A DNA stretch of 51,192 nt from a virus. Taxonomy: Duplodnaviria > Caudoviricetes. The notes beneath the pieces are model-generated. The model was given only the letters and a program-made list of their open reading frames with translations, was not told the origin of the DNA and searched no databases. The position numbers and the translations under genes are program-made. The stretch lies in IMG/VR virus record IMGVR_UViG_3300027863_000050, positions 1-51,192 of that record. The stretch is one strand, 5' to 3'. Below are positions 1 through 51,192 of the stretch, piece after piece. The stretch's first letter is position 1. Each line of letters begins with the position of its first letter.

Positions 1-893
1 CGATTATCGACCCCGTGTCGGAATTCGTGGTGTGCCGCGACGAAGCGGGCCGGTTGCGGTTCCCGTTTGGCGAGGAATCGTCTGATATAATCAGCAACGC
101 TGCGGGCGGCCTGTCGGGTGCGGTAGACGCAGCCTCGAAGGTCGGCGCAATCAACGGAGGGTTATGAGTATGAGCTTGCTAACCATGCTTGAGCAGGAGG
201 TCGGTGTTGTCGAAGACGACATCAAGGGCGTTGCGGCGCTCATCTGGCGCGACGTGAAGGCTGCCGCCAGCGAGGTCGAGACAATCGCCGTCGATGACTT
301 CAAGGCCGCTTTGCCCGCGTTTACCAAGGCAGTCAAGGATTACGCGCTGCAAATCGTCGGGCAGTTGGAGCAGGACCCGGTTTTTTCGGGCGCGCTTGGT
401 TCCTGGAAGTTCGGGATAGCCGCGGCGCGCTTGTGGGCGGCCGTGAAAGCTGGCATTCCGGGATTCGAGAATCTGGCCGTATCGTTCGGACAATTAACGG
501 TCGAAACTATCGTGCAGGATTCCGTGAAGTCGCTACTGGTCGGTGCGACCGCAAACCCTACTTCATCGTCGGCGAGTTCGCAGGCGGGTTCGTCGGCGGG
601 GTCCTCGGCGGCATCCTCAAAGGCCTAAAATGATGCGCTTTCTGCGATATATCGCGCTCGTGCTGGCGTTGTGGCCGTCGCTTTGTTGGGGGCAGACCAC
701 GGTAACGATTACCGGCACGTTGCTCGACAATTCGGGCAATCCGCTTTCGGGCGTCCAGGTAATCGAGCAGCCGATCTATCCGACGATGGTCAACGGCGCG
801 TTGGTCTCGCCGAACCCGGTGAGCACCTACACGAATTCATCCGGCGCGTTTTCGTTGGTCGCGGTCGGCGGGGTGTACGCGGCGCTGTATGTG
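1..893. repeat. Terminal direct repeat, copy 1 (circular overlap)
   Basis: 1-893 aligns without gaps to 50300-51192 (offset 50299) with about two dozen substitutions. Confidence 0.97.
164..628 (+). CDS. Hypothetical phage protein with Ser/Ala-rich C-terminus
   Basis: GGAGG RBS before ATG; the second copy (50463-50927) differs mostly at synonymous sites, supporting a real gene. Confidence 0.8.
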   Translation: MSMSLLTMLEQEVGVVEDDIKGVAALIWRDVKAAASEVETIAVDDFKAALPAFTKAVKDYALQIVGQLEQDPVFSGALGSWKFGIAAARLWAAVKAGIPGFENLAVSFGQLTVETIVQDSVKSLLVGATANPTSSSASSQAGSSAGSSAASSKA

Positions 894-1277
894 CCTTCGA
901 CGGGCGCGCTGGTAAAGGTCACGCTGCCGTCGAGCGGGACCGCCACGTTAGCGCAACTGCTCGCCAATCAGCCGAATGTGGTAGCGACGTTTCCGCCGTT
1001 GGGCAGTGTGCCGATGGGCGGCCAGCGGCTGCAAAATCTGGGACAGGCGCAGACCACGGGCGACGCGCTCGGCTGGGGACAAAACGCGCTAGTTAACCAG
1101 TTAACCGTCGGGCACACGACCACGGCCAACCTGCCGACCTGCAATTCGACGACCCAGTACATGTTGTTGTGGGTGACAGACGCTTCGGCGGCGTGCAGCT
1201 ATGGCACCTCGCCGACTGGCGGCGGCACGAACGTCTGCCTTGTGGGGTGCAATGGCACATCATGGCTAGAACATTAG
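630..1277 (+). CDS. Signal-peptide-bearing, beta-rich (Ig-like) virion or surface protein
   Basis: ATG at 630 follows the upstream stop; MMRFLRYIALVLALWPSLCWG signal; TITGTLLDNSGNPLSGV resembles carboxypeptidase-regulatory-like beta sandwiches. Confidence 0.6.
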   Translation: MMRFLRYIALVLALWPSLCWGQTTVTITGTLLDNSGNPLSGVQVIEQPIYPTMVNGALVSPNPVSTYTNSSGAFSLVAVGGVYAALYVPSTGALVKVTLPSSGTATLAQLLANQPNVVATFPPLGSVPMGGQRLQNLGQAQTTGDALGWGQNALVNQLTVGHTTTANLPTCNSTTQYMLLWVTDASAACSYGTSPTGGGTNVCLVGCNGTSWLEH

Positions 1278-1281
1278 GACA

Positions 1282-1554
1282 ATGAACGTATCGTTTTTCC
1301 AGGTAATCGAATTCATCAAGTCGCTGCGGGGCATGACCCGCGCACAACTCGTGCATGTGCTGGCGACGATGCTGGCGTCGTTCATTATGACGCTTAGCGG
1401 CTATTACCCGAATATCGACCGTAACGCGCTTTTGATTGCGGCGGCCGCGGCGTTCACGGCCGGCAGCGGCTACGTGGCGGCGCTTGCGCAGAAGCCGACG
1501 ATCGGTAAACATGCAGTAGGGCAGGTTGACGATGCGGACCGGATGCATCTGTGA
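1282..1554 (+). CDS. Putative holin-like membrane protein
   Basis: 90 aa, two hydrophobic segments; near the endolysin on the circular map. Confidence 0.45.
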   Translation: MNVSFFQVIEFIKSLRGMTRAQLVHVLATMLASFIMTLSGYYPNIDRNALLIAAAAAFTAGSGYVAALAQKPTIGKHAVGQVDDADRMHL

Positions 1555-1610
1555 CGGCTACTCTCGGGCCGCTCCTGAGAAAGTGGCAGCGCATCTAGCG
1601 TAAAAACATC

Positions 1611-1760
1611 GTGCGGGACCTTGTCATAATTGTGTACGCCATGATTTGGACAGGTGGCCTTTACGCCACACTGTATCCTCTGATAGAGGACGTTCGTATT
1701 AGAAAAGAGTTAGAAAAGAAATTTACTTGTTTACGAAGATGTGATATGGGGCATTTTTGA
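1611..1760 (+). CDS. Small AT-rich membrane peptide (49 aa, moron-like)
   Basis: Manual translation VRDLVIIVYAMIWTGGLYATLYPLIEDVRIRKELEKKFTCLRRCDMGHF; lies between two copies of a duplicated segment. Confidence 0.4.
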   Translation: MRDLVIIVYAMIWTGGLYATLYPLIEDVRIRKELEKKFTCLRRCDMGHF

Positions 1761-2125
1761 TGATGCGGACCGGATGCATCTGTGACGGCCACCCCGGGGC
1801 CGCTCTTGAGAACACGGATCGCATACGCGTCCGCAACTGCCCCGCCCTGTCCCCTCTACAGCGGGCCGCACGCTTTCTCGGCTGTGCCGTCCTCCTCACA
1901 GTCGGGGGCTGCGGCCCGCTCCTCTCTGTTCCGTGCGCGAAACCGGAACCGGTGCAAATCGTTCAACCGCCCGCGCCGGTAAAATGCGCGCCCGCAGCCT
2001 ATGCGGACGTGGTTTCTCTACCAATGAACAAATGCGGCGACGGACTTTGCTTCGACCGCGAGAACGCGCAGAAGCTGGTCGCGAAAATCAAGGCGCTGGA
2101 GGCGTGCAGCAATGTGCAACCGTGA
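1760..2125 (+). CDS. Putative lipoprotein (o-spanin candidate)
   Basis: Hydrophobic stretch ending LLTVGGC, then Pro/Cys-rich region; start codon uncertain. Confidence 0.4.
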   Translation: MMRTGCICDGHPGAALENTDRIRVRNCPALSPLQRAARFLGCAVLLTVGGCGPLLSVPCAKPEPVQIVQPPAPVKCAPAAYADVVSLPMNKCGDGLCFDRENAQKLVAKIKALEACSNVQP

Positions 2126-2229
2126 CGATTCTAATCAGCCCGAAACGGATCAGATCGCAGAACTCGAACGGCTAGCCGAAAAGGTTTGGCCGGAAGAAGA
2201 AGACGTGGACGAGTTTCTTGCGTGGCTAC

Positions 2230-2820
2230 ATGACTTCAGGCGAAAGCGCCGTGAGGGAACGCCCGAATAACACGCTCTACATCGGATTCAGTCGCAGCAC
2301 GGGCGGTCCGTTGCGGCGCGCTCTCGGCTGGCTCATTCGCACGTTTACCGGTGGCCGTGTCAATCACGCATTTTTCTTGTATCGCGATGCTTATCTCAGC
2401 ACGTGGATGACGCTTGGCGCGAATGTGAGCGGCGTCACGCTTGTTCCGCTTCGCGAGTTCCGCCAGACGCGCGAAATCGTTCACCTGTGGAAACCCGTTG
2501 TGGGATCGCTGTGGGATGGCGTGCGCGCGCTCCACGACGAAATCGGCGTTGGCTACAACTTCTCGGGCTTGGTCGGAATGGCGGGGGTGGAGCTGCTGCG
2601 GCGGCTTGGCGTAAAGCGGCCCGTCAATTGGTTGGATGATCCACACAGATTGTTTTGTTCGGAGTACTGCGCGCAGGTGCTTATCCGCGCGGCGCTGCCT
2701 GACGTGGGGTTTCGTGCGCGTCTGCGGCGCGTACCGCCCGCCACGATCGACCCCACGATGCTCGATGCGCTGATTGCGGAGAGCGGAATTTTCGCGCCCG
2801 CGTTGGGCGATCTCCCCTAA
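2230..2820 (+). CDS. Permuted papain-like NlpC/P60 (YiiX/YebB-like) amidase/peptidase
   Basis: N-terminal His motif (VNHAFF), YNFSGL and C-terminal LFCSEYCA catalytic Cys motif. Confidence 0.7.
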   Translation: MTSGESAVRERPNNTLYIGFSRSTGGPLRRALGWLIRTFTGGRVNHAFFLYRDAYLSTWMTLGANVSGVTLVPLREFRQTREIVHLWKPVVGSLWDGVRALHDEIGVGYNFSGLVGMAGVELLRRLGVKRPVNWLDDPHRLFCSEYCAQVLIRAALPDVGFRARLRRVPPATIDPTMLDALIAESGIFAPALGDLP

Positions 2821-2894
2821 ATACGATTACGCTCGAACGTATTAATACGATTACGCGCGAACGTATTGACACGATCGCGGCTTAGTCGTATTGT
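2820..2894 (+). promoter_or_regulatory. Sigma70-type promoter overlapped by two tandem 24-bp palindromic operator-like repeats
   Basis: AATACGATTACGC(T/G)CGAACGTATT at 2820-2843 and 2844-2867; TTGACA 2866-2871, 17-bp spacer, TATTGT 2889-2894. Confidence 0.7.
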
Positions 2895-2987
2895 GGCCGT
2901 GGTGTTCTCGTGGTGGCGGCGCGTCCCTGGCGACAGGGGGTTGGCCTCACAGGGCGCGCCGCTTGGCTTCCCAGACCACCCGGCGGT

Positions 2988-3218
2988 ATGAAAAACAAAC
3001 CGAAAACCGAGTCGTTTCAAGCCTGCATTGACCGCGTCGCCGTAGGCCGCGCGGACTTACGGCAGGCGTTCGAGCGCATCATTGCGCGCATTCGCCATTG
3101 CCGTTGGTGCGGCCAGGTGTTCTACGCGCGTCGCAGCAACATGCGGTTCTGTAGCCGCCAATGCGCTTCGCGAGCGGCTCTGGTGCGCTACGCGACGCGG
3201 GATAAATCGAGGGGATAG
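2988..3218 (+). CDS. Small zinc-finger protein
   Basis: CRWC...FCSRQC motif; first gene after the promoter. Confidence 0.55.
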   Translation: MKNKPKTESFQACIDRVAVGRADLRQAFERIIARIRHCRWCGQVFYARRSNMRFCSRQCASRAALVRYATRDKSRG

Positions 3219-3248
3219 CGATGCTTTACACGAGGAGGATTCCAGGCA

Positions 3249-3503
3249 ATGAAAGTTGAGGAATTGATATCTGAACTCCAAGCGCTCATGGTTGCGCAAT
3301 ATCACACTCACCTGTGTGGCTCCGGCGAAGATTGCATACTCGGAGGATCGAAAGAGAGTTGCAATGTTGCGGGATTTATCGGACCGTTTCCAAGTGCGCA
3401 TACTAATTTGATGTGCTACTGGATAGTGGTGCCCAGGAGTTGCCACGAACCGCTTACGATTTGTGCAGGAGGCTGGAATCCGGATGAGTTACGGATCAAA
3501 TAA
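3249..3503 (+). CDS. Hypothetical protein
   Basis: GAGGAGG RBS, ATG start, in operon. Confidence 0.55.
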   Translation: MKVEELISELQALMVAQYHTHLCGSGEDCILGGSKESCNVAGFIGPFPSAHTNLMCYWIVVPRSCHEPLTICAGGWNPDELRIK

Positions 3504-3515
3504 GGAAGACGGACA

Positions 3516-3641
3516 ATGAGCGATAACGCAGCGAAATTGGCAAAAATCGCACCCGAACAGAAGTGGCGAAAAATGAGCACGGATATCCTGGCCAAGTGCG
3601 CAGAGGCAAGCGCACTGCGACAAAAGGAGGAATCCAAATGA
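3516..3641 (+). CDS. 41-aa mini-paralogue of the downstream Bet annealase
   Basis: MSDNAAKLAKIAPEQKWRKMSTDILAKCAEASALRQKEESK; AAGGA upstream; stop overlaps the bet ATG (ATGA). Confidence 0.6.
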   Translation: MSDNAAKLAKIAPEQKWRKMSTDILAKCAEASALRQKEESK

Positions 3642-4699
3642 GCGATAATGCTCTGACCAGGGCGGCGGAGCCGGGACGGTCCGGCTTCACGCCCGAACAA
3701 ATCCAGGTAATCAAGGACGTCATCGCGCGCGGCGTGAGCGCGACGGAGCTTGCGTTTTTTGTCGAGGTTTGCCAGCAACGGCGATTGAATCCGTTTGCCC
3801 GCCAGATTTACGCAATCAAGCGTTGGGACGCGACGCTTGGCCGCGAAGTGATGGCAATCCAGGTGTCCATTGACGGACTGCGGCTGCTTGCGGAGCGTAG
3901 CGGAAAATATGCGGGCCAATTAGGTCCGTGGTGGACCGATGATGGCGAGCACTGGCTCGAGGTTTGGCTGAAGCCGACCCCGCCCAAAGCGGCGAAAATT
4001 CAGGTGCTGCGGAAGGATTTTGCCGCGCCGATAACGGCCGTGGCCTTGTGGGACAGCTACGTGGCCATGGTGAAGCAGAAGGATGGCAGCATGGCGCCCG
4101 GCCCGCTTTGGCGGAAAATGGCCGCGCATATGTTGGCGAAGTGCGCCGAGGCGAACGCTTTGCGGCGCGCGTTTCCTGAGGAAACCAGCGGGCTGTACGT
4201 CGCAGAGGAAATGGAACAGGCCGACAATCCCGATCGCGAGCCGGTTCGGGTCATCGTTGCACCTGAGAAGCCGTCCGAGAAGCCCGCGCAAGCGGCCGAA
4301 TTGCCGCCCGAAACCCCGGCCGAGCCGCAGGCCAGCGAGGAAGCTGCCGAGCCGCAATCTCCCCCGCCTGCCGCGCCGGCGGCCAAACCGAAAACGCCGT
4401 TCATCGCGCCGACCAAGGGGCAGGTGAACCTGATTCTCGCCACGGCGCGCAGGACCGGCTACATCAACGGTGACGATGCCGAGCCGCTCATCGCCCTGTT
4501 AGAGAAAGCGCGCCTGACTCGGCCAGACAAGCCCGGCGCAACGAGCATCGAAATCGCGCTTGACATGATTCGTACGCAATTGGCGGGCGCGCGGGTTGGC
4601 GGCCTCAAGCGTGCGATGGAGAATGCGCCGCGGCCTGAGAACGCCGCTGACGAACAGAGCGAACCTTCTGAAGAGGAATACGAGGACCTTGAAGTGTGA
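3638..4699 (+). CDS. bet: Phage recombination protein Bet/RecT-family ssDNA annealase
   Basis: LNPFARQIYAIKR, IQVSIDGLRLLAERSGKYAG and MLAKCAEANALRRAFP motifs; AAGGAGG RBS before ATG 3638. Confidence 0.92.
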   Translation: MSDNALTRAAEPGRSGFTPEQIQVIKDVIARGVSATELAFFVEVCQQRRLNPFARQIYAIKRWDATLGREVMAIQVSIDGLRLLAERSGKYAGQLGPWWTDDGEHWLEVWLKPTPPKAAKIQVLRKDFAAPITAVALWDSYVAMVKQKDGSMAPGPLWRKMAAHMLAKCAEANALRRAFPEETSGLYVAEEMEQADNPDREPVRVIVAPEKPSEKPAQAAELPPETPAEPQASEEAAEPQSPPPAAPAAKPKTPFIAPTKGQVNLILATARRTGYINGDDAEPLIALLEKARLTRPDKPGATSIEIALDMIRTQLAGARVGGLKRAMENAPRPENAADEQSEPSEEEYEDLEV

Positions 4700-5418
4700 A
4701 AGAGCTAATCGAGTTCCGCTTCACGGATATGGCTCTGTCCGCGAATCTGGACGGACACGCTCGCGTACGCTGGACGGTCGGCGAAACCCGGCCAATCGAG
4801 CGGCTCCTGATCGGCTATCCCGATACTCACTTGTGCTTGCAGGAGCGGTTAGAGGACTATCCGTCCGATGGTGAAGGTCCGGTCATATGCGTGTTCGAGT
4901 TTGGGGAGCCGGAGTGGAATTCTAATTACAACGCAATGGTTACCAGAAGCGCCACGTTGGTCCGCGCGATCGACGTGGCGCGGGAATTGGTGCTATATGC
5001 GACGGATTGCATTGAGACGCTAATGAATCTGTTCCCGACGCAGTTTGATGTCGCACTGTTCCCTGGCTGGCATCCGGAGTTACTGCTTCTGGCCGCCCGC
5101 GCCCTAGCGCGGGGCGCTTTAGAGAAGCGATACGTCCCCTGGATCGAGCGGATCGCATGGCCGTCCGCTGATGACTCTCGATCGTGGAAGACCTGGCATC
5201 CCCTACAGCAGGCTGCGGCACACGTTCTCGCTGCGGCGACGTGCCCACAAGAATCCGGGGAATACATGCGTTACGCACTAAACTTCGTGCGCGAAACGTG
5301 GCGAGACAAAAACCAAGCTGGGTACCAGTTCGATCCTTTCAAGTGGTCTTTTCGGACCATTTTCGGCGGGATTTTCAAGGAGGAACGCTATGATCGTCGA
5401 ATTGGACCAGCGGTCTGA
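4696..5418 (+). CDS. Hypothetical protein
   Basis: 240-aa ORF overlapping both neighbours (GTGA coupling). Confidence 0.65.
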   Translation: MKELIEFRFTDMALSANLDGHARVRWTVGETRPIERLLIGYPDTHLCLQERLEDYPSDGEGPVICVFEFGEPEWNSNYNAMVTRSATLVRAIDVARELVLYATDCIETLMNLFPTQFDVALFPGWHPELLLLAARALARGALEKRYVPWIERIAWPSADDSRSWKTWHPLQQAAAHVLAAATCPQESGEYMRYALNFVRETWRDKNQAGYQFDPFKWSFRTIFGGIFKEERYDRRIGPAV

Positions 5419-6289
5419 CGTATGGCTCAAGTGGCGATCCGAAGGGATTGGGGCGTCTGATGCGGCCGTGATTCTTGAGGAATCGCCGTTCCGCACGGCG
5501 TACGACCTGTGGCTGGAAAAGACAGGCCAGCGCAAGCCGCAGAAAAGCAGTCGCGCGATGGACCACGGCGTCGAACATGAGGCGGACGCGGTCGCCTGGT
5601 ATATGCAACAGACCGGCAAAACCGGCAGACCGGTTTGCGCGGTGTACGACGACGCGGACTATATCCGCGCTTCGCTCGATTTCTGGGACGGGGCGAAACA
5701 CGGCGCGGAAGTTAAATGCCCGATCGATTACGGGCAGTTTCGACAGCACAGAGAAGCGATCCCCTATTACTATTGGGTCCAGTGTCAGGTTCAGATGCAG
5801 GTGATGGACCTCGCGTCGTGCGATTTTGTTTCGTGGTACGAGGGTGACGGGGTGATTCATCCTGTTGAGCGGGATGACGATTTTTGGTTTGAAACGCTAC
5901 TGCCCGCGATACAGGAGTTTTGGCAACGAGTTTTGGACCGCCGGTGGCCGGTTCCGGACGGCGTGCGAAAGTTGGAGACGCCAGAGTGGCGGGATGCGGC
6001 GCGGCGCTTCATGGATGCGCGGGCGATGGTGGTTGAGGCGGAGGCGCTCAAGCGACGGGCGGAGGCGGCGCTCCGACGGCTCGCGACGGCGAAAACGACT
6101 ATCGGTGGCGGGGTGCGGGCGACGTGGCGGCTGGTTGGCGGGCGGCGGGAGTTAGTCGTACCGGTGGTGGATGATGGTCAGGTCGAGCGGGCGATGCAGG
6201 CGCTGAGAAGCCTAGGGCTGGTACCGGCGGTCCATGAGCGCGCGCCGTCGCTATCTCTGATGGTCAAGGAGGTGGGAGAAAACGATTGA
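5390..6289 (+). CDS. YqaJ/lambda-Exo family exonuclease
   Basis: QRSDVWLKWR, GIGASDAA, ASLD, EVKCP, QCQVQM motifs; partner of Bet. Confidence 0.92.
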   Translation: MIVELDQRSDVWLKWRSEGIGASDAAVILEESPFRTAYDLWLEKTGQRKPQKSSRAMDHGVEHEADAVAWYMQQTGKTGRPVCAVYDDADYIRASLDFWDGAKHGAEVKCPIDYGQFRQHREAIPYYYWVQCQVQMQVMDLASCDFVSWYEGDGVIHPVERDDDFWFETLLPAIQEFWQRVLDRRWPVPDGVRKLETPEWRDAARRFMDARAMVVEAEALKRRAEAALRRLATAKTTIGGGVRATWRLVGGRRELVVPVVDDGQVERAMQALRSLGLVPAVHERAPSLSLMVKEVGEND

Positions 6290-7086
6290 GCCAGGCTACT
6301 TGAGCGTACCACGGTTAGGGAGCGAGCCATGGAACAGGAGAGTGCCAAAGTCCGTGAGCGAGCCAAACATGCGGAGGGTGCCATGACGGTGGAGCGAGCC
6401 ATGTTCTCTGAGAGCACCATCCTACGGGAGCGAGCCAGTAGGACTGAAGAGCACCACGTCTGGTGAGCGAGCCAAGTCCGGTGAGAGTGCCAACAATTTG
6501 GAGCGAGCCATTGGATGAGAGAGTGCCAGCGTGTAAGAGCGAGCCACGACGGGCGAGAGTGCCAGGACTTGTGAGCGAGCCAGAGATTGTGAGAGTACCA
6601 TAGCGTCGGAGCGAGCCACGGAAGCGGAGCGTACCAGGTCCATTGAGCGAGCCACTTTGGCGGAGAGTACCACGGCACGGGAGCGAGCCACAAATCGTGA
6701 GAGTACCAAGGCCTCGGAGCGAGCCACGGAGCGGAAGAGTGCCAGGCGGCCGGAGCGAGCCAGAGATTGTGAGAGTACCACCAGTTCCGAGCGAGCCAAC
6801 ATAGAGGATAGTACCACTGATGTAGAGCGAGCCAGACTACCAGAGAGTACCAAGGCTTGTGAGCGAGCCATCGCCTTCGAGAGTTCCACGACTCAAGAGC
6901 GAGCCAGACGACGTGAGAGTGCCAAATATGGTGAGCGAGCCATGGTTGTGGAGAGCACCAATACTGGTGAGCGAGCCAGAAGTTGTGAGTGTACCATAGG
7001 GCGCGAGCGAGCCAGCGAGCCGGAGAGTACCAAAGTGGATGAGCGAGCCACAGACTGTGAGAGTACCAGAATTCTAGAGCAAGCCA
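6284..7086 (+). ncRNA. TIGR-like guide array 1: 22 units of 36 nt
   Basis: Unit = GAGCGAGCCA + 8 variable nt + GAGAGT(A/G)CCA + 8 variable nt; one unit is 37 nt; ends at degenerate GAGCAAGCCA (7077-7086). Confidence 0.9.
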
Positions 7087-7119
7087 AAAACAGAGCGAAC
7101 ATCTAAGGAGGTAACACAA

Positions 7120-8235
7120 ATGGAAAACGGAATCGGATTCGACCAGGACGAACTCGCCAGCGAATTGCTGGCATCGTTCTCCAAACTGCGGCTGGACCTC
7201 AAGGCCGCCGCATCAATGGGCCGCCGACAGGCCCGGTATGCCGTTAACACCTATTACGATGTGCAGCGGATACGCATTGCGACCGAACACCAGGTGCGCC
7301 AATGTGAGAAACGAAACGAGCCAACGAACCTGCTCAAATGGATCGCCGGTGTGACTTACGCCTTGGAATATCAGATTCGACGTGCGCTCGGCGCTTTCGC
7401 GGAGAACGCCGAGGTCGGACGCTGGGCGCTGGGGATTCTTGGAATCGGCCCGGTTCTGAGCGCTGGACTACTCGCACACATCGACATGAACCGCGCGCCG
7501 ACCGTCGGCCACATCTGGCGTTTTGCGGGATTGGACCCTAAGCAAAAGTGGATCGGTGCAAAAGCGGCCGAAGCGTTCGTTGCGCGGTTCCCGGAGGACA
7601 CGCCGCTGGAGGACATTATTGTCCGCGCTGTCGAAGTGATACATTGCCGACCTGAAACGCTCGTGATGCTGGCAAGAACCAACCCGCAAGGCAAGAAAAT
7701 CAAAATGACCCGCGAGACGGTGACGCGGGCTATCGCAAAGCGGCCGTGGAACGAGGGGCTGAAGACGCTCTGCTGGAAAATCGGCGAATCGTTCGTCAAG
7801 GTTTCGAACAAGCCGAACAGCCTATACGGACGCATATACAAGGAGCGCAAAACGCTTGAGTGGCAGCGCAATCTGGCAGGCGAAAATGCGGAGTATGCGA
7901 AGCACGTGCTGACCGTAAAGCGGTTCGGCCTTGACACGATGGCGCGCGCCTGGTACAGCGGCGAGATTTCCGCGCCGCTGGTTGAGAAAGCGTTGCGCGA
8001 TGGAAGTCCGCTGCCGGAGAATTTGCGCGAAGCGAGCGAAAAAGCTGGCGGGCTGGTACCGATGTTGCCGCCGGCACATATTCATGCGCGGGCGACCCGT
8101 TACACGGTCAAGCTGTTCTTGTCACATTGGCACGAGGTCGCCTACCGCGCGCACTACCATAAGGAACCGCCGAAGCCGTACGTGATCGACCATCTAAAAC
8201 ACAGGGATTTTATCGGCGCGGATGAGGCGTCGTAA
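7120..8235 (+). CDS. tasA: Nop-domain / IS110-like RNA-binding protein without nuclease domain (TasA-like)
   Basis: Helical N-terminus YYDVQRIRI, GIGPVLSAGLLAHID and IWRFAGLDP Nop/IS110 motifs, PWNEGLKTLCW, HIHARATRYTVKLFL; no N-terminal RuvC DEDD or HNH; AAGGAGGT RBS; flanked by arrays. Confidence 0.82.
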   Translation: MENGIGFDQDELASELLASFSKLRLDLKAAASMGRRQARYAVNTYYDVQRIRIATEHQVRQCEKRNEPTNLLKWIAGVTYALEYQIRRALGAFAENAEVGRWALGILGIGPVLSAGLLAHIDMNRAPTVGHIWRFAGLDPKQKWIGAKAAEAFVARFPEDTPLEDIIVRAVEVIHCRPETLVMLARTNPQGKKIKMTRETVTRAIAKRPWNEGLKTLCWKIGESFVKVSNKPNSLYGRIYKERKTLEWQRNLAGENAEYAKHVLTVKRFGLDTMARAWYSGEISAPLVEKALRDGSPLPENLREASEKAGGLVPMLPPAHIHARATRYTVKLFLSHWHEVAYRAHYHKEPPKPYVIDHLKHRDFIGADEAS

Positions 8236-16848: not shown

Positions 16849-17612
16849 TGTTCGGATCCTCCTCTGGCCGCATTGAGAAGTGTTTCACGTTGTTCCGCCG
16901 TGAGTTCCAGCGTTGTATCGAGCGCGATTTGGTATTGCCATTCGGGCGTAGCCCGTAGGGCTAACGTGAATCGCTGTTCGGGGGTCAGGCCTGAAGACGT
17001 GTCCGAGGCGATTGCGCCGCACCAATAGGGTGCGGAGTTTTGGGCCAGCTCGAATCGCTGGGTCGGGGTTAGCTCTGGGTTGTTGCAGGCTAGTTCGCCT
17101 CGCCAATACGGGTGACCTTGGCGTGCCAGGTCGACGCGTTGCTCGAGGGTGAGGTCTGGCGCTTGGCAGGCAATCCTTCCCATCCAGTAAGGGTCAGATT
17201 GGCGTGCCAACTCGAGGCGCTCTTCTGCGCTTAGGCCTGGCGCTTGGTAGGCAATCATTCCTCGCCAGTAAGGGTCAGATTGGCGTGCCAAGTCGACGCG
17301 CTCTCGTGGCGTGAGTTTTGGTGAGTAGCAGACGACTTCTCCCCGCAGCTCTGGTGTTATGCGATCTGGGCAGTCTGGAATGACCCTAACGCGCCGGAAG
17401 CAGACTACGCCTTCGGGCGCCTTAGCTCCGGTTGGCTGTTCGCAATCCAGATATACCAGCAGTTTGCCCGCTTTAGCACCAGAGAGGCCGCCGGTGACGG
17501 CGACGTAGGCGCCGTTTCCAGGTACGATGTTCCATTTGCCGGACAGGTCGTATTTGTACTCGCCGTTTAGCGACGTGCCGTCGGGTTGGAGCAACTTACA
17601 GCCGACCATCAT
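16845..17612 (-). CDS. Helical tandem-repeat protein
   Basis: About six ~27-aa repeats L(T/S)xE(E/Q)RxxLAxQSxPYWxGxIA. Confidence 0.75.
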   Translation of the reverse strand: MMVGCKLLQPDGTSLNGEYKYDLSGKWNIVPGNGAYVAVTGGLSGAKAGKLLVYLDCEQPTGAKAPEGVVCFRRVRVIPDCPDRITPELRGEVVCYSPKLTPRERVDLARQSDPYWRGMIAYQAPGLSAEERLELARQSDPYWMGRIACQAPDLTLEQRVDLARQGHPYWRGELACNNPELTPTQRFELAQNSAPYWCGAIASDTSSGLTPEQRFTLALRATPEWQYQIALDTTLELTAEQRETLLNAARGGSEQ

Positions 17613-17841
17613 GGTTAATCCTCCTCTCGATATTGTCGAGTCGTTTTTCGAGGTTATCGTGCAGCTCGAAGATGCTTATCGCTAGCGAATCGATGGCGCC
17701 AACTAGCGCTCCGTAGAGCATGCACGCCTCTCCGATCATTTGGCCGCTCATGGTGGTTGCGTATCCGAACACGAAACCCCCAATGAAACACCACGCCAAA
17801 TCGATCAACATGCGTCGTCGCAGTGGCCGCATATCCGTCAT
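17596..17841 (-). CDS. Small membrane protein
   Basis: Two hydrophobic segments plus coiled-coil tail; GGAGG RBS. Confidence 0.6.
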   Translation of the reverse strand: MTDMRPLRRRMLIDLAWCFIGGFVFGYATTMSGQMIGEACMLYGALVGAIDSLAISIFELHDNLEKRLDNIERRINHDGRL

Positions 17842-17925
17842 AAGGCCTCCATTACGGCCGCCAGCGCCAGTCGAGCGCGACGATGACGATAGCGGCCGCG
17901 ATGATGTATCCGAGAATCGCGGCGG

Positions 17926-18111
17926 TCATATGTAATCGTCCTTTCGCACGGCGGGATTGCCGGCGGCCATCCTCGCGAGTGCAAGGCGGACCAGGTCCGT
18001 GATGAAATCCTGGATGGTCTTGTTCTGTTGTACCGCGAACAACTTGAGCGCCCGCCGCTCTTCCGGCGAGAGCTCCAAGTACGGACGGTAAATGGTATAA
18101 TTTCGTTTCAT
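17926..18111 (-). CDS. Ribbon-helix-helix (CopG/Arc-like) DNA-binding protein
   Basis: YLELSPEERRALKLFAVQQNKTIQDFITDLV pattern; AGGAG RBS. Confidence 0.6.
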   Translation of the reverse strand: MKRNYTIYRPYLELSPEERRALKLFAVQQNKTIQDFITDLVRLALARMAAGNPAVRKDDYI

Positions 18112-18144
18112 TGTGTCTCCTGTATCTCGGCTCGGACGGCCGGG

Positions 18145-18483
18145 CTATCCGATTCCTACCTGGAGGTCTACGCGGCCGCTGTCGTAGACGATCGCGTAGA
18201 GTAAGCCAACGAAACCGCCTAGCACGCCAGGGAAATAAGCGCGCGCCTCGTCGAGGTCGAGCAGGCGCGCCGACTCGACACGTCCTGATGGCCACGTGAC
18301 GGTCATCGGCTGGCCGCGTAGCGTCGCCTCGTGGCGGATCCATGCGACGCACCGGGCGATCTCGCGCCCTGCGCGCTCGATTCCCTCCGGCTCTCGCTCC
18401 CATAGATCGATGATCGCGCGATCGGCTGCCTCTCGCTCCGCGTCCGTGAGTGATGCACGGCTCAGTATGTCGTTTATGTTCAT
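18145..18483 (-). CDS. Hypothetical protein
   Basis: AGGAGG RBS directly after a repeated hairpin. Confidence 0.65.
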   Translation of the reverse strand: MNINDILSRASLTDAEREAADRAIIDLWEREPEGIERAGREIARCVAWIRHEATLRGQPMTVTWPSGRVESARLLDLDEARAYFPGVLGGFVGLLYAIVYDSGRVDLQVGIG

Positions 18484-18535
18484 GTTCGTAGCCTCCTGCC
18501 CGGCCCGGTCGTCCGGGCCGGGTTAGATTAGTTCG

Positions 18536-19108
18536 TTAGCTCCGGGGTTCAGGGACGTCGGCGATGCCGTCGCGGAAAGCGGCCCAGATCGGGTGTTGGT
18601 TCTTGAAATAGACCCGCGGGATTTGTGTGACGCCGTAGCGGCCGAGGATTTGGCGCAGAGCGTCAATGTCGCCATCGTGGGGGATCGTGACGTGCCGCTC
18701 GTAGGCCTGCCGGGCGCACGCCGCACCGAGCGCCCGGACGTCTGCTAGGAGCCGTTGGCGCGTCGACTGCGAGAGCCGCTCGTACTCATGGATGTACTCC
18801 GGATGCGTGTATTCGATCAGGACTGACTCGATTCCGGCCCGGAATGAGTCGAGGATCATCAGATGGTCGGGATCGATCAGTCCAAACTCCTTGCGGAGCT
18901 CCGTTAGGAGTTCGCGATAATCGTTCACGGTGCCGTCCGGCGGGTAGTCTGGACCGCCGCGTCGTGCGCATGCCTCGCCGTGAGCGCAGGCGACCGTCAT
19001 CCAGGTCTCCTGGCGATCTGGATCGTCGTCGTATCTGGCGGGCGTCACCGGCTCGCGGAGCCGTTTCAGCCGATCCCGTGTGTGCTTACCGTAGCGTCCC
19101 ATCGTCAT
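18536..19108 (-). CDS. Hypothetical protein
   Basis: 190 aa; N-terminal ~25 aa identical to the upstream gene. Confidence 0.6.
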   Translation of the reverse strand: MTMGRYGKHTRDRLKRLREPVTPARYDDDPDRQETWMTVACAHGEACARRGGPDYPPDGTVNDYRELLTELRKEFGLIDPDHLMILDSFRAGIESVLIEYTHPEYIHEYERLSQSTRQRLLADVRALGAACARQAYERHVTIPHDGDIDALRQILGRYGVTQIPRVYFKNQHPIWAAFRDGIADVPEPRS

Positions 19109-19461
19109 GGTCTCCCCTGTTTAGACTCGTAGCAGTCCCCGACGCAGGCCATCACGCTCACGACCGCGCTCCCCCCTCCCCGGCGCGTCAGGCTGGCGCG
19201 GTGATAGAGACAGATCTCCCGAAAGACACTGGGGGGGAGCGAGTACCGGCTGGAGAGATACATGGCCGCAAGCTCGATGGATGGCGCTATCATCTCGCTG
19301 CGCTGTCCGCAGCTGTCTGCGTAGAACGCATGATAGTGCGGTTGTGGCGCGTGTCCCACTGTCGCTACTCCCGCCGCGCCAAGGGCATCGTATCTGGCGG
19401 GCGTCACCGGCTCGCGGAGCCGTTTCAGCCGATCCCGTGTGTGCTTACCGTAGCGTCCCAT
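19029..19461. repeat. 74-bp exact direct repeat
   Basis: 19029-19102 = 19388-19461, encoding MGRYGKHTRDRLKRLREPVTPARY. Confidence 0.92.
19105..19461 (-). CDS. Hypothetical protein
   Basis: AGGAGG RBS after hairpin; shares N-terminus with next gene. Confidence 0.55.
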   Translation of the reverse strand: MGRYGKHTRDRLKRLREPVTPARYDALGAAGVATVGHAPQPHYHAFYADSCGQRSEMIAPSIELAAMYLSSRYSLPPSVFREICLYHRASLTRRGGGSAVVSVMACVGDCYESKQGRP

Positions 19462-19525
19462 TTTTTTTGCCTCCTACCCCGGCCCGGCTAACCGGGCCGG
19501 GGGTTTGGATTTGTGTTCTGCGTTT

Positions 19526-19924
19526 CTAGTTGGTGTTGTGGCCAAGGCCGGATTCGAGAATTCCGTTTCGTACGTAAGAGCGTACGTAGCGCTTTCGTTT
19601 TGGATGCTGAAGGTAGCCTTCTAGCCTTCTATGCGTAGCGCGTCCCGTATAAATAGGTCGAATGTTTCCGTCAATCGAAACCGTGGTGCTTCGCGCGCGC
19701 ATATTGCCTACAAACATCGGCAAGGGTTCGCCATTGGTTCCGAAGGTTCCGTATGCGACATGGTGACCGGCAAGGTTCGCATGGTCCAAGGCTAAATCTT
19801 CTGGCGTCGCGTCGTTCGCGGGATACCAACTGCTTTCCCAGCCGCAACATTCGCAAGCGGCTCGAATCTCCCATGGCGCATTCTCGGTTCGATGGAAATT
19901 GCGATATTGTTCCACGGTTTTCAT
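19526..19924 (-). CDS. Hypothetical protein with CECC motif
   Basis: AGGAGG RBS after hairpin. Confidence 0.65.
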   Translation of the reverse strand: MKTVEQYRNFHRTENAPWEIRAACECCGWESSWYPANDATPEDLALDHANLAGHHVAYGTFGTNGEPLPMFVGNMRARSTTVSIDGNIRPIYTGRATHRRLEGYLQHPKRKRYVRSYVRNGILESGLGHNTN

Positions 19925-19977
19925 ATCATCCTCCTATCCCGGCCCGGTCTCCCGGGCCGGGGTTGTGGTGTGTTCCG

Positions 19978-20217
19978 CTATTCGTCCGCCTCCGCCTCAG
20001 GCTCGCGCCACGTGTGCCAGCCGGTCCAGACGTCGTCGTCACTGCCTACGGCGACGGCCCCCTGGGCGGCGTTGACCAGATCCGCTTCGCTGTAGCACAG
20101 GCCGAGCCGGAGCTCGCCGCCGTGGCCCCTCGGTCCCTCCAGCCAGTAGACGCCAGGGCCGCTGTAGTCGATCTCGATCTCACTAAATGCCTGCATTTTT
20201 CGCTCACTCATCGCCAT
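19978..20217 (-). CDS. Hypothetical acidic protein
   Basis: AGGAGG RBS after hairpin. Confidence 0.65.
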   Translation of the reverse strand: MAMSERKMQAFSEIEIDYSGPGVYWLEGPRGHGGELRLGLCYSEADLVNAAQGAVAVGSDDDVWTGWHTWREPEAEADE

Positions 20218-20391
20218 CTCTCTGTCCTCCTATCTCCCGGCCCGGTCTCCGGGCCGGGGTTGTGTGTTTCCGCTACTCCTAGTGCCTGCTGCGCCTCAGC
20301 CGCGGCCTGCGCGTGATCGGGTCCGGCTCGATGAGCACGTCCACTACAATCATGATGACAATGAATGCAAACAAAACCACTGCCATGTCAC

Positions 20392-20679
20392 CTACCTACC
20401 CTTCGCTATCTCCACGACAGCGCAGATTTTGTCGATCGTTCGGTTTTCGTGGAGGTGATAGTTGGCAGTTTTGGCGCCGGCATAGGTCCTCGGCTCCCTG
20501 ATGGTGCCGTCAGCCAGGACCTCGAGAATCGCGCCGCGGCCGGCGTTCCAGTGCCTTCCGCCATTTAGGCTGATCAGCTCCACGTAGATCCGTTCTTTCC
20601 CTGGTACGCGCGCCCAAGCGTGCGCAGACTGGACGCCCTCGATTTTCGATATCTCTTCGCTTAGCTTTTCCAGGTCCAT
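20392..20679 (-). CDS. Hypothetical protein
   Basis: GGAGGTG RBS before MDLEKL. Confidence 0.6.
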   Translation of the reverse strand: MDLEKLSEEISKIEGVQSAHAWARVPGKERIYVELISLNGGRHWNAGRGAILEVLADGTIREPRTYAGAKTANYHLHENRTIDKICAVVEIAKGR

Positions 20680-20701
20680 CGCTTCACCTCCGTCCGCTTT
20701 C

Positions 20702-20968
20702 TCACCGCGCCTCGACAAAGCGCGTCAGATCACCTAGCGCGCGAAGGGACAGACGACGCCGGACCCTGTTCTGGCGTGCCGCCTCGACGCACGCGTCTCG
20801 CAGATCGCGCAGTTTCAGGACTGGCCTGCGGTCGCGGGCGGGCGCTAGCATTACCGTCGACCAGGCGATCCACCTTATGTCGCCGCGGCCGAGGCTCCTG
20901 CACGCCGAGTGAAAGAGCGCGACGGCTCGATCGTCGTAGGCTCCGTTCCAACCGTCCTCGATTATCAT
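20702..20968 (-). CDS. Hypothetical protein (first leftward gene)
   Basis: AGGAGGAG RBS. Confidence 0.55.
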   Translation of the reverse strand: MIIEDGWNGAYDDRAVALFHSACRSLGRGDIRWIAWSTVMLAPARDRRPVLKLRDLRDACVEAARQNRVRRRLSLRALGDLTRFVEAR

Positions 20969-21021
20969 GTCTCCTCCTATCTGAGCCCAGCCTATCTGGG
21001 CTATCTAGGCTATAATAGGTA

Positions 21022-21998
21022 GCACACATCATGCCAACCACGGCCGCGCTCAGGTACTCGGCCGCAATCGACCTCACATCTCCCAAAAAACCTAGTAAAT
21101 ACAAGGATCTCCGCGCGGCCCTAGCCGCGCGGATAGAAAGAGAAGAAAAAACAAAGTATACGAAATGGGGTAAATCTACCTAACGTTCGTTAGATTGCGT
21201 CGAAATTCTTCAACGAAATCAACCACTTAGCGACACTACCCCAAATGGGTTACTCGATACACCATTTGGGTTAACTTACCAACCGTTCGGTAGGTATTTG
21301 GTGGGTGCAGTAAACTTACTGCGGCGAAGCTGCAAAATTTGCCGGCAAAATTTGCCGAGGCTGCAAAAATTGCCGATTTGGCGCAAGAAGTATGCCAACG
21401 GCCGGAAAGGCTGGCACAAGGCTTGCTAATAGCAATTCTGCGGCCGAAAATCTGGCACAGAGCTTGCTATGTGTTGCAAAATGCCACATGTGGCGCCACA
21501 TGTGGCAAAGTGCCACAAAGCGAACATACAGCGAAAATGCGAGCGCGGTTTGGCACAGAGCTTGCTGCGGCCGAAAATCTGGCATGATGTTTGCTACGGC
21601 CGCGACTTGGCATGATGTTTGCTACGCGCGCGGATCTATATATATGATGCGGCCGCGCCTCGACCTCGAGGCGAATACGGACAAAATCACGGACAAACGC
21701 GGCCTCATGCGGCCGCAAACCCTTGATTTTACGCGGTTTTTTCCTCGAGAACGTCTGAATGCTAATCAGACGGTCCGCGGCGCGCCTGGTACGTATCTTG
21801 CAATAGCACGCGCGATGCCATGGCCCGCTGGCACAGCTTTTGCTAGCTGGCCGTGACCATGGCCCGCTCGCAAGAATTGTGCCAACCAGGCTACCATGAC
21901 CCGCTCGCAAGAATTGTGCCAGGCCTCAAGGAATGCTTTGTGCTATTGCAAACTCCATGCCAAGCCAGGATTGCGGCCGTCATGCAAGAAGCGTGCCA
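21022..21998. promoter_or_regulatory. Cluster of sigma54 (-24/-12) consensus motifs
   Basis: TGG(C/T)A(C/T)-N5-TTGC on + at 21412, 21453, 21551, 21580, 21608, 21787, 21829 and on - at 21383, 21870, 21907, 21948, 21984; weaker - copies at 21022 and 21806. Confidence 0.8.
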
Positions 21999-22166
21999 CA
22001 AAAGTCCGAGCCGGGGTGGGTGGCCGCGCGCGCTCGAAAAATCACGCTGGGCCAACGCAGCCTCCGCCTTCCCCCTAGCGTATCTACGCAATGGTATTGC
22101 GTATATACGGATGTTGTGGTAGGGGTGGTGGGGATGCGGCCCGGAATTTGCGACGGGGCAAGTACT

Positions 22167-22430
22167 ATGACACGGACGGTAGATCTTTGGGTGACGCTGA
22201 GGCTTCATGCAGTGATCCACAAGGAAGACGACGGTTACCGGGTAGAGGTGCCTGCGCTACCTTGCTGCGCGGCGCAAGGTGCAACCCTCGGCGAGCTGTT
22301 CCTGAATCTGGACGAGATGATCATGAAGCATAGGTCGCATTTCCCGGGTGGATTGGTATTCGCTACAATGCCGGCGAGCTGGCCATGCTTCCAAGGGGCT
22401 CGCTGTGAAAACGATGCGGCTAAGCGATGA
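22167..22430 (+). CDS. HicB-like antitoxin-family protein
   Basis: AVIHKEDDGYRVEVPALPCCAAQGATLGEL motif. Confidence 0.7.
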   Translation: MTRTVDLWVTLRLHAVIHKEDDGYRVEVPALPCCAAQGATLGELFLNLDEMIMKHRSHFPGGLVFATMPASWPCFQGARCENDAAKR

Positions 22431-22467
22431 CCGGCATGGCGGTTAGGGTGGACGCGGAGCAGACGTT

Positions 22468-22656
22468 ATGGACAAAACGGTAAGGCTTTTGATTACGTTG
22501 AAGCTCGACGCGGTGATCCACGGCGAAGACGGCGGCTGGTGGGCCGAAGTGCCCGCGATACCTGGTTGCGCGAGCCAAGGCGCGACGCTTAATGAGCTGC
22601 TCGCGAACTTGGACCAGGCAATTAAGGGATGTTTAGGTTGCGAGGCCAAGGACTAA
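22468..22656 (+). CDS. HicB-like antitoxin-family protein
   Basis: AVIHGEDGGWWAEVPAIPGCASQGATLNELLANLDQAI motif. Confidence 0.82.
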   Translation: MDKTVRLLITLKLDAVIHGEDGGWWAEVPAIPGCASQGATLNELLANLDQAIKGCLGCEAKD

Positions 22657-22826
22657 GATGAGTAATTTTTTTCGCGAGCTCTATGGGTTGAATGCGCTTA
22701 TCGACCAGTTTGTGGGCGATCCCGCGCCACGGCCGGGCGACTTTGACGATACGGACTGGCGGCGGGGGTACGACCTGCCGGATGATCCGTACGAGTATCT
22801 CAATCAACTAGATGGGGTGACCAAGT

Positions 22827-23159
22827 ATGCCAGATGACGAGTACGTAACAGCGATTATTCCTGCGGAGCCCGGTTGGAGAATAGTTAAGCCGCTTAAAGG
22901 CGGGAGCGGGAAAGTCGTCGGGCTTTCAGACGAGACGCTTGTTGTGGCCTGGTGTGTTAGAGTTACGATAAGCGGCCGCACTGGGGAAGAGTTTTCGTTT
23001 GCACGACCTATCGCAGCTACGCTAGCTTTGCGGTCAAGCGATGACCTGGTTCTGCGAGACCCAAAAGGGAACTTTCATGTTCCGCTGGTTCTAGGGGGAA
23101 TCTCATACGAAAGTGTTATCAACCATTTTAACTTAGAGAGGGTGAAATGCGGCGACTAA
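22827..23159 (+). CDS. Hypothetical protein
   Basis: 110-aa ORF, IIPAEPGWR N-terminus. Confidence 0.55.
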   Translation: MPDDEYVTAIIPAEPGWRIVKPLKGGSGKVVGLSDETLVVAWCVRVTISGRTGEEFSFARPIAATLALRSSDDLVLRDPKGNFHVPLVLGGISYESVINHFNLERVKCGD

Positions 23160-23695
23160 TTGGACTGATTCTATTGGTGGGCCTATTGGCGGCTGGAACA
23201 GCGCGGGCGCAAAGTGTGGGCAATGCGAGTGCGGTTGGGACGCCTGGTTCGGCAGTTCCGCCTCAGGGGCTGTTTGTAGGTGGTACGGACGGCACGAATT
23301 TTCGGCCCCTATCGGTTAATCCGACCGGGGCACTGAACCTTAATACATCCGATCCCTGCCAAAACGGCGCGTATGCAAAATCGTCGATTCCGCTTGCTTT
23401 AACGGCCAGTTCTCAGTTAGTGACGGCTTCTGGTTCGACGAGCATTTTTGTTTGCGGTTTTGCGGCCACGGCGGCGGGCACCTCGCCGACGTTGCAATTC
23501 GTGTATGGGACTGGCACAACGTGCGGAACGGGCACGGTCAACTTGACCGGCGCGTTTGCACCCACGTCGGGGACGGAACTTCGAGCGGGCGGCGCGATAA
23601 CTCAATTTTCGGTTCCGTCCGGGAACAATCTTTGCGCGATTGTGGGCGGCACGTCGCCTTCAATCCAGGGTTTCCTGACGTATGTCCAGCGGTAA
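23147..23695 (+). CDS. Signal-peptide-bearing beta-rich protein
   Basis: MRRLIGLILLVGLLAAGTARA signal; Gly/Thr/Ser-rich with four Cys. Confidence 0.7.
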   Translation: MRRLIGLILLVGLLAAGTARAQSVGNASAVGTPGSAVPPQGLFVGGTDGTNFRPLSVNPTGALNLNTSDPCQNGAYAKSSIPLALTASSQLVTASGSTSIFVCGFAATAAGTSPTLQFVYGTGTTCGTGTVNLTGAFAPTSGTELRAGGAITQFSVPSGNNLCAIVGGTSPSIQGFLTYVQR

Positions 23696-23972
23696 GCTTC
23701 CGCGTACCTGCACGCAATGCAGCAAGGAGTTCTACTCGGCTATTCAACGGCGCGGGCACGGGACGTTTTGTTCGGACAGGTGTCGGAGCCGTTGGCATAG
23801 TCGCCGCCAGCAGGAGCACCTATGGCTGTTGATACAGCTGGTTGGGGAGCTGTGGCAGTATCGGCCGGCGGGGTTTGTATTTCGGCCTGAGCCATTTGAG
23901 GAGGGAAGGTTTCATGCGGCTCGGATTGCATCCTGGGACTGGCTCCAAGCTACGCTTGCATCGCGCGGCTAG
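23682..23972 (+). CDS. Small zinc-finger protein
   Basis: CTQC...FCSDRC motif. Confidence 0.45.
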   Translation: MSSGKLPRTCTQCSKEFYSAIQRRGHGTFCSDRCRSRWHSRRQQEHLWLLIQLVGELWQYRPAGFVFRPEPFEEGRFHAARIASWDWLQATLASRG

Positions 23973-24403
23973 CTCGAAGGACCTACGCATAATCACGATG
24001 CACGTAGATGAGAGCGAAAAAATCGCGCGCTGGTATGTACGCCATGCTCACCCTGAGCAGCCGCTTGACATTTTGCGGCGGATACGTGGACCGGTGCGCG
24101 AAGGCAAACGTTGGGCGAAATGCCTGCTTTGTCTGGAAGCCATTGAAGTTGTTGACAAGGAGCCGGTATGGCCAAGCCAATCGAAGACCTTGGAACCGCG
24201 ACTGCGGACGAAAAGCCAACCCGCTGTCTGAGGTTTGGTTTACCGCCCGAAAATCGGGCCGTTTATGTGCGGCTCGATTCGGTGGTAACCGTGGCGGATG
24301 ATGTGCGCGGGGCATTTCTCTACCTTGCGGGCCGTGATGATCCGTTCCTGGTTACGGAATCTGCCGAGAAAGTCTTGTTGGCGCTCGGCTGGGAGGTCGC
24401 AAA

Positions 24404-24652
24404 TTGAGCGAGTCTTATCCGAATTCCGGAAGCCTGTTCCGCGAGGAACAGAAATCCAAACCCACTTCGCCTGACTACGGGGGAATGGCGAACATCGATT
24501 GCCCGCACTGCGCCCGTCGGATAGAACTGAGATTGTCGGCTTGGTTGAAGGTTGGACGTTCGGGCAAAAAATTCATGAGCCTGAGTTTTCGGCCGAAAAC
24601 CGCTGCGGCGCAAAAGGGTGCGCGTGACGATTATCGGGAGCCGCCGTTCTGA
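24404..24652 (+). CDS. Small phage protein (DUF736-like, possible ssDNA-binding)
   Basis: GSLFRE...PDYGG...LSAW...GKKFMSLSF and acidic PPF C-terminus. Confidence 0.6.
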   Translation: MSESYPNSGSLFREEQKSKPTSPDYGGMANIDCPHCARRIELRLSAWLKVGRSGKKFMSLSFRPKTAAAQKGARDDYREPPF

Positions 24653-24912
24653 TGCAAATCGATCTGCCACCGGAGCTTCACGGCCTGTATCTCGCTTTGC
24701 TTGCGATCGGACAGGTAATGCATGACGGCGCGCGGACGCATCCGTTTGATGACTGGAATGACCGACCTGCCGATTATCACATCGGCAAGGCGGTTCGGCA
24801 CATCCGGCTGCATAACGAGGGCGACGAATCGGAGCCGCATTTACGTCACGCGGCTACGCGCCTTCTGATGGCAATTGAATTGGCGGAGCGCAATTCTCCG
24901 CTGAGGAAGTAA
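24652..24912 (+). CDS. DUF5664-like (dATP/dGTP diphosphohydrolase-type) domain protein
   Basis: VMHDGA...W...AVRH...DESEPHLRHAATRLLM pattern. Confidence 0.55.
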   Translation: MQIDLPPELHGLYLALLAIGQVMHDGARTHPFDDWNDRPADYHIGKAVRHIRLHNEGDESEPHLRHAATRLLMAIELAERNSPLRK

Positions 24913-24913
24913 G

Positions 24914-25432
24914 ATGCCTCAATTTATTGACGGTCCGCCAATAACTCCGGGAACGGTTGCGGCTGCTGGCGTCCCCGCGCCCGGCTCAAAGGAAATCTTC
25001 ATCGATTCGAGCGCGGTTCGTTCGGCTTATTTTCAGCAGTTCGGCGTGCCGGATGTTGCGCCGAGCGAACCCGCAGACCCGGAACAGCCTGCCGTGCAGG
25101 AGGTGCGGACCGTTTCCGTGCCTGATGAGGCGATCCCGCCGGAGGTCATGGCAGCCATGCGGGCCGGGGTTGCTCCGAGCACTGGGGTTGCGACGCAGAT
25201 GGCCGCGCTTGCCCGCGCGCACCAGGGTCCGGTTCGCACACAGCCGGTGCCTCAGGCTGGCACCCCGCACTATTCCACACCTACCGCGCAAGCAGCTTCC
25301 TCGATGATTCTTCCGCTAGGCTCTGGCCTATCTGTTGAACTCCGTTTTATTGGCGGAGAACCGACGCCCGCGCATTGGCGCCGATTGCTCCGTCACCTGC
25401 AAATTGAGGCCGAATCCGGCGCAGATTCCTAG
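24914..25432 (+). CDS. Hypothetical Pro/Ala-rich protein
   Basis: 172-aa ORF in operon. Confidence 0.6.
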   Translation: MPQFIDGPPITPGTVAAAGVPAPGSKEIFIDSSAVRSAYFQQFGVPDVAPSEPADPEQPAVQEVRTVSVPDEAIPPEVMAAMRAGVAPSTGVATQMAALARAHQGPVRTQPVPQAGTPHYSTPTAQAASSMILPLGSGLSVELRFIGGEPTPAHWRRLLRHLQIEAESGADS

Positions 25433-25453
25433 AACGCCAATTCAAAACATCGG

Positions 25454-25482
25454 TTGACATTTTCCGCGTCTTGCCGTAAAAC
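25454..25482 (+). promoter_or_regulatory. Sigma70-type promoter upstream of the packaging genes
   Basis: TTGACA-17 bp-TAAAAC in an intergenic gap. Confidence 0.45.
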
Positions 25483-25723
25483 GCTGTTATTAGGCGTTGG
25501 CGGGATGCGGCGATGGAACTCCCCGTTTGCGAACAGTATGAGCGCGGACAGTGCGAGCGGAGCGAGGTAGTCCTGCTCTGCGAACATGGGACTGCGCAGT
25601 CTCCGTGGTATTGGACCTTCCAGTGTAAGCGGTGCCATACCTTGATGATTCGCTGGAACCCCGCCTTTGTCGCAGCCGCGAAAGAGAGACGCCTGGCTCA
25701 AGACATTGGAGAGGTGTTGACGG

Positions 25724-26185
25724 ATGGACAATCTCGCTGGAAAGGACTTGAAACCACCCACGGGTACCGAATCGGCGGCGGTCTCCCCGACCGAGACGAA
25801 ATCCTCAGCCAAGCGGGCATCTCTGAACGAGAAAGAAATTCTTGATGCGCTCGCACTTTGGGAAGTAGGCCTGAAACATAAGAGTGCGCGTGCAGCCGAC
25901 CAGGAGTTTGGTCGAGTCCATGAGCGGATGCTCGAAATCGGCCGATCTATCAGCAATTGGGTCGCGCAGTTTGATTCGCAGCGCTGTGCTGCCTGCCATC
26001 GGCCGTTTTCAGAAGGCGTCCGGCCGAAGACGACCATCCCGCACTACGACTACACTAGCGAGCGCTACATCAATTGGTACGCCTGTAGCGCGACCTGCGC
26101 GGCCAAGCTGATCGACCGCCAGCGCGAAGATGAGGCGAAACGCCATGGGTTGCCGGCGAGCATGTTGAAACCTGCGCGCGCATGA
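25724..26185 (+). CDS. Hypothetical zinc-binding protein upstream of terL
   Basis: GAGGTG RBS; CAAC...CSATC; ATGA-coupled to terminase. Confidence 0.6.
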   Translation: MDNLAGKDLKPPTGTESAAVSPTETKSSAKRASLNEKEILDALALWEVGLKHKSARAADQEFGRVHERMLEIGRSISNWVAQFDSQRCAACHRPFSEGVRPKTTIPHYDYTSERYINWYACSATCAAKLIDRQREDEAKRHGLPASMLKPARA

Positions 26186-27981
26186 TCGATTTCGCCAAAA
26201 TACCGTCGCTCGCCAAGGTCTGTTACAAGGTCAATGACCGCCTGGACCCGCATAAGCTGGTCCCGTTCGTGATTAACTCTGCGCAGCGCGATTTTCTAAA
26301 GCTGTGCGCTCAGCTTCAGGAACAGAAAGCGCTGGTCTGGATCATTGCAATCAAGCCGCGCCGCGTTGGGTTGAGCCGCATTGTGTCCGCCGTTGGCGTG
26401 ACGATGGCGTTTTCGTATAACGGCCTTGCGGGCCGTGTCATGGCGCACCTTGGCGACACCCTTGAGGAGATCATGCGCGCGATGCGCTTGATGGCGCGCG
26501 GGTTGCCTGGGCACAAAAATCTTTCCAAGGATTTCGCCATTGAGATCGGAAAATCGGTTATCTCCGGCTCGAAAGCTCTGGCGGTTGGCACATCGCGCGG
26601 TACTGCGGCGCAATTTCTTCATCTGACCGAAGCGGCTCACTACCCGCTCAAATCCCCGATGACTGCGATTTTGCCGGTTGTTCCTCGTTCGCTGGACACG
26701 TTCATCGCGATTGAATCGACGGCCAATCCGGACCGGCGTGGCCGTGCGTTTCGGGAATACTGGGATAATGCACGCTGGGTGGACGAAAACAGGAAGGATC
26801 GGCTTTTTGTTCGCTATTTCTGCCCGTGGACCAAAGACCCGTATGCATGGGCGGACGCGAGCCTGGCCAAGGACGCGCCGATAGATGATGAAGAGCGCCT
26901 ATTGATGGCGGCGGGTGTTGAGCGCGAGCGTATCGCATGGCGACGTTCCGAGATCGCAAGCCGCTATCAGGGCCGACCTGAGCTGTTCGAGATGGAGAAT
27001 CCGTCCAGTCCGGACGCGGCGTTCCTGATTTCGGACGTTCCCGCGTTTTCGAATGATGAGAAGGCGTGGGCGCTCCGGACGGTTGTCGATCCGCTCATGC
27101 GCGGCACGTTCCGGCCGACCACGAACCATCCTGACAGCCTGGTGCGGCTGTATCGCGATCCAAACGGACCGTGGCGCATCTACGAGGAACGCAAGCGCAA
27201 TTGCGAGTACTACATCGGGGTTGATGCGGCGCGCGGGCGCGACGTTACCGATCCTGGTGCAAAGGAAGAATCAGCAACCGACTACGCCGCAATTGTGGTG
27301 GTGAACGGCTCGACTTCGGCCGTAGCCGCGGTTCTCGAAGAGCGCTGGCTTCCGGATGAAATTGCGCGCCAGACGGCGCTTGCGGGCCGCTATTATTGTT
27401 GCCGCGAAATTTCCGACTATCACTACGCACTGGTTAATGTCGAGGTTACCGGCGGTTACGGCGGCGAAGTCCAAATCCGTCTAAAAAAAGACGAGCACTA
27501 TCCGATCCATCGATTCTTGCGGTGGAAGGGCCGCGACGACCGGGTTCACGAGCGGCCGGGCCAGAACATCGGTTGGGTATCCACGGTTTTTACAAACGAG
27601 CTGAAATTGACCGTTTTCCGCATGGCGCTCAGCGCTCATCAATTCCTGGTGCGGGACCGCAGGCTCGCCGAACAAATCCAGACCGCATCGGAAACCAGCC
27701 TGGGTGACGCGGAGGTTGAACGTGGTCACGATGATGTCCTCGACGCGACGATGTTTGCGTGGATTGCCCGCGATATGCAGCGGCCGCGCTACGTTTCAAC
27801 CGAAGATGCAGTTGAATCGGCGGTTGCGCCGCGTATGATCAGCATCCACGAAACGGGCGCTTGGAGCGGCCGGCAGCTTTGGGAGTTTGTCGAGAAGCGG
27901 CTGAAAACTCGCGAGCGAGTTGATCATCTCCACGAGATGCTCGATTATATCAACAATCAGGGTGCGGGCTATGGCGGCTGA
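26182..27981 (+). CDS. terL: Terminase large subunit
   Basis: KPRRVGLS Walker A, LHLTE Walker B, IESTAN coupling motif, YYIGVDAA and HDDVLDA nuclease motifs. Confidence 0.92.
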   Translation: MIDFAKIPSLAKVCYKVNDRLDPHKLVPFVINSAQRDFLKLCAQLQEQKALVWIIAIKPRRVGLSRIVSAVGVTMAFSYNGLAGRVMAHLGDTLEEIMRAMRLMARGLPGHKNLSKDFAIEIGKSVISGSKALAVGTSRGTAAQFLHLTEAAHYPLKSPMTAILPVVPRSLDTFIAIESTANPDRRGRAFREYWDNARWVDENRKDRLFVRYFCPWTKDPYAWADASLAKDAPIDDEERLLMAAGVERERIAWRRSEIASRYQGRPELFEMENPSSPDAAFLISDVPAFSNDEKAWALRTVVDPLMRGTFRPTTNHPDSLVRLYRDPNGPWRIYEERKRNCEYYIGVDAARGRDVTDPGAKEESATDYAAIVVVNGSTSAVAAVLEERWLPDEIARQTALAGRYYCCREISDYHYALVNVEVTGGYGGEVQIRLKKDEHYPIHRFLRWKGRDDRVHERPGQNIGWVSTVFTNELKLTVFRMALSAHQFLVRDRRLAEQIQTASETSLGDAEVERGHDDVLDATMFAWIARDMQRPRYVSTEDAVESAVAPRMISIHETGAWSGRQLWEFVEKRLKTRERVDHLHEMLDYINNQGAGYGG

Positions 27982-28600
27982 AGACATCGGACCGACGACA
28001 ATAGTTTCGGATGCGCTCGCCGCGCGTGTTGCAACCGTGCGTGCGGTGAACGCGGCTTCGGCGCGTCAACCAGCGCCGCCGCCTGACGAAATGGCATCGC
28101 CGTGGCCGCCCGCGCCGCCGCGTCCCGTGCAGTTTCCGCCCGAATTTATCAACCGCGATAACATTGCGAAGGCTGCGGAAGCTGTCGAGTCAATCCAGAC
28201 CGCCGCGAAGCAGGGTCGGGGCCGACCGCCAAAGAAAGGCAAACAGGAATCCGCACAGGTTTCCAGTAGCGCATGGGACATGTTGGACCGTTTGTTGACT
28301 CGCTGGGCGCGACAAATTGCAGTGACAAGTCGCGAGCGTGCGAACTTCGAGCTGGCGCGGTCTTTGATGAGTTGCGGCGCTTCGTTTCTACGTGCGCGCG
28401 TACCGGTTGAAGCGGTGGCCAGCATCGTGCGGCTTTCCAATGAACTTGCAGAAGCGGGCGGTCAAATCGATGAGGACGATAAGCGAATCAACGAATTGCG
28501 CCGCCAGCTAAGAAGCGAGGTCTTTGATACTGAGAAACCCGCCGGCAAGCCCGACGACGAAGACGAGGAGGACGAAGAGGAAAATGGCAGCGAAGAATAA
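27971..28600 (+). CDS. Hypothetical protein with AT-hook-like motif and acidic tail
   Basis: GRGRPPKK; lies between terL and portal. Confidence 0.6.
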   Translation: MAAEDIGPTTIVSDALAARVATVRAVNAASARQPAPPPDEMASPWPPAPPRPVQFPPEFINRDNIAKAAEAVESIQTAAKQGRGRPPKKGKQESAQVSSSAWDMLDRLLTRWARQIAVTSRERANFELARSLMSCGASFLRARVPVEAVASIVRLSNELAEAGGQIDEDDKRINELRRQLRSEVFDTEKPAGKPDDEDEEDEEENGSEE

Positions 28601-28823
28601 CGCGAAAAAAGAGAGCATACCTTCCTATCTTCAGTTAGCGCTTCGCGAGTTGTTTGGGGATATTGAAGGGCCTCCTTCGCATAAACAGCTTGAGATAAGT
28701 ATGCCTGTGGTAGCGGACGCACTGTGGCGAGACCTGAGTTTTCATCCGGCCTACGATTTCCTCACGGAGATGGTGGCAGAAAAGAAAAAGCGTAAGCAGG
28801 AGGACAAAAAGAATGGCGGCTGA
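28584..28823 (+). CDS. Hypothetical protein
   Basis: GAGG RBS; overlaps both neighbours. Confidence 0.5.
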   Translation: MAAKNNAKKESIPSYLQLALRELFGDIEGPPSHKQLEISMPVVADALWRDLSFHPAYDFLTEMVAEKKKRKQEDKKNGG

Positions 28824-29130
28824 CAACGAGCTTCCCGAGGACGATCCTTCGCTTCGCTACGAAGTGGAAATTGAGGATCGCTTGAAGCGGCTCAAAACCG
28901 GGCTGGATGCACAAGCCGAATGGAGCGACGTGGCTTCACGAATCGCGGACGCGCTTGAACATTTTTCTATCGCACAAAATTTTGCTGCGCTTGCGATGCA
29001 GGGTTACGAAGTGCCGGGCATCAGGCTTGCGGGCCATCGCGCGGATTGCCCCAATTGTCTCATGACTCGCTCCGCAACTAAGGTGCCCTCTGGCCGGATG
29101 GTACTCAACCCGTTCGATCCGAAACAATAA
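28813..29130 (+). CDS. Hypothetical protein
   Basis: GGAGG RBS, 105 aa. Confidence 0.6.
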   Translation: MAADNELPEDDPSLRYEVEIEDRLKRLKTGLDAQAEWSDVASRIADALEHFSIAQNFAALAMQGYEVPGIRLAGHRADCPNCLMTRSATKVPSGRMVLNPFDPKQ

Positions 29131-29133
29131 GCG

Positions 29134-30852
29134 ATGGCTGGAGCCGTAAATTTACGTTCGGATGTTTACGCCTTCTCCAAAGCGGAAGAGCGTGACGCCG
29201 AATTCATCGATCAGCTAATCCAGATTGCCGAAGACCGGCGTACGGAAACGCTCGGCCCGAACTACTTCGAGTGGGCAAAGGAATTTTATCTTTTCCGGCC
29301 CGCATTCTGGCAACCGCAGATCGAGTACCAAATCAAGCTTCGGATGCCGGACCTTCAATTCATGTTCCTGAACGAGGCGTCCGAATTGACCGAGCAGGAG
29401 CCGCGCTTCTTTATCTCGCGCCAAGGCCAGCGGCGCAAGGAATACGAAGAAGCGTTCAAGGCCAATTGGCGCGCGAATAACTGCCAGCTTGAATTGTTCA
29501 TGGCGACCTTGTGGTCGCTGCTGTGCCATACGGGATTTGTCGAGGTTGTTGCCTCGCCGACTCCGCCGCGTTCGGTCAAGATTCGGGCCCGCAATCCGCA
29601 GAACGTCTATCCTGATCCATTTGTGAACGACTGGCGCGATTGGGAATACGTGATTGTGCGGGTGCCGATGTCCCCTGACGAAATTGCGCGGCAATTTCCG
29701 GAAGCTGCCGAGCGCTTGCCGATGCTCTTACTGGAACATCAGCGCGAACTTTACATCGAGACGCGGATGGGTGGCGTTCTGGGTTCCGGCCCGATGGCGA
29801 TCGAGATGCCGCCGGGCGCGATGCAGTCTGTGCCGATTGGCCGTCCGCCTGGAGCCAGCGATTATCTCTCGGTTGATTACGTTTTCATCCGTGACGAAAC
29901 GCGCGAAGCAGTTTCGCGTGAAGTTGCGGGGTCCAAGGACGCGGGCGGTGTTTTGCCGCCGCCCGAAACGATGCCCAAGTACCCGACGGGACGGCTCATT
30001 GTTCGCACGGGTAAGCTCAAGCTTTGGGACGGTCCGAATCAATACCGGCGTTTTCCGATAATCCCGATTTTCGCCTTGCCGCCGCTCTATGGCGCATGGG
30101 GTACGCCGCCGGTCCAATATCTGATTCAGCTTCAACACCTTGCCGAATCGATGTACTCGCAGGTTGCCGAAAATGCGATCCGCATGAACTATGGCTATCG
30201 GCTTTACCAGGATGGCGCGATTCTGAATCCGGAGAACATGAGCAAAATCGGTGCTGATTTGCGGGTGAAGACTGCGGATGACGTGCGGCGCGCTTTTGCT
30301 TACATTCCCGCGCCCGGGTTCTCGCCACAGCAAACCGGCATGCCGATGGAACTTCTGGGCCATATGCGAGAGCTGTTCGGATTGACCCAGGCTCGGCAAG
30401 GTCAGCTCGGCGCGGGAAATGTCAGTCCGGGCCTCATGGATACCGCAGTGACTCAGGCTCAGGCGATGACCCGTATGCGCGCGCGCTTACTCGCCGATGC
30501 GGTTGAGCATCTAGGCCGTCTCACTTTTGAAACGATGGTTGATTTTCTCGACACGACGCATTTGAGCTACGCGCTTGATGGCACTTTCCATACTGCGCCG
30601 TGGGAAGGCGTCCCGCTTCACGAATTGGCCGATTGGGATGTCAAACTTGACGCGGCGTCGATGCGTCCGATGAATCAGAGCACGCTCAAACAGCTTGTTC
30701 CCGTATTGGCAAATCTCGGCTTGATCACGCCTGAATATGCATTGACAGCGCTCGGCATTCCTGACGCAGAGGAAATGGCGAAGAAGGTTGAAGAGCGACA
30801 GGCAATGATGGCTGCGATGGGCGCGGCTCAGAAGCGCGGAGGTCGGAAGTAG
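29134..30852 (+). CDS. Portal protein
   Basis: 572 aa after terL; RNPQNVYPDP and FPIIP motifs of podovirus/P22-like portals. Confidence 0.8.
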   Translation: MAGAVNLRSDVYAFSKAEERDAEFIDQLIQIAEDRRTETLGPNYFEWAKEFYLFRPAFWQPQIEYQIKLRMPDLQFMFLNEASELTEQEPRFFISRQGQRRKEYEEAFKANWRANNCQLELFMATLWSLLCHTGFVEVVASPTPPRSVKIRARNPQNVYPDPFVNDWRDWEYVIVRVPMSPDEIARQFPEAAERLPMLLLEHQRELYIETRMGGVLGSGPMAIEMPPGAMQSVPIGRPPGASDYLSVDYVFIRDETREAVSREVAGSKDAGGVLPPPETMPKYPTGRLIVRTGKLKLWDGPNQYRRFPIIPIFALPPLYGAWGTPPVQYLIQLQHLAESMYSQVAENAIRMNYGYRLYQDGAILNPENMSKIGADLRVKTADDVRRAFAYIPAPGFSPQQTGMPMELLGHMRELFGLTQARQGQLGAGNVSPGLMDTAVTQAQAMTRMRARLLADAVEHLGRLTFETMVDFLDTTHLSYALDGTFHTAPWEGVPLHELADWDVKLDAASMRPMNQSTLKQLVPVLANLGLITPEYALTALGIPDAEEMAKKVEERQAMMAAMGAAQKRGGRK

Positions 30853-30854
30853 TA

Positions 30855-31034
30855 ATGAAACAGAAGCTCGAATACGATCCGTGGCTTGCTGAACTTTTGC
30901 AGGGTGCTCGCGCAGAACATGTCACTGGCCAGCTAGTCCTACACCTAAAGAACGGAACATTGGTCAGCGCGGATTGGGTTCTGCGCAACGTCCAACGCAA
31001 GGTACTTGACGCCGCAAATAAAACGGCGTATTGA
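30855..31034 (+). CDS. Small hypothetical protein (59 aa)
   Basis: Manual translation MKQKLEYDPW...TGQLVLHLKNG; directly after portal stop. Confidence 0.5.
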   Translation: MKQKLEYDPWLAELLQGARAEHVTGQLVLHLKNGTLVSADWVLRNVQRKVLDAANKTAY

Positions 31035-31125
31035 GACGAATAAGCGGATAACGCGGCGGCTGCGGAAACGTAAGTCCGCGTGATTCCGGAACTTTAGAAC
31101 ATAGCCCGGAGACTGCCGGAAGGTA

Positions 31126-31161
31126 AGCCCGAGTCGACCTAGGGGTCGGCCCGGGCTTTTT
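31126..31161 (+). terminator. Intrinsic terminator-like hairpin
   Basis: AGCCCGAGTCGACC-TAGG-GGTCGGCCCGGGCT followed by TTTT. Confidence 0.55.
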
Positions 31162-31449
31162 GTTTATGGATAACTGGGACGTATTAGGCAACGCGTTCAG
31201 TGAGATCGATCCAGACCGCGTAACGCCGCTGGCTTGCGGCGAGCACAAATGCCATGCCAGCGCCCCGTGCGATCTGCATGAGCGCGTTGTTCTCCACTTC
31301 CGCATCGACGGCCACGAATATCCCCGCATGTATCTCAGCAAACTTGCCTGGCGGCAGCTTACGGACCTTTACCGTAATCGCCGCGAATTAATACCGGTCT
31401 TGGCGTCCCTGGTGACGTTGAGCAATCAGCCACGGGAGGTGAGGCGATA

Positions 31450-31503
31450 ATGGCGCGTGGTCATAAACGTGTCGCGCATCGCAAGCATCGCCGGAAGATC
31501 TAA
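31450..31503 (+). CDS. 17-aa Arg/His/Lys-rich peptide
   Basis: MARGHKRVAHRKHRRKI; GGAGGTGAGG RBS; followed by a UUCG hairpin near 31535-31564. Confidence 0.5.
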   Translation: MARGHKRVAHRKHRRKI

Positions 31504-31588
31504 CGGCGGCGCTGGGAGAGCAAGCGCATCCCACGGGTGAGGCGGTCTTCGGGCCGCTTCACCCAAAATCACTCAAAGGAAAACTTTT

Positions 31589-31858
31589 ATGGCAGCGAGA
31601 GTTCGCAGGAATCGAATAGGTGGCGGGGCCAAGTCAGAAGCCAATCGTTGGAACATGGGCGTTCCGAGCATTGGTGACGATTTCGACCCCGGCTTTGTGA
31701 CCGCTTACAACGTGCGCGGCCCGCATTGGGAATTGGAGCGGTTGGCGACGATGCCGGTTTCCAGCATTCCGCCGACGATGGGCGGCCAGATGGGGGCCGA
31801 CGAACACGTGACATGGACTTCGGGCGGCGGACGGCGCGGACGGCGCGGCCGCAGGTAA
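31589..31858 (+). CDS. Small protein with Arg/Gly-rich tail
   Basis: AAGGA RBS; C-terminal GGGRRGRRGRR. Confidence 0.6.
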   Translation: MAARVRRNRIGGGAKSEANRWNMGVPSIGDDFDPGFVTAYNVRGPHWELERLATMPVSSIPPTMGGQMGADEHVTWTSGGGRRGRRGRR

Positions 31859-31864
31859 ACAGCC

Positions 31865-32335
31865 ATGCCAACTAGCCTCGCGGGAAACCCACTGGCTTTT
31901 CTACGCGGTGCGGGCGGCAACGTAACGCCGCCGATGGGGCCAACCGGTCCGGCTCCAAGCCTGAGCGGGATCGGGCTGCTTGGTACGCAGGAAGGGGGCG
32001 GCCCGACTCCCGGTGGTCTTGATGGCGCTGCGGCGATTTTGCCTCAGGTTCTCGCACAACAGCAGCGTGAATATTACCGCCGTTTTCTGATGTCGGTTGG
32101 CAAACTCTTGCGCGAGTTCATGCGCAGCCGAGGAATCGGTCCGCGCACAGTTTCAACGGTCGGCCGCGCGGTCACGGCTATTGATGTGGCCGCAAACACG
32201 CTCATGAAAGAGCGGCCGGAAGAGGCCGAACCGGTCAATTCAATTATGGCCCAGAGCATGATGGCGCGTCAGGCAATGGCACAGACGCCGCCGCTTAGCT
32301 CCGGTCCGATGAGCACGCTTCCGGTGATGAGATAG
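31865..32335 (+). CDS. Hypothetical head-region protein
   Basis: 156 aa Gly/Pro/Met-rich ORF before scaffold. Confidence 0.6.
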   Translation: MPTSLAGNPLAFLRGAGGNVTPPMGPTGPAPSLSGIGLLGTQEGGGPTPGGLDGAAAILPQVLAQQQREYYRRFLMSVGKLLREFMRSRGIGPRTVSTVGRAVTAIDVAANTLMKERPEEAEPVNSIMAQSMMARQAMAQTPPLSSGPMSTLPVMR

Positions 32336-32356
32336 ACCTTCCGCACGAGGTGAATC

Positions 32357-33196
32357 ATGGACGAACGATTTAGCAAACTTCCCGACGATTTCGAGATTCC
32401 GGTCAGCGAGGAAGAGAAAATCCGGCTCGCAGACCTGAAAGGCGCGCTTAGTCAGCAGGAAGCCGCACTCGCCGAACGCGACCGCAAACTAGCCGAATAT
32501 GCAGCGGAGCTCGAACGGCTTCGCAAGGTGGCTGAAGGGAGTGCTTCAATTTTCCAGGAAGCGGCCAAACTTGCCTCTCAACCACTGCCTGAGGAAACCG
32601 CTCCGGTGCAGAATGCGCCGCGGCAACCTACGGACCCGCTCGAAGCGGACCCGTTCTACCAGTCTCTCGAAAACCGGCTTGTCCAGAAACTCCAGGAAAA
32701 CCTTCTCAAGCCGTTTGTCGAGAAGGAAGTCAAACCCGCACTGACCAACTTCCAACAGCTGGCTCAACAGACCCAGGCTGCGCTCGCCGAACAATACCTA
32801 CGCAGACAATACGAAGAGCTGGCCCGCGAAGAGGCGTGGCCCAAGGACATGACGTTTGAACAGGCAATCCAGGAAGCGGTCAAGCGCGGGCATGTGCTGG
32901 CAACCCAGCAGGGCCGCGTGCCTAACCTAAAGGCGCTTCATTTGGAAACAACGATGCCTCAGCGACAGGCCCGCATCGAGGAACAGCTCCGCAAACAGGC
33001 CGAAGAAGAGGCCATCAAGAAATTGCGGCAGAGCTATCGGCTGGTTCCGATTCCGAACCGGGCTGCGACCGCGAAGCCAGGCCTCAAGCGGGTGGTTGGA
33101 CCTACACCTGAAGCGGTGCTCGACAACGCACTGCAACAGGCCGAACAGGACGTTGAGCTTCAACGGATGCTCAACCGCATGAGCGGGGGGCAGTGA
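32357..33196 (+). CDS. Capsid scaffolding protein (putative)
   Basis: Glu/Gln-rich coiled-coil between portal and capsid gene; GAGGTG RBS. Confidence 0.65.
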   Translation: MDERFSKLPDDFEIPVSEEEKIRLADLKGALSQQEAALAERDRKLAEYAAELERLRKVAEGSASIFQEAAKLASQPLPEETAPVQNAPRQPTDPLEADPFYQSLENRLVQKLQENLLKPFVEKEVKPALTNFQQLAQQTQAALAEQYLRRQYEELAREEAWPKDMTFEQAIQEAVKRGHVLATQQGRVPNLKALHLETTMPQRQARIEEQLRKQAEEEAIKKLRQSYRLVPIPNRAATAKPGLKRVVGPTPEAVLDNALQQAEQDVELQRMLNRMSGGQ

Positions 33197-33202
33197 GGAA
33201 TG

Positions 33203-33910
33203 TCAGGAAATCCTCAAAGCACGACGCCCTTGAAGGCTGAACAACTCGTCGGCAATCCGATGGAGTTTTTCGAGGTCTTCGGCTCGTCTACCGCCACCCG
33301 GTCCGCGCAGTCCGTGTCGATAACACCAGTTGAGATGCGCGGCTTCCAGGACGAGTTCGGCTTGCCGTCGCTTTCCGACAAGGTAAGGAAGAATCGTGCG
33401 GAGCACGACGGCGGCATCGTTGTTGGCTGCGCGCCAGCACCAGACAGGTTTTCTGGGTCGCGGTTCGCTTGTTCTGGATTGATATTTGATATCCCCGCAT
33501 CCCGCAATCGTTTGGCATCTACGGACGCATTGCTCATCGGTCATCCCAACCTGAACGAGCGGCTGCGCGCCAATGTAGAAGCCGGTTTTATCGCCCCATT
33601 GCTTCTTCCATTGTTGACGGACAATTCCGATATAGCCTTCCCCGTCGAGAATGCCTGCAAGCCAGCCGAGATCAATCAGCCGCCGCTCTTCGGCCGTAAA
33701 GGTCGGCATGGCCACTTCGCGGAACTCGAACTGGGAACGCCATTCGGCGTACCAGTGCTCGAAGTCATCGCGCAGGACGCGGAAGGGTCCGTAGGGATTG
33801 GCGGGATCGCGTTCGGCCTTGAGTCTGCCCTCGCGAATTGCCGCTCGAACGAACTCATCGCTGGTACCGATTATTTGGGAAATTTCTTGAACCGAAATGT
33901 AATTGCTCAT
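33203..33910 (-). CDS. Free-standing LAGLIDADG homing endonuclease with N-terminal excisionase-like HTH
   Basis: WLAGILDGEGYIGI motif, ILPYLVGKRRQAEL; N-terminal YISVQEISQIIGTSDEFVRAAIREGRLKA. Confidence 0.85.
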   Translation of the reverse strand: MSNYISVQEISQIIGTSDEFVRAAIREGRLKAERDPANPYGPFRVLRDDFEHWYAEWRSQFEFREVAMPTFTAEERRLIDLGWLAGILDGEGYIGIVRQQWKKQWGDKTGFYIGAQPLVQVGMTDEQCVRRCQTIAGCGDIKYQSRTSEPRPRKPVWCWRAANNDAAVVLRTILPYLVGKRRQAELVLEAAHLNWCYRHGLRGPGGGRRAEDLEKLHRIADELFSLQGRRALRIS

Positions 33911-34000
33911 GCGGTCGATACTGCCACAAGCTACGATGCATGTCAAGTGGCTTCTGAAAAGTATCGTTGTGCCGAAATTATGCAGGGAGATTAAGGATTT

Positions 34001-35005
34001 ATGGCAGGATATGTCGGGTCGGGCCTCTACGCCCCGCCCATCGTAGCCCAGAGCACCATGGACTCGATCACACAGCGGTGGTTACAACCCGTGATCGGCG
34101 ATGCGATATTCATTCCGTCGACGATGTTGGGTGAGATGACCTCGCAGGGACGGCGGGTAGATTCGGCGGATTTGCCGTTTGCGGTAGCGGCGCGGACGCT
34201 GCCGGGCGGCGGCGCGTTTTTTGGGACTCAGGAAATTTCGCTTGAGATTCCTGATCCGATTCAGCCCGCGGTGCAGGTCTGGAAATACTATCGCCAGCCG
34301 CTCGCGATTTCGCTGACGGACCTCTGGACGAACCAGGCGTCGAGTCCCACGGGCGTTTTGAATCTGGTGCGGGCATACATGATCATGCTCGCGGGCACAT
34401 TCCTCCAGATTTTGTCGAATGCGCTGTGGGGCGATACGACTCAGCCGGCGGGCCTTGCGGTTGACGATATCAACGCCTGGTTGAACAACCAGACCAATAC
34501 GATCGCGGGCATTAACCGGAACAGCGCGGGGAATGCGTTCTGGAAGCCGAATGCGACCATCAACCTTGCGTCGCTGACCATGGCGAATATGGTGACCGCG
34601 TACTGGCAGTATGCGGGGAACATGGGTTTCGACTATCCGCAGGTGATGGCGATGTCGCCGACCGGATATGCGAATTTCATGAACCTGTTCGTCCAGCAAA
34701 TCCGATACTTCAACGAGTTTCCGGATGATGAGGGCGTGCAGGCGGTATTCCGCCAGGGCGTGAAGTTCTTCACGACCAAAGTGGTTCCAGACCCGTATCT
34801 CGGCGCTCTCCAGCCGCAGACGGCATTTATCATTAACTATCGCTATATCTATCCTGTTTTCTTCCAGAGATGCTATTTCCTCTTTAGCCCTTGGGTGCAA
34901 CCTTCAAATCAGCTTTTGTTGTCTACGTTCCTCATTCTTGGCTGGAATATCCAATGTGTAAGCCCACAAAAAGCAGGTCAAGCTATAAGTGGAAGTGGCC
35001 TTTAG
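34001..35005 (+). CDS. Major capsid protein (putative)
   Basis: 334 aa after scaffold; LSNALWGD and IAGINR...FWKP motifs seen in podovirus coat proteins. Confidence 0.72.
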   Translation: MAGYVGSGLYAPPIVAQSTMDSITQRWLQPVIGDAIFIPSTMLGEMTSQGRRVDSADLPFAVAARTLPGGGAFFGTQEISLEIPDPIQPAVQVWKYYRQPLAISLTDLWTNQASSPTGVLNLVRAYMIMLAGTFLQILSNALWGDTTQPAGLAVDDINAWLNNQTNTIAGINRNSAGNAFWKPNATINLASLTMANMVTAYWQYAGNMGFDYPQVMAMSPTGYANFMNLFVQQIRYFNEFPDDEGVQAVFRQGVKFFTTKVVPDPYLGALQPQTAFIINYRYIYPVFFQRCYFLFSPWVQPSNQLLLSTFLILGWNIQCVSPQKAGQAISGSGL

Positions 35006-35251
35006 AATTAGCGCTGCTAATGGATTGAACATGCTTGGTTGCTATGCTAAAGCGGAGGACCAGCATGAAAGCCGATAAGGGTAAGGCGACGCTGCCTAAG
35101 GGGATAGAGCTTCTATGTCCCTTTGTTAAAACATCGGAATTGCGCGAGGTAGACCTGTATGCGCCCCGAATTCTTTATTTCCCGGATAACCCTTCCGCGG
35201 GGGCGATAATTTTTTATCACTCAGATGAGCAAAAAGTAACGGAGAACTGAT

Positions 35252-35713
35252 ATGGCAGGACCATTGAATCCTTCGCCGGGTGCGAACAATCTATTGGGCG
35301 CGGTTTTGAAGCGGTACCCGCCCGTTGGCCCGACTGCGGACACGGGCGAGCCGACCGGGACCTCGCTAACTGGAACTGGAAATGTGACGGCCACTTTTCC
35401 GCTGAACGGTGCGGGCCAGCAGCCACGGGTAAGTCATGGCTACTTCGGCCTTTTGGTCTATGCGGTCAATGCGGCCACGACCGTTGGACCGATCACGGTT
35501 ACCGCGACGGACGGTACGAATGTCGAGGTGGTGGACGTGATTCCCGCGTTTCCGGCGGGGAGTGGCGGCTGCGTGATCCGGCCGTTTACGCCGTCGAATT
35601 TTGCCGGAACCGACGCGATTACCGGCAACATCACGTCGCTAACTGCGGCGGTTACGCTCGCGGGTACGACTCAGGCGGCTACCGTTAAATTCGTGGCGGT
35701 TGGCTCTCCGTAA
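35252..35713 (+). CDS. Virion structural protein (decoration-like)
   Basis: Thr/Gly/Ala-rich beta protein after capsid; GGAG RBS. Confidence 0.55.
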   Translation: MAGPLNPSPGANNLLGAVLKRYPPVGPTADTGEPTGTSLTGTGNVTATFPLNGAGQQPRVSHGYFGLLVYAVNAATTVGPITVTATDGTNVEVVDVIPAFPAGSGGCVIRPFTPSNFAGTDAITGNITSLTAAVTLAGTTQAATVKFVAVGSP

Positions 35714-35737
35714 TGCCCGCGTTGAAGGAGGTCAAAC

Positions 35738-36991
35738 ATGATTCGAGTAGGCGATCCGATCTTTCGGATGCGCGCCGCGGGTCCCGATCCGTGCGCGACG
35801 TTGCCGCCTCCGAATCAGTTGACGATCAGCACCGCGTCGGGGGGATCGCTAACTGGAAACGTCTACACGGTCGGCACGTTTTTAACGCCGTGGGGCGAGA
35901 CGCTACCTTCCTCGGAAACAATGACCTCGATGGGGGCGAACGGCACGCTCAATGTGTCAGCCGTTGTGCCTCCCGGCGCGACCGCCTTTCGGGTCTATTT
36001 TGGCACCACTCCGGGTGGTGAAGCGCAGTATCAGGCGATGGATTTGCTCGCGGCTGGCATTCAGCCCGGGCAGACCGCGACCATCTCCATTTCGGGCTAT
36101 ACCTTAGCGGTTCCTTGCCCGCCGCCTCGACAATCATCCGCCTATCTTCTCGATAGTGACGGCAGTTTTGTAACTGCGAGCGTCGCGTTTCAATGGTTGA
36201 ACCAGGCGCTCAAGCAGATGTGCGTCACCTTGGGCGGGATTCGTGACATTTCGGGCGTTGCGTGGCCTTCGCAGGCAGCGTGGGCGGTTCTGTCGCAACG
36301 CTGGACGGAAATCCAGAATTTTTGGTGGGCAGGCTGGTGGCAGGTCATTGGCGCGCAAGAATATACCTGGCTCATTTCGCCGGTTCAGTCAGTTCCTGGT
36401 TACGTAACCTCATGGGGCACAGCGGGGCAGGACATCGTGGGTTTGTGGCCGCAGCCCGGTCAGGGCCCGGCGACCACTACCTTGACTGCGAATGTCGGGC
36501 TTACCGATCAGGTTCTGAACGTTGCGGCGACCAATACGTTCTTTGTGCCCGGCATGGTTCAGATCGACAACGAGTTCATGCTTGTGTCGAGCTTCAACCA
36601 GGCGGGTAATCAGTTTGTTGGTGTGATTCGCGGGGTTGGTGGCACGGTTGCGGCGACGCATTCGAGCGGCGCGACGGTTACCCAGTTAATTGCGATGTTT
36701 ACGGGGACGCGGCTCGCGCCCGAATTTATGCCCGGCGCGGCCTACAGCTGGCTCCAATTGCCGGCGGGATGGGATGCTCCACTCGATACGTATCTGCTTG
36801 CGCGGTATCGGGAAAAGGAGCAGGACCATCAGGCCGCGACGATGCTTGACCAGAAGTTCATGGCGATGGTTGAGCAATTGCGGTCGAGCCGGGATGCGGT
36901 GCCGAAGAACCGGCAGGTTGGCGACTCGCGGGTGTACGAGGCGTTTGCGGGCTATCGCAGCCAGTTCCCGTTCAGCATTTTGTGGCCGTGA
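35738..36991 (+). CDS. Head-tail adaptor-like virion protein with inserted beta domains
   Basis: WLNQAL and C-terminal helical adaptor-like segments; IDNEFM...RGVGGTVAATHSSGATV structural motif. Confidence 0.55.
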   Translation: MIRVGDPIFRMRAAGPDPCATLPPPNQLTISTASGGSLTGNVYTVGTFLTPWGETLPSSETMTSMGANGTLNVSAVVPPGATAFRVYFGTTPGGEAQYQAMDLLAAGIQPGQTATISISGYTLAVPCPPPRQSSAYLLDSDGSFVTASVAFQWLNQALKQMCVTLGGIRDISGVAWPSQAAWAVLSQRWTEIQNFWWAGWWQVIGAQEYTWLISPVQSVPGYVTSWGTAGQDIVGLWPQPGQGPATTTLTANVGLTDQVLNVAATNTFFVPGMVQIDNEFMLVSSFNQAGNQFVGVIRGVGGTVAATHSSGATVTQLIAMFTGTRLAPEFMPGAAYSWLQLPAGWDAPLDTYLLARYREKEQDHQAATMLDQKFMAMVEQLRSSRDAVPKNRQVGDSRVYEAFAGYRSQFPFSILWP

Positions 36992-36992
36992 T

Positions 36993-38024
36993 ATGAGTTT
37001 CAGCTACAGCTTCGACCCATTCGGACAAAGTGGCGACTCCGCGGCTGGCGGGGGTGCGGCTCCAGCGATGGGCGTCCCACTCTCGCCGACTGGAGAGGTG
37101 CCGATCGTGCCATATGGGGGCGCGCCGCCGGGCGTAACTGGCGGTCTCGGTGCGGCGGGAACGGCAGGTTTTGGCTCGCAACCCGGCGGCGCATACCCCA
37201 CCCCGGGCGGCCAATTTCCCGGCTCGAACATGGTTGGGATGGCTGGCGGCCAGCCGGTTTTTGGCAGCCCGTTCATGGCGTCGTCTAATCCGTTCGGGAT
37301 GCTGAGCAATCTTTTCGGCTTAGGTGGGGGCGGTAGCGGATTGGGCGGCCTGTTGGGCACGCTCGGCAGCGCGTTTGCAGGCGGTCAACTCGGTGGGTTT
37401 GGTGCGGGGCTGCTTGCGCCGCTGTTTGGGTTGAATTCGAGCGGGGCGGGCAGTACGGGTGGTATGGCGGGCGAGATTGCGGGCGGTTTGCTCGGCACTG
37501 CGTTCGGGATGCCGTTTCTCGGCGCAGGCGTTGGCGATCTGCTCGGCAGCCTATTGGGTGACTGGATTGGGGGCGGTTTACCGCGCATGGCAAAACCCGA
37601 AGGCTACGTTCAAGCGCTTATGGCGAGTCACGACCCGTTGCAGATTGCGCTCGCGCAATATCTCCAGAGCGGCTACGGTCGCGGCTACGACTTGTCCGAG
37701 CCGGTTGGGACGCCGTTCAATCCGTCGCTTTTTGGGAACATCGGGGAGCTTGCGGCTCGCGAGCAATTCCCGCTGAATGCACAGGGGCTTTTGTCCTACA
37801 ATGTTGGGTTCCAGCATCCGGTCGGCCTGCATTTCGATACCTTGCAGAAGCTTCTTGCCGAACATCCTGGTTTTCCTGAGGTTACGGCTCAGCAATTGTT
37901 ATCGGTCGAGCCGGAATTGGGATTAATTGCGAATGTGCCGACCCAGGCGCGCGGCACGAATCCGGCGGCCTGGAGCCAAGCGGCACAGTTGTTAAACGAA
38001 CTTAACGCGGCGGAGAGCTACTAA
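36993..38024 (+). CDS. Gly-rich internal virion (ejection) protein
   Basis: Glycine-zipper hydrophobic segments; ATG at 36993. Confidence 0.6.
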   Translation: MSFSYSFDPFGQSGDSAAGGGAAPAMGVPLSPTGEVPIVPYGGAPPGVTGGLGAAGTAGFGSQPGGAYPTPGGQFPGSNMVGMAGGQPVFGSPFMASSNPFGMLSNLFGLGGGGSGLGGLLGTLGSAFAGGQLGGFGAGLLAPLFGLNSSGAGSTGGMAGEIAGGLLGTAFGMPFLGAGVGDLLGSLLGDWIGGGLPRMAKPEGYVQALMASHDPLQIALAQYLQSGYGRGYDLSEPVGTPFNPSLFGNIGELAAREQFPLNAQGLLSYNVGFQHPVGLHFDTLQKLLAEHPGFPEVTAQQLLSVEPELGLIANVPTQARGTNPAAWSQAAQLLNELNAAESY

Positions 38025-38872
38025 TGTCTTGGCTTGATGATTTGGGAGGTATGCTCAGCTCCGGATTGAGCGGGCTGGAAAACCTATTCGGGTTTGGCGG
38101 TGGTTCGGGCAGCAATCCGGTAAATGTGTCGAACATTCTCTTGCCGAATGTTCCTTTTCCGGGTGTTTCAAGCAGCAATCCGGTAAATTTGTGGAACATT
38201 CCCTTGCCGAATCTTTCTCTTCCGGGTGTTTCGGCGCTTGCCAACTCGCAGCAAATGCTCGCCTCTAGCCTTTCGCCCTCGAGTACTGGCGCCTCGTCTC
38301 CTGGCTATGGATATTCGGGCGGGTACGGACCGCCGATCGTGGCCCTTCCGAGCTTAGGCCAGCAACTTGGGATGACCAGCCCGGAATCGATTCTCGCAGC
38401 GCTTGGGATGATAGGGTTCGGCGGTTACGAAGGCTACAACGCGCTTCAACAGCAACTAAACGCCATGAATTTCGCACAAAATCCGGCGGAGATGATGGGG
38501 CGGATACGCGCCTTTGAACAGCCGCTCAGCCAGAACCTGATTCACTCGGTTATGCGGGACATCAATCCGAGCATTGCGGCCCGCGGCCTGGCGACTTCGC
38601 CGGGCATGACCCAGCAAATCACGGCCGAGGCGCTTGCGCCATACGAGATGCAGGAACAACAACAGGCAATCGGGCTGACTGGACAAGGATTGCGTTATCC
38701 GTTTGAGCTCGGGTCTGGTGCGGCGGGATGGTTGCCTAGCGCGCTCTATTCCGGAAGCGCGGCGTTTACTCCGAATCTCACGATAAATCCGCTTTACGAA
38801 ATCCTGTTGATGCAACAGCTTCAGAACGCGCGGCTTCCGATGTTGGGAACTGCGACGGGCGGGACTCCGTAA
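38024..38872 (+). CDS. Internal virion (ejection) protein
   Basis: Gly/Ser/Gln-rich; duplicated SNPVNxxNIxLPNxxxPGVS motif. Confidence 0.55.
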   Translation: MSWLDDLGGMLSSGLSGLENLFGFGGGSGSNPVNVSNILLPNVPFPGVSSSNPVNLWNIPLPNLSLPGVSALANSQQMLASSLSPSSTGASSPGYGYSGGYGPPIVALPSLGQQLGMTSPESILAALGMIGFGGYEGYNALQQQLNAMNFAQNPAEMMGRIRAFEQPLSQNLIHSVMRDINPSIAARGLATSPGMTQQITAEALAPYEMQEQQQAIGLTGQGLRYPFELGSGAAGWLPSALYSGSAAFTPNLTINPLYEILLMQQLQNARLPMLGTATGGTP

Positions 38873-39871
38873 ATGGCTGGCAATTACTTCGATTTTGGGT
38901 TTCGTCAAAGGCAGGCACTTGCCAATCAGCTGGGTGGCATGGCCCTGCGCGCCTGGCTACAGGCGCAAGCAATGCGGGCGGCGCAAGAGCGGGAGAAGGC
39001 GCTGGAAAACTACCGACAGCTGATGCTTGCCCTGGAAGGGCAGCGGGTTGGTGAGTCGCAGAGATACCACAAAGCGAAAGAGAAGGCGGATCGAGAGCGG
39101 GAAAGGAGGTTGGAAAAGTCCGAACAGGCGAACCTTCGTTTGCAATTGGAGCGACTTAGTGAGCAACAGCGACACGACAAAGCGGAAGAAGAAGCTCGCC
39201 GACAGGAACTAAACAGGGTTTTAAGCCCAGGCGTTTTGATGAAAACGAAGGACGGCAGAATTGGCTACCTTGACCAAAGTGGGTTCCACGAAGTCAATCT
39301 GCCCGGCGTAGAGCCATTGGTGAAACATAGTGCTGCGTCAAGGCCTCTAAGTCCAGGTGATATCGTAAGGACAAAAGATGGCAGAATTGGCTTCATTACC
39401 AGGGATGGGCACTTTCAAGAAATCCGAATACCTATTACGGAACGACCGTTCGCGCCTTCTAGTTTAAATCCTGAGCTGGAGAAGCTTCTATCGCCGGCGA
39501 CGCCTATAGCTACCGCTACGCCAGTGGGAAGTATGACACCGCGGCCTACGCCTAGCGCTACGCCCATAGCGCCACGGTCTATGCCCAGTCCTACGCCGTC
39601 GGAAAGTATGACGCCACGACCCATAGCCAGTCCTACGCCATCTCCAGCGCTACCTTCTACCAGCACGTCTATCGCCAAGTTGCTTTCGGGGTTACCCTCT
39701 ACCAGCATTGTGCCGACGGGGGGTGCTCCGAGGACTGTCAATGTACACGGCTTGGGTGCTGGCATGCGAGTTGACACAACTCCAGATGGCCGTCCCGTCT
39801 ATTTATTTACGTCGGGCAAACGGTTAGCGCTAAGGCGCGAAACGTTGCGGGAGCTAAATGCGAACCCTTAA
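38873..39871 (+). CDS. Internal virion protein with coiled coil and Pro/Thr-rich linker
   Basis: Two LSPGxxxxTKDGRIG repeats; PTPS repeats. Confidence 0.55.
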   Translation: MAGNYFDFGFRQRQALANQLGGMALRAWLQAQAMRAAQEREKALENYRQLMLALEGQRVGESQRYHKAKEKADRERERRLEKSEQANLRLQLERLSEQQRHDKAEEEARRQELNRVLSPGVLMKTKDGRIGYLDQSGFHEVNLPGVEPLVKHSAASRPLSPGDIVRTKDGRIGFITRDGHFQEIRIPITERPFAPSSLNPELEKLLSPATPIATATPVGSMTPRPTPSATPIAPRSMPSPTPSESMTPRPIASPTPSPALPSTSTSIAKLLSGLPSTSIVPTGGAPRTVNVHGLGAGMRVDTTPDGRPVYLFTSGKRLALRRETLRELNANP

Positions 39872-42800
39872 TGCCAGCGACTTCGAGCCGGTAGAGACTG
39901 GGGCTATGCGCCCCAAAGCGCTCACGCGGCCTCTGACGGCATCGGACTTTGAGCCGGTAACGCCCACGCCCGCTGAAGGTGGATTTTTGTCACAGGCGCT
40001 TCATCAGATCGGACGTAATCTGACAGATCTGGTCGAGCACCCAATTAGCAGCGCGCTCACAATGATTCCCGGTGAGCCGGAATTTGTGCAAGCCTACCAG
40101 CATGGGCTGACACCGGAGCAGAGAAAACAGTACGTTGAGCCGTTTGGTGCGGGTGACCCCGCGACCCTGATGCGGTTCGGCCTTTACACCGATCCGAAGG
40201 AGTTGGCTGCCGCGCGAGAACGTGTCCGGCAGGCGAACAAAGCAGCGCTGGATAGGTTGCAAGATAGCCCTTTGCGCCGAGCATTGTGGGCAGCGCTCCA
40301 ACCTGGCGCTGCGCCTCTTCAGACTGCTGAATACGCCGTTCTTGGCGGCCTCGGCGGGGGTTTCGGCGAAGGAGTGGGGGAAATTCTTTGGCCCCCGGCT
40401 AAGGGAATTCTTGGGGCTACTGGCGCGGGTGTGGCGCTCAGCGTACCTGCTGCGATGCGCGAGCCTACGGCTGGTAAAGCTGTGGGTGACATTGCTACTG
40501 GCGGTATCCTCGGCGGAACGCTGGGGACTGCGGGGCACGTCTATGGAGCACTTACTAAGCGAGTCAAAGTCCCCGAATCGCCCAAATCTCCCAGGATCAT
40601 TACGTTACACGACTTTGAGGCGGTTTCGCCGCCAGAACCTGGCGTTGAGGGAGCCAAGCCCGTTGCGGCTGAGGCTGCCCCGTCGGAAGTCAAGGCCGCG
40701 CAGCCCAAAGCACCTGAGCTTGCTGCTTCGTCGGAAGCCAAGCCACCACCCAAGCCTGTGGCTAAATCTGCCCTGACAAAGGCTTCACGTACGTTAGGCA
40801 AACTGTCAGATGAACTGAAGGCTTGGATTGCGCCAGAAACCCGGGGACCGACAGCTGCTGATACCGCGCAAGTAATCCGCTCACATGCCGCGGAAAACCG
40901 CGCGACAGCGCTTAGAGAAGCATTTGGAGCGCGGCCTGAACTTAAGGGAAACCCCATAAGCGAGACGGTCGCGGGATTTAGGAGTTATTTCCGGCGGCTT
41001 CCGCCAGCGGAAAGATGGGACTTTGTCCTGAAAATTCAGAAGGGGGAGATAGATAAACTTCCCGAGCCGCTTCAGCCGCTTGCCCGCATCATGCGGCGTG
41101 GATTCGACGAATCGTACAAGCAAATTAACGAGATCAAGGAAGGTGCGCTTTCATACCGCGAGAACTACTTCTCGCAGTTATGGAAAGATCCGGAAAAAGC
41201 GAAGGAGGTGTTTTCCTCAACACCCGCTACGGCCGGCGGCCGGTCTCTTGAGGGCTCGAAATCCTTCATGAAGATGCGCAAGTATCCGACGATCGCCGAT
41301 GGTCTAGCCGCAGGTTTGGAACCGCGGTTTGACAATCCGGTCGACCTGTATCTTGCGGGCATTTATGAACAACGCCGGTTTATCATGGGCCAGCGGATTC
41401 TGCAGACGCTTAAAGACGAAGGTTTGGTCAAGTTCTATCGCATTGGCCAGGCGCCTTCCGGATGGGCGCGCATAGATGACAAGATCGGTACGGTGCGTCA
41501 GTACGTCCCTGGTGAAAAGGGTTACATCGTGCGTGGTTATTACATGGCACCTGAGCCTGCCGCGCGTGTAATCAACAATTTCCTATCCCCGTCGCTGCGC
41601 TCACGTTCAGCGTGGTTCCGTGGCTTTGACACGATAGCTACGGGCATCAATACATTCCGAGTCGGCTTTTCCGCCTTTCATATGATGCTTGAGAGCGTCA
41701 ATGATATGGCAGTCGGAACAGGTCGTGGTGTAGGCCGGGCGATAGGTGCGCTGTTCACAGGCGATGCTGAGCGAGCTTTGCGTAGCTTGAAAGAAATTGG
41801 CGAACGAGGCACGCCATTCGGGGTTTATCGTAACTATGTTACGGGGTCGAAGATTACACGCGCGCTCCTTGAACCCGGAAGCGGAGGCGAGGAGTTCGAG
41901 TACGCACTACAGAACGTCATCCGTGCTGGCGGCTCATTTGGACCGCAGCAGTACGATTCGATGGCTCGGTCGTTTGCGGAAGCCGCCGACGAGGTTGGTC
42001 TGTTCAGTACTCCGCGGTGGGTAATACATCAGGTTAGCCGACCGATAATGGAGTATTTGGTTCCACGGGTAAAGCTCGGTGCATTTTTTCAGCTGTCGGA
42101 AAGTGCGCTGGAAGATGCGGAAATTCGCGCCGGTCGTCCGCTTACTCCCAAGGAACAGATTGCCATACTTCAGCGAACCTGGGACCATGTTGATAACATC
42201 TTCGGACAACTAGCGCGCGACAATCTTTTCATGACGAACGGCATGAAGGATGCGCTGCGCTTGTTCATCTCGTTTCCAGGTTGGAACATCGGTAGCACGC
42301 GCCTCATAGGAGGCGTACTGCGAGGTGCGGGCCGAGTTGGAATTGGTCGCGAGTTGTCTGCCGCAGACCGTGACTCGCTTGAGTTTGCTGCCGGCCTCTT
42401 GCTAACCACCGCGCTCTATCATTTCCTGCTACAATACGCGATGACCGGTCAGTGGCCACAAAGCTGGCGGGACGTGATAATCGGAGCGCGTACTGGTAGG
42501 CTCAACCCGGACGGGAGTCCCGAGCGCGTCCGGCTACCCAGCTATCTCCGCGATGCGGTTGGCCTTAGCCAACATCCCTTGCTCACGATCAAGTCGAAGG
42601 CTTCACCGGGAATTCAGATCATCTCGGATTTGGCTAGTAACCAGAATTATTGGGGCGATGAGATTTATAATCCGCATGACCCGGTCTATCTGAAGGCGAA
42701 GCAGATTGGCGAGTATCTCTCGCAGTACGTCACGCCGTTTTCGATACAAGCGGCGCAACGTGCGCAGGAGCCGGGGGCAAAGGTTCTGTCGTTGTTTGGT

Positions 42801-43271
42801 ATTACGCCAGTGCCGCGTTGGCTGACCGAGTCGCCCGCGCGCGCCTTGCTCGACGAGTATTCCAGGCAAGCCAGGGGTTCGGCTACGCCCGAACAGGTGG
42901 AAATTAGTCGCAAGCGTTCCCAGTTACGGCAGATGCGCCAAAAGGGAGATGTTCAGGCCTTTCGAGCTGCGCTTGCACAGGCACGCAAGAGTTGGCTAAC
43001 TAGGCGCGGGGCTCAGCAGCTTCTTCGGGAGGTGATGGAACCGCCCGGCCTCGAAGCGTTCAAGCATTTAACTCTTGAACAAGCTTTGCAGGTCTATGCG
43101 CTCGCAAACGCGGATGAGCGCAAGCAGTGGACTGGAGCGTTGCTGCATAAGTTGATGCATGCTGATCCGTTAGAGATAGATAATAATCGTGAAGCAATTA
43201 AAGCCGCTCTGGCCACAATTAGGCAGGACAGGGCCAAAATGCCCGCTCCGGCAGCAGCAGGAGCGCCGTGA
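39858..43271 (+). CDS. Large internal virion / DNA ejection protein
   Basis: 1137 aa in the ejection-protein position; NQNYWGDEIY motif typical of such large proteins. Confidence 0.6.
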   Translation: MRTLNASDFEPVETGAMRPKALTRPLTASDFEPVTPTPAEGGFLSQALHQIGRNLTDLVEHPISSALTMIPGEPEFVQAYQHGLTPEQRKQYVEPFGAGDPATLMRFGLYTDPKELAAARERVRQANKAALDRLQDSPLRRALWAALQPGAAPLQTAEYAVLGGLGGGFGEGVGEILWPPAKGILGATGAGVALSVPAAMREPTAGKAVGDIATGGILGGTLGTAGHVYGALTKRVKVPESPKSPRIITLHDFEAVSPPEPGVEGAKPVAAEAAPSEVKAAQPKAPELAASSEAKPPPKPVAKSALTKASRTLGKLSDELKAWIAPETRGPTAADTAQVIRSHAAENRATALREAFGARPELKGNPISETVAGFRSYFRRLPPAERWDFVLKIQKGEIDKLPEPLQPLARIMRRGFDESYKQINEIKEGALSYRENYFSQLWKDPEKAKEVFSSTPATAGGRSLEGSKSFMKMRKYPTIADGLAAGLEPRFDNPVDLYLAGIYEQRRFIMGQRILQTLKDEGLVKFYRIGQAPSGWARIDDKIGTVRQYVPGEKGYIVRGYYMAPEPAARVINNFLSPSLRSRSAWFRGFDTIATGINTFRVGFSAFHMMLESVNDMAVGTGRGVGRAIGALFTGDAERALRSLKEIGERGTPFGVYRNYVTGSKITRALLEPGSGGEEFEYALQNVIRAGGSFGPQQYDSMARSFAEAADEVGLFSTPRWVIHQVSRPIMEYLVPRVKLGAFFQLSESALEDAEIRAGRPLTPKEQIAILQRTWDHVDNIFGQLARDNLFMTNGMKDALRLFISFPGWNIGSTRLIGGVLRGAGRVGIGRELSAADRDSLEFAAGLLLTTALYHFLLQYAMTGQWPQSWRDVIIGARTGRLNPDGSPERVRLPSYLRDAVGLSQHPLLTIKSKASPGIQIISDLASNQNYWGDEIYNPHDPVYLKAKQIGEYLSQYVTPFSIQAAQRAQEPGAKVLSLFGITPVPRWLTESPARALLDEYSRQARGSATPEQVEISRKRSQLRQMRQKGDVQAFRAALAQARKSWLTRRGAQQLLREVMEPPGLEAFKHLTLEQALQVYALANADERKQWTGALLHKLMHADPLEIDNNREAIKAALATIRQDRAKMPAPAAAGAP

Positions 43272-43274
43272 ACC

Positions 43275-43448
43275 ATGCCGCTTACGCCCAAGGACATCGC
43301 GGTTCTTCGGAAATTCCGCAAGCGCTACGGGCGCAAGCGCGGCAAGGACATTTTCTACGCATCGATTCAGAAGGGAACTTTGCGGGGGATTCCTGAATCC
43401 CGCCGCCTGAGACGCAAAATGCGCCGTTCGCGGCGGCGCCTGCGCTAA
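43275..43448 (+). CDS. Very basic small protein (57 aa)
   Basis: Manual translation MPLTPKDIAVLRKFRKRYGRKRGKDIFYASIQKG...RRKMRRSRRRLR. Confidence 0.65.
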   Translation: MPLTPKDIAVLRKFRKRYGRKRGKDIFYASIQKGTLRGIPESRRLRRKMRRSRRRLR

Positions 43449-43459
43449 GGAGAAACGTT

Positions 43460-43657
43460 ATGGCACGTAAGCCGAAACTGGGAAGCGGCGAGCGCTTCAA
43501 AGAGGTCGAGAGAGAGGCTGCCGAGCACGGCGCAAAGAACCCGCGCGCGGTCGCGGCCGCGGTCGGGATGCGCAAGTACGGCAAGCGGAAAATGCGCGAA
43601 CTCGCGATGCGGGGCAAGCGCCGCGCGGCGCGCCGCCGCCACAGCCGTCATCTCTAA
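43460..43657 (+). CDS. Very basic small protein (65 aa)
   Basis: AAGGAG RBS; KLGSGERF...GAKNPRAVAAAVGMRKYGK. Confidence 0.7.
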   Translation: MARKPKLGSGERFKEVEREAAEHGAKNPRAVAAAVGMRKYGKRKMRELAMRGKRRAARRRHSRHL

Positions 43658-43663
43658 AAGGCA

Positions 43664-45445
43664 ATGGCGGGTGGGACTGGAATCCGTACCTTCCGTTTTT
43701 CGGGCTTCGTGGGCGGCGTTAATGCAGCCGCCAACATTTTCGATCAGCCCGTGGGGACGGTTTTGCGCGCGTCGAATCTGGTTGGGACGCGGCGCGGCGG
43801 GTTGCAGACCGTAGATGGATCGCACGTTGTTTCCTCGCCTGCCTCTGGCACGTCGATCAGCCCGATAGTTTTCCTCGGGCGCTACAATCCGAAACTTGGC
43901 GTTGGCGCATCGCGCTTGTTCGCGGTCATGTTGTCGAACGGAACCGCGTCGATTTATGATGCGAACGGATCGACGTATGGACCTACGCCGCTTGGCAGCT
44001 ATCCGAACGCCGGCCCGCTAATCGGCGGGGTTCAGTTCAGCAATTCGTTCTTCTTTGCGCTTGGCCTGAACTCGCCGATTTACGTCTACCAGGGTTCGAG
44101 CGGCCAGATAAGCCCGCTAGTCAATGCCTATCAGGCTACGACCAATTATCCGCCGTGGCTTCCAAGCGTGGCGTATCCGAAGGGCGCGCATGTTTACGCG
44201 ACTTCGGGCGGGACGAATTACATTTTCCGGGCAAAGCATGGTGGCCGTTCGGGGAAAACCGCGCCCGCATGGCCCGCAACGCTCAATGCGCGGGTAAACG
44301 ATCAGGAAATTATCTGGATTAACAAGGGGCCGCTGAACAACGGCGGCCCGACGGGCGCCGCATTCCTGTTCAATCACATGAATTCGTTGTGGGTTTGGGG
44401 GACTGCGGCGACCTACGATTCGACTGGCATCAATGGTCCGGACTCGCTGTGGATGTCGGACGAAGGCCAACCAAGCTGGTTTGATCCATCGAATCAGGCT
44501 TTTATCGGGCAGGGCGATGGCCAGATGCCGATGGGCGGCGCGGTCTGGACCCAGCTTGAGGTCGGAATCCCCGCGAATCCGCAATTGGTTTTATTCAAGT
44601 CTTTGAGCACCTATTCTGTGGTGGGCAGTTTTCCCGCGATCAGCATCCAGGCGATTCCGAACGGGGCGGGTTGTGTCGCGCCGAACACGATCCAGCTTGT
44701 GCCGAATATTGGGATGATGCGGCTGTCAGCCTACGGGGTCGCGGTTTTCACGGGCACGACGGACGTGGTTGAGGCATTTACGGACCCCTTGCGGCCGTAT
44801 TTGTTCGGCGGGGCGTCGGATATCGCGCCGCTCGATTGGGCGAATGTGGCAAACTCAACCGCGCTCCAGACCGTGAACCCGCCGGGCTACCTGCTGTTAG
44901 TCCCGACGGTTGGCAGCAATGGGTTGCTCAATCGCGGGTTTTTCTTCGACCGGATGCTGAAGGCGTGGTTTGTGATTGATTTCCCGTTTCCGCTGAGCGC
45001 GGCGCTGATGGACATTGCGAATCCGGGCGCGGCAGCTTCGCTGGTTGCGGGCGCGCAAGACGGGGTTATTCGCCAAATTTTCGCCGGAGATGAGTACTGG
45101 GACGCTCAGCCGACCACACCAATTGCGTGGTCCGTCAGAACGCCGGTGGCAGGTGCGCCGACGACCCCAATTTTCATCCGCCGCATATTGACCCGCATTC
45201 GCGCGACTGGGACAGGTCCCGCTCTGGTTTCTGCGGCGATGGCCTATGAGCAAGGCAGGGGTGGCGGCCAGGAGTCCACGGGATTGACGCTCGCGATAGA
45301 TACCAACGGGATGACGCAGGCAATCGACGTTGGCCGGACAACCTTGGGTGGGACTTATTTCGATATTTTTGGTTCGGGACGCATGGTACTCGAAGGCCTC
45401 GAATACCAATATGTTCCAAAACCAGTAACGCGGGTGCCAGGCTAA
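43664..45445 (+). CDS. Tail nozzle / stabilisation protein (P22 gp10-like position)
   Basis: FSGFVGGVN N-terminus, beta-propeller-like composition, inserted W-x-P...SG..P.WP carbohydrate-binding-like module. Confidence 0.6.
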   Translation: MAGGTGIRTFRFSGFVGGVNAAANIFDQPVGTVLRASNLVGTRRGGLQTVDGSHVVSSPASGTSISPIVFLGRYNPKLGVGASRLFAVMLSNGTASIYDANGSTYGPTPLGSYPNAGPLIGGVQFSNSFFFALGLNSPIYVYQGSSGQISPLVNAYQATTNYPPWLPSVAYPKGAHVYATSGGTNYIFRAKHGGRSGKTAPAWPATLNARVNDQEIIWINKGPLNNGGPTGAAFLFNHMNSLWVWGTAATYDSTGINGPDSLWMSDEGQPSWFDPSNQAFIGQGDGQMPMGGAVWTQLEVGIPANPQLVLFKSLSTYSVVGSFPAISIQAIPNGAGCVAPNTIQLVPNIGMMRLSAYGVAVFTGTTDVVEAFTDPLRPYLFGGASDIAPLDWANVANSTALQTVNPPGYLLLVPTVGSNGLLNRGFFFDRMLKAWFVIDFPFPLSAALMDIANPGAAASLVAGAQDGVIRQIFAGDEYWDAQPTTPIAWSVRTPVAGAPTTPIFIRRILTRIRATGTGPALVSAAMAYEQGRGGGQESTGLTLAIDTNGMTQAIDVGRTTLGGTYFDIFGSGRMVLEGLEYQYVPKPVTRVPG

Positions 45446-46857
45446 TGGGTCTACAGGACGGCTATCAGGAACGGCAGTTGAACCAGATGGCCCACCAGGA
45501 GCAGTTGCATCCGGGCCAGTTGATTGATGGCACGGTCGACGTCAATTCGACCGTAACGGGCATCCACAACGCGCTACTCGACAAGTGGCCGAGCGGCCAA
45601 ATTGACACGACCACGGGCTACTTGACGGTGGTCAATTACCGGCAGGCGGGGACTGGCGCGGCTCCGATTACCGACGCGCAGTTGGTGGATAGCGGCGATG
45701 CCTACCAAGGGAATTTCAAGGTTGCGCTGACGGTTGATGTTGGCGCGGAGGGTTCGGGGAGCACTGCGGGCAAAATCGATTTCTTCCTGAACTTCGGCAG
45801 TGGCAGCGCGGGCATCAACGGCTACATGTTCGAGATTGACTACACCTCGGGCGATTATGCGGGCACGATTTACCGAGTCGACAACGGGGTGTTGACCAAT
45901 ATCGGCACGCAGAAGCAGGCGGTCAATGCGGCGCAGTTGAACGGCTGGAAGCACGCGACAATCCAATACCATGCGACCGGCACGGCGGCGGGCAAGATGG
46001 CTCTCTACGTTGCGGGGCATCTTCAGGCAATCGCGCTGGACACGACCTATACCGGCACTTACCTGTTGAGTTACGCGGCCTACGGGGCTGAGGGATACAT
46101 CAGGAGAGCGGCGATTACTGCGCAACACGAATTGCCCGCGGATACGTTCGATCCGAACCTGCGTCCGTATATCGACCTCTCGCAGTCGGGGCACCTGAAC
46201 AAAATTCTCGACAACATTGCGGATGGCACCACCTACAAGCGCGTCGCTAACGTAAGCGCCTCGAATTTGATTACAACGGCAAGCGTAACCCCGGCGGCAA
46301 TCAACAATATCGCCATCGCAGAAAACACTTCCAGCCAGACCGTCACGACTACCGTGGTTAGTGGAACAACTCCGCCTACGGCGCCGTCAACCTGGACGCA
46401 GGTCGCTTCGGTCGCATTGACAGTCGCAAGTTCGACCGACTACATCCGCCTGCAATCCCTGGTTGCGATGACACTAACGAACTTTTTTCTTTGTGCAAGC
46501 AATTATGCGCTTAAGGGTTCTACGCCTACTACCGTAGTATATGACCAAATCTGGGCACGAATTAGGGAAACAACCACCGACACCATTGTCTGGCAAACAA
46601 CATCAGGTCAGTACTTTGGGAAGTATACTCAAATTTACAATGGAAGCAGCTTTTGGTATGCATCTAACATGGCATGCGGACTGGACGGCCCCATTGCTGG
46701 CGTCCCTGGCTCAAAACTCATAACTGGTCTGTCGGGCTCGTTGAATTTTGTTCTGGAAATCGGTGCGACAGACATGACCAAGCAGTACGTATCAGGCAGT
46801 GCGCTTAGCGTGACCGTTACTGACGCCTATATCGAAGCGTGGGACATCCAACGATGA
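45445..46857 (+). CDS. Tail fibre / receptor-binding protein
   Basis: Thr/Ser/Gly-rich, LDNIADGTTYKRV repeat-type motif, lower-GC C-terminal part. Confidence 0.6.
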   Translation: MGLQDGYQERQLNQMAHQEQLHPGQLIDGTVDVNSTVTGIHNALLDKWPSGQIDTTTGYLTVVNYRQAGTGAAPITDAQLVDSGDAYQGNFKVALTVDVGAEGSGSTAGKIDFFLNFGSGSAGINGYMFEIDYTSGDYAGTIYRVDNGVLTNIGTQKQAVNAAQLNGWKHATIQYHATGTAAGKMALYVAGHLQAIALDTTYTGTYLLSYAAYGAEGYIRRAAITAQHELPADTFDPNLRPYIDLSQSGHLNKILDNIADGTTYKRVANVSASNLITTASVTPAAINNIAIAENTSSQTVTTTVVSGTTPPTAPSTWTQVASVALTVASSTDYIRLQSLVAMTLTNFFLCASNYALKGSTPTTVVYDQIWARIRETTTDTIVWQTTSGQYFGKYTQIYNGSSFWYASNMACGLDGPIAGVPGSKLITGLSGSLNFVLEIGATDMTKQYVSGSALSVTVTDAYIEAWDIQR

Positions 46858-47282
46858 TGACCTATTGGTTCAGCTACGATTCGACTACTGGCGCAGGAGT
46901 TGGACGCGGTGTTGCGGCTGTCTCGCTCGATCTTGTCTCACAAGCCGATCCTTTGCGTTCATTTATCGAGATAACGCCTGAGGAGTATGCATCAATTGAT
47001 CGAGCAGATCATTTCCGCGTTGATGCGGGTAAGTTGGTTAGGAAAACCGAAGTAACGATTGCTGCAAATGCCACTTCGGCACCAACAAGCGAAAGCATAA
47101 CAGTATCGTGGACACCTGCGGTTGAAGCGGAAGTTCACGTTAATTACAGCAGCGTCGGGACCCATGCAGGCACTGTAGAGCTGACAAGCTCTGTGCCATC
47201 GCGTTTTCTGGTGCAGGTAATGGACCCGCACTACTTCAGCGAGCCAATCTATATAACGTTTGAGGATGTGTCGAATGGGTAA
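46854..47282 (+). CDS. Tail-fibre-associated protein
   Basis: ATGA-coupled to fibre gene; FIEITPEEY motif. Confidence 0.5.
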   Translation: MMTYWFSYDSTTGAGVGRGVAAVSLDLVSQADPLRSFIEITPEEYASIDRADHFRVDAGKLVRKTEVTIAANATSAPTSESITVSWTPAVEAEVHVNYSSVGTHAGTVELTSSVPSRFLVQVMDPHYFSEPIYITFEDVSNG

Positions 47283-47541
47283 GGTTGACCTAACTGAACG
47301 CGCGGGATACCAGCCGCAGCCCGCACAATCCGATTCGGAAAAGCTGCGGCTCGTCGTCATAGACCAACACGAAGCGACCGTTGAATGTACGGCGGCAACG
47401 CGAATGAACACGCAGGCAACCCAACGCGCACAGAGTTCGATGGATGTGCTTGTGAGTCAAATTGGAGCGCTTATCCAAAAGATGATCGAACTGTGCGAGC
47501 GGATGGATACGGTCGCGGATTTATTGCGGAAGCGTCCATGA
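47275..47541 (+). CDS. Hypothetical coiled-coil protein
   Basis: Coupled to neighbours. Confidence 0.5.
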   Translation: MGKVDLTERAGYQPQPAQSDSEKLRLVVIDQHEATVECTAATRMNTQATQRAQSSMDVLVSQIGALIQKMIELCERMDTVADLLRKRP

Positions 47542-48335
47542 GAGTCTGGGTGTTCGGCGGTACGGCAGGAATCGGAAAAGCGGTCGCGCAAATCTATGCG
47601 GCGCGTGGAGAAGACGTGCTATGTCTTGCGCGGCGTGCATCGGATATTGCGGGGGTGCGCAGCGAGCGGCTTGACCTTGACCAACCTGGGTCAATGGTAG
47701 GCAACGCAGTTGAGCGGCTCTTGCTGGCTGAAGGTCTCGACCCCGACGACCGCGAGTTACGCGACTCGGTTTTGAGCGGTGAAACGCAGATTAGCTCGTT
47801 CCGCAAGCGCTGGTTTTTGTCAAAACGTGGAGCTCCTGACCTTGCAATCGTAAGCAGCGGAATCGGTGCTTACATTCGGCAAGACCTATGGCGGGACGAC
47901 TGGTGGACAGATAGCAGAGGTGCGCGGCACGCAGGCATCAACACCATCTTTCGTGTGAATGCTATTTCGCGGATGTGGGCGGCCAACGAGCTTATTCGTG
48001 CAATGCGCCGTAAGCGATCGGGCAAAGTGGTCCTGATAGGTTCGCGATGCTCTACTCGCGGAGCACACGCATTGGAGGTCTATGCAGCGTCGCATGCGGC
48101 CTTACGAGGTTATGTGCTGAGCGCTTGTCGCCATCCGGCAAAGCGTGGCGTTACAGTTGGGTTGGTCGAAGTTGGTTGGACATTGACTCCAATGACAGCG
48201 AATCTCGCACCCCATGTAAAGTCCGCAATTGAGCGCGAACTTGGAAAGATGATGACAGCCGAGCAGGCAGCAGAACAAATTGTCAGTGCGTGCGAACGCA
48301 TAACGGCGGGTGAAATCCTGGAGATTGGAAAGTGA
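47538..48335 (+). CDS. Short-chain dehydrogenase/reductase (SDR) family protein
   Basis: GGTAGIGKAVA Rossmann motif, FRVN, GKVVLIGS, YAASH, GWTLTPM. Confidence 0.85.
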   Translation: MRVWVFGGTAGIGKAVAQIYAARGEDVLCLARRASDIAGVRSERLDLDQPGSMVGNAVERLLLAEGLDPDDRELRDSVLSGETQISSFRKRWFLSKRGAPDLAIVSSGIGAYIRQDLWRDDWWTDSRGARHAGINTIFRVNAISRMWAANELIRAMRRKRSGKVVLIGSRCSTRGAHALEVYAASHAALRGYVLSACRHPAKRGVTVGLVEVGWTLTPMTANLAPHVKSAIERELGKMMTAEQAAEQIVSACERITAGEILEIGK

Positions 48336-49003
48336 GCGGGCCGGTCGAAATAATTGTCCACGTTCCGGCGGTTCACGTTGAGCCGTGGCGGATAATCGAA
48401 CCGCATCCTGCAATGCGTCGTTTTCTCGCACTGGATCAGCCGATGCCGATAGGCGTACGCGTGGATACACCACGGCTAGTATTGGAGGTGGAACGGCCGC
48501 GCGACCAGTTGTCGCTCCTTGGCGAGGCTCTCTTGGCAACCATAGAGGCAGAAAAGCCACGATTCCATCGTGCGCGTGCAGATGCAACCCACCTGTTTGA
48601 GGCAAGCGGCACTACGATAATGGTGACTGGTTACGACGCTACCGGCAGCCACGTTCTGTTCGGCACGTGGGATTTTGGGGAAACAGTCGATGCAGCTTTG
48701 CAACGGCTCGCTGAAGCTCGACGAATCGCCCGACTACCTGCACCAATTGCGAGTGTGCTGTTTGAGCGTTCAACGGTAAGTGAGTTGCCGCCACCACAGA
48801 TCGTTCTGAGCAACTGCATCCCACTTGGTATCGATGACCCTACCACGACACTGGGCGGATATGACAGCGGTGTGCCGATGACGCTCGCGGTCGGCCGTAA
48901 AACGATGCATCTTGTGGTGGACCATCGTGTATTTAACCCGCCCGACGAGGCGGCTCTCTTGTGGGGCGAGCACGGGATTCTAGGAAGGCTAATGACACAA
49001 TGA
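48332..49003 (+). CDS. Putative 2-oxoacid dehydrogenase E2/CAT-like acyltransferase domain protein
   Basis: IVLSN and C-terminal LVVDHRVFN resembling the catalytic DHRxxDG motif. Confidence 0.5.
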   Translation: MSGPVEIIVHVPAVHVEPWRIIEPHPAMRRFLALDQPMPIGVRVDTPRLVLEVERPRDQLSLLGEALLATIEAEKPRFHRARADATHLFEASGTTIMVTGYDATGSHVLFGTWDFGETVDAALQRLAEARRIARLPAPIASVLFERSTVSELPPPQIVLSNCIPLGIDDPTTTLGGYDSGVPMTLAVGRKTMHLVVDHRVFNPPDEAALLWGEHGILGRLMTQ

Positions 49004-49305
49004 ACGGCGAACCTTTTAATTGGACAGAGTTTCTTTCGGGAAAGCTTGGCTTGATTGGCATCATCTACGGCTCGGTTGTTTTTTCCGCGATGTTGGCGTT
49101 ATTTCTGGTCTATGGCGCTCCGTGGGAAAGCCGCCACGATGCAGACGTGCAGGCGCGAGTGTTCGAGTCCGAAATCGAGAGCTTGGCTTCCGCGCAGGCA
49201 GTTACCCAAAAGCAGCTGAACGAGCTGACCGTTCACGAAGCGCGGTTTGAACAACAGGTCCTGGAACTGCAAAAAGAAATGGATGCGATGAGACGGGGGC
49301 GCTGA
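49000..49305 (+). CDS. Membrane-anchored coiled-coil protein (holin/lysis accessory candidate)
   Basis: One TM segment plus coiled coil directly upstream of the endolysin. Confidence 0.5.
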   Translation: MNGEPFNWTEFLSGKLGLIGIIYGSVVFSAMLALFLVYGAPWESRHDADVQARVFESEIESLASAQAVTQKQLNELTVHEARFEQQVLELQKEMDAMRRGR

Positions 49306-49308
49306 GGG

Positions 49309-49842
49309 ATGGACTTCGACACTTGTTTGGGGATTCTCTCGACAATCGAAGGTGGCTGGACCGTGGATTCGGGCGGCCCGACCTACCGCGGTGTGACTCA
49401 GGAAACCTACGACGTTTGGCGGCGCAGGCACGCGCTTCCGGGCCGTCCGGTCCGCGAGATGACCGATGCGGAAATGCGGGCCATCTACTACGAGAACTAC
49501 TGGCTTCCGCTTCATTGCGGCGCGCTACCTGACGGCTGGGCCGTGTTCCTGTTCGTCCAGGCGGTCAACCTGCCATGGGGGGACGCAGTATTGATCATGC
49601 AAGGTGCGTTGATGTACGAAGGCGCATATACGGGCGCGATTGATGGAGCGATCGGGCCGATGACGATAGGCGCGGCGCGTTCGAAGCCCGCGGCGGTATT
49701 CACGGCTATCCAGGCTTGTATCGGCCACTACGCGATCAATTCTCCGCCTAACGAGCAGCGAGGGCTGATTGTTGGACGATTGGGCAAGCTCAAGGCAGCA
49801 ATCGAGAGATTAGGGTCTGCGGGGGCGATCGATGGGTCATGA
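49309..49842 (+). CDS. Glycoside hydrolase family 108 endolysin
   Basis: IEGGW...DSGGPTYRGVTQ, AIYYENYW, IDGAIGPMT. Confidence 0.9.
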   Translation: MDFDTCLGILSTIEGGWTVDSGGPTYRGVTQETYDVWRRRHALPGRPVREMTDAEMRAIYYENYWLPLHCGALPDGWAVFLFVQAVNLPWGDAVLIMQGALMYEGAYTGAIDGAIGPMTIGAARSKPAAVFTAIQACIGHYAINSPPNEQRGLIVGRLGKLKAAIERLGSAGAIDGS

Positions 49843-50051
49843 AGGAAGAGGAGCTAAAAAAGCTAAAGGAAGCCGAAGACTACGTAAATCTGTTCCTGAG
49901 CGGCGGCCAGTGCACAAAGAGCACGCACGAGCCCGCACGCCAGCTCCACAAGCTGATCGCCTGGAAGCTGCTCACGCTGGAGTTTCCGCATCTAAGTCGC
50001 AATCTCGCGGAGATCGAGCGGGAGATCATCAAGGAGCTGAAACGAGGCTGA
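49839..50051 (+). CDS. Hypothetical protein
   Basis: ATGA-coupled, 70 aa. Confidence 0.5.
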   Translation: MKEEELKKLKEAEDYVNLFLSGGQCTKSTHEPARQLHKLIAWKLLTLEFPHLSRNLAEIEREIIKELKRG

Positions 50052-50169
50052 AACGTTGGTGCACGCGCTGCGGAAAACATATCGCGCGATACGACTGGAT
50101 TCCGCACGTGCTCGCGGTACACGGGGACGATTTTCGCAAGTATCTCGGCGGCACGCCCGATGGCGCTGG

Positions 50170-50466
50170 ATGGGCGTCAATGGGCTATCAGTGGTAATGC
50201 TGCTGTCCGGCTGCGGACCCACGATAACCACTATGAACGTGCAAACGCATCTTACGCAGGCGGGACAATGCGAAGTGGTGCTGGCAAAACCAGGTATTCC
50301 GATTATCGACCCCGTGTCGGAATTCGTGGTGTGCCGCGACGAAGCGGGCCGGTTGCGGTTCCCGTTTGGCGAGGAATCGTCTGATATAATCAGCAACGCT
50401 GCGGGCGGCCTGTCGGGTGCGGTAGATGCAGCCTCGAAGGTCGGCGCAATCAACGGAGGGTTATGA
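50170..50466 (+). CDS. Putative lipoprotein
   Basis: LSVVMLLSGC lipobox-like motif; start uncertain. Confidence 0.5.
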   Translation: MGVNGLSVVMLLSGCGPTITTMNVQTHLTQAGQCEVVLAKPGIPIIDPVSEFVVCRDEAGRLRFPFGEESSDIISNAAGGLSGAVDAASKVGAINGGL

Positions 50467-51192
50467 GTATGAGCTTGCTAACCATGCTTGAGCAGGAGGT
50501 CGGTGTTGTCGAAGACGACATCAAGGGCGTCGCGGCGCTTATTTGGCGCGACGTGAAGGCTGCGGCCAGCGAGGTCGAGGCAATCGCCGTCGATGACTTC
50601 AAGGCCGCTTTGCCCGCGTTTACCAAGGCGGTCAAGGATTACGCGCTGCAAATCGTCCAGGAATTGGAGCAGGACCCGGTTTTTTCGGGCGCGCTTGGTT
50701 CCTGGAAGTTCGGGATAGCCGCGGCGCGCTTGTGGGCGGCCGTGAAGGCTGGCATTCCGGGGTTCGAGAATCTGGCCGTATCGTTCGGACAATCAACGGT
50801 TGAAACCATCGTGCAGGATTCCGTGAAGTCGCTACTGGTCGGTGTGACCGCAAACCCTACTTCATCGTCGGCGAGTTCGCAGGCGGGTTCGTCGGCGGGG
50901 TCCTCGGCGGCATCCTCAAAGGCATGAAATGATGCGCTTTCTGCGATATATCGCGCTCGTGCTGGCGTTGTGGCCGTCGCTTTGTTGGGGGCAGACCACG
51001 GTAACGATTACCGGCACGTTGCTCGACAACTCGGGCAATCCGCTTTCGGGCGTCCAGGTAATCGAGCAGCCGATCTATCCGACGATGGTCAGCGGCGCGT
51101 TGGTCTCGCCGAACCCGGTGAGCACCTACACGAATTCATCCGGCGCGTTTTCGTTGGTCGCGGTAGGTGGGGTGTACGCGGCGCTGTATGTG
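50300..51192. repeat. Terminal direct repeat, copy 2
   Basis: Matches 1-893, including a second copy of the 154-aa gene (50463-50927). Confidence 0.97.

Follow-up and report, generated by a model that had tools for sequence, protein, structure and literature searches.

The phage genome record analysed here (51,192 bases, hereafter the window, obtained from a hot-spring metagenome) carries a dense array of sites with the sequence of bacterial sigma-54 promoters in its only divergent control region, and arrays of the same motif recur in many unrelated phages. Directly observed are the motif, with its statistics and position, and its recurrence. The reading of its function that we favour, tentatively and with a little less than even confidence, is that these are sites for the host RpoN holoenzyme which form an activator-gated, two-way promoter cluster for the late genes. 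Sigma-54 is the one bacterial sigma factor that is unable to start transcription without an ATP-driven activator, and its usual context is nitrogen, flagellar and stress genes, not phage development. No description of sigma-54 site arrays in phages was found in the literature searched.

A pattern scan for TGGYAYNNNNNTTGC yields 13 exact matches in the window, whereas dinucleotide-preserving shuffles of the same sequence give a mean of 0.44 and a maximum of 2, and none of 100 shuffles reaches 13. Twelve of the 13 TGGYAY-N5-TTGC matches are packed into 616 bases (21383-21998), with seven sites on the + strand and five on the - strand, while the thirteenth, at 8054, is intragenic. Two additional copies with one mismatch each (21022-21036 and 21806-21820, both on the - strand) retain GG-N10-GC, and the exact 10-bp distance between GG and GC, as in TGGCAC-N5-TTGC, is thus found in 12 exact and two one-mismatch sites. 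The -24 and -12 elements are constant, and the inner pentamers vary (9 distinct among 12). Four of the five - sites are found to the right of all seven + sites, so that the majority converge, with 11 of the 12 facing one another. The original prediction from this sequence had described just such an architecture (twelve 15-mers in about 620 bp, two weaker copies, variable inner bases between preserved -24/-12 positions, and most + sites converging on most - sites), and every sequence that it quoted is present where it had been placed. Bases that the pattern does not impose also follow the sigma-54 type: a pyrimidine precedes TGG in 11 of 12 window sites, a purine follows TGGCAY in all 12, and A or T follows TTGC in 9 of 12. 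The window sites therefore conform to the extended consensus, which is quoted as the compiled YTGGCA/TTGCT in PMC11997794. The exact spacing, the extended consensus and the recurrence in unrelated phages only at the N5 spacing together strongly support a sigma-54 identity of the motif, as far as sequence can indicate it.

The array occupies a non-coding divergent control region of about 1.2 kb (20969..22166), the sole divergent junction of the genome, between a leftward and a rightward operon. That this region is non-coding, as originally proposed, is indicated by the flat GC1/GC2/GC3 values of the ORFs within 21000-22090 (about 0.54/0.58/0.55) compared with those of the flanking genes (about 0.65/0.47/0.70); GC content of the region falls to 0.525. 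Searches of 20500-22600 return no tRNA gene and two chance-level Rfam matches, none of them credible, and a DNA search of the control gap against cultured phages gives no match. A sigma-70 scan of the gap finds just two 9-of-12 matches, each of which overlaps sigma-54 sites.

The leftmost element is the weak site at 21022, which precedes the start codon of the first leftward gene by 54 nt. It is followed by a leftward-pointing exact - site (21383..21397) that lies upstream of every + site, and by five exact + sites at 21412..21426, 21453..21467, 21551..21565, 21580..21594 and 21608..21622, the last two of which begin 29 and 28 bp beyond their respective neighbours. The second cluster contains a + site of the TGGTAC variant (21787..21801), the weak - site at 21806, the last + site (21829..21843, about 320 nt ahead of the first rightward gene) and four leftward-pointing exact - sites at 21870..21884, 21907..21921, 21948..21962 and 21984..21998. 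The first of these four is located within a 29-nt repeat unit and the second in a 97%-identical copy of that unit. Several other elements share the gap. A 20-nt unit in three direct copies with a GCAAAAWTTGCC-type partial palindrome (21325..21375) is a candidate site for a regulator or an enhancer; between + sites, a 23-nt inverted repeat (21472..21517) encloses two perfect 12-nt palindromes in tandem (21483-21506), which form a candidate regulator site; and a palindrome with 14-nt arms (22079..22109), 81-125 nt upstream (that is, rightward) of the - site at 21984, is a candidate enhancer or operator. The spacer between the two site clusters (21634..21745, + strand), which opens with AT-rich sequence and contains two hairpins and a T6 run, folds better than shuffled sequences (z -2.7) and may be a leader or a short RNA. 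A structure-rich stretch on the - strand (21040..21372, z -3.9), downstream of the - site at 21383, is possibly the leader of the leftward operon. The heptamer GCGGCCG is enriched in the gap as well, with 10 of the window's 58 copies.

The - sites point towards the sole leftward operon of the genome (16845..20968), whose small genes match no Pfam or PHROG family. Rightward, the first gene (22167..22333) is HicB/UPF0150-like and has a paralogue at 22468-22656. The gene for the terminase large subunit (TerL, 26182..27981) is co-oriented with the + sites and begins 4.2 kb downstream of the array, and the genes for the portal (29134), the major capsid protein (34001) and the endolysin (49309) follow further downstream on the same strand. 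The array and the gene upstream of TerL are not adjacent but 3.7 kb apart; a primase-helicase gene is found at a distance of 7 kb, and the AT-rich stretch at 21636-21648 comes after the run of five + sites in an array that has sites on both strands. TerL of the window, like that of a marine group of array-bearing phages, has no close cultured relative, all matches being below 60% identity. The two ends of the record share an 893-base repeat with 97.4% identity (23 mismatches), which indicates a genome of about 50.3 kb assembled as a circle or in permuted form. Either end of the record is about 21 kb away from the array, and a single contig covers 20300-23300 unbroken. The premise that the array lies at the physical end of the genome is therefore not supported, whereas a link to packaging retains some weight because of the distances to TerL in other phages that are given below.

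With a criterion of three sites per array, a scan of IMG/VR matches at least 120 stretches at the N5 spacing, compared with 15 at N6, 2 at N4 and 7 for the reversed pattern. Among the 120 loci listed, 84 are linked to one another; the 120 comprise 32 groups without a blastp link and range from 28 to 64% GC. The window phage has one weak blastp match to the listed array loci and is related to none of their groups. A comparison by hhalign indicates no kinship (probability 0.3%) between its gene preceding TerL and the putative small terminase of the largest group. The flanking bases show the same preferences across the 646 sites of the 126 viral arrays listed, with a pyrimidine before TGG in 83%, a purine after TGGCAY in 98% and A or T after TTGC in 95%. 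Copy number differs between strains, and the motif is retained. In cellular genomes there are 95 three-site matches, of which 80 were fetched, giving 88 arrays; 50 of these 88 were set aside as coding tandem repeats, since every spacing in them is a multiple of 3. All five cellular genomes with arrays of the non-coding type encode sigma-54 (PF04552).

Close relatives of the window phage are few. A single related contig of 10.8 kb was found in IMG/VR and the JGI metagenome set, and it stops 1.6 kb short of the array. The nearest complete relative in a profile search, G048, has a TerL that is 57% identical and a capsid protein that is 83% identical to those of the window, and its late genes have the same order, starting from a divergent gap of about 140 bp. 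No array was found in that gap, in which a palindrome of 15 nt, built from the -24 hexamer found in the window, stands immediately before a start codon. Since the same late-gene order starts from an array-less gap in G048, the array of the window appears to occupy the promoter slot of the late operon.

Mostly there is one array per genome, and across ten near-complete genomes 64 of 69 sites are inside the array. Among the matches listed, divergent (-,+) junctions hold 46 of 63 placeable arrays vs 117 of 773 junctions overall, position statistics that are based on crude ORF calls and many related contigs, with 17 of 126 arrays inside an ORF of at least 100 aa and 46 of 126 at a locus edge. One-way arrays in divergent gaps are nearer to the gene to which they point in 13 of 16 cases. 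A test of co-orientation (40 of 52 downstream genes co-oriented) was discarded as uninformative, being satisfied automatically in any divergent gap. The distance from array to TerL is 1-7 kb in 17 of 18 records in which both can be placed, and in the eighteenth, G002, only if the record is circular; arrays are near TerL in at least eight unlinked lineages. The first conserved co-oriented genes downstream of arrays include a TerS-like gene followed by TerL, an M15 endolysin gene and a gene for a GP88-family protein, while in other phages the gene that comes first after the array mostly has no known function. In G047, an unrelated phage with 64% GC, ten + sites are situated 247 bp before a + operon with a tail-fibre gene, and TerL lies 6.2 kb downstream. 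The 42 mixed arrays comprise 23 with a face-to-face layout, 11 with evenly interleaved sites and 8 with a back-to-back layout; the first of these layouts is found in both the window and the marine group. The spacing of same-strand sites peaks at 26-29 bp (150 of 296 pairs) and convergent neighbours are 18-22 bp apart. Several contigs terminate in arrays, and in two, L085 and L111, the arrays form inverted terminal repeats, but contig ends within repeats are expected as an assembly artefact.

A stable closed complex of sigma-54 requires an ATP-dependent activator, as stated in a study of Salmonella (PMC3844500). The window, searched in six frames at E<=1, has no match to Sigma54_activat (PF00158) or Sigma54_DBD (PF04552), and the strict Walker A pattern G-x4-G-K-[S/T] is absent from all of its ORFs of at least 60 aa. 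PF00158 also finds no match in any of 47 array-bearing viral records, 11 of which are at least 90% complete, and the early remark that no enhancer-binding protein gene is recognisable in the window is correct. A GAFTGA-like motif in 49309-49842 is within the GH108 endolysin and was treated as a chance occurrence. The window shows no cognate AAA+ enhancer-binding protein with an upstream enhancer, the palindromes in the gap being candidates only, and this absence of a canonical enhancer-binding protein suggests that the activator would be the host's or an unrecognised phage protein.

From these observations we infer sigma-54 binding, transcription starts, an activator and its timing as follows. 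The host sigma-54 (RpoN) RNA polymerase holoenzyme would bind the cluster in the single divergent control region of the phage. The long late transcript running rightward (small genes, terminase, portal, capsid, tail and lysis genes) would begin at the + sites, and transcription of the leftward operon, whose small genes have no assigned family, would begin at the - sites. The holoenzyme would sit as a silent closed complex until an ATP-driven activator remodels it, which would provide a tight off state suited to late and lysis genes, and the many copies may increase the capture of scarce holoenzyme and raise the firing rate. This reading as promoters draws on the preference of arrays for divergent gaps, on the one-way arrays that are nearer to the gene pointed to and on the TerS-like and TerL genes downstream. 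In addition, the gap of the window must hold the promoters of both operons, yet its sigma-70 matches overlap sigma-54 sites. A co-oriented operon is located downstream on both strands. However, with 11 of 12 sites face to face the transcripts would cross over about 600 bases and have 5' leaders of 300 to >900 nt, a layout that is awkward for simple divergent promoters. The spacings of 18-22 bp between convergent and 26-29 bp between same-strand sites imply that the sites cannot all fire at once. The presence of one array per genome instead of one site per operon also counts against promoters, as does the fact that additional DNA, too, is tolerated best in divergent gaps.

Known systems offer partial parallels to such a promoter cluster. 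Like bacterial sigma-54 promoters of the -24/-12 class, for example glnAp2, nifH and pspA, the sites of the window keep GG and GC 10 bp apart within YTGGCAY(R)-N4-TTGCW. Those promoters are, to our knowledge, single or at most paired, whereas the window carries 12-14 sites within about 620-980 bases, distributed over both strands with most facing each other, and has neither an enhancer-binding protein gene nor a recognised enhancer. In P2/186-type phages, divergent activator-dependent late promoters are found beside the terminase and portal genes, and these resemble the proposed cluster in being silent, two-way, next to packaging genes and fired once an activator appears; they are, however, single sigma-70 promoters activated by Ogr/Delta zinc-finger proteins, while those of the window are of the sigma-54 type and multiplied. 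The tandem strong host-polymerase promoters at the genome head of T7 (A1-A3), of T5 and in the SPO1 terminal repeat likewise stack several promoters in one control region, but they are early, sigma-70/sigma-A dependent, activator-free and about 100 bp or more apart, unlike the sites of the window. The record of Pseudomonas phage YuA (NC_010116) annotates three '-24/-12 consensus' promoters in structural genes, with high promoter-trap activity, and the phage relies on sigma-70 and sigma-54 according to one report (PMC10914365). YuA thus provides a precedent for sigma-54-class promoters in phage late genes. Unlike those of the window, its promoters are three in number, dispersed and single; none matches the strict pattern on the annotated strand even with one mismatch, and its genome has no array.

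One of the original proposals was a sponge, and in that case the array would act in trans, trapping the host's sigma-54 or the holoenzyme in dead-end closed complexes, increasingly so after replication, with the result that the host sigma-54 regulon is shut down or core polymerase is freed; transcription from the sites would be irrelevant. Dense, high-quality sites, the lack of an activator gene and the single array per genome are compatible with this proposal, and the 26-29 bp and 18-22 bp spacings suit binding better than firing. The gain of the array in the lineage of the window, with its absence from G048, and a variable copy number of an unchanged motif are what an accessory host-takeover device would be expected to show. 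The Salmonella chromosome has about 70 sigma-54 sites, 58% of them intragenic (PMC3844500), so 12 sites per phage copy would outnumber those of such a host after modest replication. The scattered orphan and intragenic sites of Salmonella, E. coli and Vibrio also resemble the array in that their role may exceed the start of an operon, although they occur singly over a 5-Mb chromosome and the window holds a sixth of ~70 within 0.6 kb. A sink, however, needs no fixed place, yet arrays occupy divergent gaps (46 of 63) beside terminase and late genes, 1-7 kb from TerL in 17 of 18 records, and it fails to account for the one-way arrays close to the gene they point to (13 of 16). If the sites were decoys only, the gap of the window would be left without a good promoter for either operon, and a benefit of sigma-54 depletion to the phage was not found in the literature searched. 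We consider a sponge unlikely on these grounds; a role in cis, most simply as promoters, fits better.

Position near the terminase genes might also speak for sites of a phage-encoded DNA-binding protein (operators, small-terminase pac or cos boxes, or origin iterons), the likeness to sigma-54 promoters being coincidence or mimicry. Cos/pac sites and origin repeats are often near terminase genes, and cosB/pac boxes and iterons, like the arrays, form one short-repeat array per genome close to the packaging genes. The other repeats, the palindromes, the AT-rich stretch and the GCGGCCG enrichment in the gap would suit this explanation, as would the G048 palindrome built from the -24 hexamer and the contigs that end in arrays, including the two with inverted terminal repeats, were such ends not the assembly artefact expected of repeats. 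The sequences of operators, iterons and pac boxes in phages are as a rule specific to a lineage, whereas the motif here is the universal sigma-54 consensus and is common to phages with unrelated proteins: the identical bipartite motif, spacing and flank preferences occur in 32 groups without a blastp link and over 28-64% GC, the window has no detectable protein match to these groups beyond the one weak hit, and phages with unrelated TerS candidates share the motif, which is hence not specific to a small terminase. As the array is also 3.7 kb from the gene upstream of TerL, a phage-specific binding protein seems unlikely. Bound host sigma-54 holoenzyme could, alternatively, serve as an accessory factor of a structural element in cis. 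Such an element could label or insulate the head of the packaging and late module, aid the assembly of the terminase or replication machinery, or use convergent transcription towards the central AT-rich spacer to prime an origin. The arrays near TerL in at least eight unlinked lineages, the face-to-face layouts of the window and the marine group, and the AT-rich, hairpin-rich spacer between the clusters are in keeping with this idea. We know of no precedent for such a use of the holoenzyme in a phage and found none in the literature searched, the sequence gives no sign of termini or an origin at the array, and promoters are the simpler explanation; we regard a structural element as the least probable of these readings.

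A broader proposal, possible but rather doubtful in our view, is that dense sigma-54 'landing pads' are a widespread, undescribed phage device by which many unrelated phages load several host RpoN holoenzymes, usually at one locus heading the packaging/late module, without an enhancer-binding protein of their own. They might be fired as a late switch by a non-AAA+ phage factor or an infection-triggered host activator, or the silent complexes might themselves be the function, as a sigma-54 sink or an accessory to packaging or replication. If the arrays do bind sigma-54, the uncultivated phages behind at least 120 IMG/VR stretches, in 32 protein-unlinked groups among those listed and with 28-64% GC, would have converged on one solution, a single tight sigma-54 block, usually beside late or packaging genes and without a recognisable activator. 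This would raise the questions of what fires sigma-54 during infection and whether phages deplete the host sigma-54 pool. In metagenomic phages the arrays might then also allow late control regions, and hosts with rpoN, to be recognised from sequence alone, and they would offer synthetic biology natural, very compact multi-site sigma-54 cassettes.

The motif TGGYAY-N5-TTGC, a pattern of the sigma-54 -24/-12 type, matches the window 13 times, a number reached by none of 100 shuffles, against 0.44 expected. Twelve of these matches lie within 21383-21998, seven on the + strand and five on the - strand, and two - strand copies with one mismatch, at 21022 and 21806, keep the GG-N10-GC spacing. The original prediction of a dense two-strand array is thus borne out, including the comparison with shuffled sequence that it had proposed, and all its quoted sequences and coordinates proved correct on rescanning. 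The inner pentamers vary (nine kinds over the 12 sites), and part of the sites are located within duplicated units of 29-32 nt that are 66-97% alike. A pyrimidine precedes TGG in 11 of the 12 sites, a purine follows TGGCAY in all 12 and A or T follows TTGC in nine. These bases, left free by the search pattern, fit the extended sigma-54 consensus, of which YTGGCA/TTGCT is cited as the compiled form (PMC11997794).

The array is located in a non-coding gap (20969-22166; GC by codon position), whose GC is the lowest in the window, matched only by one bin at 46-47 kb. The only - strand genes, a block of small genes without family (16845-20968), border this gap, so that the genome has no other divergent junction. 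The gap contains three copies of a GCAAAAWTTGCC-type unit, two tandem 12-nt palindromes, a palindrome with 14-nt arms (22079-22109), an AT-rich stretch immediately after the fifth + site and, in its spacer, hairpins with a T-run; no tRNA, credible Rfam family or good sigma-70 match able to replace the sites was found there. GCGGCCG is enriched at 21041-21979 (10 of 58 window copies within ~940 bases), and its copies often precede a -24 element by 5-13 nt. The logo built from other phages' arrays lacks it, so the enrichment either belongs to this phage alone or was left behind by unit duplication.

To the right of the array, the + strand starts with two small HicB/UPF0150-like paralogues (22167-22333 and 22468-22656), for which no HicA-like partner was recognised, and continues with TerL (26182), portal (29134), major capsid protein (34001), tail-sized ORFs and a GH108 endolysin (49309). 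A short-chain dehydrogenase/FabG-like gene (47385-48335, +) placed amid tail and lysis genes may be an auxiliary metabolic gene. To the left, the - strand block includes a 255-aa protein without family match (16845-17612), in which a unit of ~24 residues is repeated in tandem about five times. Two gaps between its genes hold near-identical 11-bp GC hairpins (19477-19502 and 20235-20259), each with a T-rich tail 3' on the + strand, which look like terminators for the wrong strand. Further upstream, RecT, YqaJ exonuclease and a primase-helicase are encoded on the + strand at 3.5-16.5 kb. An IS110-family-like transposase (7120-8235, +; phrog_4285, 4e-41; Pfam Transposase_20, 1.8e-5) is situated within this recombination and replication module; it could be the phage integration enzyme or an inserted element, and no other integrase was seen in the window. 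The ends of the 51,192-base record share an 893-base repeat (1-893 and 50300-51192; 97.4% identity, 23 mismatches), which indicates a genome of ~50.3 kb assembled as a circle or in permuted form across two strain variants; IMG/VR classes the record as 'linear' despite the repeated ends.

Scanning IMG/VR for sets of three N5 sites at intervals of 10-40 bases yielded at least 120 stretches, a lower bound from a sample possibly biased by scan order, against 7 for the reversed pattern, 15 for N6 and 2 for N4. The 120 loci listed hold 126 arrays with 646 sites, range from 28 to 64% GC and form 32 groups without blastp link (the largest of 84 loci), many loci being related, so that array counts are not independent events. 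Window proteins gave a single weak 67-residue match to these loci. The identical scan of 596 Gb of cellular genomes returned 95 stretches in all, of which 80, holding 88 arrays, were analysed. Every spacing is a multiple of three in 50 of these, read as coding tandem repeats, but in just 3 of the 126 viral arrays, 109 of which have diverse inner bases. The purine after TGGCAY and the A/T after TTGC are found in 98% and 95% of viral sites, whereas cellular sites show little such preference (56% and 45%). It follows that the arrays are a viral trait bound to the exact sigma-54 geometry. A few cellular arrays resemble viral ones; one such Sphingobacteriales MAG contig shows 87-88% protein identity to two of the viral loci (L033 and L109). 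In one search, sigma-54 was encoded by all five cellular genomes with viral-like arrays and by 4 of 14 control genomes. Full-text searches of open-access articles found no published account of arrays of this kind.

There is mostly one array per genome: across ten genomes that are at least 90% complete and have all their sites listed, 64 of 69 sites fall in it. By crude ORF calls in partly related loci, 46 of the 126 arrays are flanked by divergent genes, 13 by co-directional and 4 by convergent genes, while 17 lie inside an ORF of at least 100 aa and 46 at a locus edge. Of all 773 junctions in those loci, only 117 are divergent. Sixteen one-way arrays lie in divergent gaps, and in 13 the nearer gene is the one pointed to. 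TerL (phrog_2) was matched in 19 of 26 records, 18 with known array coordinates and seven of these outside the large linked group; the array lies 0.96-7.06 kb from TerL in 17 of the 18 (at most 2.4 kb in 12; 4.2 kb in the window), and 1.9 kb away in G002 provided that this record is circular. The commonest first co-oriented downstream genes encode a 127-aa TerS-like protein followed by TerL, an M15 endolysin and a GP88-family protein. In an unrelated genome of 64% GC (G047), ten + sites are followed after 247 bp by a + operon that includes a tail-fibre gene and, 6.2 kb further, TerL; a - gene flanks the sites on the other side. Neighbours on the same strand are most often 26-29 bp apart (150 of 296 pairs), convergent neighbours 18-22 bp and divergent ones mainly 23-25 bp. 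The 42 mixed arrays are arranged face to face as in the window (23), evenly interleaved (11) or back to back (8). Two related contigs of ~10-12 kb carry arrays as inward-pointing inverted terminal repeats (L111, 59-277 and 11621-11839; L085, from G046, 14-28 and 10213-10417), the arrangement of small linear genomes whose promoters lie at their ends. A 147.5-kb record (L043, G020) contains 34 exact sites and packs 27 of them, as several arrays, into 6.5 kb at a locus end, far above the single array found elsewhere.

The original prediction had suggested looking for the cluster in related phages; it recurs in at least 120 stretches from phages unrelated to this one and is absent from the closest complete relative, G048 (TerL 57% and capsid protein 83% identical), whose entire 55-kb genome has a single chance site. 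G048 shares gene order with the window from position 23682 to the right, and its late genes likewise begin at a divergent gap, of ~140 bp, which marks the array as a lineage-specific gain in a late-operon promoter slot. That gap contains, just 5' of a start codon, a 15-nt perfect palindrome of the -24 hexamer and its complement (L233, 6201-6215), which may be coincidence or hint at a phage regulator reading the hexamer. Window sequence is present in two hot-spring metagenome runs, and short contigs 80-99% alike in one soil and one rhizosphere run. A contig of run X2 has 18 letters in place of 21522-21590, a stretch comprising site 21551 and most of site 21580, and the 18 letters with the following -12 element again form one full site; a contig of run X3 lacks 40 bases between the 97%-identical units at 21870 and 21907. 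Site copy number drifts between strains while the motif is retained.

The exact spacing, the flank preferences that the search did not impose, the recurrence in unrelated phages at N5 only and the mutually unrelated TerS candidates (hhalign probability 0.3%) together make it probable that these are sigma-54-type binding sites. The function of the array is less certain. Its position and orientation favour a cis role where the late and packaging operons begin, and the best reading, which we hold tentatively, is an activator-gated, two-way tandem promoter cluster, in which + and - sites would serve as tandem promoters in both directions, held until an activator acts. Besides position and orientation, the lack of a good sigma-70 match in the gap, the promoter-gap slot of G048 and phage YuA, where '-24/-12' promoters in late genes set a precedent, point to this.

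Such promoters leave unexplained the multiplicity of sites, their frequent face-to-face layout and their 26-29 bp packing, which resembles the length of a sigma-54 footprint. Nor do they account for the absence of a phage activator. As originally noted, no enhancer-binding protein gene is recognisable: PF00158 gave no match to the window at E<=1, nor at E<=0.001 to 47 other array-bearing records (11 at least 90% complete; three further loci were left out of this survey), and the window encodes no sigma-54 DNA-binding domain. Activators that lack a DNA-binding domain are able to fire closed complexes of any kind (PMC3844500). These four features keep alive a sink for sigma-54, the sponge of the original prediction, which is rather unlikely, as well as sites for a phage protein, which are improbable since the sigma-54 motif recurs in unrelated phages with unrelated TerS candidates, and a structural cis role for bound holoenzyme, which is slightly more so. 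Whatever the primary role of the array, some titration of sigma-54 by the replicating phage seems likely, as each phage copy would bring 12 sites into a cell, compared with only ~70 on the whole Salmonella chromosome (PMC3844500).
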